Shown one piece after another: positions 1 to 64,000 of a DNA stretch of 64,000 nucleotides. The stretch comes from a virus (Duplodnaviria; Caudoviricetes), in the IMG/VR virus record IMGVR_UViG_2595698952_000001, positions 64,001 through 128,000 of that record; one strand, written 5' to 3'. The first letter of the stretch is position 1. Every line of letters begins with the position of its first letter. The notes under the pieces are model-generated. The model was not told the DNA's origin and searched no databases. It worked only from the letters and a program-made list of their open reading frames with translations. The translations under genes and the position numbers were made by a program.

Positions 1-793
1 TGTCAGACTGGTCAAACGTGGCATCGGATTTTACCCACACCAGATTGCTACAGTCGTCACAGTGCTGCCTGAAGAACTTGTTGATGCTGAGCGTTTGGTG
101 GAAACCGTTCAGCGTGTTCAGCTCGGTCAACTGATCGTGCATTTTGTTGTACCCGTACATGAAGTTCATGACGAGATCCTGGTTAAGCGGCTTAGGCATG
201 AAGTTATCAAACATCACACGGTAACCGTTTAAGCGGTAATGGTACAACGACTCGTGGAGTTTCAACAGGTCGTAGAACCAGTGCTTCGGTGCTAACTGGG
301 CACGGGTAATCACCGACCATAACGTGATGTTGTCCAGCGCGTCAAACACCTCGAAAGCATCGTAGCGACGCTCCTCAGCGATACGCAGCAACGGACGTTC
401 GGATTCTGCATAGCCGTCAAAGGAGACGAAGATGCGATCCATTTGCTCAAGCACCGGCAGCTGGGCCGGGGTCAGTCGCAGACCGTTGGTGTACATTTCA
501 TGCTGTAGGTGCGGATAACGTTCCTTCAACTCAGCCATAAAGTCCTGGATTTTATTGAACGCCAACAGGGGTTCACCGCCCGTCCAGTTAATTTGCTGAA
601 TAGTAGGATGCGCTTCCAGCGTTTCAAACAGCTTCTCTCTTTGGATGTCGCGCGCACTGTCTTTGACATCCATATACCCAACACCGCCACAGAAGCTACA
701 ATCGAGATTGCACTTCGAGGTGGTGACAATCGACAGCTCCATCGGAGTTGACGAAGGGTCGCGACGAATAGCCGACACAGCTTCTTCACTCAT
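1..793 (-). CDS. Radical SAM enzyme (3' end runs off the window); candidate peptide/protein maturase
   Basis: Manual translation from ATG at 793 (GGAG RBS upstream): MSEEAVSAIRRDPSSTPMELSIVTTSKCNLDCSFCGG...INWTGGEPLL...EMYTNG...FVSFDG...HCDDCSNLVWVKSD. Has the CxxxCxxC, GGEP, TNG and SxDG motifs. Not in the supplied ORF track. Confidence 0.93.
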   Translation of the reverse strand, partial: MSEEAVSAIRRDPSSTPMELSIVTTSKCNLDCSFCGGVGYMDVKDSARDIQREKLFETLEAHPTIQQINWTGGEPLLAFNKIQDFMAELKERYPHLQHEMYTNGLRLTPAQLPVLEQMDRIFVSFDGYAESERPLLRIAEERRYDAFEVFDALDNITLWSVITRAQLAPKHWFYDLLKLHESLYHYRLNGYRVMFDNFMPKPLNQDLVMNFMYGYNKMHDQLTELNTLNGFHQTLSINKFFRQHCDDCSNLVWVKSDATFDQSD

Positions 794-809
794 TGCAGAT
801 TTACTCCAG

Positions 810-1697
810 TTATTCGAAAGTCAGCTTGAACAGCGGGTCATCTTTGATGTCCACACCCGTCTTTAACACGAACGGGTCGTTATAAGCATCAAGGATCTGG
901 TTCAGAATAGCCTGACGGTCATTCACACGCCGTAAGTCATCTAACGTGACCGTGCGAGCATGGAAGGCAGACACTGCGGTTTTCTCTTCAGCCGTCAGTT
1001 CTACTTTCGTCAGCAGGAACGCTACCAGTTTGTTCAGGTCTGCTTCGGTTGCAGGTGCTTCACCGAACTGCGTCTGCACCAGGTACTGCATCCACGGTTT
1101 GCGGATACGCTTGGTGATGTCGTGTTCGTCAAAGATTGCTTCGAATTGTTTCTCAGCCGGGTTCCAGACAAACTTGTAGCTGTAGGCCAGCAGGTCAAGC
1201 ATGTTGGTGATGCCGTGCTTTTCAAAGCCAACGATAGGGTAATACTCTTCGACACCGGTATACTGCTCAGTGTCTTGCGTTACCTGCGTAAACCAGCCAG
1301 GCATAGACCCCATGTAGTCCCAGCTCCATTCACGACGTGCCATTGGTTTCAGGCCACTTTCGCTAAACGGAATCAGGAACATTTCCAGGTCAACCACCTG
1401 GTTCAATACCGCATCGCTCAGGAAATATTTCCCATCCACTAAGCGACCTTTCACATCTTGCTCACCGGCCGTGATGTGAATGTGCTGCACGCTACGACCC
1501 GCTAACGTATAATCGGCTTCCACCGTATAGTTCTTCGGGTTAGCCAGCTCACGTCCACGAACCTTTGGCCACTCCCCTGGCAACTGACTGATCAGTCGCA
1601 CCTGGTCTAACAAGTGAAATTTCACACTGTCGTACAGGCTGATATGCAGTGGGAAGTTTTGCGTTGTCTTAAACGCAAGGTGTAGATCGTTCTTCAT
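810..1697 (-). CDS. Hypothetical protein (295 aa) between the Cys-rich genes and the radical SAM gene
   Basis: Long ORF with AAGGGG RBS and short gaps on both sides; no Cys and no recognised motif. Confidence 0.85.
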   Translation of the reverse strand: MKNDLHLAFKTTQNFPLHISLYDSVKFHLLDQVRLISQLPGEWPKVRGRELANPKNYTVEADYTLAGRSVQHIHITAGEQDVKGRLVDGKYFLSDAVLNQVVDLEMFLIPFSESGLKPMARREWSWDYMGSMPGWFTQVTQDTEQYTGVEEYYPIVGFEKHGITNMLDLLAYSYKFVWNPAEKQFEAIFDEHDITKRIRKPWMQYLVQTQFGEAPATEADLNKLVAFLLTKVELTAEEKTAVSAFHARTVTLDDLRRVNDRQAILNQILDAYNDPFVLKTGVDIKDDPLFKLTFE

Positions 1698-1707
1698 TTA
1701 AGTCCCC

Positions 1708-1914
1708 TTATCGGTTCCCCGCTCCGTGACTACAACCACCGCTACATGTCCAGCTACAAGACCCGCCGCAGTTATAGTGCGATAACGGTAACCCAGAAAG
1801 GTTGTTAGTCGTGCTAACCGTCCCCTGGGTTGCGATGAACGAGTTAGCGTCCGCCGTCTTGATATAGCCTTCCACTTGCACCATTTTGTCACGGATGTTT
1901 TTGAGTGAAATCAC
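1708..1914 (-). CDS. Short Cys-rich precursor-like protein C (68 aa, 4 Cys)
   Basis: GTG start after GGGGG; MISLKNIRDK leader and HYNCGGSCSWTCSGGC core, paralogous to the two upstream genes. Confidence 0.85.
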   Translation of the reverse strand: MISLKNIRDKMVQVEGYIKTADANSFIATQGTVSTTNNLSGLPLSHYNCGGSCSWTCSGGCSHGAGNR

Positions 1915-1958
1915 ACTAACCCCCAAATTTGTAAAAAGTTAACTGGGAGACGAGGGCG

Positions 1959-2357
1959 TTACCGCGTTGGCCCGGAACAACCGGAACAACCAGAGCAGCT
2001 TGAGGAACATGAAGAAGAACAACCTGTTGAACACGTTCCTGAACAGCCGTTTGCACAGCCTCCTGAACATGCACCCGAACAGCCCGTACAGGTCGAAGAA
2101 CAACCCGAAGTACAGCTGGACGAACAACTTGCCCCACACGTTCCCGACGCAGAACCTGAGCACCCACCGGAACACGATGAACATGTCCAACTACAGGTAC
2201 CACCACAATCATAATGCGCACGCGGCTGGCCGCCAAACAACGTCGAGTTGTTCGTGGCTTTATTGCGAATATAGGTCTGCACCCCTGCCGCGTTTTTCAA
2301 TGCGGTATTATCAATACTATTCAGACGGTTCTGAATATCTTTTAGGTTGATAGCCAT
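1959..2357 (-). CDS. Cys-rich CxxxC-repeat precursor-like protein B (132 aa, 20 Cys)
   Basis: ATG 2357 with AGGAG RBS; MAINLKDIQNRL leader, then HYDCGGTCSWTC followed by C-x2/3 Ser/Gly/Thr repeats. Confidence 0.88.
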   Translation of the reverse strand: MAINLKDIQNRLNSIDNTALKNAAGVQTYIRNKATNNSTLFGGQPRAHYDCGGTCSWTCSSCSGGCSGSASGTCGASCSSSCTSGCSSTCTGCSGACSGGCANGCSGTCSTGCSSSCSSSCSGCSGCSGPTR

Positions 2358-2368
2358 GATGTCTCCTA

Positions 2369-2752
2369 CTACGGCCCAGAGCAGCCAGAACAGCCTGTAC
2401 AGCTCGATGAGCACGACCCCGAGCACCCGCTACATTTACCGGAGCACCCGCCGGAGCAACTGCCTGAACAACCTGAGCAACCCGAACACCCGGTAGAACA
2501 ACCGCCCGTACAGCTGCCGGTACACGTCGATGTACACGTTCCCGAACAACTGGTACAACTTGCCGAACACCCGTTAGAGCACGACCAGCTACACGTACCA
2601 CCACAATCTAATTGACCCGGTGTCCAACCCGCAAAGCGCTCTTGCGCGTTATACGCTTGCGAGGCAACTTGCGCATCAACGCGAGGTCCGGTGGCGACAT
2701 TGGCTTCCACTATTTGCAGGCGGTCGCGTATGTTTTTAAGTGAGATTGCCAT
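2369..2752 (-). CDS. Cys-rich CxxxC-repeat precursor-like protein A (127 aa, 21 Cys)
   Basis: AAGGA RBS; MAISLKNIRDRL leader, then QLDCGGTCSWSC followed by C-x2/3 repeats. Confidence 0.88.
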   Translation of the reverse strand: MAISLKNIRDRLQIVEANVATGPRVDAQVASQAYNAQERFAGWTPGQLDCGGTCSWSCSNGCSASCTSCSGTCTSTCTGSCTGGCSTGCSGCSGCSGSCSGGCSGKCSGCSGSCSSSCTGCSGCSGP

Positions 2753-2769
2753 ACGTTTCCTTTAAGAAT

Positions 2770-2803
2770 AAAAAAGAGGACACTGCCATAAAGACAGGTC
2801 CTC
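2770..2803 (-). terminator. Putative intrinsic terminator between the fibre gene and the Cys-rich genes
   Basis: Minus strand GAGGAC-CTGTC-TTTAT-GGCAG-T-GTCCTC followed by TTTTTT. Confidence 0.6.
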
Positions 2804-2818
2804 GTGTTTTTAAAAAGT

Positions 2819-4018
2819 TTAGCGTGTACCAGCTTCTGCTTGTACGTCGTCGCGAGTCGTGAGACTGTTGTTGACGTGAACCGCAGCTTGCACCACACCA
2901 CCGTACGTCTTGTGGAGGTAGTTCGGGTGTGGGTTGTCCGCTGCAACGTGGTTCGCCAGGTTCTGGTTTGCCTGCGAGATAGCGTTGGTATTGTTCGTGA
3001 TGCGAGTGTTCTGTGCGGTAATCTGGGCTTGCAGGTTATCAATCTTCTGTTGGAAGTCTTGACCTTGCGATTCCAAATCACCGACACGCTGCGTTAACGC
3101 GTTCAGGGCAGACTGCAAATCATTGACAGCTTTCTGCAATTGCAACACCAGGGAGTTGAGGTTCGCCAAGGCGAGCGACATCTTCTGGTAGTTCTGCGCC
3201 ACGGTGTTCAGCTGGTCATTCCATGCCACCAGAGATTGCACCACCGCATCGATACGGGCACCCAGTGCGGTATCGGCGGTTTTCAGTGAGGCAATTTCTT
3301 TTAAGGTGTCATCAATCTGCGTTTGAACCGCGGCAATCAGTGCACGAATCTCAGTTTCCGTCAGACCGTTGATCTGGTGAATATTGAGACTGTGGACGTT
3401 GCCTTGTGCATTAACGTGCGCATTCAACGCATCAAGGAAATCTTGTTTCAGACCGTCGATGATGCCTTTGATTTGTTCGAGCTGTACCGCCGACCCGGAG
3501 TTAATCGCGTCTTTGATGCCCGACAGTACCGTGATGATAAACTCGAACCCGTAGATATCACCCACGTCTTTAAACGTAGGTGCTGACGGGAACGTATCCG
3601 GTACGTTACGCAAGTCTTTGAAATCAACCGTACGGTCTTCCAATTTCAGCTCTGCAATCGCCTGAGTAATGGCAACAACGTTTGCTGACTGTGGACCGCC
3701 GATGACCTGAGCCGAGATAGTGATGTCGGTTGGAATAGCAGAGTTGGTGACCACCACCCCCATCAGGATTTCTTGGTTCTTGGTAAGCTTCTCGTACGCC
3801 GGGTGAGCGAAGATCAGCTCATAGTCCGTCCCACGTTTATAGAAGGTACCGGGTTTGTTCGTTGCAGCCAGACGAAACGACTCCGCGTAAAACGGCCCGT
3901 CTGGGAATGCAAAGGCCCGGTTAACCTTACCGGAACCTAACGTGACTCGCCGAGTGACAGCGTTCGACGTCAGTGTCCCCTTTAGGTCAAACGGGTACTG
4001 ATATACAATAGCGGCCAT
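2819..4018 (-). CDS. Virion structural / tail-fibre-associated protein with coiled coil (phiKZ-like YPFD family)
   Basis: Start moved to ATG 4018 (AGGAG RBS); N-terminal YQYPFDLKG...GPFY...RGTDY shared with neighbours; long heptad region; HxxxxNPH fibre motif. Confidence 0.75.
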   Translation of the reverse strand: MAAIVYQYPFDLKGTLTSNAVTRRVTLGSGKVNRAFAFPDGPFYAESFRLAATNKPGTFYKRGTDYELIFAHPAYEKLTKNQEILMGVVVTNSAIPTDITISAQVIGGPQSANVVAITQAIAELKLEDRTVDFKDLRNVPDTFPSAPTFKDVGDIYGFEFIITVLSGIKDAINSGSAVQLEQIKGIIDGLKQDFLDALNAHVNAQGNVHSLNIHQINGLTETEIRALIAAVQTQIDDTLKEIASLKTADTALGARIDAVVQSLVAWNDQLNTVAQNYQKMSLALANLNSLVLQLQKAVNDLQSALNALTQRVGDLESQGQDFQQKIDNLQAQITAQNTRITNNTNAISQANQNLANHVAADNPHPNYLHKTYGGVVQAAVHVNNSLTTRDDVQAEAGTR

Positions 4019-4061
4019 AGCCAAACTCCTTTGATTGGGGCGTCCGTGCCCCACAGCGCTG

Positions 4062-7000
4062 TTAAGACTTGAACATAAGATTGACCTGAATCTCGTCCAA
4101 GTCAACCAGCGAGTTACCTCCAGCGTATTCGCAGGCCACTGTCAGAGTCAGCGTTCCGGAATTGTAACTGGCAACAAACGGAGGGTTCAGAGCATCTTTC
4201 CCGGTGTTGAGTACCACCGCCGGTTCAGAAGGCAGATTCGGGATGACCAGCTCACGCGCTACCCGCACCACACCAAAGCTCGACGTCAAATCGCTCAATG
4301 CGTACAGCATGAACGGGGTATCAACATCAGTCTGACGGAACACGGTACCGGTAGTGGTGTCCACCACCTGTATCGCCAACATCTTTGTCTTCAGTGTTTG
4401 ATACTGCGCCGCAGTCAGTTCCGCAGACAAGGTGGCGACAAACTCCACCCCAGCTGGAAGACCCGAACCGGTGACGTTCACGAGGTCTGGGCCGGTGGCA
4501 AACAGTATCTCCGCAGCAGATGGATTCACCCCAGACGTCAGGCAATATTTGAACATCGGAATGCCGTTCGGTACCGCGTAACGCAGAGTAATCTGGCGGG
4601 CCGGATCACCAATATTCCCCGGCACCGTAAAGCGTAGCCTTGCCACAGCCACGTAGGTTTCCCCAGCGACATGTGGCACAGACTCAGCACCGATCCACTT
4701 CATGTTAAAACTGGCCGCGCGTGCGTTGTCTGCTGTTACAGCAGCCGTCTCAACCGGAGGTTTCAACCAAAAGCGTTCAGAGACATTCACCAGATCTTGC
4801 CAACGCGTGGCACCAAATCCGCTGTAGCGTTTCTGGATAGGCAGCGCAGGGCGGGTTTGGCGTGTAATCCCTTTGGACAGCTCTTGTCCATCGGCATACC
4901 CGGCCGTGCCCGAGCCCGGTGTCGCTAACGGCACTTTGCTCAATTGCGCCATTGACCCGATACGGGCTTCACGGGCAGCAGACACATCGTGACGGTTGGC
5001 GACCGCGGCGTGCTCTACCAACTGCTTGACGTTACCGAAACGTTTCACCTTATCAAACGTCGACAGGGTAATGCGTTCACTGTCCGTCACTACCGTACCG
5101 ATATACAGCTGGGTATCGCTGTCCGGTTCCTGTTGCTCCAGCAGACGGTATTGCGGAACACCGTTGACCAACGCAGCGTGCATGTAGAACGTGCGGTTCT
5201 GGTAGTTGGTTGGGTACAAGTCACGGATATCAGAACTGTATTCGCCCAACGTGTAGTACGCCGAACCGAATCGCAGTAACTCTTGTTCCGTGATGTACAA
5301 CGCCCACCCCTCCGCAGTCTTCGTACCGGCAAGGATGTTATCCTCAGGTGTCCCGGTACGGAAATTACGGACGGTGTTCTTGTAGACACTGGCGGCAAAG
5401 TACAACCCATTAAACAGCCATTTCGTCATCCCGATATAACCGGTCTCGGGCATCACCACAATGTCGACTTCATTCGAAGACGGGTTCATGGAAATGAGCG
5501 AGTTCGTCCAGCCCCCGAAAGTCGTATCACACGACAACAGGAAAGAACGCCAGCGACTGTCTCCAACCACCCCCATTCGGTACAACGCCCCCAGGAACAA
5601 CACATATCCATCGTCACGCTGAATCAACTTCGAGTTCGTGTACTGGTCGTGTGCCAAAGAGATACCGGCATCCGGGTCGCGATAGTTCTCGACAACCGGT
5701 GTCAACATCGTGGTACCCAACTGCACGTTCCCGTTGGTCACCGACATCGGTAGTTTCCACACCCAGGTAAAGGTGTGGGTTACCAGCCGACTGGTGTTGT
5801 CCCACATGCGCACAGAGGCCATGGCGAATGCCGCATTTAACCCACCGACATCAAACACTTGCAGCTTGGTTAATGTTTGCACGACTAACTCATCGTTCCA
5901 CACCGGCACCGCTGCCGCGATTGCGGCATTCAATGCAGCCCAAGTTGCATCTGTTACCGTGATACGATCTGCGGTAAAGGTGGACGTCCCAGTCACGGTC
6001 TTGTACGGGAAAGACCCTGCCTCGGTAATGACACGCCCGTTGATGTACAGCTGGCCATCTTTCCAGATATTCGGCGAAGACAGCAAGGTTCGGTAGTCAG
6101 GGTCGGTCACCGCGATACGCGCATTGTCTGGCCCCCAACCCGGATAGTCCGGGAAGTAGCGAGACGACTGGGTATAACGGAGCTGGATAACCTCTGCGGC
6201 CACATTGAGGTGTCGCATCAATACCGTGTTGGCAGTCCCACCGAGGTGGATAAGCCCACGCATGTATTGCTGATACACCGACCCTACTGCACCCCCCACG
6301 GTAGCGTTTGCGGTTTCGATAAGCGTTGTGCTGCTACCGAGTAAATCGTACAAACTCGTGTTCGGTGCAGGGCTGATACCGATACGTGGCGGGTTGTTTG
6401 AATAAACATCACAGAAGGAGTTCATCAACAAACCTGAGGACAGGAAGACCCTGTTCGTCAGCGCCACACCTTTGTTACGGTTGGTCACCGAGGGCAGAGG
6501 CTGGGCATTTGGGAACTCAATCTTGTTCTCGGTTAATGCGATCGGGAAGATTTTGTTCTCAAGCGTCAATAACCAGTTCTCCGTGTTAAGGGAGAGTGAT
6601 ACCGACCAGGCATCTGTCCACTGTGCTGAGGTATTATCGGAGAAGTACCCGTGCATCTCTGCACGCAACCGCACCATGTTCACCTGTGAGGCTGAATAAA
6701 ACGAAGGGAGGTAGTTAACCGCATTCCCGTTCGGCCAACGGGCTTTCCCCTCCGCGGTACGGTAGGCCAGGAACTTGGTTGTGGCATCATCGCCATAACC
6801 GCCTTCTTGTACAATCAGCGCCACGTCGCCGTCTTTGTCTGGGTAATTGAAATTAATTACCGGGATAGTCGAACTGTTTTTACTGCGCAGTTCGCTTAGA
6901 CTGATACTCCAACCGCCAACGGTAAAGCGGGTGTTGTTGACAATAGACATCAACACAACCACACGACCTTTGGTCACCGTCACTGTCGAATACTGACGAT

Positions 7001-9092
7001 AATCTTTAAAGGCGAGGGTACTGCCGTTCGACCGGACACAATCGGGCAATGTGATCTGGTACACGTCGTTGTGGGTCGCGTAGTTCATCGTCCCGTTGAA
7101 CAACACCAGATAGAACAGCCCATCGCTCGCCTCAAAGATAGCGGCGTCAGAATCCCCAACCACTACACGCGTCAATACCACACCAGGGAATTTACTCATC
7201 CCAGCTGGATGGTACGGGAACGTCGTGGGGTAGTTCTTCAGGAAATTATTAGACCCCCCAATAGACGCATACCAGTAATAGACCCGTCGGGTGTCTTCTG
7301 GCCCATCGCTGCCGTTACGCAGTACATAGACGTTACCGCCTTCGTAACGGGCAACCGCCCAGTTATTGGAACGGTCGTAGCCAAAGCCCGCGTAGTTACT
7401 GACGGTAGGAATAGGCAGGAAACTCGGGTTACCGTATTCCGCACCCCCGACTGTCCAGGATGGCAGTAAGGTGTTCACCTTCTCATTCAGCGACTTGATA
7501 GACTGGTCGATAGCGTACCCCTGTTTCGAGGTCACCATCTTATCATCGGTCGAGTCAATCGCATCCCACAGCTTCACCAGACCACTGACAGACGTTGACC
7601 CGTACGGGACGTTGTCCAAATCAGCGAGGGTATGCGTGTGGTCTGTTTTTGCCTTACTCGCCAATGCCGCAGTTAGTGCTTTGGTAACCGGCTTCTCTAA
7701 CGGGGCAGTGTTGTCCATTTTGTCGATACCGAAATCGGTTTTCGTCAAGGTCAACACTTGTTTCCCATCAGACCCTTTCACAAACTTCTTGCCGTTGATG
7801 CTGTAAGTGTCATCAACGTACAAGTCCAGTTTGTTTTTCAGGTCATTCACCGCTTTCTGCGAAATAGCAGCACCGGTGGCTACTGAGTTCGAGATATTGG
7901 TAATAGAGAACAGACCCGCCACCGCCGTCGTTGCGGTAGGCAGTTCCACGTTCATGTACACCCGGTTGGTGTCTTTCCCGCTACCGTAAATCTTGAGCGT
8001 ATCGCTCGATTTAAAGTAGGCGTTCGCCGGTAACAGTTTCACCGAGGTCAGATACATCCCGACCATCTCCGGCGTCACCAGATACACAGAGTTAAACACC
8101 GGGGCCAAGACATCGGCTGCTGCACCGGAGTGTACCCAGAGGGTATTCAGGCCCGCAGAGAACTCTACCCCGATGCCAGGGTCGTTGTTGTCCTGGTCAG
8201 CTTTCAAGACCAGCGGTTTCGGCGAGGTAATAATGAACTTCTCGCCCTTCATGCTGATCAGGTGACCTGCGGTGGTCTGGAAAGTAATCGCATCGTTGTT
8301 CAGAACACGCAGACGTCCCAGTAAATCCCCCAGGGTGTTATCCATCAGCAGGTCAACGTGGGCTTGTGAAATGCCCGAGGTGGACATCAACGTCACCAGC
8401 TCTGCCAAGGTACGGCCGAAGGCTTTCGTCGCGTCTACGGCCTTCCCAACGACCGGGAGCGCCCCTACGTCAGTGGTGGTGTAACCGTGGGCATTACTTT
8501 TCAGGTGGTGCTGGTACATCTCCTGCTCGAACACGGTGTTACCGTTCTGGTAAATCATGTCGGTCAGTTCAGTAAAGGCACCGTCCAGCTCACTGGCACG
8601 CTCGAGAATACCCAGACGAATATCTTCCAGCGCTTTCACCACTTCATCACGCAGAATCGCCTCATCCAGATTCTCTGGCGGGTCGATAGGTGAGATAACC
8701 GGGGCGTACTTCATTAACTCTGACCAATCCACGTTACGCGGATCGGGCAAGTCGGTTTTGACCAGGTACTTACCAATCTCTGACTGAGGTAGGCGATATT
8801 GACGCCCCACGGCCAGGAACTCGTAATCCACTTCGGAGGCAGTCAGTAGGATGAAGCCCCCGTAGATTTGGTCTTGCTCAGCTTCGGCCAGCTCTTTGAA
8901 ATAGTAACCGAGATAGTAATCCAGACCCTCAATCAGGGTGCGTTTACCGCCGGGTGCTGTTGCATCCTTAACGGTGAGTTTCAGACCAATACGGTAGAAA
9001 GGCCCTTCGGCAGGAATCACCGCATTGTATTTGTTCGGGTACGTTGCGGTCTTAAGCGTACCGTTAAACTGCGCCGCATCTTCTCTCGGCAT
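4062..9092 (-). CDS. Large tail fibre / baseplate fibre protein (about 1676 aa)
   Basis: ATG 9092 with AGGAG RBS; GPFY...EGLDY N-terminal domain; ATTAVAGLF, LTKTDFG..NT..EKP and HTH fibre repeats. Confidence 0.8.
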   Translation of the reverse strand: MPREDAAQFNGTLKTATYPNKYNAVIPAEGPFYRIGLKLTVKDATAPGGKRTLIEGLDYYLGYYFKELAEAEQDQIYGGFILLTASEVDYEFLAVGRQYRLPQSEIGKYLVKTDLPDPRNVDWSELMKYAPVISPIDPPENLDEAILRDEVVKALEDIRLGILERASELDGAFTELTDMIYQNGNTVFEQEMYQHHLKSNAHGYTTTDVGALPVVGKAVDATKAFGRTLAELVTLMSTSGISQAHVDLLMDNTLGDLLGRLRVLNNDAITFQTTAGHLISMKGEKFIITSPKPLVLKADQDNNDPGIGVEFSAGLNTLWVHSGAAADVLAPVFNSVYLVTPEMVGMYLTSVKLLPANAYFKSSDTLKIYGSGKDTNRVYMNVELPTATTAVAGLFSITNISNSVATGAAISQKAVNDLKNKLDLYVDDTYSINGKKFVKGSDGKQVLTLTKTDFGIDKMDNTAPLEKPVTKALTAALASKAKTDHTHTLADLDNVPYGSTSVSGLVKLWDAIDSTDDKMVTSKQGYAIDQSIKSLNEKVNTLLPSWTVGGAEYGNPSFLPIPTVSNYAGFGYDRSNNWAVARYEGGNVYVLRNGSDGPEDTRRVYYWYASIGGSNNFLKNYPTTFPYHPAGMSKFPGVVLTRVVVGDSDAAIFEASDGLFYLVLFNGTMNYATHNDVYQITLPDCVRSNGSTLAFKDYRQYSTVTVTKGRVVVLMSIVNNTRFTVGGWSISLSELRSKNSSTIPVINFNYPDKDGDVALIVQEGGYGDDATTKFLAYRTAEGKARWPNGNAVNYLPSFYSASQVNMVRLRAEMHGYFSDNTSAQWTDAWSVSLSLNTENWLLTLENKIFPIALTENKIEFPNAQPLPSVTNRNKGVALTNRVFLSSGLLMNSFCDVYSNNPPRIGISPAPNTSLYDLLGSSTTLIETANATVGGAVGSVYQQYMRGLIHLGGTANTVLMRHLNVAAEVIQLRYTQSSRYFPDYPGWGPDNARIAVTDPDYRTLLSSPNIWKDGQLYINGRVITEAGSFPYKTVTGTSTFTADRITVTDATWAALNAAIAAAVPVWNDELVVQTLTKLQVFDVGGLNAAFAMASVRMWDNTSRLVTHTFTWVWKLPMSVTNGNVQLGTTMLTPVVENYRDPDAGISLAHDQYTNSKLIQRDDGYVLFLGALYRMGVVGDSRWRSFLLSCDTTFGGWTNSLISMNPSSNEVDIVVMPETGYIGMTKWLFNGLYFAASVYKNTVRNFRTGTPEDNILAGTKTAEGWALYITEQELLRFGSAYYTLGEYSSDIRDLYPTNYQNRTFYMHAALVNGVPQYRLLEQQEPDSDTQLYIGTVVTDSERITLSTFDKVKRFGNVKQLVEHAAVANRHDVSAAREARIGSMAQLSKVPLATPGSGTAGYADGQELSKGITRQTRPALPIQKRYSGFGATRWQDLVNVSERFWLKPPVETAAVTADNARAASFNMKWIGAESVPHVAGETYVAVARLRFTVPGNIGDPARQITLRYAVPNGIPMFKYCLTSGVNPSAAEILFATGPDLVNVTGSGLPAGVEFVATLSAELTAAQYQTLKTKMLAIQVVDTTTGTVFRQTDVDTPFMLYALSDLTSSFGVVRVARELVIPNLPSEPAVVLNTGKDALNPPFVASYNSGTLTLTVACEYAGGNSLVDLDEIQVNLMFKS

Positions 9093-9111
9093 TGCAAAGA
9101 CTCCTACTTTG

Positions 9112-9146
9112 AAATAAAACGGATACCCCACCCCGGAGGGTGGGGT
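9112..9146 (-). terminator. Putative intrinsic terminator between fibre genes
   Basis: ACCCCACCC/GGGTGGGGT hairpin followed by a T-rich tract on the minus strand. Confidence 0.55.
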
Positions 9147-9182
9147 TACCTACGGACGCAAAACGTCCGCAGACGTTCCGTC

Positions 9183-12100
9183 CTAAGAGGACCACTCACC
9201 TAATGCGTTACCTGCCGCAGTCTGCTCACGCTTCAGCTCAGACAACACCCACAGCCAGGCTGTAGAAGTGAGATGGAAGGGGTTACGCTTCTCAGCCACG
9301 TACTGCGGGCTGGCGCTACGTAACTCCCACGCAGAGTCCTGTGTCAGTGTGGTGATGGTCGCCCCACTGCTGTCCAGCACGTTCAGACTGAACGACAAGT
9401 TCAATGTCTCACCATTTACGGTGTCCGCAGGTTTAAACCACAGGTACACCGCTTGTCCGGCACAGATAACCGTTGCATCAATTGCCGCAGACGGAGAACC
9501 TGCCCCGGCAGCCCAGCTTCGACCACTACCCCCATCTACGATACGAGACCCCAGAATAATCCCACCGGCCATAACCGGCCCGGTGATACTCCCGGTAATC
9601 TTCGCAATCGCTTTCGCCGTTGCCTTATCAGGACGCCAGCACAACATCACCGGTTCGCGGAACCGCATCGGGGTTTTACCGGCTGCCGTCGCTTTCGCCA
9701 CTGTCCAGTTAACCGGAAGTTTCCCTGCCGGGTACAGTAATGAACCGCGCTCGGCCCGTGAGGCATGGAACGGTAACCCCAGCTGCCCACGGTGTGAGAT
9801 TTCGGCATTACCTTGCCCACACGGCACGGACACCCATTCAGTCAATTCCCAGTTCACTGGTTCCCCATACGTTGTCGGGTCAACGACCTTTAACACATAC
9901 TCGGAATCACGAGTGTTGTCTGTACGCCGTTCGATATTGGTATCGACGTAGGCTTCAAACAAGGGGCGCAGGAACTGGTATTTGTCCAAATCGATTGCAG
10001 GGACGTTCGGGTTCATTAAGGCATGACCCACACGCAAACGCTCACTCGGGGCAAGACCATTGAACAGCACACCCACACCGTCACCCAGGAAGTACGAGAG
10101 TAAATCAAACGGCAGTTTAATCTCGACTTGCTGTTCACGCACCCCAGTAAAGCCAGGCTGACCACACAGGACAGACATACGCAAGATACCGGTAGTGACG
10201 TTATAACGGTAACGTACGGCCCAACGTGGGGAATACGTGCCGGTGAACGGCGCATTGGTTCCCAGGTCGACGTAATCCAGACAGTCGCCGGTTGCAATGG
10301 TGGTATCGGAAAGTTTGGTCACGGTAATCCCGCGTGTCACTTCCGTCAACCCAATGACTGGGATGTTGCCACTGTTACGCACATCAGGCGCTTCTTGCGC
10401 CGTACGACTCAAATACCCGTAATGGCACTTGAAGTCTTTCAACGAAATGCGCAACAGCTTACTGCTGCCCGGCATAGCGTTCTTTGCCGCGATCAGCACC
10501 AGGTACGGTTCTTCGGCATGAGCAACTGCCGCGGCGTTGTTCCCCACGTCAATGGTCAGTGTCCCTTCAAACGTCGGAGCGTTATTCTCTTTCGGGTTGA
10601 ACTGGGTGAACCAACACATCGGGTGATTACCAACGGTTTCGAACCAGGCCAAAATATCCGATGAACCGTTACCGGTGTGGTACCAGTCAATCATTCCGCG
10701 GGTACCGAAGTAAAGGTTCCCGTAAGAGTTGTTGGAGTTGTTCTTCGTGATAGCATGGTTGTACGGTTCCGGCTGCACTTTACCCAACATCTTAAACCGC
10801 GGGTTATCACTGAACGCCCAGTCACTGGCTTTAGAGCCGTGGGCTTTGCGTATCGCGATATGATCGGAGATTTCATCCGACGGCCCGAAGTCGAAGGTAG
10901 TATTAAAGGTAAGCGTACTGGCGGCACCCGGACTGTTAGGCAAGTCAACATACCCGATGAGGCCACGTTCGATATCCAAGTCCTGCGAGAGGATAGGCTC
11001 AGCACGCGAATACAACGAGGTGGTCAACATGTTCACGTACAGGTAATGACGCAGCCCGCCCGGTTTGGTCACGAACTCTTGCAGGTGCTCCAGACGTGTC
11101 TCTGTCCCGGACGTATACAACGGATAGATGTCATCGTAGATGTCGAACTGCAAGGCAGCGGCTTTCGCAGGGTCGTTACACTCTGCTTTAATCGCAATGC
11201 AGTGCTCTTCAACACCCAACGGTGGTTCAGCCACGACATACAGCGGTGAGTTCCCCGTCGCAACTTGTTCCCCGTTCAGGTACACGGTGATTTTACCGCC
11301 ACCGGCGATGTACATCTTAAAGGCACCGGTTGCTGATTTCAAACGCATCTTAGCGAGCACGGACACCACGGACAGATTCCCCATCCCGGTGGTCGACTTA
11401 CCGATTTGTTTTCCCTGAATTGCAATCGGAGGCTGTTCCGTCATCCCGGTAAAGGTCAACCCCGCACCGGTATTGACAACAGCCGCACTCCAGGTGTCCT
11501 CCATCTGGTTATCCGGAGAGAACCAGTTGAACATCGGAGTCGTCTGCAAATCAATTGACCCGGATACCACACCCTCTTTGCGTGTCCCGTCTTGCAGATA
11601 GAAATATTTCAAATCTGTGACAGACATGCGATAGGTGTTGAGTGTCCAGGTAGACGCATTCACCGCCGTAAAGTCGGTAACGGTACCGGACTTCGCATTG
11701 GCGAGGGCGGCTGCCACCACCGCTAAACGGTCAGACAAGGCTTTCAACACCGACGGAGTCACGCCACGACCCGCAGCCAACCCAGCTTGGTTCTTGGAAT
11801 AACGCCCAATCCCCTGGAGCTGTTGTGAGGCTTCGTAGATGTTCAGCTCTGACCAGTCATGGTGGTGTCCTGTCGGGCTGAGGTCTGTAAGCGCTTCACT
11901 GAGGTCATCAGACAGCGGTTTGTCGACGTCGGGGGTGTTGTTCGCATTCCCCAGTCCCAGGTCGGTCTTGGTCAGCGTACGACTACCATCGTCCATTGCT
12001 TTGTTGTTCAGCAAAGTCGATTTCAGCACGTATCCGCCCATGTCCGCTTCGTACCCCGTCAGGGAGTCAGGCGTTGCCGCCACTCCCGAGGTCTCTGTCC

Positions 12101-13352
12101 CTGGCCCTTTTTTCAGTTTGACCACACCTTTAACGGTAGTGGTCGCGTTCTGCGGCGTGACGGTGCCGGTGACCGGGTCGACTTTCGACCCTTTGCCCGT
12201 AAAGTTAATCCCGTTACGTCCTTCGATGTACACCTTGGTATCATCAGGGTCAGTCGTACCTCCGCCATCGTTCGGGTCTTGTTGGTACTCCATCAGTGCC
12301 GTGGTGGTCAGCAGCGTCACCCCGTTAAGGGTGAGTTTATCCATCCCCAACGCTGAACCCGTAGATTCGATGCGTAAAGTGTTGGTGCCTGCTTTCCATT
12401 CCATAAAGCGCACGGTGCTGTCACCCGAAACATACCCAGCGGCCAGAATAATCGAGCCGTTCGATTTCAGAGTAAAAGCATCAGTGGAGAACACAATCTC
12501 AGACTCACCCCCAGGCGAACGGAACAATGCCCGCGTCCCTGAGATGGTGGCATTGAAGACACCCTTGGCATCTTTCGATACCCACTTCGAGATGTACTTA
12601 TCAATGTCAGCCTGTTGCAACCCTAACGTACGAATCTCACTGGTGAGCTGCTGGAGTTTCTTTCCGTAGGCCAGGAAGGTATCCGGCGTTTTCAACGACA
12701 CCGGGTGCGCGCCATTCTGCGCCACCGTGGTGCTGTGTGGGTTTTTGGCTGCTGTGTGTGCCGGGAAGTTAAACGTCACAATCTCGTTGGCCAGTCCCTG
12801 CACTTCGGCTTTCAATGCGGTAAGCTTATCGCGAATCAAATCGTTCGCAGCACCCGCATCGACTTCTACATCGTGAACCGCAGAAGCCAGGTACTTCTTA
12901 TTCAGCATATCCGCCCAGGAGGTGGCTGCTGGGGTGGCCGGATACAAAGAGGGACGGTTAGCCAGTAGCAGGAAGTCCGCACTGGTCGGGTTGTTGATGT
13001 ACTTAATCAATTCATCGAGAATCTCAACGAAAGCATCGTAGAACGTACCCCCGAGCATTTGCCCTTCAAAGGACACCAAACCTTTGATTGTAGGGTTAAT
13101 CAGGTGCACCCCACAAAACACTGGGGTCGTTACCGAGTCGTCCAGCGCCGTTAGCGCATACTCCAGTTCGTAATCCACCCCGCGGGTCAGCGGGTTAGAC
13201 GAACCAGGTTGGCGAACCACCAACCCGTCGAAGAACGGGGAGTGGTCTAAGACCACCACCCGGTCGTTGGAGTTATCGGACTCGATGATACGTTCCTCAG
13301 TGAAGTGATTCTCGGTATTAGTGCCCCGAGGATCGTAAGGATACGTTTTCAT
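9183..13352 (-). CDS. Large tail fibre protein paralogue (1389 aa)
   Basis: MKTYPYDPRG...SPFF...RGVDY N-terminus; HTAAKNPH, ATTTVKGVVKL and LTKTDLGL..NNTPDVDKP motifs. Confidence 0.8.
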   Translation of the reverse strand: MKTYPYDPRGTNTENHFTEERIIESDNSNDRVVVLDHSPFFDGLVVRQPGSSNPLTRGVDYELEYALTALDDSVTTPVFCGVHLINPTIKGLVSFEGQMLGGTFYDAFVEILDELIKYINNPTSADFLLLANRPSLYPATPAATSWADMLNKKYLASAVHDVEVDAGAANDLIRDKLTALKAEVQGLANEIVTFNFPAHTAAKNPHSTTVAQNGAHPVSLKTPDTFLAYGKKLQQLTSEIRTLGLQQADIDKYISKWVSKDAKGVFNATISGTRALFRSPGGESEIVFSTDAFTLKSNGSIILAAGYVSGDSTVRFMEWKAGTNTLRIESTGSALGMDKLTLNGVTLLTTTALMEYQQDPNDGGGTTDPDDTKVYIEGRNGINFTGKGSKVDPVTGTVTPQNATTTVKGVVKLKKGPGTETSGVAATPDSLTGYEADMGGYVLKSTLLNNKAMDDGSRTLTKTDLGLGNANNTPDVDKPLSDDLSEALTDLSPTGHHHDWSELNIYEASQQLQGIGRYSKNQAGLAAGRGVTPSVLKALSDRLAVVAAALANAKSGTVTDFTAVNASTWTLNTYRMSVTDLKYFYLQDGTRKEGVVSGSIDLQTTPMFNWFSPDNQMEDTWSAAVVNTGAGLTFTGMTEQPPIAIQGKQIGKSTTGMGNLSVVSVLAKMRLKSATGAFKMYIAGGGKITVYLNGEQVATGNSPLYVVAEPPLGVEEHCIAIKAECNDPAKAAALQFDIYDDIYPLYTSGTETRLEHLQEFVTKPGGLRHYLYVNMLTTSLYSRAEPILSQDLDIERGLIGYVDLPNSPGAASTLTFNTTFDFGPSDEISDHIAIRKAHGSKASDWAFSDNPRFKMLGKVQPEPYNHAITKNNSNNSYGNLYFGTRGMIDWYHTGNGSSDILAWFETVGNHPMCWFTQFNPKENNAPTFEGTLTIDVGNNAAAVAHAEEPYLVLIAAKNAMPGSSKLLRISLKDFKCHYGYLSRTAQEAPDVRNSGNIPVIGLTEVTRGITVTKLSDTTIATGDCLDYVDLGTNAPFTGTYSPRWAVRYRYNVTTGILRMSVLCGQPGFTGVREQQVEIKLPFDLLSYFLGDGVGVLFNGLAPSERLRVGHALMNPNVPAIDLDKYQFLRPLFEAYVDTNIERRTDNTRDSEYVLKVVDPTTYGEPVNWELTEWVSVPCGQGNAEISHRGQLGLPFHASRAERGSLLYPAGKLPVNWTVAKATAAGKTPMRFREPVMLCWRPDKATAKAIAKITGSITGPVMAGGIILGSRIVDGGSGRSWAAGAGSPSAAIDATVICAGQAVYLWFKPADTVNGETLNLSFSLNVLDSSGATITTLTQDSAWELRSASPQYVAEKRNPFHLTSTAWLWVLSELKREQTAAGNALGEWSS

Positions 13353-13364
13353 TCAGAGTTCTCC

Positions 13365-16300
13365 TTAATCGCGGAAAATCGCCGCACGAGCTAAATTGTT
13401 TTGACAGTACGCAATCACACGTTCTTCATTAACCTGCGTCGGGATAGGCAACACGTTCACGTTCTGAACCAATGTCCGTTCCGCATCTGCGATGGTCATA
13501 GCCAGCGTTTCGAGCGTGCTGTCGCCCCCAACATAATTGAACTCCAGAAAACGGGCGCGGTTTAACACCGAGAAGTTTGCCAGGTAGTCCAGGAAGGTTG
13601 CGTTAAAGAACCGGGTGTAGGTCGTGTCAGTCGGGTGCGTCACGGTGGCGCGCGTAGACGCGTTGAACAGTCCACCCAGTCCTTGGTAAACCGGGGTCGT
13701 CGATTCTTTCCACAGCGCACTGATGTCAAGGTAATCCGGTCGGATACGGTTTGACAAATCGATGGTTTGGGTAGTTCCCGCTGCACGAGCGGTACACTTC
13801 ACCGTCTTCACCGCTTCACCCAAGGTTAACACAATGTCGTACACCAGACTTGCCATCGTCAGCACGCAAGTGATGGTCAGGGTACCGTCAATAGCCCGTG
13901 AGTTGCTAAAGGTTAATGACGGTGACAGCTCCGTCCAGGCAGGTGCGGGGGACGCAACACGCATGGGGGTAAAGCCGATGACCACGTTACGCCCTGCACC
14001 AAAGTTGATACCGAGACCGGCATAACAGAACAGGCCGTTACTGTCGGCAATACGGGTACCTCGACTCATCAGGATGGAGACACGGTTAAAGAAGTTGTCT
14101 TTATCGTGCCAGCCTGCAACGATGGATTCGAGCAGCGTGTTATAGCTCTGGTCGGCGAGTGCCCAGCTATGGGTAATCCCTGCGTTGCGATACAGCGGGA
14201 ACGTGTGGTGGATAAAGCGATAATCGTTCATCGTCACACCCGCAGGGTCAAACTCCCAACGGCTCGTCTGGCTGTCGTACAACATCCCCGACATCGGCCA
14301 ATACTGGTCAACCAACCCCATACGCCAATCGGCTTCACCACGCGAGGCATTCGGTACACCCGAAGACCAACACGGGCCCCCTTTCCCGTAACCTAACGTA
14401 TACCCGAAGTCTGCCATTGACATCGTCCGACGGATGTGGGCGTTGTCATTAGCCTTATGCTCCTCCAGTTCACGGTAATCACCGAGACGAGTCACGTTGT
14501 GAATCTCAGCAATCTCGATACCGTCCTCAGACGTATCAATCGTACCGACCTTCGTCATCGTGTCCGTTTCAGCCGTGTCTGGGTTGGCCAGGATATAGTA
14601 TTTCGCGGCCCCGTCAGCAATATCGACAAAGATACCAAAGGTGGTGTCTTCGTACGCGTCCGGGAAAGCCTCGGTTAAGTTCACGGTGGTAAGGGGGGCT
14701 TTGTATAGCTGACCCACGAAGTAGTTCTCTTCCGCAAGCGTGACCATCCAACCGGTGACCGTAGCCCCGTTTTGAATGATGTTACTGCCTGGCACCCCAA
14801 AGCGCAGGATATTGACAGAAGCGGCAGAGTCTACCCCTTTGGCCGTGGCTTCCAGCGTCCCAATACGGGTAGTCTGGTCAATCACCACCGAACCGTCGAG
14901 TGCCAGTGTCGCATTGTCGACGGCCAAGCCGTACTGAATCAACCCGAACTGGGTAGCCGTGGCGGCCTTCACACCGAAGACAGCCGCAGCGTGGGTGTGT
15001 CCGACTACCGCGTATTTCGCCATCTCAGCACTCTGGAGTGTTGAAACCGGCAAGTCCACGTCCGCGGTATTCACCACCTTATCCAAGTTAAAGGTTAACT
15101 TGTCGATAAACACAGAGCTGGTTAACGGCAGGTCATTGATGTACGCCTTCACTTTCTCGAGCTTACCGGTGAACATCGCATCCAACTTGGCAATCAACGC
15201 CGGGGTGGCTGCCAGGTCTTCCGCAGTACCGAAGTCATTGGCCAGTGAACGCATGGCCAAGATATTGACATCGGTAGAGGTCGGGGGCACGAAAGTACAG
15301 ATAAAGGGTACAGACTGTATCCCGTTCCCGTTGATGGTCACCGTTGCGGTATTCGTCCCGTAGAACAACCCATCATTACCACCGCCAGTTACACCCGGCA
15401 GGTATGGCCCTACCGTGGTTGGGTCGAGTAACTTCTTCCCGTTCCAGAGTAAGCCGCGGCTATCCGGGTAGAGAATCAGTTGGTTCGCCCCCGACTGGAA
15501 GGTGATCGGGTTGTTGCCCGCATTCACGGTCTGTGAATCACGACCCAGGAAACGAATGACTTTCGGGTCAACCGTAAACTGCGCACCAACACCACCCGTT
15601 TCTGTTGCCCCGGTAACAGACGTCACGGAGGTCAGACCCGGTTTGGTACCGAACGTACCGTTGATAGCCTGCGGGTTAGCCGAGTTACGCAACAGTTTGT
15701 TGGCGAGGTTACTGAGTTTCGGCAACAGGTTATTGATGTAATCGGCTAATTGGGTCTGTGTACGCCCATAGACGAGCGTTGCATCCGAGGCAATACCATT
15801 TAACTCCAATGCACGAATCGCGCCCCAGGAGTCGTTGTGTGGATTATCCTTGCGGGGTACGTGGGCGTGAGCTGGCGCATCATCGTAGAGTTTACGCACA
15901 ATCGCGTGATACTCTTTTAACAACGTCAGTACATCGCTACCGTCGGGCACGGTCATGCCAGGGAAAACAGCGTGACGCCAACTGTCACCTTTCACCACCG
16001 TAAACACCGTACGAACATCCGTACCGCGATGCAGAACAGCCAGCGTGTTGTTGGCCGCCATCGGTGCAACCAAGTTAGCCGGTGGGTTACGAAGGTCGAG
16101 GAGGAAGTCCATCTTCTTCGCACCGTTTGCATCGGTAACAATACAGTGCACCGTGTCGAGGTCGTAGTTACGATCCCATTGCACGCGGAACTTCCCAGCC
16201 ATAAACGATTTCGGGGCGGCGAAGCTGGCCACGGGATAGGTCGTGTTGCCAATAGACACATTCAGCGCCATTACTAACGTCGTGCTGTCCCACGCCAAGC

Positions 16301-17075
16301 CGATGTTCTGGAAAGGACTACCCCATGAAGCCAGAATCAACTGCTCCCAGGTCTTCGCGTTGGCGTTGGTGGCATAACCCGGCATGGTGTACGTGGTATC
16401 GTACTGGAAATTCTTCAGCAGATAATCGTTAGACGAATGGTACACCTGGATACCGCCAGCACTCTTGGCTTTATATCCCCCCTGCTGATCGTAATCAACC
16501 AACGACCGACCATTACTCATGAAGATGTCAGGGAACACCGGGGCATAGATGTTATTCAGATACGGGTCTGGAATCGGTGGTGGGGTACCAATCTTTTTAC
16601 CGATGGCCGTAATCGCTTCCATTAATTCCAGTTCACCCCGCCAGTTCTCACGATCGAACTGAATATCCACCGGTGGGAAGTAAACGTCACCAATAACCTC
16701 TTCCCACTGGCACTGACTTGGGAACTTGCCCGCATTCGCGGTACGCTCCGCGGTAATCTGTGCCTGGGTGGCAATGCCGTTACCGACTGCGTGGTAATCG
16801 ACTGTGAAGTCTTTGTAATACTTAGGGTTTGTTACCCAAATCATCCCGTGAGACACGTAGCCTGTGCGCAACATAGCCATCATGTACGGGTGAGTGATAA
16901 CGTAATCATCGCCTAAGGTTAAAACTTTGCCGCCGCTCTTGACCACCAGGGATGTGGTGTAAAAAGGGGCGTACGCGGGAACGAGCATCTTGTACGTCGT
17001 ACCAATCAGCGTCACCGCTTCACCGGTCTGCATGTTCCCCGGTTCTTTGAAGTGTGGGTCTAAGACGACAGCCAT
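13365..17075 (-). CDS. Large tail fibre protein paralogue (1236 aa)
   Basis: APFY...LGDDY N-terminus; HVPRKDNPH, NTADVDLP, HTH and ATATQFGLI motifs shared with neighbours. Confidence 0.8.
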   Translation of the reverse strand: MAVVLDPHFKEPGNMQTGEAVTLIGTTYKMLVPAYAPFYTTSLVVKSGGKVLTLGDDYVITHPYMMAMLRTGYVSHGMIWVTNPKYYKDFTVDYHAVGNGIATQAQITAERTANAGKFPSQCQWEEVIGDVYFPPVDIQFDRENWRGELELMEAITAIGKKIGTPPPIPDPYLNNIYAPVFPDIFMSNGRSLVDYDQQGGYKAKSAGGIQVYHSSNDYLLKNFQYDTTYTMPGYATNANAKTWEQLILASWGSPFQNIGLAWDSTTLVMALNVSIGNTTYPVASFAAPKSFMAGKFRVQWDRNYDLDTVHCIVTDANGAKKMDFLLDLRNPPANLVAPMAANNTLAVLHRGTDVRTVFTVVKGDSWRHAVFPGMTVPDGSDVLTLLKEYHAIVRKLYDDAPAHAHVPRKDNPHNDSWGAIRALELNGIASDATLVYGRTQTQLADYINNLLPKLSNLANKLLRNSANPQAINGTFGTKPGLTSVTSVTGATETGGVGAQFTVDPKVIRFLGRDSQTVNAGNNPITFQSGANQLILYPDSRGLLWNGKKLLDPTTVGPYLPGVTGGGNDGLFYGTNTATVTINGNGIQSVPFICTFVPPTSTDVNILAMRSLANDFGTAEDLAATPALIAKLDAMFTGKLEKVKAYINDLPLTSSVFIDKLTFNLDKVVNTADVDLPVSTLQSAEMAKYAVVGHTHAAAVFGVKAATATQFGLIQYGLAVDNATLALDGSVVIDQTTRIGTLEATAKGVDSAASVNILRFGVPGSNIIQNGATVTGWMVTLAEENYFVGQLYKAPLTTVNLTEAFPDAYEDTTFGIFVDIADGAAKYYILANPDTAETDTMTKVGTIDTSEDGIEIAEIHNVTRLGDYRELEEHKANDNAHIRRTMSMADFGYTLGYGKGGPCWSSGVPNASRGEADWRMGLVDQYWPMSGMLYDSQTSRWEFDPAGVTMNDYRFIHHTFPLYRNAGITHSWALADQSYNTLLESIVAGWHDKDNFFNRVSILMSRGTRIADSNGLFCYAGLGINFGAGRNVVIGFTPMRVASPAPAWTELSPSLTFSNSRAIDGTLTITCVLTMASLVYDIVLTLGEAVKTVKCTARAAGTTQTIDLSNRIRPDYLDISALWKESTTPVYQGLGGLFNASTRATVTHPTDTTYTRFFNATFLDYLANFSVLNRARFLEFNYVGGDSTLETLAMTIADAERTLVQNVNVLPIPTQVNEERVIAYCQNNLARAAIFRD

Positions 17076-17106
17076 GTTCTACTCCTATAATCGAGGGCGT
17101 CGAGTT

Positions 17107-17113
17107 CATACTA
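17107..17113 (-). promoter_or_regulatory. Putative late promoter (TAGTATG)
   Basis: Same heptamer upstream of four minus-strand genes (17107, 18727, 19843, 48270); phiKZ late promoters have a TATG core. Confidence 0.55.
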
Positions 17114-17141
17114 TGACCTGAACCCTTGGAGGAATAAGCCT

Positions 17142-18404
17142 GTGACTACTGCTTATCAAGTGCGGGCCGACAGCGCTTTTGGCTTCTCTCGAGACACCCG
17201 TACCTGGGTAGCCATTGACGTCACGCAGCCCTTAAATACCTTGTGCACGAACTACCAGTTTTTCGAAGTTGGGGTATCCGCACTCGAGAAAGATTACACC
17301 TTCTTTAGCCAGTACCATCTGGCTGACCTGCAAAACCGTACCGACACCTTGCAGGACTGGTTGAACAGCAAAGCCGGTACTGTTATCACCACCCTGAAAG
17401 CAGGCTTACCGGTGCTGGAGTTTGTCGAAGCTCATTACCAGTCGATTAATGCGGACATCGGCGTAGAGACCCATCTGTGTCCACCGGGTTATCACTATAC
17501 CCAGGACTTCGCCTTAGAAGATGCGCATGATGTGGTGATTGTGGCTGACGACCAGTGGAAAGACAAATACCGTAATGCGGTGTTGTACAACATCAACGGT
17601 CAATGGGTACCGCACCAGAACGATGCCGTGGGCGTGCGTTTAAACGGCGCAGGTAACATCGTAAGACGTGCAGGCACACCGGACATAGGTTGCCTTGTCA
17701 TGGACGGGATTGGGGCAGTCAAGACCTATCCTATCGCCAATCTGACGATGAACAAGCTCGACACCACCCGCGACTACTATTCTACGTTAATGTTATCCTT
17801 GCCGGACTCGATTACCGGCAAGACCGTGGGGTTTGTCCTGGGGGGTATTCTGCACTGGTTACCTCCGCAGGGTTATTTCAGTGACAAAGCGATTATGCTG
17901 TCACTTCCGAACTTTGACGTGGCGCAGACCGTGCTGGAAACCCGGAAGTATTACGACTGGGATGCTATTGGTGTCGGGGATTTAGCCTCACCCACCAACG
18001 TACAGCGTATCCGTAACCCAGAAACCCTGAAAGCGTTACTGACCCACGAATCCTCGTTTGTGTTTACCATCGACAACCCGTATCTCGAACGGGAAAAGGT
18101 GGGAGTAAGCCACAATGCAGTCTGGGGACGGTTCTACCTGAAAGACCCAGCCGATCCTGACGGGAAGAAGCCTTTAGGTTTCTTGCAAAACCGGTTCGGT
18201 AAGACGGTGGCCTATTGGCCGACGTGGGAAGAAGGGGAATGGGTGTTCAATACCACCGAGTATGACCGCGCTAATTATGTGTTCGTCAATGCTCGCTGGC
18301 AGAACCAGAACAAAATCAACGACGCGCAAGCTATCGTCGGGCCACAAGGTGCCTGGGTAAAAGTGTACGTTGAGATGCATCGCTTCAAAGCACGAAAAAA
18401 ATAA
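17142..18404 (+). CDS. Putative virion structural protein (420 aa)
   Basis: GGAGG RBS with GTG start; divergent from the fibre operon; resembles phiKZ-like structural proteins. Confidence 0.6.
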   Translation: MTTAYQVRADSAFGFSRDTRTWVAIDVTQPLNTLCTNYQFFEVGVSALEKDYTFFSQYHLADLQNRTDTLQDWLNSKAGTVITTLKAGLPVLEFVEAHYQSINADIGVETHLCPPGYHYTQDFALEDAHDVVIVADDQWKDKYRNAVLYNINGQWVPHQNDAVGVRLNGAGNIVRRAGTPDIGCLVMDGIGAVKTYPIANLTMNKLDTTRDYYSTLMLSLPDSITGKTVGFVLGGILHWLPPQGYFSDKAIMLSLPNFDVAQTVLETRKYYDWDAIGVGDLASPTNVQRIRNPETLKALLTHESSFVFTIDNPYLEREKVGVSHNAVWGRFYLKDPADPDGKKPLGFLQNRFGKTVAYWPTWEEGEWVFNTTEYDRANYVFVNARWQNQNKINDAQAIVGPQGAWVKVYVEMHRFKARKK

Positions 18405-18409
18405 GGATA

Positions 18410-18452
18410 CTCCTACTCCCGTTTCGGGGAGTAGGAGACCTGCTTTTTTTTT
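18410..18452 (+). terminator. Intrinsic terminator between convergent genes
   Basis: CTCCTACTCCC/GGGGAGTAGGAG hairpin plus T9. Confidence 0.8.
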
Positions 18453-18455
18453 CGC

Positions 18456-18665
18456 TTACTCTGCTTTGTAAACGATGGCGCTGCCGTGCTGCTGGTTGTT
18501 ACCAGAAATACCGATCACTTTGAACGCGTCGCCGCCAGCTTTCTCAGCTTCGACAGCCAGCTTTGCAGTTACGTCGTCAACAGTGCTACCGGTTGCAGTC
18601 ACATTACCGATTTTCTTGTAGTTCGCAGGAACGTCTTCGTTGCTTGCAATTTCTTTGATGCTCAT
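18456..18665 (-). CDS. DUF1471 (YdgH/BhsA/McbA-like) domain protein with no signal peptide
   Basis: KIGNVTATGSTVDDVTAKLAVEAEKAGGDAFKVIGISGNNQQHGSAIVYK fits the DUF1471 pattern. Confidence 0.8.
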   Translation of the reverse strand: MSIKEIASNEDVPANYKKIGNVTATGSTVDDVTAKLAVEAEKAGGDAFKVIGISGNNQQHGSAIVYKAE

Positions 18666-18726
18666 TTCCATATCTCCATAGCAGTGGGAGTAGAAAGACC
18701 CTATGTCTTAATACCGTACATCTGTG

Positions 18727-18733
18727 CATACTA
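18727..18733 (-). promoter_or_regulatory. Putative late promoter (TAGTATG)
   Basis: Repeated motif upstream of the DUF1471 gene. Confidence 0.45.
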
Positions 18734-18748
18734 ACGGGCACAAACTGT

Positions 18749-18788
18749 AAAAAAGAATACCCTCCTACCCGAAGGTAAGAGGGTTCTT
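18749..18788 (-). terminator. Putative terminator downstream of the spike gene
   Basis: AAGAACCCTC..TACC-TTCG-GGTA..GAGGGTATTCTT followed by a T tract on the minus strand. Confidence 0.6.
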
Positions 18789-18898
18789 CGCAACATCTTT
18801 TTTTGCTGAAAAAAGTGGCAACGCTTAACAAACGAGGGTTTGACCTCGAGAGTGAGGCATTAGGGGGTATGTTGCTATACTCATGGTGCTTGCCGTAA

Positions 18899-19825
18899 TT
18901 AATGCGGGGCGGATACGTCTTTACCGTCACCTTGTTCGGTGTGCGTGTGCACGGTGAACGTGATACCGTTAATGATTGCATCACTGACCGTGAACTTGCC
19001 AATACCGGTACCCTCGCCTTCGTACCTGAAGTCTTTGAGCACTTTAAGGTTGCCGGTGAACTCACCTTCCGCCCCGTCCATTTTCCACTTCGGTGTTTTA
19101 AAGGTAACGGATTCCGCAGCGTCGGTAATACGGACTTTACACTTCTCATTAATCGTCTGCGTTTCCAGATTGATGGAGCGCTTCGAGAACAAGAAGATGT
19201 CTTCTTTATTGATGTTGATTTTAGACAGCATCGGGTTCTCAAACCCAAGGTCATCTTCCACCGAGTTCATGTAGAACTTGTTACCCTTCTGGTCAACGCA
19301 CTGCCATGTCCCGTTGGCGTTGTCGAACTGGAACAAGAACGCAGCTTTCTCGCCGTTCAACATAGTGGTACGTAAAGTGATGTGTTTGTCGATACTCGAG
19401 ACGTTTAACACGTACGCATTCGACAGGTCATCCGCCATCTGGTTCTCAGGGTCAGCTGACCACGCATACACTGCATCTTCCAGACGCTTCACGTTGGCAA
19501 AGTTCAAATCAATCCAGAAGTAAATGTCGGTCTTCCCTAAACGGAGAATCAACACGTAATCTTCTTTCTTTACATCGGGGGGATTCACCCGGTTCGAGTT
19601 GAACTTCCACCACTTCGCGGTAATCGCGTTACCGGTCGTGACTTCTAAGTTGTCCATCGCGTTTTCGGATGCGTGCTGCTTTTCGTTCGGGGACTCAATC
19701 GATTGTACTTGAGTCGGGTTTACAAAATTGGTTTCGATAGGAATTATCTTGCATCGTTCGTTACCGCGGGGTTTATCTTCTGCCACGATACCGATCGAGA
19801 AGAAATCCACACTGGACTTTTCCAT
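18899..19825 (-). CDS. Baseplate central spike protein (gpV/gp138-like)
   Basis: OB-fold-like N-terminus, beta-helix-like repeats and C-terminal HTH iron-binding apex motif (VHTHTEQGDG). Confidence 0.75.
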   Translation of the reverse strand: MEKSSVDFFSIGIVAEDKPRGNERCKIIPIETNFVNPTQVQSIESPNEKQHASENAMDNLEVTTGNAITAKWWKFNSNRVNPPDVKKEDYVLILRLGKTDIYFWIDLNFANVKRLEDAVYAWSADPENQMADDLSNAYVLNVSSIDKHITLRTTMLNGEKAAFLFQFDNANGTWQCVDQKGNKFYMNSVEDDLGFENPMLSKININKEDIFLFSKRSINLETQTINEKCKVRITDAAESVTFKTPKWKMDGAEGEFTGNLKVLKDFRYEGEGTGIGKFTVSDAIINGITFTVHTHTEQGDGKDVSAPH

Positions 19826-19842
19826 ACAGCACTCCTCTTCGT

Positions 19843-19849
19843 CATACTA
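19843..19849 (-). promoter_or_regulatory. Putative late promoter (TAGTATG)
   Basis: Repeated motif just upstream of the spike gene RBS. Confidence 0.5.
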
Positions 19850-20002
19850 TCTTCTTTTTTACGTTTTGGTTTATTCATCTGCTAGGGAGGTGTGCCTGGG
19901 GGACCGGGGGCGATCTATTAGCGGAGGTGACAACGGTCACCGACATCCTTATTCCAAGGAACGCAGTGACATCCTTATTCGTCTTTTAACAGGAAGAGAA
20001 CC

Positions 20003-20320
20003 ATGTCGTTATTTGCAGTTGTGACTGAACACTTAAAACGTCAGGAAAACGAAGCCGCCCTTACCGCTATTAAAACTGCGTCCGGGGGAAAGCTCAACGG
20101 GGTGTTAGATAACCGCCGCCGGATACGAGCCTATATGGTCGGGGAAGATGACACCTTCTATTCTGACCTCAGTAACCGGGTGGTAAGCTGTGCGGTGCTG
20201 GTCATTCCAGACGGTACCTTTGACCAGTTCGAAAACGGCAAGCAATACGGTGAGTTGATGAACAATTACTCGACGCTGAACCTGCGTATTGATGACGCGA
20301 TTATCATCGTGGCTTGCTGA
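20003..20320 (+). CDS. Hypothetical protein
   Basis: ORF with AGGA RBS. Confidence 0.7.
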   Translation: MSLFAVVTEHLKRQENEAALTAIKTASGGKLNGVLDNRRRIRAYMVGEDDTFYSDLSNRVVSCAVLVIPDGTFDQFENGKQYGELMNNYSTLNLRIDDAIIIVAC

Positions 20321-20333
20321 TTACAATTATTCA

Positions 20334-20347
20334 CAGATATATATCAT
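20334..20347 (+). promoter_or_regulatory. Putative early promoter (CAGATATATATCAT)
   Basis: One of five intergenic copies of a motif resembling the phiKZ early promoter TATATTAC. Confidence 0.5.
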
Positions 20348-20438
20348 CCTAGTGAGTGATGTTCCTTATCGCTTAAATACCGACTGTGCTTTAGTCACAG
20401 CTTTTCGGTCAATTAGTGTTATTTACAGGAAACAAAAA

Positions 20439-21110
20439 ATGAAACGTGAACAAATGATTGAAATGGCAGCAAAAGGTTTGATGATTCTGTTACGGGATAC
20501 GCTGGAAGCGGAGAAGCGTACCCCAGAATTGATGCAGCCTTTGCTGGAAGATGCGGTTGACGCGTTCCTGCAACCGAACATGGATATCCGGGTACGGACG
20601 AACTGGGTACCTACCGAGATTTCCCCGGTGATGATTGGGCAGGATGGTTGGATTGCACCGACGGATGAAATGCTCCGTATTCCGCCGGTCTCAATAATCA
20701 TGATTCGTCTGCAAGAGCTGGCGAACGTTAACGTAGTGCGCGTCGGCATTAATGCGTGGACAAAGCCCGAGAGCATTGGCCATGGCCCGCAAGCCGCGTT
20801 CGTTATCTGGGTACAGGCCGGTGATGGCCCGGTGCACTCACTGCACATTCGTACCGAGACTTTCCCGCGCGGTCTTCCAAGTCACACCAAACAATACATT
20901 CCGGATGTCGACAGCCGTTCTATCAACGAACCCTGCTACCTGATGTCCGCGAAAGACGTGCGCAACATCTTCGGTGGTCACTACCCAGAATACTGGGAGT
21001 TCGAAAAGCTCAAGAAGCTGGCCGAAGGGTTGGGTTGGTACGAAGTGGAACAGCACGGTAACCAAATCCTGTTCCGCGCCAAACTCGCTATCCGTCGGGA
21101 GGAAGCGTAA
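20439..21110 (+). CDS. Hypothetical protein
   Basis: Start moved to ATG 20439 (AGGA RBS); coupled to the next gene. Confidence 0.75.
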   Translation: MKREQMIEMAAKGLMILLRDTLEAEKRTPELMQPLLEDAVDAFLQPNMDIRVRTNWVPTEISPVMIGQDGWIAPTDEMLRIPPVSIIMIRLQELANVNVVRVGINAWTKPESIGHGPQAAFVIWVQAGDGPVHSLHIRTETFPRGLPSHTKQYIPDVDSRSINEPCYLMSAKDVRNIFGGHYPEYWEFEKLKKLAEGLGWYEVEQHGNQILFRAKLAIRREEA

Positions 21111-21691
21111 TGGCTAAGGTTACCATTGAACAGCGCGAGATGAATTTCGACGAGCTGAAAGAACGTTACAGTGTGAAAGCCCCACGGGTCGTTGAAAGCT
21201 GCGAGAAGTATGCCGAGGCTGAACTAGTGGTCTTCCAGCAGGATAAGCTGCCTCTGATGGTGTTCGTGAAAACGTTCATCACCGAAGGCACGATGAAGCT
21301 CTGCTGTTTGACCAATGTGATTTCTAGTACGCTTGAAGTGGACGTGACGTTGATGCGCCGTTACAAAGACGCCTACATGAAGAAGGTCAATCTCGTGACC
21401 TTTGACTTCCCGCGTTCGATTATGGTGAACGGGTGCCGTCCTGCGATTCTGCGTTTCTCCCATCTGGAAGAAGATGAGCAGCCGGTGGAGAAATTCCAGC
21501 CGTACTCCATTACGCAGGAAACGTACCAACAGCGTGGCGGGTTAGATTGGCTGGACACGGTTGCTCCCAATATCTCCCGTGGGCAGGAAGTGCATCTTAT
21601 CTGCTATAACCCGGCGATTGAGCACACCATCTCCCGTCATCTGGTTGAGCAACACGGCTTCCAGCAACACCGTGCTATTTACATTCCGTAG
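21110..21691 (+). CDS. Hypothetical protein
   Basis: TAATG coupling and GGAGG RBS. Confidence 0.75.
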   Translation: MAKVTIEQREMNFDELKERYSVKAPRVVESCEKYAEAELVVFQQDKLPLMVFVKTFITEGTMKLCCLTNVISSTLEVDVTLMRRYKDAYMKKVNLVTFDFPRSIMVNGCRPAILRFSHLEEDEQPVEKFQPYSITQETYQQRGGLDWLDTVAPNISRGQEVHLICYNPAIEHTISRHLVEQHGFQQHRAIYIP

Positions 21692-21699
21692 GAGCTGCT

Positions 21700-22260
21700 A
21701 TGCGTGTTGTTGAAATTCGTAAAGATGTCTGGATGGAGTCGATTGCTGAAAGCGGTGGTTGGGAAGGGATTGAAGCAGACCTGCCTGAAACCAATGACGC
21801 CCCGTTGGTGCTATTGGTACAGGCGAAAGGCGAGCGTTTAATCCGCGGTATCTTCCACCGGGTAAATCTGGTTAACCCGCTGCTACGCGCCACCGCAGTG
21901 GGGTTATCTGAAATTGACCCAGATTGGTTTAAAGACTACATCAAACGCAAATCACCGAACAACGTGATTAACATTGAGCTGTGCGATGAAACCCGCATGG
22001 CGAGATTACAACCAACTGCGTTGTGTATTTACGATCCTAATCTGGAACAGGATACCCCGTCTGATATCAATCTCAAACTGGGTACCATTCTGGAGAGTAA
22101 CATTGTTCGTTTGGTCACGGACACGTTAGAGCATCTACAACCCCCGATGCTGATTATCCGTAATCCGAACGGGCTGGCGTTAGACCACCTGATGAATTAC
22201 CTCGAACACAACACGACCTATCTGGTTAACTCCAGAACTTACACCCTTAAAGGAGAATGA
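21700..22260 (+). CDS. Hypothetical protein
   Basis: AGGAG RBS. Confidence 0.75.
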   Translation: MRVVEIRKDVWMESIAESGGWEGIEADLPETNDAPLVLLVQAKGERLIRGIFHRVNLVNPLLRATAVGLSEIDPDWFKDYIKRKSPNNVINIELCDETRMARLQPTALCIYDPNLEQDTPSDINLKLGTILESNIVRLVTDTLEHLQPPMLIIRNPNGLALDHLMNYLEHNTTYLVNSRTYTLKGE

Positions 22261-22793
22261 AAATGCAATACGAAGGCTACGTTGTAACCCAGCAACCGTT
22301 TGTTGACACTAACCTGATGCGTTCTCAGGTCGTCTACGCTGATAAAGGTGCAGCGGTAGAAATCGCCCGCAGCCGACCTACTGGTCAACATATTAGCAAG
22401 GTGTCTATCGACATCACCAACCCGTTCATCACCGACAAGACCGACCCGTTCGTGGACATTGGCAAAATCAAACCATACGTCTCGCGTGAGCAGTTCCAAC
22501 AAATCGCGCAGGGTAATCCGGTCGAGCTGACCGAAACCAACGAATGGGAACGGATTCAGGAACGTCATCCGGGCTTAGGTCTGATGGAAGTGTTCCACGA
22601 ATTCCCGGACGAGTTCGATAAGCTGCCGATGTGGGCTGAGCAGCTTTATAACAGCACCACTGTTCACGATATGTTAGTCATGAACAATTTCGACGGGGCA
22701 ATCCATGCCGTTCATGGGCCGTATCCGGGTGCCGTTGCCTACCACACTTTCCACCCCGCACGCATTACCTTCATTAAAAAGGTAAGCCTGTAA
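22257..22793 (+). CDS. Putative ADP-ribosyltransferase-like (ART-PolyVal-like) protein
   Basis: VSIDITNPF...NNFDGAI...YHTFHPARI resembles the v.l.iknP / GyDGii / yvvF.p.QI pattern. Confidence 0.45.
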   Translation: MKMQYEGYVVTQQPFVDTNLMRSQVVYADKGAAVEIARSRPTGQHISKVSIDITNPFITDKTDPFVDIGKIKPYVSREQFQQIAQGNPVELTETNEWERIQERHPGLGLMEVFHEFPDEFDKLPMWAEQLYNSTTVHDMLVMNNFDGAIHAVHGPYPGAVAYHTFHPARITFIKKVSL

Positions 22794-22800
22794 GTTGTAC

Positions 22801-22837
22801 GGTAGAGACCTCCGGGTCTCTACCTTTCTCTTTTTTT
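22801..22837 (+). terminator. Intrinsic terminator
   Basis: GGTAGAGACC-TCCG-GGTCTCTACC plus T tract. Confidence 0.85.
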
Positions 22838-22868
22838 ACACTTAAGCCTAATATTAGTAGGGGCATCG

Positions 22869-23441
22869 ATGTTACAACTCCAATTGCACGAAAACGCCAC
22901 CCAGTTAAAGAACTGGGCCAAAGGTGATCACCTACCGAAAGGTGCGACATTATCCAGCGTGTCTATCCTGTTTAACGATGACACTAATCGGGTATTGACC
23001 CTGAACGACCCCGCGACGAATCTGCCTCTGGGTATCTTTGTTGACGAGTGTCATGGGCTGTTGCACACCATCCGCCCGGTCTTCTGGGACGCCTCCCTGC
23101 AAGGTGAGGTTAAGCTGGACGCATTCAAAGAGTACAGCAAAGACCGCTGCTACTTAGAAGCGTTCCTCTTATTACCGCCGGGACTGGTGAAAGCGGTGTA
23201 CGGAAAAATCCGCTACCGCATCTGGGTACCTGAGAAGGCACCACTGGGTCGGACGCTCACGAATTTCAATCTCTACATCGACGGGATGTGGAAAATGAAA
23301 CTGGATCTGGTCGAAGGGCACCCGGATTTAAATCTGATGCTGATTCGTACCTATGGCTTTGCCGGGACGGAATACAATATGGTCTCGGCACGGTTAAAGC
23401 AACTCGGTTTTAAGCGTACCGCTACAGCATTCGTAATATAA
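22869..23441 (+). CDS. Hypothetical protein
   Basis: 190-aa ORF. Confidence 0.7.
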   Translation: MLQLQLHENATQLKNWAKGDHLPKGATLSSVSILFNDDTNRVLTLNDPATNLPLGIFVDECHGLLHTIRPVFWDASLQGEVKLDAFKEYSKDRCYLEAFLLLPPGLVKAVYGKIRYRIWVPEKAPLGRTLTNFNLYIDGMWKMKLDLVEGHPDLNLMLIRTYGFAGTEYNMVSARLKQLGFKRTATAFVI

Positions 23442-23448
23442 ATCATTT

Positions 23449-23462
23449 CAGATATATATTAC
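23449..23462 (+). promoter_or_regulatory. Putative early promoter (CAGATATATATTAC)
   Basis: Contains the exact phiKZ early motif TATATTAC, in an intergenic position. Confidence 0.6.
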
Positions 23463-23573
23463 TTAGGTGAGCATTGAATGTCTCAATGCTTTTATAACCC
23501 GGTAGACTACCTGTATCTAACCCTGTCCCAAATACGTTGGACAGCCAGAGTCAGTCCGCCAAAGGAGAGTATC

Positions 23574-24878
23574 ATGGTTTGGAACGTAGACGTTTTCGTT
23601 AAGTCATTAAACATCCCCGGTTTTCAGGTGTTTGTTGAAAGTATCGACATCCCTAAAGTAGGGGACTTCACCGGGGTAGATTACCGGAAGCGCCAGAAAT
23701 TCATTGACGGTCTGGTCTCTTGGTTACAGTTGAAAAACCTGCACCTGCCGGAAATCGCCTGGGAAGTATCTGACATGCAGTACGGTGTCGTGGTGCGTAC
23801 CCAGGACGAACACCCGGAATTGAAAAAGACCGTGGTCGAGTTTGTGAACGATCAGATTTCCTACATGCTAACCCACGGCACGTTTGCTGAGTTTGCCTAT
23901 GATAAGTATTTCTGGGTGGATGCTGACGTAATGCCTAAGCAGGACACCCCTGACGTGAGCGAGGTGGGTAAAGCGCTTTACGAAGCAGCCCCCAATACCG
24001 TCAGGAAAAAGTTAGAGGAGTCTCCGTTCCCGCACAAACTACTTGAGCGTATCAACGATATGCTTCCTCCGGCAGTTAACGAGCGTGTGGTACGTGACTT
24101 CAATATCATGCTGCCACGCGAACAGGTGCTGCGGTCGTTGAATGGTTATCTGCGGGGACTGACGAAGTATTTCAGTAACGAGGTAGAAAACCTTCGCTAC
24201 AAGTGGCTCGAGTTGAAAGAGTGCCCGGCCACAAGCGTTCAGCACCTGACGCGCATTCCGTGCACCCGTGAAGAAGCGAGTCACATCGTGCTGGGTGTTG
24301 AAATACGCGGCCACAGCTTCGAGCACCTGGTTGCGGTAAGCGATATATTGGCGGCAACGCGTTTCCACCAGATGAACTCGGTGGATTTCGAATACCCGTT
24401 CTGGTTACCGGCACCGCAAGAGTGGGCACAGCCGTTGAAAGAGAGCGCTGGGTTAGATCCGTACTATACCCACGCAATCGACAACATGGATGCGAAAGAG
24501 AAACTGGATTTGGAGTTCCACCGCTTCCAGGAAAACCTGTCGCAGTTAATGGCCACGACACTGTATCGGGCGACTGATAATAAGCTGCCCCAACAAAACG
24601 ATGGGTTCATTCCACTACGTGCCGTTGAAACGTTGCTGGAAGATTTCGAGAAGTGGCTTGGATGGAACTTCTCCAACCTTCTTTATCCGGAGTTGGGCGA
24701 GTGGTCATTAAAGACCCACAAGTCAGACACCACTACGGTGACGGCGGAGATTGTCGACACGGTATCCTTTAAACGGTATATCGTGGCGTTCAACTACGAC
24801 GATTACTTCAAAGGGCATATTGCCGCAGGGCTAGATTGGCACCCTGAAGCGCGCACCTTCTGGCGCTTACCAAGCTAA
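23574..24878 (+). CDS. Hypothetical protein with three internal repeats
   Basis: ATG 23574 with AAGGAG RBS; repeats end in YFWV, PFWLP and TFWRLP. Confidence 0.75.
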   Translation: MVWNVDVFVKSLNIPGFQVFVESIDIPKVGDFTGVDYRKRQKFIDGLVSWLQLKNLHLPEIAWEVSDMQYGVVVRTQDEHPELKKTVVEFVNDQISYMLTHGTFAEFAYDKYFWVDADVMPKQDTPDVSEVGKALYEAAPNTVRKKLEESPFPHKLLERINDMLPPAVNERVVRDFNIMLPREQVLRSLNGYLRGLTKYFSNEVENLRYKWLELKECPATSVQHLTRIPCTREEASHIVLGVEIRGHSFEHLVAVSDILAATRFHQMNSVDFEYPFWLPAPQEWAQPLKESAGLDPYYTHAIDNMDAKEKLDLEFHRFQENLSQLMATTLYRATDNKLPQQNDGFIPLRAVETLLEDFEKWLGWNFSNLLYPELGEWSLKTHKSDTTTVTAEIVDTVSFKRYIVAFNYDDYFKGHIAAGLDWHPEARTFWRLPS

Positions 24879-24882
24879 TTGT

Positions 24883-24910
24883 TAGGCGACCTTCGGGTCG
24901 CCTACTTTCT
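24883..24910 (+). terminator. Intrinsic terminator
   Basis: TAGGCGACC-TTCG-GGTCGCCTA followed by CTTTCT. Confidence 0.75.
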
Positions 24911-24932
24911 ATTTATTTCACCGGGGACCATC

Positions 24933-25172
24933 ATGGAACTTATCATCGCCGATCGTGCTGGTAAGACTGTGGAGCGTTACAGAGTTATTTACTGTAGCCA
25001 AGCTTTGGATGATGTCATGCACTTTGTGGCCTATCCAGACGGGTATGTTATACCCATTAGTCGCGAAATTAGAGAATGCAAAGTTCCACTTACCGCGACT
25101 ATCCTCGCTTTAAACATCGCCACTCAAGAATCACGACGGTTCGAGATTGGCCAATATAAACTGTTAAATTAA
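24933..25172 (+). CDS. Hypothetical protein
   Basis: ATG after GGGGA. Confidence 0.6.
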   Translation: MELIIADRAGKTVERYRVIYCSQALDDVMHFVAYPDGYVIPISREIRECKVPLTATILALNIATQESRRFEIGQYKLLN

Positions 25173-25191
25173 TTCGACTATTGAGAAGAAT

Positions 25192-25626
25192 ATGAAAATC
25201 AAAACTTTCCTGAAAGTGGTTATTGCTGTTTGCGTTATCGGTGTGTTTCTGACGTATCTCGTGCCTGAGAAAGCGTTGGCGGATTCTATCCCTGCCGACG
25301 AAGCCTCTATGTTAAACCCGGACGAAGAACCGGTGTTAATGAAGAAGGTCGAGACGCTCAACATCTATAAGCTCATGGCAGCAGGTAAGTGTACGGGATT
25401 GGTCATTGAAGACGCAGACAAACGCCGCGGACATAAAGTCTATCAGCGGTTATACGACATCAGCTGTACCCAACCGGATATTTCGTCCGTGAGCGTACAG
25501 CCTCTCGAGCTGCCCAATCTCGTCGCCATTGATTTCTTTCACAATGCGACCATGGTTGGGAGAGTCACCCTCAATCGTGGAGATATAAAGGATGAAATCG
25601 TATCGCACAAACGCACACGCCATTAA
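25192..25626 (+). CDS. Exported/membrane-anchored protein
   Basis: N-terminal basic and hydrophobic segment, ALA-D cleavage-like site, Cys pair. Confidence 0.7.
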   Translation: MKIKTFLKVVIAVCVIGVFLTYLVPEKALADSIPADEASMLNPDEEPVLMKKVETLNIYKLMAAGKCTGLVIEDADKRRGHKVYQRLYDISCTQPDISSVSVQPLELPNLVAIDFFHNATMVGRVTLNRGDIKDEIVSHKRTRH

Positions 25627-26077
25627 AGTTATCCTGTTCACCGTGTTCCTGATGGGTATCGTGTTGTTCGCCCATCAGGCAAACGCTAACATTGAAAACG
25701 GGTGGTCTGGGAGTGTCTCTGGCGGTATCCCGGCCATCACCAAAGAATCCAGCTCAGGTAAACCATTCTGGTGCAATCAGTATGGTTTACTGCACAAAAC
25801 ATGTCGGGTCACTGACATCTCGCCTAGCAAGCGAATTGCAATCGTCAACCAGCCTCGTCCGGATGCCAATTGTCCGAATGGGGTCTGGGGTATCGTTGAC
25901 CGGTTGTCTGGTGTTGCTATGACGCTTTATCCAAACGATAAAGTGACTTTCGAAGAATATTGTCGTGGCAATTTCAAAGTGGGGTTTGTACATACCCGCA
26001 ATCCGAACTCCCTGGCAGATGTAGTGATGTACTTTAACAATAAGCCAGTGGAATCTTTAGAATACGTTACGGAGTAG
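25592..26077 (+). CDS. Secreted 4-Cys protein, paralogue 1
   Basis: Signal peptide (ANA-N); FWC..C...CP.G.WGIV...CRG. Confidence 0.75.
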   Translation: MKSYRTNAHAIKVILFTVFLMGIVLFAHQANANIENGWSGSVSGGIPAITKESSSGKPFWCNQYGLLHKTCRVTDISPSKRIAIVNQPRPDANCPNGVWGIVDRLSGVAMTLYPNDKVTFEEYCRGNFKVGFVHTRNPNSLADVVMYFNNKPVESLEYVTE

Positions 26078-26100
26078 TTCTCTACTTAAAGGGTGTAATC

Positions 26101-26514
26101 ATGAAACATTTCATGCTTCCATTGTTGTTTGCTGCACTGGTGAGTTTCTTCGCTAACGCTGCGGCACCGACCGTCGAATTGCCAAGGCAGGTTACGGATG
26201 TGTCGGACGGTTCGCTGTTCTGGTGTCAGAACAGCGATGTGGCGGATAAATCTTGTAACATTATCGCGCTCTCGGATAATGCCCGTTATGCGTTGGTCAA
26301 GATAGTTGGGGGTGTAGGTTGCCCCGACCCGCAATACGGCGTCATCAATCTCTCGACCGGTAAGGCGGGGATTATGATGTACAACAACAACCAAACGTGT
26401 CGCGGAGAGGCGGTGGCAGAATTTGCCCGCTCCCCCGAGGATAATACGTTGACCGTTATCCTGTACGACCCGACCAATCGCAAGAACGTCGGGGTTAACT
26501 CAATTACTTATTAA
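26101..26514 (+). CDS. Secreted 4-Cys protein, paralogue 2
   Basis: Signal peptide (ANA-A); FWC..C...CP..QYGVI...CRG. Confidence 0.75.
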   Translation: MKHFMLPLLFAALVSFFANAAAPTVELPRQVTDVSDGSLFWCQNSDVADKSCNIIALSDNARYALVKIVGGVGCPDPQYGVINLSTGKAGIMMYNNNQTCRGEAVAEFARSPEDNTLTVILYDPTNRKNVGVNSITY

Positions 26515-26525
26515 GGACTGTTGCC

Positions 26526-26921
26526 ATGCGTGGAGTTGTTGGTTGTTTGATGTTCGTTGTTGTTCTCGTGTCTTCTTTCGCGGTGAGCGCCTCGACGTCG
26601 GTTGGTGATTTGTTACTCACCGATTCTCAGTATCAGTATAATCCGCCGCCGTTTGAAGTTTGTACGACCAAGGCGGATGTGTGTAGCGAACTCGGACAAC
26701 ACGACCACTTCATTCTGGTAAAAGCAGACGGAGGTGCGACGTGTCCCGCAGGTTACTATTTCGTGTTGGACTCCGCAGCAAAAGAAATTATTCCGGTTGA
26801 CACGGTGACGTGTGACCCTACGCTTAAGGTCACCCTCGCCAAGAACACTAAAACGAAGAAGCACTTAGTCGTCGTAGAACAGCAAGGTAAGACAGTCGGC
26901 TCTGTGCCACTAGACAACTAA
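26526..26921 (+). CDS. Secreted 4-Cys protein, paralogue 3
   Basis: Signal peptide (VSA-S); VC..C...CPAGYYFVL...TCD. Confidence 0.75.
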   Translation: MRGVVGCLMFVVVLVSSFAVSASTSVGDLLLTDSQYQYNPPPFEVCTTKADVCSELGQHDHFILVKADGGATCPAGYYFVLDSAAKEIIPVDTVTCDPTLKVTLAKNTKTKKHLVVVEQQGKTVGSVPLDN

Positions 26922-27062
26922 GCAGCCTACACACAGGTGCCAACTGTAAGACGTCCACGACAACGTCTTACTTGACCTCGTAGTCTAAGTCCCCAACACT
27001 TCCGGGCTACGAGGTCCTTTTTGACCCCCCACTAATCGACTATCAAACCTTAAGGATTACCC

Positions 27063-27572
27063 ATGAATACTCAAACTGCACTTGATGCTCGCGTTGGTTT
27101 CTTTGCTCAACATAACGCCCGCCCTGATTACTTACGTTCTGTGCTATCTACTGCATGGAAGATGATTCAACTCGACGACCTCACTCGCCACACCAATGCA
27201 AGTGAATGGGATGAGACCGTCTATGCTCTCGCGAACACCATTGATTACGCGTGGGTGGAAGACGTGCTGCAATGTCGTCAACTGGATGTTTACTATCGCC
27301 GTATCATCGGCGCACAGCGCGTGCTCATGGCCATCGGTGCCAATCGTCGACTCCCGTCGTATCTTCTGACCGAGCGTCAGGACGACGAGACGTTAGACCA
27401 CGTTCTTATCAGCGACTTCTGGGACAACAGTGCGGACGTTCTCGAACTGTCCAGCGGTGAACGTATCGCCGCTAACCTGGTGTTCAGCTGTAACGCAGAC
27501 ATGTACAAACCGTATGCCGTGATTAATGGGAAAGAGGTTCCTGTTATTTCGCTTATGCATATGGGACTGTAA
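27063..27572 (+). CDS. Hypothetical protein
   Basis: TAAGGA RBS; terminator follows. Confidence 0.75.
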   Translation: MNTQTALDARVGFFAQHNARPDYLRSVLSTAWKMIQLDDLTRHTNASEWDETVYALANTIDYAWVEDVLQCRQLDVYYRRIIGAQRVLMAIGANRRLPSYLLTERQDDETLDHVLISDFWDNSADVLELSSGERIAANLVFSCNADMYKPYAVINGKEVPVISLMHMGL

Positions 27573-27577
27573 TCATA

Positions 27578-27607
27578 GAGGTAGCCTACGGGCTACCTTC
27601 TTTTTTT
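27578..27607 (+). terminator. Intrinsic terminator
   Basis: AGGTAGCC-TACG-GGCTACCT plus T7. Confidence 0.85.
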
Positions 27608-27625
27608 GATTAATAAGGATACACC

Positions 27626-28234
27626 ATGAACGAATTGACGTTGGTCCGTTTTATCCAGGCGATGCGCGTCCACGAACTGACCCCGACCAATAAACTGTAC
27701 ATCGATTTGATGGTCGAAGAAATCGAGGGCTTCCTGGAGTACCCGCGACTGGCTGCGTATTTCGAGAAGTACACACCGCAGGCATACGCGGAATTAAAAG
27801 ACGCCCTGGCAAATCAGCAGACACTTACGCTGAACACGACGCCGTTCAAGGCGTTAACCGCCATTGAACCTAACGGTTCGGTTGATGTACCACGCCGGGT
27901 ACTCTTCTTCTACGTAGACGGCGACAACATGGTCGCTGAGCGGGTTAACTGGATTGGTGAGGAACTCACAACAGAGAACTGGGTGGTGGGTGATGTGGGC
28001 AATGCCTGGAAAGAAGAAAACCACCAAACCTTCCCGTACGAAGAAATCCCGATGACCTATCTGTTCCCGGTTTATCTGGATAAAGCAGCGCCAGGCAAAA
28101 CTGCGGAACTGACAGCCTTGCTCTGTCAGCAAACAGCCGAGGTGGTAATGAGTACCGCTGGTAAAGCGTGGTGCGACCGGTCAAAAGCAGGGGACTATTG
28201 GTTACTCTGTGGCTACAAAAAGTTTAAAGAGTAA
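27626..28234 (+). CDS. Hypothetical protein
   Basis: TAAGGA RBS. Confidence 0.75.
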   Translation: MNELTLVRFIQAMRVHELTPTNKLYIDLMVEEIEGFLEYPRLAAYFEKYTPQAYAELKDALANQQTLTLNTTPFKALTAIEPNGSVDVPRRVLFFYVDGDNMVAERVNWIGEELTTENWVVGDVGNAWKEENHQTFPYEEIPMTYLFPVYLDKAAPGKTAELTALLCQQTAEVVMSTAGKAWCDRSKAGDYWLLCGYKKFKE

Positions 28235-28248
28235 TGGTATCAAAGACT

Positions 28249-28281
28249 TGGAGACCTTCGGGTCTCCATCTCTATTTTTTT
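28249..28281 (+). terminator. Intrinsic terminator
   Basis: TGGAGACC-TTCG-GGTCTCCA plus T tract. Confidence 0.8.
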
Positions 28282-28335
28282 ACGCTTGAAATCATGGATA
28301 TGTAGAAACTAATACTTTTTCATTAGAAGGCAACC

Positions 28336-30846
28336 ATGCTAAAGGTCGAGCGTATTATTCTGAAAGGATTTACCGGGATGGGGTTGCATGAAATCGAAAC
28401 CTTTGATTTCACGTTACAATCCACCGTGACGATTATCCTCGGCGGCAACGGCTGTGGCAAGACAAGCTTGTTGTCTGTCTTCCTTCCCTTAGCACCCTCC
28501 AAAACAGAATTTCGAGACGGGGGCTCTTACACGAATTATGCACTCGTGGGAGACCAACGTTTCAAGTTCCACGTCAAACGTAAAGGTAGCTCGCTTGTCT
28601 GTGACATCGAGAACCTGACCACCGGTGAAAAACTGATAGACAATGCCAATTCTAAAGTCTACAACTCCCGCATTGAAGAACTGACGGGTATCACCAAAGA
28701 AATCAAAGAACTCATTAACGGGGAAATGCTCCTTACAGACGCTGGTACTGATTTGCGTCGTAAGTGGCTGAATAAAATGTCCTCTTCTGACCTGACGTAC
28801 GCGCTTGGCTTCTATGCCCGTTTACGTAAGAACCTGACAGGTCTGAACGGGGCGATGGATCACACCAGTCGTAAAATCGCAGAGTTGAAGATGCGGGTTG
28901 TCGAAGATAACGACGAACGTAAACAGCTCGGTGAACGCTTGAAAGAGTTGGACGGGGATTTGCGTGAGTTGAACCGCACCATCGAACAACTGCCCGGTGT
29001 GAACAACGCGGTATCGAAACACAGCATTGAGAAGTTACTCCAGCAACTCAAGCCGATGACAGATATGATCCAGCGCCATAAAGGTGTTATCCCGTCTGAC
29101 GAAACCCTGCGTGCGACGCGGGCGAACGAATCGTGTCTGCGTGAATTTGCCGTTGCGGCTGAAACCGAAGTCACGATGCTGAATAAAGAACTGTCAGCCT
29201 TACTCGATGAGTCGACGCGTCAGGATTACCTGATGCGTAACCACGAAGGGTTGAAACAAACTTTAACCACGTTGCGCGAAGAGATTGCCAGTTGGGATAA
29301 CCAGCAGTGGCTGTTCCCGGACTTGTTCGTGGGTGACACTATCACTATTGACCAGTTACGTGGGGCACAAGACGCACGCGTGTGGGGTCAGAAGCTCGGT
29401 ACCACATTGGATGCGGTTCACTCCAACGAACGCTTAGCGGTATTGGAAGAACGGCTGTGTCGTTTTGACCAAGTCTCTGCGGGGTTGAGTGAACGCCTGC
29501 AACGCGTCAAGAACGTGCTGCATGGCCTGGAGCATGAACGTGGACATTTCCTGGACACCGCGGAAGTTGACTGTCCGAAATGTACGCACCGTTTCCGTCC
29601 GGGTGTACGCAAGTCACTGCAAACCATTGAAAAGGAAATCAATGAGAACGTAGTGTGGAAGAAACAGGTTGAGGAAGAATTGGAAACCTTGCTGGCGAAC
29701 CGCAAAGATGTGGAGAGCGATGTAGGGTACTTGCGCCAGGTACGTGAAATCGTTTTGACCTATTCCAAAGACCCGGTACTGTGTTTGTTCTTTAAAAAGT
29801 TGCAAGAGAAGGATGTGTTCACGGATAACCGTCATCAGTTCGCTGGTATTGCGAACACATTTGGCCAAGAGCTGGAACAAGCCGTGGATTGTTTGATCAG
29901 TCGTCGCAAGTTAGCGAAAGCTGAGAAGGATTGGATGGAAGCCGTGGCGGCCGTAGGAAATGTAGACGGGGCACTGCACCAGAAAATCGAACACCTGCGA
30001 AACAGGCTAGGGAATGCGACTGAGCGTCTCTCAGAGCGACGCAGAGCTGTCGAAGAGGTGTCAGATGTCCTGACGTACCAGGAAAACGTGAAACGTGCTG
30101 TAGACCAATTTAATACGCTTTACTCACGGCTCGGTTCCGACGTGCAAACGTCCATGACCAACGCCTTAGTGAACGAGTTGTTGTCTGCGCGTGAAAGTAA
30201 GCTTGATGCTTTCACCACCGCCCGCGAACGTTTCCGTCAGATGGAAAATGAAATGGTGAATCTTGACGGGTTGGAAAAAGAGTTGGCCGAGTTACAAGCC
30301 CACCACTTTAACAACAAGTTAATGATTCAAGCCTGGTCACCGGAGAAAGGTGTGCTGCGCAAATACTTCTATAACGCCATTGTGCGTATTACGGAGTTGA
30401 TGTCACGCTACATTGACAGGGTCTGGTCTTACCCGATGCGGGTAATGCCTTGTGATTTGTCTGAGGGGGATTTAGACTACACCTTCCCCGTTCAGCTCAA
30501 AACACATCCTGAACCGGTACCGGATGTTCGAAAAGGGTCAAAAGCACAACGGGCCATCTTTAACCTGATGTTTCGTTTGACAGCCTATAAGGCCCTCAAT
30601 TTACAACATTACCCCTTGGTATTGGATGAACCCTCAGAAGGCATGGATGAAGAACACAAAAATAGTTTGGTGGGCTTTATCAAAAGTATCGCGCAATCTG
30701 GCGAGTTCTCCCAACTGTTGGTGGTCTCTCATGAGGCGGAAGTACATTCCAAGCTGAACGAAGCAACCTATTGTGTCGTTGAGCCTGAGGGGGTTACGCT
30801 GCCTCCTGTTTACAATGAAGGAGTGAAGATTGTATACGCGGCGTGA
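28336..30846 (+). CDS. sbcC: SbcC/Rad50-like SMC ATPase
   Basis: Walker A GGNGCGKT, coiled coils, zinc hook CPKC, signature-like GSKAQ, Walker B LVLDE, H-loop VVSH. Confidence 0.9.
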   Translation: MLKVERIILKGFTGMGLHEIETFDFTLQSTVTIILGGNGCGKTSLLSVFLPLAPSKTEFRDGGSYTNYALVGDQRFKFHVKRKGSSLVCDIENLTTGEKLIDNANSKVYNSRIEELTGITKEIKELINGEMLLTDAGTDLRRKWLNKMSSSDLTYALGFYARLRKNLTGLNGAMDHTSRKIAELKMRVVEDNDERKQLGERLKELDGDLRELNRTIEQLPGVNNAVSKHSIEKLLQQLKPMTDMIQRHKGVIPSDETLRATRANESCLREFAVAAETEVTMLNKELSALLDESTRQDYLMRNHEGLKQTLTTLREEIASWDNQQWLFPDLFVGDTITIDQLRGAQDARVWGQKLGTTLDAVHSNERLAVLEERLCRFDQVSAGLSERLQRVKNVLHGLEHERGHFLDTAEVDCPKCTHRFRPGVRKSLQTIEKEINENVVWKKQVEEELETLLANRKDVESDVGYLRQVREIVLTYSKDPVLCLFFKKLQEKDVFTDNRHQFAGIANTFGQELEQAVDCLISRRKLAKAEKDWMEAVAAVGNVDGALHQKIEHLRNRLGNATERLSERRRAVEEVSDVLTYQENVKRAVDQFNTLYSRLGSDVQTSMTNALVNELLSARESKLDAFTTARERFRQMENEMVNLDGLEKELAELQAHHFNNKLMIQAWSPEKGVLRKYFYNAIVRITELMSRYIDRVWSYPMRVMPCDLSEGDLDYTFPVQLKTHPEPVPDVRKGSKAQRAIFNLMFRLTAYKALNLQHYPLVLDEPSEGMDEEHKNSLVGFIKSIAQSGEFSQLLVVSHEAEVHSKLNEATYCVVEPEGVTLPPVYNEGVKIVYAA

Positions 30847-31030
30847 TTGGGGTCGTAAGCTGGCCAGTGCGGTGTTTTGGTTGTGTGCTGCATTGGTCGG
30901 CTTTTTCTATTTACTGTTCTGTGCGGTAGTGATTATCATCCATTTGGTTCCGTATCTCCTTAAGGGGTTGGAGATGATTTGGGATTGGTTGTGGTCACAA
31001 CGCGGGGCCTGTGAATGGCGGGGGAAATAA
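30830..31030 (+). CDS. Small membrane protein
   Basis: TTG start after AAGGAG; hydrophobic helix. Confidence 0.55.
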   Translation: MYTRRDWGRKLASAVFWLCAALVGFFYLLFCAVVIIIHLVPYLLKGLEMIWDWLWSQRGACEWRGK

Positions 31031-31140
31031 TGGAAGTAGGCATTTTACTGGTACTGGGTTCCCTGTGGCTGATTGGTAAAGCCTGGGACTGGATTATCAA
31101 ACATAAGGGATGGGCGTTCGATGGCAAAACGTCGCATTAA
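31030..31140 (+). CDS. Tiny membrane protein (36 aa)
   Basis: TAATG coupling; MEVGILLVLGSLWLIGKAWDWIIKHKGWAFDGKTSH. Confidence 0.5.
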   Translation: MEVGILLVLGSLWLIGKAWDWIIKHKGWAFDGKTSH

Positions 31141-31333
31141 GTCTAAGCTGAAGATGGGTGTATTGTTGTCTTTGCATGTATTGGTGGTAGCCGGTGTTTT
31201 GTTTGCGGACGCTACCCCTATCATGTGGCTGTTTATTTTCCTCATCTTCATCGAAGGAATTTATGTCGGCCGCTTGACAACACGACCACCCTTATTGCGT
31301 GACCCGGCTTACGATAACCGGGAGACAGCATGA
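31121..31333 (+). CDS. Small two-TM membrane protein
   Basis: MAKRRIKSKLK followed by two hydrophobic segments. Confidence 0.6.
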   Translation: MAKRRIKSKLKMGVLLSLHVLVVAGVLFADATPIMWLFIFLIFIEGIYVGRLTTRPPLLRDPAYDNRETA

Positions 31334-31437
31334 TCCGTGTACTCGGGCTGTTGTTTAAAGCGGCGTTCCTCACGGGCGTCGCCATCGTGTGTGGTGTAGT
31401 TGGGGCAGTCACTGCACTTACGCAGGGCTGGTTTTAG
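31330..31437 (+). CDS. Tiny membrane protein (35 aa)
   Basis: ATGA overlap, GGAG RBS; MIRVLGLLFKAAFLTGVAIVCGVVGAVTALTQGWF. Confidence 0.55.
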   Translation: MIRVLGLLFKAAFLTGVAIVCGVVGAVTALTQGWF

Positions 31438-31523
31438 CGAAAGGGGTTTTAAATGCGAGGTGTAACATGTAATACCCGGAAATTGTGCAGCTTAACGATT
31501 TCGATGGCAAGCGGGGTGCGATA

Positions 31524-31754
31524 ATGGGAGAACCCAAACGGACACTAACTGCTTGTATTATTGCAGTGCTTCAGCGGAACTTCGAGGGTTCCACATCACA
31601 GTTTGCGGATGAAGCTGCTGAATGTGGTCTTGATGATGAACCTGAGGTTTCACGTCCAGTAGAAGAGAATTGGCGTGGTAGCCGCGTGCGGCAGGCGAAT
31701 CTCGCGCGCACTAAGGCTACAACCAAACGACTTTGGCGACCCCAACGTCGTTGA
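31524..31754 (+). CDS. Hypothetical protein
   Basis: ORF; start uncertain. Confidence 0.45.
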   Translation: MGEPKRTLTACIIAVLQRNFEGSTSQFADEAAECGLDDEPEVSRPVEENWRGSRVRQANLARTKATTKRLWRPQRR

Positions 31755-31921
31755 GATACTATCCCAGTAGAGGAAGATCTCACACCTGCACTAAAAGTAT
31801 TAAAGTTATCTGCGTTATACCCAGAGTACACTTTGACTAATTACACAACTTTTCTTTCGTTATCATACTCCGTTTAATCCGCGTGGTGGATTTAAACGAG
31901 AATACTTAGGAACCGAAATCC

Positions 31922-32413
31922 ATGACCGAAATCGTAATTCTTTCATCCTCCTCCGATTTTTCGGAAGCCGCTAAAAAGCAGTTGTTGGCACTGCACTACA
32001 AGTTCCTGAATCATCAGCGCAACACTTTACATATCGACAAAGCCGTCGTTCCGGAATTGTCAATTGAAAAGCTGATGGCAGGTAACCGTGTAGCGGTGGC
32101 AATGGAGTCAGGCAGCCCGGTGGGTTACTGTCTCTACCGTATCATCGGTGGGGTGTTAAAGATTCGTACGATGTTTGTCAGTGAAGCCTATCGTCGTCGT
32201 GGCTTCATGACGCAAATCCTCGATGCCCTGGGCAGCAAAGAGACGTTCCACCGCATTCATGCGGGCGTGTTTGCCAAAGAAGAACCAGCGGTCACGTTCT
32301 TCAAAGCACGCGACTTCAACTGCGTACCCAGTCGTGACGGGGATTGGTTAGAAGTAGATAAATTCATCATCTCTGATGAAATTAAAGCTGAAGGCACTTT
32401 AGCCGTGGCTTGA
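31922..32413 (+). CDS. GNAT-family acetyltransferase
   Basis: PVGYC...MFVSEAYRRRGF (motif A) and AVTFFKARDF (motif B). Confidence 0.85.
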   Translation: MTEIVILSSSSDFSEAAKKQLLALHYKFLNHQRNTLHIDKAVVPELSIEKLMAGNRVAVAMESGSPVGYCLYRIIGGVLKIRTMFVSEAYRRRGFMTQILDALGSKETFHRIHAGVFAKEEPAVTFFKARDFNCVPSRDGDWLEVDKFIISDEIKAEGTLAVA

Positions 32414-32572
32414 TAACACAGCTCTCCTTTCGTATAGATATCCCCCGATAATCGTGGGAATTTTACGTTAGGAGAGCTATTTATGTTAAACCGTCCTCAT
32501 GTACCTGGCATCGACTCTAACGTTTGTTGGTCGGAATATGCGCGGGTCGTTCCGTTCCTTCAAGAGGCTAAA

Positions 32573-32812
32573 ATGAAAGAGCCTGTTCACGTTAACGTCG
32601 GTACCATTGGTCACGTTGACCATTCCCGTTCTGCGGTCTCTGCTTGTGTCGGTGGGGCTTTGGGTACACTCCCAACGGCTAACCCGTTTGAGTTCCGCCC
32701 ATTACACAGCCAACCGCTTGTGCTGATTCATGCCAGTGAAATGGATAACTTGCTCTCCATGCTGGAAAACGGAATGTCCCTGCACGTCGAGGTACATCAC
32801 CCCGTAGAGTAA
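32573..32812 (+). CDS. Small protein with an EF-Tu-like N-terminal segment
   Basis: MKEPVHVNVGTIGHVDHSRS versus EF-Tu KPHVNVGTIGHVDHGKT; alternative start at 32483. Confidence 0.65.
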   Translation: MKEPVHVNVGTIGHVDHSRSAVSACVGGALGTLPTANPFEFRPLHSQPLVLIHASEMDNLLSMLENGMSLHVEVHHPVE

Positions 32813-32837
32813 CAGAAATACCCTAAAGGATAATGTA

Positions 32838-33356
32838 ATGGATAAGTTAGTTATTAGTAACAAGTTGCGTACCACCGTGGGTGTAACTGGTGAGCGTCAT
32901 TTGGAGGGGAACGAGTGTGGTGTCCGTTTCTCTTACAAGCGATTATGGGCAATGAAAGAGGCCGATATGTTACCCGATACACTGCCCGCCATTCAGACGG
33001 TGTATGATGAGGAAAGCGAAATCATGCGCAGCGTCGTGTGGTATCAACAACTGCTCAATCGTGACCGTGTAGGGGAAACCTGCATGAATATCGTGGGGCA
33101 CTTCTTAGACCTCACGCCATCGATTCAGATTGCCCTTATCAAGCCCCGCTACTGGCGGCCTGCGTTGATTCGTGAAGCGTATTTGTTAGAACGCTGCGGT
33201 GTTGACCCAGAGAAAGTGTGGCGCAAAATGGACGACCACACCTACCGCGAAGAAATTACACATTCACTCAATCTTTTGTTAGCCCTCCGTCGTCAAGGTA
33301 TCCATCACGAGGGTTTCGAATCCGCGTTGAATACCTGGCTGAGGAAACACAAATGA
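32838..33356 (+). CDS. Hypothetical protein
   Basis: AAGGA RBS. Confidence 0.7.
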   Translation: MDKLVISNKLRTTVGVTGERHLEGNECGVRFSYKRLWAMKEADMLPDTLPAIQTVYDEESEIMRSVVWYQQLLNRDRVGETCMNIVGHFLDLTPSIQIALIKPRYWRPALIREAYLLERCGVDPEKVWRKMDDHTYREEITHSLNLLLALRRQGIHHEGFESALNTWLRKHK

Positions 33357-33544
33357 GTGTTGAAAATGAAGTGGTTGAATTAATCGAAGACGGTCGTTTG
33401 GTGGGGTTTTACTTCCCACCGACCGAAGAAGAGAAGCGTGTCCATCAAGCGTGGCAGGTTCAGAACATGAAACCTAACCCGGCCATGGACTGCATTGGCG
33501 TGACACTGCCAGGGAACAGTCCCTGGGGTTGGGGGAAGTGGTAA
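33353..33544 (+). CDS. Hypothetical protein
   Basis: ATGA overlap, GAGG RBS. Confidence 0.6.
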   Translation: MSVENEVVELIEDGRLVGFYFPPTEEEKRVHQAWQVQNMKPNPAMDCIGVTLPGNSPWGWGKW

Positions 33545-33984
33545 TGAGTGAGAAGCCTTATACGGGTACGGTCGTGCGTATCGGTGAAACGATTTCAGTT
33601 GTTGATGCCTATGGTAATCCTGTGGCGGAATTGGTTGTCCCTACGTTGGACGAATTCCGTAATTCGGAACCCATCGGGGGTCGGGTGGTCATCTTCTTTA
33701 AAGGATTAATCCGCAAAGCCGGTTTACGTCCAGATGGTGTGCCTGGTGAAGTGTTGGCCGAGTTTCGGCAGCGTTATAAGGAGTTGGGGTTGACGTTGGG
33801 TGAAGTTACCCAATACCGTCCTAATCCTCACGACTTGGCCATGATTGGCTGGAAAGTGGGCGAGTACCGTGCAACGTTGCCTCGCGTTGCCGATGGTCTT
33901 CGCCGTGACATCTATTTTGCGAAACCTACCGGTGCACCCTACACCACGCTGTTCACCCACCGTGATGTGGAGTACGAAAAATGA
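33544..33984 (+). CDS. Hypothetical protein
   Basis: TAATG coupling. Confidence 0.65.
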   Translation: MSEKPYTGTVVRIGETISVVDAYGNPVAELVVPTLDEFRNSEPIGGRVVIFFKGLIRKAGLRPDGVPGEVLAEFRQRYKELGLTLGEVTQYRPNPHDLAMIGWKVGEYRATLPRVADGLRRDIYFAKPTGAPYTTLFTHRDVEYEK

Positions 33985-34283
33985 CAGTGAGTTACCTGCG
34001 CTTAAAAGGCGGGTACGTTGAAGCACCACGTACCTGGAATCGACGGACCACGCTGTCGAATCTGGTCCACATGGCCTGCGGGTATCCTAAACGGACACCG
34101 ACTGAACCGGAGTTTATTCCGAATGTGCCGGAAGAGGTTTCAGCCTTACGTCAGGTCGTATTAGACCGTATCTGTGAAACGGTTGAGCACATCGCCCAAT
34201 CCGCATGGGCCCGCATCGCTCAGGAGAGCATTGATGTCACTCGAACTGATAGACGAGGCCGTTATCTCCGCAGACCTGTTTAA
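33981..34283 (+). CDS. Hypothetical protein
   Basis: ATGA overlap, GGAG RBS. Confidence 0.6.
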   Translation: MTVSYLRLKGGYVEAPRTWNRRTTLSNLVHMACGYPKRTPTEPEFIPNVPEEVSALRQVVLDRICETVEHIAQSAWARIAQESIDVTRTDRRGRYLRRPV

Positions 34284-34734
34284 CGCGCCTGAGCGCTTCA
34301 AGGTCGTCACGGTAAACTGTGTGGGTGCAATGGGTGCGGGGATAGCGTTGGCCTGTAAGGAACGCTTCCCTGACCTTTACCAGCACTACCGTAAGCGGTG
34401 CTATGCAGGTGAAGTTGTGGTCGGTAAGGTGTACCTTTATTCCGATGAAGGAATCATACTCCTGCCGACCAAGACCCACTTTAAGTACAAATCCCAGGTT
34501 TCTTATGTTACTACCGGCGTTACGGCGTTGGCAGAACAAGGCGATGACTTAGAAGGTGGCATTGCAGTCCCTCCTTTGGGGATGGCGCACGGCTGGCTAA
34601 GCTTTAATGAACGGTGGGGTATTTACCAACACCTTCACAAAAGACTACACACAACGGAGCAACACTATCGATTATACCTACCAGCAAAACTATTAGCGGA
34701 AGCCGCAAGAGCTATCCCAAACGCTTTGAAATAG
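34234..34734 (+). CDS. Macrodomain protein (DarG/TARG1-like ADP-ribose glycohydrolase)
   Basis: ADLF...TVNCVGAMGAGIALACKERFP...LPTK.H...IAVPPLG; ATG 34234 with AGGAG RBS. Confidence 0.85.
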   Translation: MSLELIDEAVISADLFNAPERFKVVTVNCVGAMGAGIALACKERFPDLYQHYRKRCYAGEVVVGKVYLYSDEGIILLPTKTHFKYKSQVSYVTTGVTALAEQGDDLEGGIAVPPLGMAHGWLSFNERWGIYQHLHKRLHTTEQHYRLYLPAKLLAEAARAIPNALK

Positions 34735-34741
34735 ATATTAT
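34728..34741 (+). promoter_or_regulatory. Putative early promoter (GAAATAGATATTAT)
   Basis: Recurrent motif at a gene boundary. Confidence 0.45.
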
Positions 34742-34835
34742 TAATTGGGCACTAAACAAAGGAGACTGAGCTGTCCGCGCCGTGATTCTAATTCGAGAAT
34801 ACGGAAAAGTAATATAATTCCAACGGAGAACCGTC

Positions 34836-35552
34836 ATGTTTCGTCTTATTCTAACTTTGCTGGTAGTAGCTGTGTCGTTCAACACCCACGCATCTTATCA
34901 GTCTTCGAGTACCAAGCAGCAAAAGGAATTCAAACTCATCGAGCAGCGCTTTGAGAAAGTCAGGCCGCTCATCGTTAAGGTAGCCAAAGAGCAGGGTGTC
35001 CACGCAGGCACACTGACCACGACCATCTACCGTGAATCCAAGTTCGACGTCAATGTCGGCAAAAACAAAAAGAGTAGCGCCCACAGCCTCGTGCAGATGA
35101 CCATGCCGACGAAGCGTTACGTGCTTAAACTTTACGGGAACCAACTGGGTATTCCGAAGAATGCGGATTTGAATAATCCGAAGTATGCGGTGATGTTAGC
35201 TGCTGCTTACTTTAACCACATCGAGGATCATCTGACCAAACAACTCAAACGCAAGCCGACTAATGCCGAAGTTGCCCTCGGCTATCGTTTCGGTGAAGGT
35301 GCCGCAGTCGCGATGATTAAAAAGAAATCATCTTCGGGTAAACGCTGGATGGCCAGCTTCCGTAAAGACGCCGCCTTCTATGGAGCCAAAGTGACTCCAC
35401 CGAAAGTTATCGAAACACATCAGCTTGCTTTTGCGGAGAAGAAACCTGCTGTCGATGTAACAGAGTTACAGAGTATCTGGAACAACTTATACAAACCCGC
35501 CGTTAACACACTCGTGGCGTTTAACGGCAACCTTAAAGGAGCATCGCTTTGA
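34836..35552 (+). CDS. Lytic transglycosylase (SLT-like) with signal peptide; candidate endolysin
   Basis: Catalytic-like RESKF, AHSLVQMT, GYRFGEG; N-terminal signal (THA-S). Confidence 0.8.
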   Translation: MFRLILTLLVVAVSFNTHASYQSSSTKQQKEFKLIEQRFEKVRPLIVKVAKEQGVHAGTLTTTIYRESKFDVNVGKNKKSSAHSLVQMTMPTKRYVLKLYGNQLGIPKNADLNNPKYAVMLAAAYFNHIEDHLTKQLKRKPTNAEVALGYRFGEGAAVAMIKKKSSSGKRWMASFRKDAAFYGAKVTPPKVIETHQLAFAEKKPAVDVTELQSIWNNLYKPAVNTLVAFNGNLKGASL

Positions 35553-36127
35553 CAATTGTTACGCGCCCGTGGTACGACGGTTTCAAACGTGCTGCACAAC
35601 TTACCGCCGAAGACGCCTTCACGTTGCTGAAAGCCGGTGCGGAGAGCGTGCAGACCAATCCTGATTACGTTGAGCCGCCAGAAGGTGAAGAACCTGCGGT
35701 GCAGCCAACGTACGTGGATTACAATGAGTGGTTCGCGACCAACCATGAATTCTACGACGCCCTGAACTCGGCGTTCGGTGATGATGAAGACGAAGGTCTG
35801 GAGTTCGACTGGAACATCAACCTGGCGTTGCTGTGGATTCTGGGCTTACGTCCACACATCGACGACACCGAAGCGGGCCACGTACTGACCTGGCGTCCGG
35901 TAGCCGGTTACAACCGTGAGCAGACGTTTAAAGAAGCGTATATGGCTGTCACGGTTGAACTGCAAACGATGTGGTTCGGCGACAGCGAATACTGCCAACG
36001 CTCTTTCCTGACCATTCTGGAAAAGCTTGGTCGTTGTCACAAACTGTGGCGCTCGGAAACTGCACCGGAGCACCTGTTTGTTCTGGAATACGCCGTGATT
36101 CCAAACGAGCCGTTCTTCGATAAGTAA
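35549..36127 (+). CDS. Hypothetical protein
   Basis: TTG start with AAGGAG RBS; overlaps the upstream stop. Confidence 0.7.
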   Translation: MTIVTRPWYDGFKRAAQLTAEDAFTLLKAGAESVQTNPDYVEPPEGEEPAVQPTYVDYNEWFATNHEFYDALNSAFGDDEDEGLEFDWNINLALLWILGLRPHIDDTEAGHVLTWRPVAGYNREQTFKEAYMAVTVELQTMWFGDSEYCQRSFLTILEKLGRCHKLWRSETAPEHLFVLEYAVIPNEPFFDK

Positions 36128-36238
36128 TACCCACCCCTACCCATGTGGTAGGGGCTCTCTTATTTTAATCGCATCAACAGCTTAATATTTACAAACCAAC
36201 CACTTAATCTGAATAAACCAATCCCACTTAAGGATAAT

Positions 36239-37468
36239 GTGATGAAATTCCCAATTACCGTACTGAACGATTTAGCCAAGAAACTGCGTAGCCGTGAAGT
36301 GTCCGCACGCAACCCGGAACTGACTGCCTACACCAACGCACTGATTCATCAGAATCATGCAGGTGACAACCCGCTGGTATCCTCTGACTTCACCCAGGAG
36401 CAGTTCGCGTTACTGGCGGGCGAAGGTGATTTCGAATATTATTTCCCACTGCCGTATGCGCGTACGCATGTCTGCGAGCCTTCAAATTCACTCCAGTTCA
36501 ACGATCTGCCGCCGATTGTGTTGGGGTCGTTCGCCGATTTCTTCGGCCTGGGTGGTTATACCGGCCCACGCTGGTCTATCGTAGCGCAGGGCGACGACGG
36601 TAAATATTACCTGCTGGCGTCAGAAGACGAACACGCCTTTGAGCCAGGTGTACTGATCCGTGAAGCAGCAACACCTAACGCAGCTGTGCGTGTGGGACAT
36701 GCACACATTTACGGTGCCCACGTTGTTTACGAAGTGAAAAACTGGAACGCCGCGGCGCTCATCCTGGGTGACAACCAGAACCCTGGTGTGGAAATCACCC
36801 GCCATCGCGCGCCTTTGGCCATGATGGGGATGAATCTGTCTGATGCCGGTGGTGACGACACCGCCGATGCGGCGGGCACTGACGACACGCGTGAATACGC
36901 ACCGCGTGAAGAGTGTGAGCGTATCGCGAACATCGACTTCACTAAACTCTTCTCGGTGGGTCAGTCAGGTAACGCTAAACTGCTGCCGTTTACCATCAGT
37001 GGCGAAACCTCTTGGCAGGACTTTGTTCAGTATTGCGAACAGAACCTGCTGAACCACTGGGACTTCACGCTGAAACTTCCGTTCCCGGAAGACGACGGTG
37101 ATGCTCCCGATTTCGGTGTAAACGCTAACGGTAGTTTCACTAGCGCCGAGTCAAAACGTGACCAGCCACTGATTCTGGAAACGTTGCACGACATCGAACG
37201 CACCTTCGTGGCTGACGAAGTGTTCGAAGCACTGAACCTGAAAATCGATGCAGCAACCCCACCGATCTCTGTGGCGGGTATTATTGGTCGTCTGATGACT
37301 ATTGAAGACGAAACGGTCGAAGTTCACCTGAACGAAGACGAGATGCAGGCTCAGGCGAAGGTCATGAAAGTGCTGAACGTTGAAGCGATTGTGAAAGAAG
37401 TGCTCGCACTGCCGAAGTCTAAGCGTACGCCTAAGAACATCAAGGCCATCGCTGTAAACTACGCGTAA
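36239..37468 (+). CDS. Hypothetical protein (409 aa)
   Basis: TAAGGA RBS; strong terminator follows. Confidence 0.8.
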   Translation: MMKFPITVLNDLAKKLRSREVSARNPELTAYTNALIHQNHAGDNPLVSSDFTQEQFALLAGEGDFEYYFPLPYARTHVCEPSNSLQFNDLPPIVLGSFADFFGLGGYTGPRWSIVAQGDDGKYYLLASEDEHAFEPGVLIREAATPNAAVRVGHAHIYGAHVVYEVKNWNAAALILGDNQNPGVEITRHRAPLAMMGMNLSDAGGDDTADAAGTDDTREYAPREECERIANIDFTKLFSVGQSGNAKLLPFTISGETSWQDFVQYCEQNLLNHWDFTLKLPFPEDDGDAPDFGVNANGSFTSAESKRDQPLILETLHDIERTFVADEVFEALNLKIDAATPPISVAGIIGRLMTIEDETVEVHLNEDEMQAQAKVMKVLNVEAIVKEVLALPKSKRTPKNIKAIAVNYA

Positions 37469-37484
37469 GCAAATAAAATAAAGG

Positions 37485-37520
37485 CTACCTACTCCTTCGG
37501 GAGTAGGTAGTTCTTTTTTT
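37485..37520 (+). terminator. Bidirectional intrinsic terminator
   Basis: CTACCTACTCC-TTCG-GGAGTAGGTAG flanked by A and T tracts. Confidence 0.85.
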
Positions 37521-37523
37521 CTT

Positions 37524-38147
37524 TTAATTCGCTAACCCGTTGGCTTGCAGAATTTCCAACATCGCCGCATTGAGTGCTTTGAGTTTGGCGTTCTCCTGCT
37601 GTGCGGAAACCAACTGCTCAGAAACCGGTGTGGTATTACGAATCTTCGCTTTCCGCACCGCCTCCATTTGCAAGTGATTCTCCTCGGTCACTGTCCCTTC
37701 ATAATCCATTGACGTGATATCAATAATTGGGTCAATGCCTAAGCCTGCGGTGATGATGTTCTTCACATCTTCCGAGATGGTCGTTGGGTCGACATAACTC
37801 GGAATGAACGCCAGGTCAATCACCATGACATTACGCTTGTACTCTAAGCCATTAATCCCTGGATACGACTCGATATACGTATCCGGAATATAGACGACTT
37901 GACCGTCACGCGATTTCAGGGTAAGGATAGACCCGCCAACATTTGCATCCGCCAGGTATGCTTCACGTCCTAAACCAACAGGCAAGTAATACTTGTTGTA
38001 GACGTCTTCTTTCCGGTCAACCAGTTCAGGGAAGGTGCGCACCGCTTCGACAGTATAGATAACGTCTTCAGCAATCGCGAACGGTTCCTTAACTTTGAAC
38101 AGACCGGTAGTGTTAACGGTAACGACAACCGGTAATAACGTGGCCAT
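37524..38147 (-). CDS. Putative virion structural protein
   Basis: AGGAG RBS; follows the 38157-39524 gene; phiKZ-like conserved pair by recollection only. Confidence 0.55.
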   Translation of the reverse strand: MATLLPVVVTVNTTGLFKVKEPFAIAEDVIYTVEAVRTFPELVDRKEDVYNKYYLPVGLGREAYLADANVGGSILTLKSRDGQVVYIPDTYIESYPGINGLEYKRNVMVIDLAFIPSYVDPTTISEDVKNIITAGLGIDPIIDITSMDYEGTVTEENHLQMEAVRKAKIRNTTPVSEQLVSAQQENAKLKALNAAMLEILQANGLAN

Positions 38148-38156
38148 TTAATCTCC

Positions 38157-39524
38157 TTACGGTGTTGTGTCTTCCCACACCGCTTTACGGGCAAGCACAC
38201 GGTACTCAACGTTGTCGTACTCGAACACGTAGAAGTAAATCTCCGGGTTCGCGTCATCGACCAGTTTCACGATGTCCAAATCCGTCTGATACGGATGGTA
38301 CTCTTCGGCCGCGATTAACGCTTTGAAGAACAACTCGTACCATTCGGTGGTTGCTTTTGACATCCGGGCAATGTCCGGGTTAGTCGTGGCAATCAACGCG
38401 TAGTCAGGAATGGTTTCGTGCAACGTGGCTTTGCGCGTGTCGTTTTCAGGGCCAGAAATAACCACACCATTTAACGACTTATAGATGCTCGGCAAGTCCG
38501 TCACGTCAGTGGTGGGCTTCGGAATCACACCACTATTTTTGTCGGAAACCGTCAGTGCCTCCCACTCCCCAAACTTGCTGATTGCTTTGACCCAGAAATC
38601 ATATGGGAGGATGGGGGAGTATTGCGCTGCGATATCTTCCTCGTTCGGGATACCGCGGATTTTCCAGCCCGGCACGATAGTGAATTTCGTGGTGGTGAAA
38701 ATCTCGGGAAACACTTTAACGCCGAGTGGCACTGTAAAACTGGAGTTCGCTAAAATGTAATCACGTAACGCTTGTTTAATGCGGCTAGGGTTCTTCCCAG
38801 CGCGACCATAGATGATGACCGACATCGGAATAATCAGTGTCGCTTCATAATCTTCCTGGTCATGCCACGTATAATAATTCGTCTGAATATTGGTATACGG
38901 GAAGCCGTCCATAAGCTCATTAATCTTCTTATGGTGATCGGAAAGGTTAAAACTTTCCATCGCTTTTTCGACTACTGACTTCACAGCTAAAAACGTATCG
39001 ACCGGTAAAATCGGCATTTGGACTTCAATCTCAAAGCCGGTATAGTTCTGATCGAAATCTTCATCAGCAAACCAAACAATGATTTGGTTACTAACGTCGG
39101 TTGGGTCTTGCAGTTTACCTGCCGTCGTTTCCAGTTTCCAACTGACCCAGCGTGGGAACCAGTTGCTATTCGTCTGGACCATCGCCCCAGACTGAACACC
39201 GCTGATGGTGTTTTGGAACTGTCCAACCAGCAGTCGCTGGAATTCGATTTCATCGTTCTTCAAATTACCCAGGATGGCTTGATTGTAAATCCACTGAGTA
39301 ACGGTAAGAATATGGTCGGAAAACTCGGACGGCACCACAACCGTCGCTTCATCTCGCTTAGATGTAAACGTGACCAACTCCACCTGCAAATTGGATTTCG
39401 CAAACGTTTGTTTACTCTTAGCGTAGGATTTTGTCAGTTCGGACAGCTCACCCACCGGAGCGGTGACGCCGTCCACGTTGTCAAACAGAGCCGGTATCTG
39501 AATAAAGCCTTGTAAATCTAACAT
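38157..39524 (-). CDS. Putative virion structural protein (about 455 aa)
   Basis: GGAG RBS; N-terminal DNVDGVTAPVGELS resembles phiKZ-like structural proteins. Confidence 0.6.
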   Translation of the reverse strand: MLDLQGFIQIPALFDNVDGVTAPVGELSELTKSYAKSKQTFAKSNLQVELVTFTSKRDEATVVVPSEFSDHILTVTQWIYNQAILGNLKNDEIEFQRLLVGQFQNTISGVQSGAMVQTNSNWFPRWVSWKLETTAGKLQDPTDVSNQIIVWFADEDFDQNYTGFEIEVQMPILPVDTFLAVKSVVEKAMESFNLSDHHKKINELMDGFPYTNIQTNYYTWHDQEDYEATLIIPMSVIIYGRAGKNPSRIKQALRDYILANSSFTVPLGVKVFPEIFTTTKFTIVPGWKIRGIPNEEDIAAQYSPILPYDFWVKAISKFGEWEALTVSDKNSGVIPKPTTDVTDLPSIYKSLNGVVISGPENDTRKATLHETIPDYALIATTNPDIARMSKATTEWYELFFKALIAAEEYHPYQTDLDIVKLVDDANPEIYFYVFEYDNVEYRVLARKAVWEDTTP

Positions 39525-39548
39525 AATTAAAAACACTCCGAGGTGAGC

Positions 39549-40046
39549 ATGATAGCATCGTTTATCAAACTGCTTCCATTCTTGCAGATGCTATTGGAAG
39601 CTTTTAAACCGGGAGAAGGAGAGCAGGTCACCCGAGCTGGCAAAATTCTGACACTTGTTATCGTGGCACTTATTGCTTTTTCAGGCTTTGTCTCCTATGC
39701 CTATGTGGTTCAGTACCATGCACTAATCAGTGTGCAATCACATGATCAATACCTGGATTTGTCGTATAAAGAGTTAAAAGAGAAAGCGGACAAGCTCGGT
39801 GAGGAAAATGCCAAGCTGTACGACAGACTCTTTACCTGTCTTGGGCAAAGGCCGCCATATGAAGGCGACCATGCCAAGGATGAACCTGAGAAAAAACCAG
39901 AAGTGCCCGTAGCACCGACGGTTCCGGAAACGCCGGTCCACGCGGCTACACCTCCGGTTAAGAAGCAACAGGCGGCACAGCGTCCCGTGGGAGTACAAGA
40001 CGCGAACGAGTTCCGCCAAGAGATTCTTAGAACCCTCAATCAGTAG
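39549..40046 (+). CDS. Membrane protein; candidate i-spanin
   Basis: TM helix, coiled coil, single Cys and Pro-rich tail; directly upstream of a lipoprotein. Confidence 0.5.
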   Translation: MIASFIKLLPFLQMLLEAFKPGEGEQVTRAGKILTLVIVALIAFSGFVSYAYVVQYHALISVQSHDQYLDLSYKELKEKADKLGEENAKLYDRLFTCLGQRPPYEGDHAKDEPEKKPEVPVAPTVPETPVHAATPPVKKQQAAQRPVGVQDANEFRQEILRTLNQ

Positions 40047-40055
40047 GAGTCAACG

Positions 40056-40526
40056 ATGAAAGTTTTGCTGTTGGTTGGTGTGATGTTGCTTGTTGGGTGT
40101 AACATCGCACAACGTAACAGCGCTACGGTGCAAACCTCAACCGGCTGGCCTTTCCGGCAGCTGGATGAGCCACCTAAAGCACCGACGAATGTGTCTGGGG
40201 CAGCGGGGGATTTGGCCAAGAAACTTTATGTGGCCGATGTAAACGCGTACGCTTATTACGTTTACTTATATGCTAAGTCCTTGAACAACTACGCGGAGAC
40301 TCAAGGATGGCATCCGCCGATGGTTGCGCCTTTGTGCGAAGAGTTTATTTATCCCGAGGTACACGATATTCCGATGTCCATTGTTTTGGACGAACGTGCA
40401 CGTACGCCTCAAGCCATCAGCCGTGATTTGTCACGTCAGCTGAAGGTGTTGCTGATTAATTACCGTAACGATCGTAAAGCGGTTAAAGAAGCAGCATTGG
40501 CCCATAAAGCCACCTGTCTGAACTGA
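40056..40526 (+). CDS. Lipoprotein; candidate o-spanin
   Basis: Lipobox LLVGC; Pro-rich linker; extra Cys. Confidence 0.6.
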   Translation: MKVLLLVGVMLLVGCNIAQRNSATVQTSTGWPFRQLDEPPKAPTNVSGAAGDLAKKLYVADVNAYAYYVYLYAKSLNNYAETQGWHPPMVAPLCEEFIYPEVHDIPMSIVLDERARTPQAISRDLSRQLKVLLINYRNDRKAVKEAALAHKATCLN

Positions 40527-40530
40527 GTCA

Positions 40531-40570
40531 GTCCTCCTATGCCTTCGGGTGTAGGAGGACGCTCTTTTTT
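40531..40570 (+). terminator. Intrinsic terminator
   Basis: GTCCTCCTATGCC-TTCG-GGTGTAGGAGGAC plus T tract. Confidence 0.8.
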
Positions 40571-40609
40571 AACGTTTTTAGCCATCCTAATGTAACCCCT
40601 TATAAGGAA

Positions 40610-41356
40610 TTGAAAATCATGCTGCCAATCTATCCCAAGCCATATATGCCGACCATGCCCTCGATTGTTGTGGGGGCGGATGTTGAAACCCAATCCTTGC
40701 GTGACGATGCGTATATCATCGCCATGGGCCTTGTAGGCTTTGATATTCCGACCATGAAAATGGTAGGGTCGTTCTACAAGACGATTGACCCGAAAGATCC
40801 AAAGGCGATGGAAATCTTTCATATCGACCCATCAACGTTAGGTTGGTGGGAAGGTAAAGATAACCCGGATTACGCCCCGACTGAGCAGGCCCGTATTGAA
40901 GCCTTCTCAGGTACGGAAAAAATCGACCAGGTATTGTGGGAAGCGAAAAAGTGGCTGGACACCATTTCGGCCAACCACGAAATCGTCATTACCATGCGCG
41001 GGCCGGAATTCGACAGCCCGAAAATCATGAACGCGTTCCAGCAGTGCGATGTGCCTGCGGGCAAGTTCCGGAAGTTCTCTATTCTGGATTCTGACCGTAC
41101 CACTGAGCGACTGGCTCACGCGTTTGGCCTGGTGCCGAATCACACCGCAGAAGCCCATCACTGGACACGCGGTAAAGACGCCTACGAACACAATGCCGGT
41201 TTCGATGCAGCAAAAGAAGCGTACTGTACCGCTCGCATGTATCACCTCGCGCTCGTGGCGAAAACTTACGGCTTCGAAAGAATGCTGGAATGCCACAACG
41301 AGATGTGCAGCGGCGAATACGTTGCTCCGCAGTTGAGAAACCAGTTACAAGCTTAA
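40610..41356 (+). CDS. DEDDh 3'-5' exonuclease
   Basis: DVET (ExoI), GPEFD (ExoII), HNAGFDA (ExoIII). Confidence 0.8.
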   Translation: MKIMLPIYPKPYMPTMPSIVVGADVETQSLRDDAYIIAMGLVGFDIPTMKMVGSFYKTIDPKDPKAMEIFHIDPSTLGWWEGKDNPDYAPTEQARIEAFSGTEKIDQVLWEAKKWLDTISANHEIVITMRGPEFDSPKIMNAFQQCDVPAGKFRKFSILDSDRTTERLAHAFGLVPNHTAEAHHWTRGKDAYEHNAGFDAAKEAYCTARMYHLALVAKTYGFERMLECHNEMCSGEYVAPQLRNQLQA

Positions 41357-41366
41357 GAGAATAAGA

Positions 41367-42878
41367 ATGAGAGACGTCGATGTAGCTGTTATCTACACAG
41401 ACGGTAGCCACACATCTGCCCCGGTTGGTACCGGGGCAGGTATTCACGGTTACCTGTTTAACCACGGAGACTTGGAGCCGGATCACGGTTATCGTCACCC
41501 AAGTATCTCGGAAGCCATCACAACAGGAGGTTATAAGCAAGTTCCGAAAGACACCAAACTTCCGGACGTGCCTGAGTCTGTACAGTTCGTCGACGCTGTG
41601 GTACCGGTACCCAAAGAATTCTATTCTGACGTGGGTGAGTTAATTGCTTTCCTGACGTTGTTCGAGAGCGCACCGTTTCAGGCGCGCAATTACGTCATCT
41701 TCGTGGACGCCACGTATGTACTGAACACGTACAACGATTGGATTGACGGTTGGGCCAGGAACGGTTGGCGTCGTGCAGACGGCACCCCGATTGCTAACGT
41801 CGAGCTTATCAAACGTATCTGGGAAGTGAAGCAACGCCTTAAAAAGGAAGGTCGTGGTGTTAAGCTTCTTAAAATCAAAGGTCACTCTGGACGATACGGG
41901 AATGACCGTGCTGATGAAATGGCGCGTAAAGGCTCTGCAATCTCTGCAACCGGTGAAGGGGTCATGTACCAAGCCTATTGGTCACAAGACGAACTGCCGC
42001 AGTGTGCGGAACCGGAAGTCGTAGGCGCGGGTAACAACATGGCGGCGTATTCGCCGATTTGCACCATGAAGTATTGCTATCCGGTTGTTGAGGAAACACC
42101 ACCGACGGCCGAGGTCAAGGGTGAGACGTTCCACTATATGTTCGGGGGCAACCACGCAAAGAACAAAGACGACTTGGTGTTTATTGGGAAGATGATTCCC
42201 GAAGCCCACTTCGCGGTGCTCTTTACGAAAGAACCCTGGGACAACGTGTACACCATTGTGAACGCGCACAATCAGGAAGCCTGGGATAACGTACCGGTTC
42301 AACGACGTTATCAACCGGTCGCGGTACTGAACAACGAATTCGTCAAGCGTAAGAAGTTTGCCGAAGCGGCGAAAGACGGTATTCCGGTTTCGCAAATGCG
42401 GTTCAGTGAAGACAAGAACGTCTGGTTCTTTGATGACCTGGCCATTTCGCGAATGCTGCGTCCGCCGTTGTTGTCGTATCGGGCGTTGAAGATTCGTGAC
42501 GAGTTGGCGGGGTGGTTAAACGACTGTCTGACCGAACAGCCACGGGTGGTGATGAACGACATTACCGATATGCTGTATGACGAAAACGGCAAGCCACGCA
42601 AAGACTTCTACCGCTCGGTTGACCGTAGTTTCGACGTGCAGTTGAAAATCCCAGCGGGCAAAGTTGAGATTCCGATTATCCTCACGCGTTCAATCGACAT
42701 CCCTTCGCGTACGGAGCTGAACCGTATCAAAGAACCGGAAGGGCGTTTCTACGTGGCCGTAACGCGTCCACAGGAACGCTACATCGAGTATGCGATTGTG
42801 TATGTTGGGAAAGAGTATCATGGGTTGTGGTGTGCGTACTACGCCAACAAACGCATCCTGAACGACAAAGAGGTGTAA
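41367..42878 (+). CDS. rnhA: Ribonuclease HI with long C-terminal extension (phiKZ-like)
   Basis: IYTDGS, GELIA, VDATYV, WARNGW, IKGHSG.YGNDRADEMA. Confidence 0.9.
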   Translation: MRDVDVAVIYTDGSHTSAPVGTGAGIHGYLFNHGDLEPDHGYRHPSISEAITTGGYKQVPKDTKLPDVPESVQFVDAVVPVPKEFYSDVGELIAFLTLFESAPFQARNYVIFVDATYVLNTYNDWIDGWARNGWRRADGTPIANVELIKRIWEVKQRLKKEGRGVKLLKIKGHSGRYGNDRADEMARKGSAISATGEGVMYQAYWSQDELPQCAEPEVVGAGNNMAAYSPICTMKYCYPVVEETPPTAEVKGETFHYMFGGNHAKNKDDLVFIGKMIPEAHFAVLFTKEPWDNVYTIVNAHNQEAWDNVPVQRRYQPVAVLNNEFVKRKKFAEAAKDGIPVSQMRFSEDKNVWFFDDLAISRMLRPPLLSYRALKIRDELAGWLNDCLTEQPRVVMNDITDMLYDENGKPRKDFYRSVDRSFDVQLKIPAGKVEIPIILTRSIDIPSRTELNRIKEPEGRFYVAVTRPQERYIEYAIVYVGKEYHGLWCAYYANKRILNDKEV

Positions 42879-42879
42879 G

Positions 42880-43614
42880 ATGAAGCGAATCGTGAGTGAG
42901 TCACTCACGCTCCACGCACAGAGCCTGATTAAGTGTGTAGAGAAGTATGGGTGGGATTCATGGTTAAGCCATTTACGCCTGATGGACGATACCGTCGAGC
43001 GTGATTGGGACAAACTGGAAGCAGTGGGTGCTGAGGCTGCTCGCGACGTTGTGGCTGAACTGGTAACGGATACCATTGCTCGATACAACGCCCGTTGCGA
43101 TGAACCCATTCCCAAAACTGTACCGCCCCAGATTCCGGCATTGCCAACCATTGACCGGCAAGCGTGCCGTATCTGGACGATGGAGGAGTTGTACGACGAG
43201 CACATCCGGATGCTTAAGCCGGACGTGTTAATCACCGGAGCATTGAACTGGTACCTCACCCGTTTCTGGTCTGAACTGTGCAATATCGGCAACGACTGGG
43301 ACAACGACCCGCAGCTTATCTGGTACGATCGCCAGCATTTCCATGAATCACTGAAAAGCGGCACAATTTGCCCGCTGTACGTCATTACCAGCCCGCAACA
43401 GCTGCACTTCATTACCGAGGCGGATACCTACGGTGGGTTGGTTGAGGCGGTTGCTGAGAAACCGATGGGGTTCTTTAAGCAGGGTGAAGCGTGGGTGCTG
43501 ACGGATGACATGGCCGGGTATCTGATTGACCCGGATGATTTGCATTCTGATGACGATGACTTTATCGAATATTGGGTGTTAACACCGGAAGCCCTTCAAA
43601 AAACTTTCAAATAG
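42880..43614 (+). CDS. Hypothetical protein
   Basis: GAGGTG RBS. Confidence 0.7.
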   Translation: MKRIVSESLTLHAQSLIKCVEKYGWDSWLSHLRLMDDTVERDWDKLEAVGAEAARDVVAELVTDTIARYNARCDEPIPKTVPPQIPALPTIDRQACRIWTMEELYDEHIRMLKPDVLITGALNWYLTRFWSELCNIGNDWDNDPQLIWYDRQHFHESLKSGTICPLYVITSPQQLHFITEADTYGGLVEAVAEKPMGFFKQGEAWVLTDDMAGYLIDPDDLHSDDDDFIEYWVLTPEALQKTFK

Positions 43615-43621
43615 ATATTAT
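43608..43621 (+). promoter_or_regulatory. Putative early promoter (CAAATAGATATTAT)
   Basis: Recurrent motif upstream of the 43655 gene cluster. Confidence 0.5.
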
Positions 43622-43654
43622 CTGTACGACCAGCACCACCTTAAGGAGTATGTA

Positions 43655-44389
43655 ATGCTAAAGGTACAGGTGCCACAATTGCAGAAAATCAACCCCTCGT
43701 TATTCGAGGGGCTTTTCTTTAAATTTTGGCCTCACTATTTCCGTAATGAATTGCAGGGCAATCTGAACTGGGGACTGCTGCAAAGCGAGTTCTTTTATAC
43801 CGGTCAGAGTATTGCCATCGCGGTCTATTCCGGAATGCTGCGTGAGCTGTTCGACGCAGTTAATCTTGGACGGTCGCCTAACTTCCAGCGTCTGGATGTC
43901 GATTTAGCGATGCATTTCGACGCCTATGAAGCGGATGATGTCGGTACGCCATACGGGTTTGAAAACGATGTTGTAGAAAGTCAAATCTACGGGTGGTTAG
44001 ACAGCTATTCCACCTGGCTGATGTCAAATGAGATGTTAGTGAAAGTCACGCAGGTTTTCGAGGCAGTGTATAACGACTTGAAAATCATCAAAGAGCAACA
44101 CGGTCTCCTCGGCTACTGGTACGAGTTTTATACCACGGAATCTAAACTATGGGAATCCAACTCGTTTGCGATTGGGATTCAAGAAGGGGACTTTGAGGCT
44201 ATCTATTACGGTCCGTGGCAAGGTCACGCCGGTGATGAGTTTTATAACCGGATGGATGTCCATTCGTGGGAGTTCTTTTTATCCGACGGTAAGTTGTATT
44301 TGGAAGACGGGGCAACCCAGATTCCGGTCGGTCAGATGACGACAATGTGTCGACTGAATGACCTTGTAGGTAAGATGATAAACTTTTAA
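43655..44389 (+). CDS. Hypothetical protein
   Basis: TAAGGAG RBS. Confidence 0.75.
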   Translation: MLKVQVPQLQKINPSLFEGLFFKFWPHYFRNELQGNLNWGLLQSEFFYTGQSIAIAVYSGMLRELFDAVNLGRSPNFQRLDVDLAMHFDAYEADDVGTPYGFENDVVESQIYGWLDSYSTWLMSNEMLVKVTQVFEAVYNDLKIIKEQHGLLGYWYEFYTTESKLWESNSFAIGIQEGDFEAIYYGPWQGHAGDEFYNRMDVHSWEFFLSDGKLYLEDGATQIPVGQMTTMCRLNDLVGKMINF

Positions 44390-44405
44390 CCCATTAGGAG
44401 CATGT

Positions 44406-44783
44406 ATGATTCACGCAGAAATGAAAGAACTGATTCAGAACAACCTGGACGCTGGCCTGGTACTCTACGTTGTTCATCCTGAACTGAAACAAGAATGGTT
44501 GCAGGGTCAAATGACTGACCTGCGTTGGGCCGTACTGGACACCGATGGTCGCACTTCCATTACCGACATGGGGCGGATGCTACGCCAAACCGCACTTGAA
44601 GCAAATAAGTTGGTACAAGTGCGCACCACACAAAACGAACCACATATCCGCTTTGCCAATGAAGCCGATGTAGTGGTTTTAGTTGGCTTCGCGGAAGAGA
44701 ACGTACCGTTCTTCGGTGAGAACGTCATTATCTCGAAGTTCCGTACTGTTCAAGAAATTCCCCGTAAAGTGTTCCCGATTTGA
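44406..44783 (+). CDS. Hypothetical protein
   Basis: AGGAG RBS. Confidence 0.7.
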   Translation: MIHAEMKELIQNNLDAGLVLYVVHPELKQEWLQGQMTDLRWAVLDTDGRTSITDMGRMLRQTALEANKLVQVRTTQNEPHIRFANEADVVVLVGFAEENVPFFGENVIISKFRTVQEIPRKVFPI

Positions 44784-45601
44784 AACGGGTCAAGATGTAC
44801 GCGTTGTTGATGCTGGATGATTGGTTCCAGCACCAAACGACGAACAAGAAAGCGGCGAAAATCGCGTACTTCGTCATGGGCAAAGTTATTAGTGAACTGC
44901 GTTGGGATCACTCGTCTTTCTTCGAGCAGTTACTGCGGGGATTGTGCCACGATTTCGACAACTGGGACTACAGCATTAAACGTAGCCTGTTGTTTGATGC
45001 TTGGTGGGAGGTCTCCGAAGAAAACGAATCGTGGTTTAAGCGCGATACCGAAGAAGCGAGTCGCATTATCACCAAAATGTTGTTCGACCCGTCTGACCCT
45101 CGGCAGTTGCGGATTCATAACCGCATGTACCAGATGGGTGAGAACTGGTTGTGGGCCACGCAGGAAGTCGCTGCGGCTTTAGACAGTCCGGTTTCGCTTG
45201 CCTCCTACGAAGACCTACAAGCACACAACTTGTGGTTCGGAGGGGAGGAAGAAGAGTACGGCGATGCTGTTGTGGAGCTGTATCTCTATCCTGAGGATGA
45301 AGATTGGCCTGCACTCATTGCCAAGTACCCCACCGAAGACTACGTCTGGTTGGTACGGGGTGTATTCTGGGAACCGGTGCTCGATGTGGTGTGCCACAAA
45401 GGGGTGACGATTCTCGACCGGTCAGTGATAGTGCAGCAGATGATTAGGAATATCGGTTATGATGACGGTTTACAGTCAGTCTTTGCTCGAAGTTCAGAAA
45501 TGGTTCGAGACCTGCGAGACAACATCGAGACGGGGAACTCTCTATCTCCTGATAGCGGAACTGATGATCAACAGCACGCTGACGATAATCAGCAAAGTTG
45601 A
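44780..45601 (+). CDS. Hypothetical protein
   Basis: Overlap-coupled ORF. Confidence 0.65.
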   Translation: MKRVKMYALLMLDDWFQHQTTNKKAAKIAYFVMGKVISELRWDHSSFFEQLLRGLCHDFDNWDYSIKRSLLFDAWWEVSEENESWFKRDTEEASRIITKMLFDPSDPRQLRIHNRMYQMGENWLWATQEVAAALDSPVSLASYEDLQAHNLWFGGEEEEYGDAVVELYLYPEDEDWPALIAKYPTEDYVWLVRGVFWEPVLDVVCHKGVTILDRSVIVQQMIRNIGYDDGLQSVFARSSEMVRDLRDNIETGNSLSPDSGTDDQQHADDNQQS

Positions 45602-45890
45602 TAAGCAGGTCGACTTCACGCCGGGCGAATACCGTGAGGTATTAGAGGCGTTGAAAGAGAAGTATCGGGGAATGGCAGACGCGGATATGTGGCGGGAGGC
45701 GGATAAGCATTTTACTAACCTGCTCTCCGCCCAGCCCCGTTTAATCGAGCAGTTTCTGAAAGAGCTGATTAGCACTAACCATCACGGTGTTGGCATGGTG
45801 TACAATGCTAAAGACCTGGTGAGTTGTTGTTATCGCCTGCGGCAACCGGCGGATGTTGTAATTGATAACTTGGCCTTAAGGAGTATGTAA
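45459..45890 (+). CDS. Hypothetical protein
   Basis: ORF coupled to 45890; start uncertain. Confidence 0.55.
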   Translation: MMTVYSQSLLEVQKWFETCETTSRRGTLYLLIAELMINSTLTIISKVDKQVDFTPGEYREVLEALKEKYRGMADADMWREADKHFTNLLSAQPRLIEQFLKELISTNHHGVGMVYNAKDLVSCCYRLRQPADVVIDNLALRSM

Positions 45891-46426
45891 TGCGCCTGAT
45901 AGTTGACTTTGCGTTAAGCGCCTCGCGGAATAATTTAAACATTGCTCTAACCGCTCTGCGTAAAGAAGTTCAATTTGAGCTGCATGATAAACTGGCGGAG
46001 TATGAAAATAAGTATTCCGAGGAACAGGGCGGTGAAGAGGTTGCTATTCTTGATGTGGACGCAATGGTTAACTCATTGATCGGACAGATGGAAGACGCAC
46101 TGATGTCGGTTGTCCACTATCCGCACATCCTTCGCGTCAACGACGCCCAGTCCGAAATCGAAACGGTAATGAACGAGGCTTTCCGTCGCGCCGTTGAAAC
46201 GATTACACGTATACGTAAAACCGACGTGAAAGAACTTTACGTTTCTATTATTCGTAAAGATGGAAACATGGTAATCAACGATACTGTAACGTGGCCAGAC
46301 GTATTAGATGATGAAGTGATTCTCCGTCTGAATAACATATTCAGGCAGGCACAGACGAAAGTTATCGATATTTGCCAAAGCGAACTACATTACTTAGCGG
46401 TTATGTACGATAAGGAGTTGGAATGA
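45890..46426 (+). CDS. Hypothetical helical protein, tandem paralogue 1
   Basis: MRLIVDF start; TAAGGAG RBS. Confidence 0.75.
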   Translation: MRLIVDFALSASRNNLNIALTALRKEVQFELHDKLAEYENKYSEEQGGEEVAILDVDAMVNSLIGQMEDALMSVVHYPHILRVNDAQSEIETVMNEAFRRAVETITRIRKTDVKELYVSIIRKDGNMVINDTVTWPDVLDDEVILRLNNIFRQAQTKVIDICQSELHYLAVMYDKELE

Positions 46427-46941
46427 AAATTTACTTTAACCTGACGGACGACAGTCTGAGAGAGCTGTGGCCTAAAGCCATGAATAACTTGCGTAATGTT
46501 GTTCATGACATGGTCAAAGCCCACATGGAGCCGGAGCTGGAATACTACAGCATGACGGTCACCAATACCGTGTTGGGTGAAGTCTACTGGCGGGCGGGTG
46601 AGCTGTCGCGTAACATCGGCATGTTCGAATACGACAGTTCCGATTTGGTTGACGGGAACATGGAGAAGCAGATCAGCCGATTTACCATGGAGCTGAAAGT
46701 CGATGAAGTAATCGATAACATCGGTAAACACTTCAATGACAAAGAGGCGCGGGAGAAGTGGCTCAATGAGCAGACTTCCGAAGACCGTTCTATCGAAGCG
46801 CTGCGTACCTTTAAGTGGGATGAATTCTACCCGCTGTATATCGGTGCGGTGTCCAGCGCGTTACGCAGTATCGAAGAGGAAATCTGGAAGAGTATCGTGG
46901 ATACGGTCAATCGCCTGGTTATCCAAATCGAGAAAAAGTAA
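46423..46941 (+). CDS. Hypothetical helical protein, tandem paralogue 2
   Basis: MKIYFNL start; TAAGGAG RBS. Confidence 0.75.
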   Translation: MKIYFNLTDDSLRELWPKAMNNLRNVVHDMVKAHMEPELEYYSMTVTNTVLGEVYWRAGELSRNIGMFEYDSSDLVDGNMEKQISRFTMELKVDEVIDNIGKHFNDKEAREKWLNEQTSEDRSIEALRTFKWDEFYPLYIGAVSSALRSIEEEIWKSIVDTVNRLVIQIEKK

Positions 46942-47435
46942 TGCGTATTTTCGTGGACATCAACACGACCAATGTTTACGATGCGTTCTCGCTGGGGTTC
47001 GAAGGTATATTAGAGCGAACCCTGGCACACCATCGTACATTAGTTGCTAACCACCACAACGAACGCGTGAGGGTAAATGCAGAGTATTACCGCTCGGTTG
47101 TGTACGAGAATCATCTGTCCTCGATTCTCTACAAAGCCTTTGGTAATTTTAATTCTCTCATCTCCTATCAACTACTCTGCATCAATACCGAACAACAGAT
47201 GGTGAAAGACGATGACATTGTTGAACGTTTAACAAACATGGCGCTGTCTGATACTGTCCGGGAACTGGTGAAGTTCGATGAGCAGGATAAGCTGGAGTAT
47301 CATCTGTTTGATGAGGACGTCATGGATTTACTTTACGGCGAACTCGACGAATTCCGTGATGAGTTAATTCGTGTTATTCGTGCAGAGGTCAATGACGCTC
47401 TGACCGCCGCGATTGTCTGGGTGAAAAATAAATAA
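46941..47435 (+). CDS. Hypothetical helical protein, tandem paralogue 3
   Basis: MRIFVDI start; TAATG coupling. Confidence 0.75.
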   Translation: MRIFVDINTTNVYDAFSLGFEGILERTLAHHRTLVANHHNERVRVNAEYYRSVVYENHLSSILYKAFGNFNSLISYQLLCINTEQQMVKDDDIVERLTNMALSDTVRELVKFDEQDKLEYHLFDEDVMDLLYGELDEFRDELIRVIRAEVNDALTAAIVWVKNK

Positions 47436-47438
47436 AGG

Positions 47439-47479
47439 CTACCCACTCCGCAGGGAGTGGGTAGTACCTTTCTTTTTTT
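47439..47479 (+). terminator. Bidirectional intrinsic terminator
   Basis: CTACCCACTCC-GCAG-GGAGTGGGTAG plus T tract. Confidence 0.8.
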
Positions 47480-47481
47480 GT

Positions 47482-48237
47482 TTATTTTTTGTTTGATTTC
47501 AGCTCTTTCAAGCGCTCACCGGTGGTGTTCAAACATTCAATCATTTCGTTAACCTGTTTCATGAACAGGCCAAACAGTTCAACCCAGTCGCTACCACAGT
47601 CAACCATCAGCACCAACTCTTTCGCGACGTTCGGGTGCACCGTTGCATTTGCAATGATGTCCACAGAAGCGTGGATAGATTCGATGGTGTTATCGACGTT
47701 GGTGCGCAGCTTTTTAGTCAGTTCCAGGTTCAGGGCTTTCGCGCGGTTAAACGCAATGTCAATTTCGCCTGCACTGTGGAACGTCTTTTCAATCGCCCGT
47801 TGGTCGATGACGTTATTGGTATAGGACTTGGAAAGCTTTTCGACCAGGTCTTTGGGGTTGATGTTTTTCAGTGGGAACTTCACGTCTTTATAACGGAAAC
47901 CCACAGGTAAAGACAACATTCCCACTTCGTGTGTAAGGGCCGATAATTGTTTGTCGATAGGACGCAGAACGCCGTCATGGATTTTCTGCAATGTGTCCCA
48001 GACGGATTCCAGTCTTTCAATATGATCCATGGCGTACGTATTGAAGCCTGGTGGTACAGAGACCAACATGCCGGTGAAGTTCAGGAACTTCTCTTGCTGC
48101 ATCCACTTGGAGACATCAGACATGTCGTCATACGTGGTCAGTGCCAGTTCCTGTTGCGGGCCGGTAAAGCCTTTCGGCAGAATCGCTGCGGCTTTGGAGA
48201 CAAAGCCTGACAACGCCTCAAGTGGATTAACATTCAT
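47482..48237 (-). CDS. Putative late/virion protein (251 aa)
   Basis: GAGG RBS; TAGTATG motif upstream at 48270-48276. Confidence 0.6.
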   Translation of the reverse strand: MNVNPLEALSGFVSKAAAILPKGFTGPQQELALTTYDDMSDVSKWMQQEKFLNFTGMLVSVPPGFNTYAMDHIERLESVWDTLQKIHDGVLRPIDKQLSALTHEVGMLSLPVGFRYKDVKFPLKNINPKDLVEKLSKSYTNNVIDQRAIEKTFHSAGEIDIAFNRAKALNLELTKKLRTNVDNTIESIHASVDIIANATVHPNVAKELVLMVDCGSDWVELFGLFMKQVNEMIECLNTTGERLKELKSNKK

Positions 48238-48269
48238 ACTCTTAACCTCGGAAATAGGGGATTGGGCTA

Positions 48270-48276
48270 CATACTA
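48270..48276 (-). promoter_or_regulatory. Putative late promoter (TAGTATG)
   Basis: Fourth copy of the motif. Confidence 0.5.
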
Positions 48277-48337
48277 AAGTCTTTTTACGTATTACCCAAA
48301 CCTTATGAACGAGCCTAACCTATAAGGTAACAACTCG

Positions 48338-48637
48338 ATGAAAATCAAATTACTGACTCGTGAACTCGGCACCAAAGTTGATCTGGAAATCTATTTGACT
48401 CCGGCCAAGCTGGACGAGAACAAGAAACCGACCACGGTAGGTAAAATCCTCAGCATCACGTCGTTGCCGTCAGGTAAGCGCGTTGTTGAGATTGAAATCG
48501 ATGACCGGAACAAAAACCGTTTCAAAGATGTCAAGAACCCGAATCCTAAAGATTTGGACGAGGTTACCGACTGGGTAGAAACTTACTTTGAAGTCTGGCA
48601 CAAACGTCGTCTGCTTCTTTCGACTAAAAAACGCTAA
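48338..48637 (+). CDS. Hypothetical protein
   Basis: TAAGG RBS. Confidence 0.7.
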   Translation: MKIKLLTRELGTKVDLEIYLTPAKLDENKKPTTVGKILSITSLPSGKRVVEIEIDDRNKNRFKDVKNPNPKDLDEVTDWVETYFEVWHKRRLLLSTKKR

Positions 48638-48652
48638 TTGACGGAGCGCTAA

Positions 48653-50137
48653 ATGGCAGGTCCAGCTAAACAAGTCATGGGTGAAGTGATTCGCCCTCGT
48701 TTTAACGTCTATACCATCATGGACCACGCTCTCGGTAACTACGAGAAGGGGGAAGATGGTTTATACTACCTCAACGGTGGTTTTGCCCACATCATGGGTT
48801 TCGCAGGTCGTGGTAATACCTTTAAGTCCACACTGATGGACTTTTGTATCTTCATGATTCTGCAACGTTACGCGGCTGCCTGGGGGTCGAAGTATGACAC
48901 CGAAGTTACAGCTGCTTTGAACCGACTCGAAACTGGATTTATCTCTGCCGCGAAAGCGAACGGGATTGAAGGTGGCAGTGTGTTGGATATGATCCATGAA
49001 GGCAAGTACAATATGGTCGGCTCTGACATCATGCCGGGTGAAGAATATTACTCTTCTTACATTCGTGACGAAATTGAAAACCGTTTCAAAGAGTACATGA
49101 AAGGTAAGACGCGTGAGACGCCGTTCCTCGATCCTGTTCGTCGCGCTGCCAAGCGTCTCCTCGATCCGTGGTTGTACTCGATTGACTCCCTGTCTGAGTG
49201 GCACTCGTCGAAGATTGAAGACAAGCACGCTGAAACCAACGTCGGTGACTCCGAGCAGAACGCCTTAAACATGCGTGACTCGCTGGAGAAATCCAACATG
49301 ATGAGTCGTTGGCCGTCTGCCTTTGCTCGTGGTGGTTTCTACATGGGCTTCGTGGCACAGCTGGCGGACGATTCTGGTAAAGCAATGTCGAGCGGTGGGC
49401 GTGGTGCTAAACCTGCTAACGCCAAACTGCTGGATGATGCAGGCGACGATCTGAAGTTTGCGGGTATCCCTCGTCGTCAGCTGTCGTTCCTGACCAACTC
49501 CCTGCTGGTTGCGACCAAGTCCGGTGAGCTGAAACACGACGGCAGCTACAACGCCAAGACCGGTGTGAACGAAGAGAAATACCCAACTGCACGTTCGAAG
49601 GCAATGAATGCTTCCGTGAACGATTTGAAAGAAATCGTCTTCACGCAGTACCGTGCAAAGGGTGGTCACACTGGCGTTAAATTCCGTATGGTGTTCTCGC
49701 AAGAGATGGGTCTGCTGTATCACCTCTCTCTGTGGCATTACCTGGCGGAAGTGTTGAAAGACGAATGGGGTTATACCCGCAGCGGTGCAAACTATGAACT
49801 GCACCTCCTGCCGGGGACAAAGTTCATGCGTACCACCGTGCGTGATATGTGTGACGACGATCAACGTCTGCGCCGTGCACTGGAAATCACCGCAGCACTG
49901 GCGTACATGCAGAACAACTACCACCGTCTGGAAATGAAGTACCACATCACACCGGAACAGCTGTGGAAGCTTATCGATGAGAAGTGGGACTGGAACGAGA
50001 TTCTGGACAACACGGTTGAATACTGGATGTTCAAAGACCAGGAAGTCAAAGGGGGCAAACGTTGCTTGACCGCAATGTCGCTGCTGGCGATGGCAGTTGA
50101 TGGTCTGGAACCGAAGTTCTTAACCAAAAAGAAATAA
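48653..50137 (+). CDS. uvsX: UvsX/RecA-like recombinase (phiKZ-type)
   Basis: Walker A GRGNTFKST, YDTE, Walker B-like IDSLS, AQL. Confidence 0.8.
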   Translation: MAGPAKQVMGEVIRPRFNVYTIMDHALGNYEKGEDGLYYLNGGFAHIMGFAGRGNTFKSTLMDFCIFMILQRYAAAWGSKYDTEVTAALNRLETGFISAAKANGIEGGSVLDMIHEGKYNMVGSDIMPGEEYYSSYIRDEIENRFKEYMKGKTRETPFLDPVRRAAKRLLDPWLYSIDSLSEWHSSKIEDKHAETNVGDSEQNALNMRDSLEKSNMMSRWPSAFARGGFYMGFVAQLADDSGKAMSSGGRGAKPANAKLLDDAGDDLKFAGIPRRQLSFLTNSLLVATKSGELKHDGSYNAKTGVNEEKYPTARSKAMNASVNDLKEIVFTQYRAKGGHTGVKFRMVFSQEMGLLYHLSLWHYLAEVLKDEWGYTRSGANYELHLLPGTKFMRTTVRDMCDDDQRLRRALEITAALAYMQNNYHRLEMKYHITPEQLWKLIDEKWDWNEILDNTVEYWMFKDQEVKGGKRCLTAMSLLAMAVDGLEPKFLTKKK

Positions 50138-50143
50138 TGGCCT

Positions 50144-50166
50144 GGGCGGGGAAACCCGCCCTTTTT
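50144..50166 (+). terminator. Intrinsic terminator
   Basis: GGGCGGG-GAAA-CCCGCCC followed by TTTTT. Confidence 0.85.
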
Positions 50167-50180
50167 ATTGTTGAGGAACG

Positions 50181-50468
50181 ATGATGCGTTATCAGAAAGA
50201 TATTATCGAGCGTCTTTCTCAGGGGCTGGCCGGTGTCGACCAGAACCTTAGCGCTCAATTCAGTAATGCGTTCTCGGCAAGTCGTCCTGATTTGAAAACC
50301 TTCTGCAACGAGGTTAATGAGCATTATGCAAATTTGCTCTCACCTGCCAGTAGCAGTAAAGTGATTCAAATCGGCGTACCCGAACGAGAGAGCGCGATAC
50401 CATTCTGGATTGACGACCTGGAAGCCGCGGCACTACCCACGCTCCGCAAAGCGAGGACGGTACAATGA
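50181..50468 (+). CDS. Hypothetical protein
   Basis: GAGG RBS; coupled to the RNAP fragment gene. Confidence 0.65.
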   Translation: MMRYQKDIIERLSQGLAGVDQNLSAQFSNAFSASRPDLKTFCNEVNEHYANLLSPASSSKVIQIGVPERESAIPFWIDDLEAAALPTLRKARTVQ

Positions 50469-51133
50469 GACTAGACCCAGCACGACGTAAGAAGGCAGAA
50501 GCTTACGCACTTCAAGTCCTCCAGTTGGTCGACCCAACGGGGATTAACGCAGAGGCCGCTAAACGCGCTTTTGCACGCATGAACGATGACGAGTTCAATC
50601 GTTTGCGCGACGGATTACCTATCTACAATCCGACTGCTGGGAAAGTACGCATTGACCACCTTCGTAACATCAAAATCTGTTCTGCAATGGGCGTCAGCCT
50701 GGAGCAGCGACTATGGTTAACTGAATCGAAGACCGGTATCCTTCAACGCACCCGCTATCCACACCTTGTCCTACGCCTCCCTGCTCGCCGTCAAACGCAG
50801 ATGCAGGAAAAGAAAATGGCCGTAGCGAAGAACGACCGTGTCCGTGACAAACTCTCCGGGCAAGTCGTTGGGCCATCGAAAGCCTCAGGGGTATCCTTCC
50901 CAGAAGGGTATATCATGTACTCTGACGGTCACGACTGGTCCCTTAAAGAATTCCTGTGGGCGCGTGGTGGTAATGATGTCCTCCAACGCGCGTTCTATCA
51001 GTCGATCCGTAATACGGGTCAGGGGCGTATTGATTTAGAAGGGGCTGAGCGTACGAGTTCGAAAGCAACCCGTACCTGGTCATCGTATTTCAAAGCCATG
51101 CACATTGGCAACAACATAGGTCGACCGGAATGA
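50465..51133 (+). CDS. Virion RNA polymerase beta-subunit C-terminal fragment (phiKZ gp149-like)
   Basis: RRQTQMQEKK...RDKLSGQVVGPSKASGVSFPE aligns by eye with the beta C-terminal region. Confidence 0.7.
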   Translation: MRLDPARRKKAEAYALQVLQLVDPTGINAEAAKRAFARMNDDEFNRLRDGLPIYNPTAGKVRIDHLRNIKICSAMGVSLEQRLWLTESKTGILQRTRYPHLVLRLPARRQTQMQEKKMAVAKNDRVRDKLSGQVVGPSKASGVSFPEGYIMYSDGHDWSLKEFLWARGGNDVLQRAFYQSIRNTGQGRIDLEGAERTSSKATRTWSSYFKAMHIGNNIGRPE

Positions 51134-51861
51134 GATTATCCCGACGCTTCTTAGTGGATATTGATGCTTTGTTCGATACGCGTATCGGCTGGCTCAGAAC
51201 CATTAAGCCCGAGGCCATGGAAAAGCTCGACTTGGAGGTTTATCGCCGTCGAATCACTGACACTTGGGCAGATGTCGTCGGGATAAACAACTGGGCAGAG
51301 ACTTACGCACAGCGAGATAAAAGGGCGCTGATGAACTCCGAACCAACGGAGTTACTGATGACGCTTAAAAATGAGTTTCAGGCAATGCTGATGGAAATTG
51401 AGATGCATTCGCCAATTGAACGTCCGTCGGTTACGATCAATCTTTGGCCGTATACGGATTTGACGAGTAGTGAAGTGCAGGACTTTTTGAATATGTTCCG
51501 CTATCACTTTAGTGAAGTGAGGGCTGAGGTGGTGCATTGGTCTCACAAAGACCTGACACCAGGGAGGTTGGCTGCGGCGTGGGATGGGTGGATAATGTAC
51601 GACTGGTATCCGTGGATTAAGCTACAGGCCACGAAACTGGCAAAACGGATTCCTGAGTTTACGATTACCCGTCCTAGTCTGCTGACGCCGGAGTTGACGT
51701 CAGAGACTATTGAGTACATGCAACGCGATGGGGTGAACCCGTTCAAGGAACACACCCGTTTCATGGCAGAGTACGTGACGGTCGACTGCAAAGATGCCGG
51801 ACTGTTTAGTCTTCGGCGTCCTCCGAAGTCTGCTTCGCCCGAGAATACGCCGAAGCCATGA
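51130..51861 (+). CDS. Conserved jumbo-phage protein with HAD-like N-terminal DxD motif
   Basis: FLVDIDALFDTR. Confidence 0.55.
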   Translation: MRLSRRFLVDIDALFDTRIGWLRTIKPEAMEKLDLEVYRRRITDTWADVVGINNWAETYAQRDKRALMNSEPTELLMTLKNEFQAMLMEIEMHSPIERPSVTINLWPYTDLTSSEVQDFLNMFRYHFSEVRAEVVHWSHKDLTPGRLAAAWDGWIMYDWYPWIKLQATKLAKRIPEFTITRPSLLTPELTSETIEYMQRDGVNPFKEHTRFMAEYVTVDCKDAGLFSLRRPPKSASPENTPKP

Positions 51862-52276
51862 TGTTACCCACATCAATGGCGTCGCCAACAGGAGCCAACT
51901 GTCCCGGATTCATCTCGACGTCGTCGATTTGAGGAAGGGGTGGTTGGTACCCTGTATTTTCACTCGGTGGGGCGTCGTGACGTTTGATACCGACACCGGC
52001 ACGTTGCATCAGGAAGCCATTAAGGGCGTTGGCCACATCTTGTGTTGCCTCTGCACCTTTCTCAGCTGCCTTAATCTTACGCTTCGACATAATCTGTTTG
52101 TCGACGCTGTTAAGGAGACGATCGATACGGTCAACGGCCTTGAGGTCAGTATGGACTTTGGGTTCAGCAGCCATATCGTTGGCGAGACGAATACGGAGTT
52201 GTTGCGTCTCGCGGAGAAGTAAATCTTCGTCATCCACATTCCCGTCGAAGGCTTGGTATTTCACTTCTTCGCTCAT
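51806..52276 (-). CDS. Hypothetical protein
   Basis: GAGG RBS; convergent overlap with the previous gene. Confidence 0.7.
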   Translation of the reverse strand: MSEEVKYQAFDGNVDDEDLLLRETQQLRIRLANDMAAEPKVHTDLKAVDRIDRLLNSVDKQIMSKRKIKAAEKGAEATQDVANALNGFLMQRAGVGIKRHDAPPSENTGYQPPLPQIDDVEMNPGQLAPVGDAIDVGNIMASAYSRAKQTSEDAED

Positions 52277-52302
52277 GTTAAAACCTCTTCTTAAAAAGAA
52301 CT

Positions 52303-52316
52303 CAGACAGATATTAT
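52303..52316 (+). promoter_or_regulatory. Putative early promoter (CAGACAGATATTAT)
   Basis: Recurrent motif in a divergent intergenic region. Confidence 0.45.
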
Positions 52317-52352
52317 CTAACTGAGACAATCTCTCACTTTAGGATTAAGCTT

Positions 52353-52877
52353 ATGTTTAATTGGCTCAACACACGTTTAAAGCGATACGCCGTAAAGCAG
52401 CGTAGAAGCTTTCTGGAGGCGGAGTTCCATAAGAATACCCGTAACCCTTTTCATCGGGTTATCGTAGGCTTAGAACTGCTTACAGAGCCTCTGGAATATA
52501 ATGGTGAGCAGTACAAGTCATTATCCGTTCGTGGGAAGTTGGAGCTGCGGGTAGCGAACTTTGATATTCTCTACGAACGACTGGAGTTTTACATCCGTGA
52601 GTACACCCGAGTAGCCAACGGGAGTTCTCAGACGTGGTTAGCGTTACCGGATGAGTTGGACAAGAAAAAGGACGAACCTACGCTCCGTTGGATTGACCAA
52701 TACTTCTCTACCACTAACCCGGAAGTAGTACGTGACAAACTGCGTAAAGCGTTTGCCTTGATTGATGTTTATCGTCCGGCTTTCACTGAACGCGATACGG
52801 CTGAACAAGATGCGCTGGCAAACATGACAGCTCACATCTTTCGCGAGTTAGAAACCGTAGTGGAACACTACCTCTAA
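52353..52877 (+). CDS. Hypothetical protein
   Basis: Start moved to ATG 52353 (AGGA RBS). Confidence 0.7.
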   Translation: MFNWLNTRLKRYAVKQRRSFLEAEFHKNTRNPFHRVIVGLELLTEPLEYNGEQYKSLSVRGKLELRVANFDILYERLEFYIREYTRVANGSSQTWLALPDELDKKKDEPTLRWIDQYFSTTNPEVVRDKLRKAFALIDVYRPAFTERDTAEQDALANMTAHIFRELETVVEHYL

Positions 52878-52907
52878 CTTTATCCGCTCCTTGTAACAAG
52901 GTGGTTT

Positions 52908-53732
52908 ATGGATAACAAAAACGATATCATTAAGGATCAGATCCATCACGGATCTCCCCAAGATGATCCCGCGGGTAAACCGCTACAGGATGCCTACTGG
53001 AGACTGTGGAAACAGCAAAAGTATACCCGTGAGCAATGGACAACCTTGCTTGGCGAGTATGTCAGGAATCCTAATTACGCGACCAAATCCAAAGCAACTG
53101 ACAAAGACCGTGTCCAACGGTTAACGACAGCGCTGACGGGTGGGAACAGTCGCAACATCAAAGTCGACCTTACCTGGCGACGGTTCATTGAAGGTTTGGT
53201 GGTCATGAAAGTCGATGTGCTCACTGTCACTGTGCAAGCAGTGAAAGGGAACTACGGCGACACGAAAGAGGTGAAGACCTCGACACGACCCAAAGAAGAC
53301 CTTCTGAAAACGTTAAACGGGGAAGACCGGGAGAAGCCACGATTGAGTGCAACAGAGGAATTGAATATCCTCTTTACCAATCAGCGTGGCACTGCTGGTC
53401 AGATGGAACACATCCTGGGCAGGTTACTCTGGCTGTTATTTGCCGAGTATCGGATTGACTCTGACTTTTGGGGACGTTTGTCTACCAACTATGTCAACAA
53501 CCCGAACAACTGTCCCGCGATTGCTTCGCGACGTAATGACATGCGGCACAACATGCAGCAGAACATGCGGATGCGCAAGAAGCTTTCGTGGAAGCGTTTC
53601 TTGATGGTGCTCAAAGCCGTCGACATTCGCCAGCTGGAATGTAGTTTCACCATTACGAAGGAGAACTCCAACTTCGTTTATGAGTCGACGATTGTCATCG
53701 ACCTCACGAAACTGAACTTCTGGAGACCGTGA
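52908..53732 (+). CDS. Hypothetical protein with duplicated domain
   Basis: W..L...YV.NP and L[TS]W[RK]RF motifs each occur twice. Confidence 0.75.
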   Translation: MDNKNDIIKDQIHHGSPQDDPAGKPLQDAYWRLWKQQKYTREQWTTLLGEYVRNPNYATKSKATDKDRVQRLTTALTGGNSRNIKVDLTWRRFIEGLVVMKVDVLTVTVQAVKGNYGDTKEVKTSTRPKEDLLKTLNGEDREKPRLSATEELNILFTNQRGTAGQMEHILGRLLWLLFAEYRIDSDFWGRLSTNYVNNPNNCPAIASRRNDMRHNMQQNMRMRKKLSWKRFLMVLKAVDIRQLECSFTITKENSNFVYESTIVIDLTKLNFWRP

Positions 53733-55045
53733 TGAAACTGAATAACATTGACGGCATCACTAGCCAAATCGGTAACAAGGTGAACGGTGTCCAGTCAGCG
53801 GTTGGCAATACGGTGCAACGCGGTACGGATGCAGTAAACCGCGTACAGTCTACGGTGGACAATGTCGGGAAGGGTATCGAGTCAGCTCAAAACCTGTACC
53901 AGAACACGTTCGATAAGGCGGGGGAAACCTACGATAAGGTCGTGAACGGTGCAGGGTCGCTGAAAGAAAAACTCGGTAACCTCTTTGGCGGCAGTGACAC
54001 TTCTTCGGTAGGTGGAACCAAAGCAGCCGGGTCTGCGCCCTCAGGGGCCTCACCCGGTCAGAAGATGCCCACGTTTGCCACGGATACGAAAGCTGCGCTG
54101 CCGGTACTCGATCCGCAAAAGCGTGATGTGTCAGAACCGTTTAAGCCGGTCAACAAAGCGGGCCTGTCGGCACTCAGCTACCTCAGTCCCGGTGGGGCAG
54201 GGAGTCTGTTGTCTAAAGGTTGGTCTACCTTAACGAACCTGCGCGACCAAGCGCTGAGTGCGGTAGGGACTGATTACGCTTCGGTGAAGAATCGTCTGGA
54301 ACAAACCATGAACATTGCCGGGCAACTGGCAAAGCTTCCGGGTGAGGTTCAGCGAGAAATCAGTGGCTACGTCAACGAGTTTAACTCGGCGAAATACCAA
54401 GTCACCGCCATGGTGGACGATGTAACCCACACCTTTGATTCGTTCAAAGACCTGGGGGACTACCTGGCGATTGATAACGTGTTGCAAAGTTTTGGGGTAG
54501 GGAGCAGCAGCAATGGTTACAGCAACTCTTTCTCAAACCTGGACATCAATACGTCGTCGGCACTGATTTACGGTATCTCGACCAAGCTCAACACTTACGG
54601 CTTACCTGCGAAGATTGACCCAATGGTACAGGCCATCACTGACCCGGTTGCGCAAGAAGCGTTGTACGGTGAATTGATGGTGCAAGCCTCCGCCACGGGG
54701 AACTTGGATTCGGTAGAGTATTACCTGCCGAAACTGAAACCGGGCCAGGGGCAGCAGTTGGCAGAGGATGTCATTAAGAACCTCATGGCCAATCTGCGGG
54801 TTGAACCGGGTATTGGGTTCCGCAGTTACGGTGTGCGTTTGTTGGCGTTGTTCGAAGCGTTAGACCCGAATTGGGACAAGTCCAAGATCAATCCGGGAAT
54901 GACCGAACTGCGTCTGTACACTTACGCAGGCTCTAATGCGATTCAGGCATTGCTGACCACTGACCGCCGCATCTATGTGATTGCCGGGGGTAGCGTGCAG
55001 TATCAAACTGCTGACTCTCTGGTGAATGCGTATTTCGCCGTCTAA
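53729..55045 (+). CDS. Putative virion structural protein
   Basis: 438 aa; N-terminus with about 11-residue amphipathic repeats; GGAG RBS. Confidence 0.55.
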   Translation: MMKLNNIDGITSQIGNKVNGVQSAVGNTVQRGTDAVNRVQSTVDNVGKGIESAQNLYQNTFDKAGETYDKVVNGAGSLKEKLGNLFGGSDTSSVGGTKAAGSAPSGASPGQKMPTFATDTKAALPVLDPQKRDVSEPFKPVNKAGLSALSYLSPGGAGSLLSKGWSTLTNLRDQALSAVGTDYASVKNRLEQTMNIAGQLAKLPGEVQREISGYVNEFNSAKYQVTAMVDDVTHTFDSFKDLGDYLAIDNVLQSFGVGSSSNGYSNSFSNLDINTSSALIYGISTKLNTYGLPAKIDPMVQAITDPVAQEALYGELMVQASATGNLDSVEYYLPKLKPGQGQQLAEDVIKNLMANLRVEPGIGFRSYGVRLLALFEALDPNWDKSKINPGMTELRLYTYAGSNAIQALLTTDRRIYVIAGGSVQYQTADSLVNAYFAV

Positions 55046-55057
55046 CAGGTACCGTTT

Positions 55058-55936
55058 ATGACCAATGATGATAATCCTATTTTGCGTGCCACGCTTGAAA
55101 CTGTACGCAAAGCAGATGTGGGTGTTAACAATGTAGCGGCAATGTTCGGCTTCTCCTTAGACGGGGTAGTGTCGAAGATTGCGCCAGTGAACCACATCGC
55201 GCTCTCGCCGGATGAGAAGGATGTGTTTATTCGCTACCTTCGCAGTCTCGGCTATCGTTGTCACCTGAAAGACTTTATCCCGTCTACGGATGGGTTGAAC
55301 CACTATAACATCTATTCCCAGGCCAGAACGCAGCTGGGTAAGATGGCGAGTAACTTTTACTCGCAACCGGAAGGGAAATACTTCGATACCACCGATGGCC
55401 GGTTTTTGACGTTAGAAGGGTACTATCATTACCTGCGCATCCTGGACTACGCGCTTCACACTTATTGCCGTGACGTTGAACCCACGAAGTTGTTGGATCG
55501 CAACGACATGGCACGGGTAGCGATGCAGGAAATGCTCAGGAAGTACCCGGACATCCGCAAACTGGCGAAGTACGAGGGTGCCGATTGTATCCGTATCGGT
55601 CGTAACCTGAAAGCAGCCATCTATGGTGGGACAGATTACCGTCCTGGCGCATTCAGTCCCCTGTCAGCTTACCGTTTTATGACAGCAATGGTATTTAAGT
55701 TGCACACTTTAACTATTGATGGCGTGAGTATCGGTAATATCCTGTCTGCGCAGGTTACACATGGCATTCCACTTCTTCACTATTACGTGATGAATGGTCG
55801 CCAGATAACCCCGCCGCATTCGGATTGGTTGCCAGGTGTGGTCGAACAAATTGTGCAGTGCATTGATCCGTACGGCACAACGTTCAACCCCTACGCCGTT
55901 ATCAGCCAGATAGGGAACGACGATGGGTCTCTTTGA
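55058..55936 (+). CDS. NADAR-like domain protein
   Basis: NIYSQARTQLGKMASNF...DGRFLTLEGYYH resembles the NADAR SNF...dg..f.svEhyy pattern. Confidence 0.5.
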   Translation: MTNDDNPILRATLETVRKADVGVNNVAAMFGFSLDGVVSKIAPVNHIALSPDEKDVFIRYLRSLGYRCHLKDFIPSTDGLNHYNIYSQARTQLGKMASNFYSQPEGKYFDTTDGRFLTLEGYYHYLRILDYALHTYCRDVEPTKLLDRNDMARVAMQEMLRKYPDIRKLAKYEGADCIRIGRNLKAAIYGGTDYRPGAFSPLSAYRFMTAMVFKLHTLTIDGVSIGNILSAQVTHGIPLLHYYVMNGRQITPPHSDWLPGVVEQIVQCIDPYGTTFNPYAVISQIGNDDGSL

Positions 55937-56582
55937 CACCTTAGCGAAACTCGATCAGCAGCAAGAAGCCGACGTCTTAAAAGTCGCCGGTGAATCGGTG
56001 CGGGTCGAGACCGAAAAAGAATACGTGATGTGGGTGAAGCCAACCGAAGAAGGCTGGGCGTGGTTATTCGAGCAGCAAGCACAGGTCTACATGGATGTGC
56101 TGATGCCGATTGCTCGTGGGCGGCGACGGGTACGTTTGCATAGTGGCGGTAAAGCCGAACTCACTGTGAAACGTATGGCGGGTGAAGGCAAGATTGAGGA
56201 GAACTCAGACATTGGGTTCGGTGCAGGCTTGTCATTCTACGAAGACGGTCACTTAGCGCACTTGGTTCGCCGTATCCACATGGATGCCGGGGAGCTGAAA
56301 GCGCAAGGGGCTAAGCACTGGGACATCGACCTGTTCTACACCGTCACGGGTCACCCGGTGCTGGAAACCCAGGAAGACTTTGACGCACTGGTCGCTGACT
56401 TGCAAACCGCAACGTCATTCGGTCGCTGGGTGAAGGTGGAACTGGAAGTCGAACGTTTTGAAATCAACACGATTAAAGACGTTATCCCGTTCGGTGTGGC
56501 AGAAGCGATTCCTGGTGGGCCGAAAGACCCCGAGACACAGGAAATGCTTCGTCACTACTGGGACAATGAAACCCGTATCTAA
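55923..56582 (+). CDS. CYTH/triphosphate-tunnel-like protein
   Basis: ETEKEY, RRVRL, LTVK, EEN, WDIDLF, VELEV. Confidence 0.55.
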   Translation: MGLFDTLAKLDQQQEADVLKVAGESVRVETEKEYVMWVKPTEEGWAWLFEQQAQVYMDVLMPIARGRRRVRLHSGGKAELTVKRMAGEGKIEENSDIGFGAGLSFYEDGHLAHLVRRIHMDAGELKAQGAKHWDIDLFYTVTGHPVLETQEDFDALVADLQTATSFGRWVKVELEVERFEINTIKDVIPFGVAEAIPGGPKDPETQEMLRHYWDNETRI

Positions 56583-56587
56583 GTGGT

Positions 56588-56621
56588 TCCCTCTCCTTCG
56601 GGGGAGGGCTACTTTATTTTT
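56588..56621 (+). terminator. Intrinsic terminator
   Basis: CCCTCTCC-TTCG-GGGGAGGG plus T-rich tract. Confidence 0.7.
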
Positions 56622-56639
56622 ATCCTAAAGGAGTACAAG

Positions 56640-57017
56640 ATGGTTGTCGGACACTTTTTTAATCGCCACGGTTTAGTGTTTGTATCGGGTATCGCTGTAG
56701 AAGGTCGTCGTGTTCACACCATGAACCTGACGGACGAAGAGAAAGCGCATTGGGTAGAGGTGTTAGCGCCGTTCAAAGACAAGAAGCTGGCGCTGGGTCA
56801 ACGCATCACCTACGGTTCCAGTCCACGGGTGGCATTCCACGGCCACAATGACGAAGGAGGTCAGGATGACTTAGCCATTATGGCCGGGGAAGAGGGTCGA
56901 CGGTTGTCAGAGGTGCTGCTACAGTTTAAACCACCGATGTGCAACGGGCCATACATTAACCTCGAAGGACATCCAGACGCTGCCAGCATCGCTCACCAGG
57001 TGATGGTACTTCTATAA
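56640..57017 (+). CDS. Hypothetical protein
   Basis: ATG 56640 with AAGGAG RBS. Confidence 0.7.
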   Translation: MVVGHFFNRHGLVFVSGIAVEGRRVHTMNLTDEEKAHWVEVLAPFKDKKLALGQRITYGSSPRVAFHGHNDEGGQDDLAIMAGEEGRRLSEVLLQFKPPMCNGPYINLEGHPDAASIAHQVMVLL

Positions 57018-57064
57018 TTTACAAAAGCGGGTGTAGTTATGTAAACACCCGCAAGGATACCCGA

Positions 57065-57493
57065 ATGATGAATAAGATTGCTTTTGAGAAAGGCACTGGC
57101 CTGATTGTTAATGAAGTCATTATCCCGAATACGGACAACGCTGCCTGGGAACACCTGGCGCTGCGTTTAAACGGTAAGAAGGTCTCTGTTACCTTAACCA
57201 ACGAACTCGCACTCAACGGCAATCTGGCTAACGCTGGGCCGGAGTTTGCGGCGTTCAACGTACCCCATTCGACCGGCGTTTGTTTTTTGAAGAACGCGTA
57301 CTTCGCAAGTCGCGTTTACAGCTGGAAGCTTCTGGCTGAACTGAACAAATCCGTTGGCCTGAACGCGAAGCAGGGTGTGCCGAACGACCACATTGCTAAC
57401 CACGGTATCGTTATCGTGGTCTCTCGCGTTGCCGGTGAAGAACTGGCCTTCTCTTTCTGTTACGCGTACGGAGCACAGGATGCAGCTGCCTAA
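57065..57493 (+). CDS. Hypothetical protein
   Basis: AAGGA RBS. Confidence 0.7.
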   Translation: MMNKIAFEKGTGLIVNEVIIPNTDNAAWEHLALRLNGKKVSVTLTNELALNGNLANAGPEFAAFNVPHSTGVCFLKNAYFASRVYSWKLLAELNKSVGLNAKQGVPNDHIANHGIVIVVSRVAGEELAFSFCYAYGAQDAAA

Positions 57494-58391
57494 TGCCGAG
57501 ATTCAAATCCACGCCGTAGACAGCTGGTATACCGACACAAAGGTGTACCAGTTCGGCAGCTACGAACAACAGCGTAGCAAACTGTATCGTTGCCTCGGTG
57601 AAATTGCCGAGGGGGTACAGAAAGACGATACCTTAAAAGTGGCAGCCGGTATCGGTCGGGTGCTGTGGACGTTCATCGGCCTTGTGCATTTCTCCAAGCA
57701 AGCTCACGATGTTCCCCTGCACAGCCAACTCGACCACTATATTCAGTTGAAGCTGAAAGCCACCAACAAACACGCCCAGCTTCATGCGCTGATGCACAAC
57801 ACCCTGGATCTGGTCTGGCAGACACCCGAAGACGGTGACTTCTGTTTGCACAGTTTCCTGAAAGCGTTTGGTGATTTCATGATGGGACTGAATACGTTGT
57901 GTAAAGCCACAGGGCTAGAGTTTGACCGGGTGGTGTACAACGGCCATTACGCACTCATTCGCACTCAGGGTGAGATGAACGAGCTGGGGATGTTTATTCC
58001 TGCGCCAGGCGATCTGGATGGTGATGTAATGGGCCAACCTCTGGTTAATGAGAAACTTCCTTCTGGTCAGCTCACCCACTTTTATATCGAAAGTGGGCTG
58101 AACGCCGCGGCTGCTAAAGCGTTCGTGCCGTACGTTCACACCCCGTTTGCTTCTCACAAGGTCGATGAGGTCAGTGATAAACTGGCGGAGGCATTGGAAG
58201 AACTGTTGGAGCGGCACATCTACAGTGATGATAAATGGCGACATCTGACTTTCGAGCGGACGCCAAAGATTAACATCATGTACGAAAACGGCACCGTGAC
58301 AGCCACGTACAACGATGACCTCAAGTTTATCATGAATACCCTAAAACAGGATAATTTGCACCATGAAACAATATCTGGACTTACTGCGTGA
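57480..58391 (+). CDS. Degenerate MazG-like protein
   Basis: W......G....Q..KL...GE...G..K....GIG pattern, with acidic catalytic residues replaced. Confidence 0.5.
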
Positions 58392-59391
58392 CGTTCGTGA
58401 CAACGGGCACGAAAAAGCAGACCGTACGGGCACGGGCACCCTGTCGTTATTCGGCGCACAAATGCGCTTTGACCTGCAAAAAGGTTTCCCGCTGGTCACG
58501 ACCAAAAAGGTTCACCTCCGCTCCATCATCCATGAGCTTCTGTGGTTCCTCATGGGCGATACCAACATCCAGTATCTGAAAGACAACAACGTCAGTATCT
58601 GGGATGAATGGGCAGATGAAGATGGTAATCTCGGCCCGGTGTACGGTAAGCAATGGCGTGAGTGGCCAGATATTCGTGCGGTACCTTACGAAGAATTTAA
58701 TCGTCTGACCGCTGCAGGTTACGAAGATCTCGATGCCGGTACTTGGAGCATGGATGAAAACTGCTCCATTTATTTCGTTCGGAAGAACATCGACCAAATC
58801 AGCAAGGTCATGGAACAACTGAAAAACGACCCGGACAACCGCCGTATCATCGTCAGTGCCTGGAACGTGGCTGACCTGGATGAAATGGCGTTAGCACCAT
58901 GCCATGCCTTCTTCCAGTTCTACACGCGTAAAATGACCCCAGCGGAACGTATGTCCTGGTTGAGTGAGAACAAGCCCAAAGACCGTGCAATGATTAACCG
59001 TGTCGCGTATGCTTCGCAAGACGATCGTGAAGAAGCATTGACTGAATGTTTCGGTGTACCGACGCGGGTATTGTCCTGTCAGCTGTATCAGCGCAGTGCT
59101 GACATGTTCCTAGGCGTACCGTTTAACATTGCCTCTTACGCGCTCCTGATACACATGTTTGCCCAGCAGGCCAATATGGCAGTAGGTGACTTCGTGTGGA
59201 CGGGTGGGGATGTGCATCTGTACTCCAACCACCTGGAGCAGGCAGATTTGCAGTTAACTCGCGAACCTCATCCGTTACCACAACTGCGGATTAAACGTCG
59301 TCCGGATTCTATCTTCGACTATAAGTTTGAAGATTTCGAAGTGGTCGGATACGAATCGCATGACGCTATTAAGGCACCGGTGGCGATATGA
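58363..59391 (+). CDS. thyA: Thymidylate synthase
   Basis: [49 protein letters not shown]. Confidence 0.97.
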
Positions 59392-60185
59392 AGAACAAGC
59401 TCTTTGTTTTCTCGGACGCATTCTACACCACCAACTACGATCAGTACAACCACGGCGTAGTTGCTGCGATTGATGAAGAAGATGCCCAGCGCTTAGTGCC
59501 GACTGGTATCGATTTGATCGAAGTTGGTGAGACCGATGCGTATGACGTGTTGTTGTTTGCGGAAGGTGTGCGTAACTGGCCTGAGCGCCACCGTTACACC
59601 AACCACACCATCAACTGTCCTGGCTGGAAAGTCATTGAAGGGGCAGATATCTCGGACTACGAGAAGAAGCTTGTGGAGTTAATGCAACTCCCACCGGACA
59701 TGGACATCGTGTTCAGTAACTGGGGGAAAGTGCCAGAAGACAGTGAGCACGGTAAACCGCCTGCGGCTGGGCAATGGACAATAACCGCAACCTCTGGTGA
59801 ACTCGGGGGCTCTGCACAAGTTCACTTTAACGGCTTGCCTTCTCTGGACGCTCTGCTTGAGCCTGCGGAACACACGGTCAGTTATACCTGGCAGGATACC
59901 GAAACCTTGCCGGTGACGATTGAGCATGTTCTGGCAGACGTGTTGAAGGTGGTGGGGCGAGAGTCTGAGTACCACGACTGGGCAGGAATGGCACGACAGC
60001 ACTTCTATTCAGAAACGGCAGTGCTCGGTTGGGAAGAACTGACTGAGGAAATCGGTCAGTACAAGAAAACATGGTACCGTCACCCGGACTGGCAAACGCT
60101 GGTTCCAGAGATGGTGCGTAAAGAAGCCTCCAAACTCACCGTTATCACTGATGAAAACGGCAGAATGCGGATGGCGCAATACTAA
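59388..60185 (+). CDS. Hypothetical protein
   Basis: ATGA overlap with thyA. Confidence 0.75.
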
Positions 60186-60201
60186 CGAAGAGGTAATCAA
60201 A

Positions 60202-60681
60202 GTGTCTATGACTCCAATTAACTATAACTTGGTAGTGAAAGAACTTTCGAACGGTCTGGTTGCATTGGACAGTGACGAAGCCCTGAGCTTGGCAATGCTC
60301 CCGCATGTGGAGCTGAGCGAATTCCGTACCATCCGCTACGGCGCTGGCCGTCAGAAAGGGGTGACCGAACACGCCATCAACATGGCGGCGCACCACAGAG
60401 GGTCGGTGCTTATCCTTGTCCATCATGAAGCGTTACGCAATGAAGCGATGCGTAAGTTCCATGCGAAGGCATCGGGAGATGGGTGGTTAACTGTGCATTG
60501 CAGTTACCTGCCTGAGAACTGGAAACAGGCTACCGGCTCTGGACTCTCTGGTTATGAGAAGTTCAGTCTGGTCATTGTCGATGAGGCCGGGTTCTTCTTC
60601 AACAAATTTAGCTTTGACAAAATCTACCGCAGTCTGGTCGATGTTGTGACGCCGGACGTGGTTATCCATCTCATCAATTAA
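60202..60681 (+). CDS. Small P-loop/helicase-like single-domain protein
   Basis: AGRQKGVT (Walker A-like) and LVIVDEA (Walker B). Confidence 0.5.
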   Translation: MSMTPINYNLVVKELSNGLVALDSDEALSLAMLPHVELSEFRTIRYGAGRQKGVTEHAINMAAHHRGSVLILVHHEALRNEAMRKFHAKASGDGWLTVHCSYLPENWKQATGSGLSGYEKFSLVIVDEAGFFFNKFSFDKIYRSLVDVVTPDVVIHLIN

Positions 60682-60692
60682 GAGAACACGCA

Positions 60693-60848
60693 ATGAGCAA
60701 TAAAGAGCAGGTACAGGAATCACAGCTGGCAGCTGACCCAATGGACTTTGGTGACATCCCAGGTCTTGACCCGGATGCCGGTGTTGTCGGTGGTGTTGAT
60801 GCAGCTATCGAAGACGATGGTTGTGCTGGCGGTGCCTGCAAAATTTAA
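60693..60848 (+). CDS. 51-aa acidic peptide ending like the NrdA C-terminal redox tail
   Basis: MSNKEQVQESQLAADPMDFGDIPGLDPDAGVVGGVDAAIEDDGCAGGACKI; below the ORF-track cutoff. Confidence 0.75.
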   Translation: MSNKEQVQESQLAADPMDFGDIPGLDPDAGVVGGVDAAIEDDGCAGGACKI

Positions 60849-60908
60849 CAAATAGGTGTGTCCATATGGACACACCACTTTATTTTTTTACCCAAAAGGA
60901 AAATTATC

Positions 60909-61814
60909 ATGGGCGATCGTTTTGTTATTCAGATTCCGTACAACGTTATTGTAAACCCGAATGCGTATTTAGAGCAGATTAACACCCTGCTGGCAGGCTT
61001 CTGTCATCGCCAGCACGCGACCCCGTGGTCGTTTGAAGCGCTGTACTCACTGAGCGTTAACAGTGAGACCGGCAGTACCCGCGTTGAAGGGAAGGTGAAA
61101 ACCGAAGACGGTCGTCTGGAAATCAACGATTTCGAAATGCCGTGGCAACTGAAAGATGTTGAGTTCAACGGCAAAGTTAACCATCCGCGTTATATCCCAC
61201 TCTTCTCTGTTGGCCAGTGTATTGACAATGTACTGGGCTGGTCTGCTGCGCGTGGTATTCTGGAAAACGGCAAATGGGACACCCAGGTGACCAAGCTGTA
61301 TGAAGAAGACGGTGAAGCGGCGACCGGTATCAGCAAATCGAAAGAGCGCCTTATCATGGACGGTCTGGGTGATGCTCTGGTGGTGCTGGTTAACGTGATG
61401 GAACTGTCGGGTATCGGTGCAGGTAAATTACGCGAGTGTTTTGTTGACGCCACGCTGGCACGCAACAACAGCAACAACAAAGTCAATAGCTACGGCCCAC
61501 ACCGCCTGTTCCACTGGATGCGTATGTGTCTGACTATCGGTAATCAGGTGCTGTACACTGCGTACGATACCTACCTCGAGAACGACGAGAACCGTGGTAA
61601 GAAGTTCTCTATTGAGCTGGGTGAAACCAACGCTTCCCGTCACGCCGAATCATTCATTGGTCACGCCACCCATGCGGTGCACGCGATGTTGCTGCTCGCC
61701 GATCACTACAACATGCCTATCGAACATTGCTTCTCCCTGGCGTGGGATGAAATCAAAGACCGTAAAGGGTTCTTGAACGCCGACGGCATCTTCATTAAAG
61801 AAGCTGACGCCTAA
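60909..61814 (+). CDS. MazG-like nucleotide pyrophosphohydrolase
   Basis: QVTKLYEEDGE...DGLGDALVVL...CFSLAWDEIKDRKG...DGIFIKE. Confidence 0.8.
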   Translation: MGDRFVIQIPYNVIVNPNAYLEQINTLLAGFCHRQHATPWSFEALYSLSVNSETGSTRVEGKVKTEDGRLEINDFEMPWQLKDVEFNGKVNHPRYIPLFSVGQCIDNVLGWSAARGILENGKWDTQVTKLYEEDGEAATGISKSKERLIMDGLGDALVVLVNVMELSGIGAGKLRECFVDATLARNNSNNKVNSYGPHRLFHWMRMCLTIGNQVLYTAYDTYLENDENRGKKFSIELGETNASRHAESFIGHATHAVHAMLLLADHYNMPIEHCFSLAWDEIKDRKGFLNADGIFIKEADA

Positions 61815-61841
61815 TATAAAAAAGACAGAGGTACTATTCGC

Positions 61842-62669
61842 ATGAAAATCTTCTTAGTCACTGATGAGTTCATTGCAGGAACGGTTAATCCGTCGTTTCG
61901 CGCGGTCGTTATTGCGGCGGATGAATCCGGTGCCCGTTGGGTGGTAGCCCGGCAGAAGGCGGGGCCGGGGATGGAAAATGTCCGGCAAGCCTGCGCCATC
62001 TCGTTAGGTGAAACCGAAGTCGGGGAAGAAACCGTTCTGTCCTACACCACCGGTATCGGGACTGGGAGCATGGTGAAAACCCATCCCCCGATTCCACTGG
62101 AGGCAGACGAGTTTTACCGGGTGAGTGTAGAAACTGTACGTGACCCCTTAGCGCCACTCCCTCAACACCCCGACCGTTTAGGCGATAACCAGGTCTCGTA
62201 CTGGTTCTCTCAGCACACCGGAATTATGATGCGTTTAACCGAACGGGAAACTGTTCTGCCAAACCTGACCGGTGAAAAAGGCGTGTACTCTGAGAAAGAA
62301 AGTTACGCGCAATACTGGCGGCTGTCGCACAACGCAAAACGTCCCGAATTCTCACCAACTGAATCGTTGAACGTTGAGCATTATTTGGCCCGCCCGGAAT
62401 CCGCCAATATCTATACCTTGGCTGAAACACACAGCATCATCTCCCGGCTTTCTCAGGCACCGTATCATGCCGAAGCGCCAAGAGAGTTGTTGTCCTACCT
62501 GTGGGATAACTTTGTTTCCTACAAAGAGGTGGGGTCGGACACGCTGGTAAAAGACCTGCTGTTGTTCAATGGGCAGCAACTGTGGTTCCAGGCAGAGAAA
62601 GCGCGTGACTGGTTTATAACAGTACCGCAATGTATCACGCTGGTACGCAACCTTAACACGGATGCTTAA
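61842..62669 (+). CDS. Hypothetical protein
   Basis: GAGG RBS; N-terminal domain resembles that of the 59388 protein. Confidence 0.7.
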   Translation: MKIFLVTDEFIAGTVNPSFRAVVIAADESGARWVVARQKAGPGMENVRQACAISLGETEVGEETVLSYTTGIGTGSMVKTHPPIPLEADEFYRVSVETVRDPLAPLPQHPDRLGDNQVSYWFSQHTGIMMRLTERETVLPNLTGEKGVYSEKESYAQYWRLSHNAKRPEFSPTESLNVEHYLARPESANIYTLAETHSIISRLSQAPYHAEAPRELLSYLWDNFVSYKEVGSDTLVKDLLLFNGQQLWFQAEKARDWFITVPQCITLVRNLNTDA

Positions 62670-62671
62670 CC

Positions 62672-63109
62672 ATGGAAAAACGACTGCACACTTTCGATTA
62701 CAACGGACGTGAGCAGTTGTTTGTAGACGGTGAGCTGTGGGAAGACCACGGTCTCACCCTGCAACAACTGTGGAAGTTAAAGTTACTGTCAAGTCGACAC
62801 GGCGGGTTAGAGTTCGTCTTTACCGACCAACCTATTCCTGAGCAAGTGTGGACTGACCAACGTGACTTGCTGTTCTGGGAGGTTCGTGAGTCGTTCCTGA
62901 AGAAGGTGTTGTACACGCATAGTTGGCGTGGAGGATGCCATAGTCCAGCGAATGTATTGAAACTCTCTGAACGGTACGGCACCGAGATGGCGTACATCCA
63001 GACATGGCCGAAGGAACTGGATGAAAACAGTTTGGTGGTCTGGTGGTCAGCCCCGCAAGGTAGCGATCGGGCTACCGTCCGAATCGTGTTCGAACACGAC
63101 TACAAATAA
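62672..63109 (+). CDS. Hypothetical protein
   Basis: ORF followed by a terminator. Confidence 0.7.
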   Translation: MEKRLHTFDYNGREQLFVDGELWEDHGLTLQQLWKLKLLSSRHGGLEFVFTDQPIPEQVWTDQRDLLFWEVRESFLKKVLYTHSWRGGCHSPANVLKLSERYGTEMAYIQTWPKELDENSLVVWWSAPQGSDRATVRIVFEHDYK

Positions 63110-63118
63110 AATAAAAGT

Positions 63119-63153
63119 CGAGTAGCCCAATGGGCTACTCGCTTTCTTTTTTT
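63119..63153 (+). terminator. Bidirectional intrinsic terminator
   Basis: CGAGTAGCCC-AAT-GGGCTACTCG plus T tract. Confidence 0.8.
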
Positions 63154-63156
63154 GTC

Positions 63157-63699
63157 TTAAGATGCAGACGTGTCGTAAACCAGGCCATCTAACTGGGTGT
63201 CAGTGACCAGTTTACTGATGTCCGAACCGTCGGCCGGTACTTCCATGAGGTACACTTCAAGCCTACCGATCCAGGCAAAGGATTTGCCGTTGAACCGTAA
63301 GCTGTGTTTGTCACCGGACACTGCTTCCGTGGGATAGATTTCATCCTCGGTGATGATAAGGTTATACTTATCCCGAATCAACGGCAACAGTCCAGCAGCG
63401 GTAGTCACCCCCGTTCCGTCCACGGAGATAACAATACCGTCAAACAAGTGATCCATAAACAAACGACGATAAGTTACCGTGAACTTGCCGAACGTCCCTT
63501 TATCCAGGATACCATTCACGTCCATCGTGGTGTTTAACCGCGTGTAGTACGTGGGGTCATCCTCACCGGGCCCAGCGAGATTAGAAGGGGTACCGAATGC
63601 CAGCATATCCGACGTAATCCCTTTTGTCGTAAAGCCGGGGTTCTTGGCCACGATTAATTCGTAGACCAACTCTTTTGCGCTTTTACCAAACAGACTCAT
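63157..63699 (-). CDS. Putative virion structural protein
   Basis: GAGG RBS; VTYRRL and S.AWIG motifs typical of phiKZ-like structural paralogues. Confidence 0.6.
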   Translation of the reverse strand: MSLFGKSAKELVYELIVAKNPGFTTKGITSDMLAFGTPSNLAGPGEDDPTYYTRLNTTMDVNGILDKGTFGKFTVTYRRLFMDHLFDGIVISVDGTGVTTAAGLLPLIRDKYNLIITEDEIYPTEAVSGDKHSLRFNGKSFAWIGRLEVYLMEVPADGSDISKLVTDTQLDGLVYDTSAS

Positions 63700-63730
63700 T
63701 CTGTTTTCCTCTCTGCGATGTAAATTACCC

Positions 63731-64000
63731 TTAACGGGCCTGCGTCAGGAATATGTTCGCAATTTGTCGGGCAGGTACAAGGTCAAATGCAGCGTTCATG
63801 ATGTTACCTTGCGACCAAGCAGAGGCGGCGTTCTGTGCCCAGATGGACGCATTGATTTTCGCCCGCTCAATCCCAACCACACGTTCGCGCAGGGTAGCAG
63901 CACCCAACACGGCCATGAACTCACTGAATTTATTATCGTCGTCCCACACGCCGGTATCCGTAACGATAGGCATGTACATGACGCGCGACAAGTCGCGGAT
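63731..64000 (-). CDS. 3' end of a CDS starting beyond the window
   Basis: Open frame reaches the window edge. Confidence 0.6.
   Translation of the reverse strand: MRDLSRVMYMPIVTDTGVWDDDNKFSEFMAVLGAATLRERVVGIERAKINASIWAQNAASAWSQGNIMNAAFDLVPARQIANIFLTQAR

Follow-up and report, generated by a model that had tools for sequence, protein, structure and literature searches.

Analysis of a 64,000-nucleotide stretch of caudoviral DNA (the window) from a giant Erwinia-type phage revealed, next to the tail-fibre genes, a radical SAM cassette whose three small Cys-repeat proteins, A, B and C, would be fibre-type virion parts carrying enzyme-crosslinked Cys ladders rather than cleaved RiPPs, a reading to which we assign a probability of roughly 0.6. 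That these proteins are targets of peptide-maturase-type radical SAM chemistry is very probable. We infer three further points: A, B and C are the substrates of the cassette enzymes, the crosslinks are thioethers, and the finished proteins reside in the virion.

The preliminary description of this DNA had recognized five co-directional genes at window positions 1-2752, three small paralogues (127, 132 and 68 aa) with a 295-aa gene and a radical SAM gene, and the ORF list and the alignment confirmed their lengths and Cys counts and, letter for letter, their motifs. On the minus strand these genes encode Cys-ladder protein A (2369..2752; 127 aa, with AGGA ahead of the ATG); Cys-ladder protein B (1959..2357, minus strand; 132 aa from an ATG with AGGAG ahead of it, given in the ORF list as a 155-aa GTG form); the short paralogue C (1708..1914, minus strand; 68 aa from a GTG, given as 72 aa from a TTG at 1926); a 295-aa accessory protein (810..1697, minus strand; phrog_8030, of no known family); and rSAM2, a short radical SAM enzyme (1..793, minus strand; listed as 2-793 and open at the window edge). 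The cassette proved larger than these coordinates, which cut it short. The window holds the first 264 of the 301 codons of rSAM2, whose gene ends at G000:C1:63888 and in full occupies L002 11888-12793, and three further co-directional genes lie left of position 1, among them those for a 447-aa rSAM/SPASM enzyme and a 196-aa protein. SPASM cysteines and a further radical SAM gene were thus found where the preliminary description had suggested looking for them. The rSAM2 and rSAM/SPASM genes overlap by 8 nt, A and B lie 1.0-1.9 kb upstream in one operon, and SD-like stretches (AGGA, AGGAG, GGGGG, AGGGGA) stand ahead of the cassette gene starts.

Beyond A, also on the minus strand, are the genes for a coiled-coil virion structural protein homologous to SPN3US gp167 (2819..4018, with a longer form to 4105 in the ORF list) and for a 1,689-aa fibre protein (4062..9131, minus strand) identified by synteny as the SPN3US gp168 homologue. 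The gp167 homologue gave coiled-coil-type matches only in family profile searches, and its syntenic counterparts in Asesino, SPN3US and others carry the annotation 'virion structural protein'. SPN3US gp168 is described as a 'Baseplate/tail fiber candidate' and was detected in virions (PMC5694885). A weak hairpin followed by a T-run lies between the gp167-like gene and A (2783..2797, minus strand; L002 14797-14783; 5-bp stem with three G-C pairs); we remark on it without claiming a terminator, since terminator-like sites around it (10) were no more numerous than in shuffled sequences (7.5 +/- 2.9).

The 447-aa rSAM/SPASM enzyme scored best against PapB (NF047865; 1e-38, 133.4 bits, below the cut-off of 340 bits) and also matched TIGR04115 (6.8e-35, 121.2 bits, below the cut-off of 350 bits), residues 16-375 aligning to positions 5-345 of the 359-position profile. 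TIGR04115 and PapB were likewise the two best families for all 10 of the nearest database representatives scanned, which reached 125-181 bits against TIGR04115, all under the cut-off. Its closest solved structure by sequence was CteB (5wgg, 8.8e-14). Across the enzyme and 26 relatives, the 27 sequences share invariant C25, C29 and C32, as well as C282, C300, C344, C347, C353, C356 and C381. Judged from its sequence, the enzyme has a CX3CX2C cluster and a complete SPASM set of auxiliary-cluster cysteines, and the family matches place the cassette radical SAM enzymes with peptide-modifying rather than nucleotide-modifying families. The names TIGR04114 and TIGR04115, given in the preliminary description, proved correct in NCBIfam searches. 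Its proposal of a radical SAM and Cys-repeat modification cassette also held for the cassette as such, but the enzyme seen in the window is a short non-SPASM partner and not the CXXX-type maturase.

The small paralogues share the N-terminal sequences MAISLKNIRDR (A), MAINLKDIQNR (B) and VISLKNIRDK (C), and all three contain the junction [DN]CGG[TS]CSW[TS]C; invariant positions in their alignment are M1, I3, L5, K6, I8, G42, C50, G51, G52, C54, S55, W56, C62, S63 and C66. Protein A consists of a helical and fibre-type N-terminal part of about 49 aa followed by a 78-aa core that holds its 21 Cys. The ladders of A and B (20 Cys) are built of C-[ST]-x-x or C-S-G units, with Cys-Cys spacings of 4 (14 in A, 14 in B), 3 (6 and 4, respectively) or 8 (1 in B), and with Ser or Thr directly after the Cys in 20 of 21 cases in A and 17 of 20 in B. 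The two cores are richest in S, C, G and T, and neither Asp nor Glu is among their top eight residue types. Protein C, with 4 Cys, has the same N-terminal part and the junction CGGSCSWTC and lacks the long ladder. All three proteins matched phrog_6085 (A, 1.3e-48; B, 1.1e-53; C, 7e-27, over profile positions 2-67 of 129). Against TIGR04114 they stayed below the cut-off of 20 bits (B, 18.5; A, 13.1; C, 11.2), and a Pfam scan of A and B gave no match; a precomputed PF27846 match exists on one database relative of B. An AF2 prediction for A, from an alignment of 6 rows, gave no fold (mean pLDDT 39.9).

The repeat can also be read through in other frames and on the opposite strand, and several GenBank records annotate such frames in place of the Cys frame, as would be expected of non-coding, low-complexity DNA that is open in several frames by chance. 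Substitution patterns leave this explanation a negligible probability. Codon differences from Erwinia phage Asesino were mostly synonymous over the whole genes (synonymous:non-synonymous, 36:7 for A, 61:8 for B and 26:6 for C) and almost exclusively so in the Cys cores (20:0, 38:2 and 6:0), and this synonymous excess in the Cys frame rules out a region open by chance; the SD-like site at each start and the conservation of N-terminal parts and junction in 39 proteins from 13 loci also speak against it. The codon counts indicate strong purifying selection on the Cys frame of all three genes. Non-synonymous changes numbered 0 in the core and 7 in the N-terminal part of A, and 2 and 6, respectively, in B; a core more conserved than the N-terminal part, together with a fixed number of Cys, fits a structural element of set length. 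Ladders of this kind are rare in the genome and exceed what chance would give: across all 243 kb, A and B were the only two among 4,554 stop-to-stop ORFs (minimum length 30 aa) to contain six or more Cys at a period of 3-5.

Enzyme and Cys repeat were consistently found together. Exactly three paralogues adjoin the enzymes at 13 of 13 SPN3US-like loci, with A keeping 21 Cys at every one and C present at every one with 2-4 Cys. By tblastn, 59 phage records encoded the rSAM/SPASM enzyme at 58% identity or more, and 56 of those contained the leader of A; the three misses were two CR5 records and pEa_SNUABM_11, and direct reading of CR5 (RefSeq record, L006) and pEa_SNUABM_11 (L008) showed the genes to be present. 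All 80 viral loci with rSAM/SPASM relatives had a Cys-repeat ORF within 6 kb. These loci are not independent, because 44 of the 80, by our count, have one common dataset prefix, so that the 48, 38 and 18 clusters they form at 90, 70 and 50% identity, respectively, are the fairer counts. Among bacterial loci, a Cys-repeat ORF accompanied 8 of the best 15 relatives as against 3 of the 65 lower-ranked ones. The preliminary description had named, as a finding that would count against it, a radical SAM enzyme of a nucleotide- or cofactor-modifying family that occurs apart from the Cys-rich genes in related phages; the related loci (13 of 13) and viral loci (80 of 80) instead pair enzymes of peptide-modifying families with Cys repeats.

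This pairing bears on whether the thiols of A and B might instead bind metal ions or iron-sulfur clusters, stabilizing a fibre needle or storing metal, with the radical SAM enzymes serving some other or minor purpose. Cores that are about 27% Cys, regularly spaced among small residues, would suit such a function, and the histidine-iron sites of the T4 long-tail-fibre tip, which stabilize its needle, offer a precedent for metal-binding residues at regular intervals on the axis of a trimeric fibre. We nevertheless consider metal binding improbable because it leaves unexplained both the strict pairing with an rSAM/SPASM enzyme at the viral and best bacterial loci and the fusion or permutation of radical SAM genes within the same kit, and because exposed free thiols on an extracellular fibre would oxidize.

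Several loci connect the A/B/C family to recognized tail fibres. At L097, the protein that terminates in the Cys tail carries the phage tail-collar fibre N-terminal domain (PF12571, 1.8e-40), and the L096 protein matched tail-fibre PHROGs with E-values down to 2.3e-40. The front part of the L099 protein matched tail PHROGs (2.4e-10 and 2.1e-9), and its last part the A/B/C family, phrog_6085 (4.5e-12); residues 9-68 of C align to the L099 protein, and the junction motif is common to L098 and L099. More generally, the final ~130 residues of fibre-type proteins in other phages are homologues of the A/B/C 'leader' and core taken together, and the family thus shows homology to a segment of recognized tail-fibre proteins. 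At L097 and L099 the fibre gene stands on one side of the kit and, as read by eye, putative sheath and tube genes on the other. The presence of the same kit at the far end of the tail-fibre genes in many phages makes a virion part likelier than an antibiotic-like peptide.

In the SPN3US group, A, B and C are free-standing small proteins rather than fibre ends and could therefore have taken on another role. They might act only inside the cell, the modified proteins being a scaffold or chaperone for the large fibres, in the place of a tail-fibre assembly protein, or a decoy or inhibitor of a host function. In P2-type phages the fibre assembly gene directly follows the fibre gene, and the kit likewise directly follows the fibre gene at L097 and L099 (layout by eye); the separateness of the modules in the SPN3US group would also suit such a role. 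Where the module is fused, however, the fibre protein itself ends in it, which makes it part of the product, and we regard a purely intracellular function as distinctly unlikely. The main texts of two virion proteomics papers do not mention SPN3US gp163-gp166 (PMC5694885, PMC5105663). The SPN3US record has no correct annotation for any of the A, B and C homologues, so published virion proteomics could not detect them.

The preliminary description had framed the cassette as RiPP-like. The kinship of the enzyme to maturases fits this framing, but the genes that usually accompany a cut leader and a released peptide were lacking among the neighbours scanned. A RiPP in the strict sense has a leader that is recognized and then removed by a protease, commonly encoded close by, to free a modified core peptide. 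In a classical RiPP pathway, the N-terminal ~50 residues would be a leader, and the radical SAM-stapled core would be freed by a host or unlinked protease and released by lysis, to attack rival bacteria or phages or to serve as a signal. An arrangement with a conserved N-terminal part ahead of a Cys-rich core matches this scheme, as does the relationship of the enzyme to the RiPP maturases PapB, SCIFF, CcpM and others; bacterial relatives adjoin short Cys-repeat peptides of 70-110 aa (L019, L022, L028 and L088), and a lytic phage would need no exporter. Family profile searches of 15 proteins over 16 kb, however, found no protease, transporter or immunity gene. In long fibre-type proteins, the homologues of the putative leader are internal segments and so cannot be leaders. 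Moreover, the core rather than the leader is the more conserved part, with an unvarying Cys number in A; the position in the tail-fibre block is conserved across unrelated phages; and C, although nearly coreless, is retained at every SPN3US-like locus. Taken together, these observations make a cleaved RiPP rather unlikely.

For enzyme-crosslinked fibre parts, the preferred reading, we propose that the cassette represents, in the SPN3US group, a phage module whose radical chemistry completes a fibre-type virion part. The operon continues from the tail-fibre genes, with A, B and C as three 'mini-fibre' paralogues, each comprising a short N-terminal helix and then a fibre-type segment, which ends ...N-x-x-[LF]-x-G-x5-[YL]-x-C-x-G-x-C-S-W. 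Late in infection, the SPASM enzyme, aided by rSAM2 and the 295-aa accessory protein, would abstract hydrogen atoms along the ladder, and each Cys sulfur would be joined as a thioether to a carbon of a nearby residue; in sactipeptides and ranthipeptides, such bonds reach the alpha, beta or gamma carbon of the acceptor. A floppy Gly/Ser/Thr/Cys stretch could thereby become a rigid rod resistant to proteases and reducing agents that, uncleaved and still on its N-terminal part, would become part of the tail-fibre apparatus or be attached to it. Of the three product roles offered in the preliminary description (antibacterial peptide, metal-binding protein or hardened virion part), the last fits best.

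A bolder version, which we put forward tentatively, is that the three proteins assemble into a single mini-fibre with one chain each of A, B and C, the ladders being stapled by thioethers within and between chains. The N-termini would be held by a short trimer-type helix, and two radical SAM enzymes would turn the ladders into a thioether-laced needle of set length, carried on the tail-fibre apparatus. The same chemistry might cap receptor-facing fibre tips in many lineages, including P2-like prophages and gut phages. The strict form of the trimer-type pattern, [RK]-h-x-x-h-[ED], is present in only 25 of the 39 N-termini from the 13 loci.

The cassette shares features with several known systems and differs from each. 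The CXXX-repeat radical SAM system, comprising a TIGR04115 maturase and TIGR04114/TIGR04117 targets, was reportedly defined bioinformatically by Haft and Basu in 2011, and we found no characterized product of the bacterial system in the literature searched. As in that system, the enzyme aligns to nearly the whole of TIGR04115 and adjoins proteins with Cys at every fourth residue, and the pairing of enzyme and Cys repeat recurs in bacteria. In contrast, enzyme and targets here fall under the TIGR04115 and TIGR04114 cut-offs, are phage-encoded within a tail-fibre block with a target homologous to fibre-protein ends, and come with a second short radical SAM enzyme and the family-less 295-aa accessory protein.

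PapB, of the top-scoring family, matures the ranthipeptide freyrasin and installs several thioethers along a repeated Cys motif of one substrate, with Asp or Glu four positions after the Cys as acceptor (Cys-X3-Asp/Glu units). Such units are lacking in the cores of A and B, which are made up almost wholly of Ser, Cys, Gly and Thr, and the PapB product is a small peptide rather than a fibre module. CteB, of the SCIFF system (TIGR03974), is likewise a thioether-forming rSAM/SPASM enzyme with a Cys-rich peptide substrate. The match begins at residue 103 of the 5wgg chain, whereas the phage radical SAM core begins at about residue 20, so that the region before residue 103, which we take to be the peptide-recognition domain, is absent from the phage enzyme; this fits recognition having been handed to a separate protein. 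The His-Xaa-Ser system also combines a SPASM-type with a short radical SAM enzyme, a tandem-repeat precursor and a protein of unassigned role, but scores were far under the cut-offs for HxsB (TIGR03978; 87.2 bits, 1e-24, cut-off 370 bits) and HxsC (TIGR03977; 40 bits, 2e-10, cut-off 268 bits), and the repeat here is C-x-x-(x) rather than H-x-S. Finally, exposed phage structural parts are reinforced beyond ordinary folding by the self-catalysed crosslinks of the HK97 capsid and in the iron-histidine needle of the T4 long-tail-fibre tip. Neither is known to need a dedicated enzyme, whereas this phage encodes two radical SAM enzymes along with accessory proteins that would serve such an end.

No published account of such a phage Cys-ladder/radical SAM module was found in the literature searched. 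If the preferred reading is correct, the covalent stapling of a phage tail appendage by enzymes would establish a new way of constructing virions and would provide the first biological role for CXXX-repeat radical SAM systems, so far database families only; the three-chain version would, in addition, be the first case of a virion structure finished by radical enzymes dedicated to the task. The preferred reading would also account for why radical SAM genes are conserved amid the tail genes of SPN3US-group phages, which serve as a genetic model of giant phages. The module would further represent a class of fibre-tip elements routinely missed or misframed by gene callers, raising the possibility that the receptor-binding regions of many phages are mis-described.

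The two partner proteins of the rSAM/SPASM enzyme travel with the module. rSAM2 matched PF04055 (Radical_SAM, 6e-14) and its best NCBIfam matches were all far under cut-off; the motifs CNLDCSFC, GGEPLL, TNG, SFDG and CDDC are visible, and the full 301-aa protein has no SPASM domain. CX3CX2C, GGEP and TNG are kept in six of six aligned relatives, and the C-terminal CxxC...C shows only partial conservation. The 295-aa protein had no Pfam or NCBIfam match. It has 43 homologues, of which 38 are full-length, and all the named ones come from SPN3US-like phages or a Salmonella record. Its AF2 model is confident (mean pLDDT 88.1) and matched no PDB fold (best E, 0.05; TM below 0.2), the sole match in BFVD being the Asesino orthologue. 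At an unrelated viral locus (L098), a 261-aa homologue (5e-17) sits between a Cys-tailed fibre-like gene and two radical SAM genes. A further homologue is present at L100, where, as in P0048, rSAM2 is fused to the SPASM enzyme.

Five closely spaced genes, all on the minus strand, occupy window positions 1-2752. In the ORF listing, three of these genes encode the Cys-rich paralogues A (127 aa, 21 Cys; 2369-2752), B (132 aa, 20 Cys; 1959-2357) and C (68 aa from a GTG start, 4 Cys; 1708-1914); the others encode a 295-aa protein (810-1697) and a radical SAM (rSAM) enzyme whose gene runs off the left window edge (2-793). A Shine-Dalgarno-like site lies upstream of every start. Alignment of A, B and C revealed a common N-terminal segment of the MAISLKNIRDR type and a common [DN]CGG[TS]CSW[TS]C junction. 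Within the Cys-repeat part, here called the ladder or core, the commonest distance between successive Cys residues is four (14 of the 20 intervals of A and 14 of the 19 of B), most others being three, and Ser or Thr occupies the position directly after Cys in 20 of 21 cases for A and 17 of 20 for B. Across the whole 243-kb genome, a six-Cys ladder pattern was found in two of 4,554 ORFs, namely A and B. The possibility that these repeats are non-coding low-complexity DNA is refuted by comparison with Erwinia phage Asesino (DNA identity 86.7%), since the core codon differences show a synonymous excess in the Cys frame (synonymous:non-synonymous, 20:0 for A, 38:2 for B and 6:0 for C). The Cys frame is a genuine coding frame under selection, and the ORFs, alignment, Cys counts and codon differences together confirm the Cys-repeat cassette of the preliminary description. 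No RNA sequencing run was listed as containing the stretch, and every DNA run had a share below 0.2.

The window covers bases 64001-128000 of a virus record of 243,050 bp, and analysis of 12 kb to its left in the same record extended this gene row. The complete edge gene encodes a 301-aa rSAM protein lacking a SPASM domain (the short rSAM) and overlaps by 8 nt a gene for a 447-aa radical SAM/SPASM enzyme (the SPASM enzyme), bearing out the earlier suggestion that SPASM cysteines or further rSAM enzymes be sought left of position 1. Next come genes for a 196-aa protein and a 222-aa DUF4376 protein, both of which overlap the gene before them. The DUF4376 gene ends the co-directional row (minus strand; L002, the locus left of the window, 9352-10020; G000:C1:61352-62020 in the record's own coordinates) and is by position the counterpart of SPN3US gp161, which PMC5694885 assigns to a paralogue family of 20 members, "expected to be head proteins". 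Because of this description, the 222-aa protein is probably not a member of what we call the kit, that is, Cys-ladder protein(s), rSAM enzyme(s) and accessory protein.

The family assignments of the SPASM enzyme point to peptide maturation. Its top families were the PapB ranthipeptide maturase (1e-38) and the TIGR04115 CXXX-repeat maturase (6.8e-35, with an alignment covering nearly the whole profile), both scores being well under the curated cut-offs (133 versus 340 bits and 121 versus 350 bits, respectively), and among solved structures its sequence is closest to the thioether-forming CteB. When 1.84 billion representatives were searched, 46 proteins related to the SPASM enzyme emerged at E <= 1e-30, and TIGR04115 and PapB were again the two best families, likewise under cut-off, for all ten representatives scanned. 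Because the phage enzyme and these ten relatives best match the two families yet fall below their cut-offs, the phage enzyme is, as judged from sequence, a member of an uncurated sister group to the PapB/TIGR04115 maturases. Its three radical SAM and seven SPASM cysteines were invariant among 27 aligned relatives. The maturase idea of the preliminary description is best fitted by this 447-aa enzyme left of the window, and not by the edge enzyme, which is short and lacks SPASM. The short rSAM showed 23% identity to the SPASM enzyme over 216 residues (E 6e-4), and both belong to phrog_1802; this level of identity rules out a recent duplication. We also rejected a nucleotide- or cofactor-modifying function, which the preliminary description had named as evidence against its reading along with occurrence of the rSAM gene without Cys-rich genes in related phages. 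Neither was found: peptide maturases are the best families of both enzymes, and Cys-repeat neighbors were always present in the viral and SPN3US-like loci checked.

The cassette is highly conserved among its nearest relatives, which are Chimalliviridae of enterobacteria (Erskinevirus, Machinavirus, Seoulvirus, which includes SPN3US, Derbicusvirus and Wellingtonvirus). A tblastn search placed the SPASM enzyme, at no less than 58% identity, in 59 phage records, 56 of which also contained the N-terminal part of A. The three misses were two CR5 records and pEa_SNUABM_11; on direct reading, CR5 (RefSeq record) and pEa_SNUABM_11 carry the genes. Comparison of 13 loci (the window's own, ten from named phages and two from uncultivated viral genomes) revealed exactly three paralogues in identical order in every locus, with 21 Cys in A in 13/13, 20-23 in B and 2-4 in C. 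The genes between the fibre gene and the DUF4376 gene also kept a constant order over all loci compared.

Annotation of these genes is poor. A and C often lack an annotation in related records; in SPN3US neither is annotated, and the sole annotated ORF over B (gp166, ACQ60_gp100; 4573-4908 of the SPN3US locus, L004) is in the wrong frame, a reading rich in Val, Ala and Leu. Similarly, overlapping or opposite-strand ORFs are annotated between the gp167-like gene and the 295-aa gene in Asesino, Caitlin, Huxley and Phobos (loci L003 and L009-L011). In a large protein database, the 295-aa protein had 43 homologues, compared to four matches for the N-terminal part of B, the window's own included, and no candidate for that of A; given this disparity between neighboring genes, we read the scarcity of A and B as under-calling rather than rarity. 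The accessible parts of two SPN3US proteomics papers (PMC5694885, PMC5105663) make no mention of gp163-gp166, and these studies could not have detected A, B or C because none of the three genes is correctly annotated in SPN3US.

Beyond these phages, we used the aligned SPASM enzyme and relatives to search two genome collections and considered 80 loci from each. In viral contigs, a Cys-ladder ORF accompanied the enzyme within 6 kb in 80/80 loci, nearly always adjacent and on the same strand. Since one dataset prefix was common to 44 of these loci, the enzymes were clustered by identity, giving 48 clusters at 90%, 38 at 70% and 18 at 50%. Among bacterial and archaeal species genomes, 11 of 80 loci had a Cys-ladder ORF within 5 kb, comprising eight of the 15 best-ranked loci and three of the other 65. 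From these two collections, the enzyme is generally paired with a Cys ladder, to an extent that chance does not explain. Three bacterial loci, on Termititenax/Margulisiibacteriota contigs, encode proteins of ~670 aa, whose CXXX units contain 112-122 Cys, directly upstream of SPASM-enzyme relatives (L014 2393-4411, L015 2078-4084 and L016 2677-4680).

A connection between the ladder and tail fibres comes from L096-L100, the viral loci nearest to the phage's SPASM enzyme (30-35% identity). Here the ladder forms the C-terminal end of a longer protein; that of L097 has a phage tail-collar fibre N-terminal domain (PF12571, 1.8e-40) and a fibre repeat, and that of L096 matches tail-fibre PHROGs at up to 2.3e-40. 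The front of the L099 protein matches tail PHROGs and the final ~90 residues match phrog_6085, as do A (1e-48), B (1e-53) and C (7e-27). Moreover, C could be aligned to the L099 protein from the N-terminal helix through the junction, and L098 and L099 have in common a junction of the form N-A-x-x-L-x-G-Q-x-x-D-Y-Y-R-C-x-G-C-[ST]-W-T-C. Because the ladder ends fibre proteins in these loci, and given the family, alignment and junction held in common, A, B and C appear to be a distal fibre module in free-standing form and their apparent leader looks like a fibre segment. In L097 and L099, the fibre gene flanks the kit on one side, and putative sheath and tube genes, read as such by eye, flank it on the other. 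Elsewhere the ladder is joined to a GDSL esterase domain (L128 4267-5520; PF13472, 6e-26) or to an ALK/LTK glycine-rich domain (L164 2677-5127; PF12810, 7e-99). An 821-aa ORF in another viral locus (L170 2639-5104) resembles the L164 ladder protein.

The arrangement of the enzymes in these viral loci argues that the kit parts work together, since they are both fused and permuted within one kit. Short rSAM genes lie beside the SPASM enzyme gene in L097-L099 in varying order, and the two enzymes are fused in L100 (5140-7200, 686 aa) and in a database protein (P0048, 634 aa), both with the short-type domain in front and the SPASM type behind. Two other database relatives (P0051 and P0070) are similar in length to these fusion proteins. 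A division of labor by motif, in which the C-S-W junction would be the target of the short rSAM and the ladder that of the SPASM enzyme, is less plausible given that L097 and L100 encode a short rSAM even though their junction lacks Trp.

The 295-aa protein had no match in Pfam, NCBIfam or annotated PHROGs. Its AF2 model (mean pLDDT 88.1), beta-rich in front and helical behind, had no fold relative in the PDB (best E 0.05), only its own orthologue in BFVD and only unnamed viral clusters in the ESM Atlas; thus no family or fold match identifies it as a protease, a chaperone or a recognition domain of known type. It is not limited to the SPN3US-like group, as L098 encodes a 261-aa homologue (E 5e-17), flanked by a Cys-tailed fibre-like gene on one side and two rSAM genes on the other, and L100 a weaker one. 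The 196-aa protein matched phrog_7988 (function unknown) and no other PHROG, its ESM Atlas scores (0.81-0.82) were at chance level, and among the loci compared its relatives occurred only in L094 and L095 of the SPN3US-like group.

We propose, with a probability of about 0.6, that the ladder proteins are enzyme-crosslinked, uncleaved parts of the fibre, a reading in which we infer the chemistry and the virion location. Based on its kinship with PapB and CteB, the SPASM enzyme would join the ladder by thioether links, assisted by the short rSAM and the 295-aa protein; the SPASM enzyme lacks an N-terminal peptide-recognition domain of its own, suggesting that the accessory protein may perform recognition. 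The product would then remain uncleaved and become part of the fibre apparatus. The cores are more conserved than the N-terminal parts, and this, with the fixed Cys number, would fit a structural rod of set length. A strict N-terminal [RK]-h-x-x-h-[ED] pattern, which is tied to trimeric coiled coils, was present in 25 of 39 proteins; together with the constant A/B/C trio, it suggests a predicted three-chain assembly. Protein A alone gave no usable AF2 model (mean pLDDT 39.9).

The preliminary description likened A, B and C to leader-plus-core RiPP precursors. The N-terminal segment, the Cys core and the kinship to maturases agree with that proposal, but a true, cleaved RiPP is unlikely, as no protease or exporter was found among 15 proteins scanned over 16 kb and the supposed leader has homologues inside fibre proteins. 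A metal-binding ladder is somewhat less likely still, as it would leave the strict pairing with the enzymes unexplained, and we consider a role in intracellular assembly or as a decoy about equally unlikely. Compared to the bacterial CXXX-repeat system, defined by NCBIfam database families, the crosslinked fibre part we favor has in common a radical SAM maturase and a CXXX-repeat target, but its kit is phage-borne, lies in fibre genes, and has two rSAM enzymes and an orphan accessory protein. Our literature searches turned up no publication that reports radical SAM enzymes alongside Cys-repeat proteins in phage tail modules.

Finally, a scan for promoters and terminators gave site counts not above those of shuffled sequence, the sole meaningful-looking element being a 12-bp G+C-rich hairpin with T-runs on both strands (L002 9308-9335; G000:C1:61308-61335). 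It lies between the end of the minus-strand row and plus-strand DUF7941 genes and looks, from its sequence and position, like a shared two-way terminator. Two neighboring DUF7941 paralogues (PF25613, 5e-8 and 2.7e-14) are encoded here (plus strand; L002 8185-8709 and 8792-9298; G000:C1:60185-61298), one of which is by position the counterpart of SPN3US gp160, described in PMC5694885 as a very abundant virion protein with >300 copies per capsid. About 3 kb past the cassette, the plus strand also encodes a GH108/PG_binding_3 endolysin and a DUF1353 protein (L002 6009-6608 and 6776-7417), the latter labelled "tail assembly chaperone" in related records.
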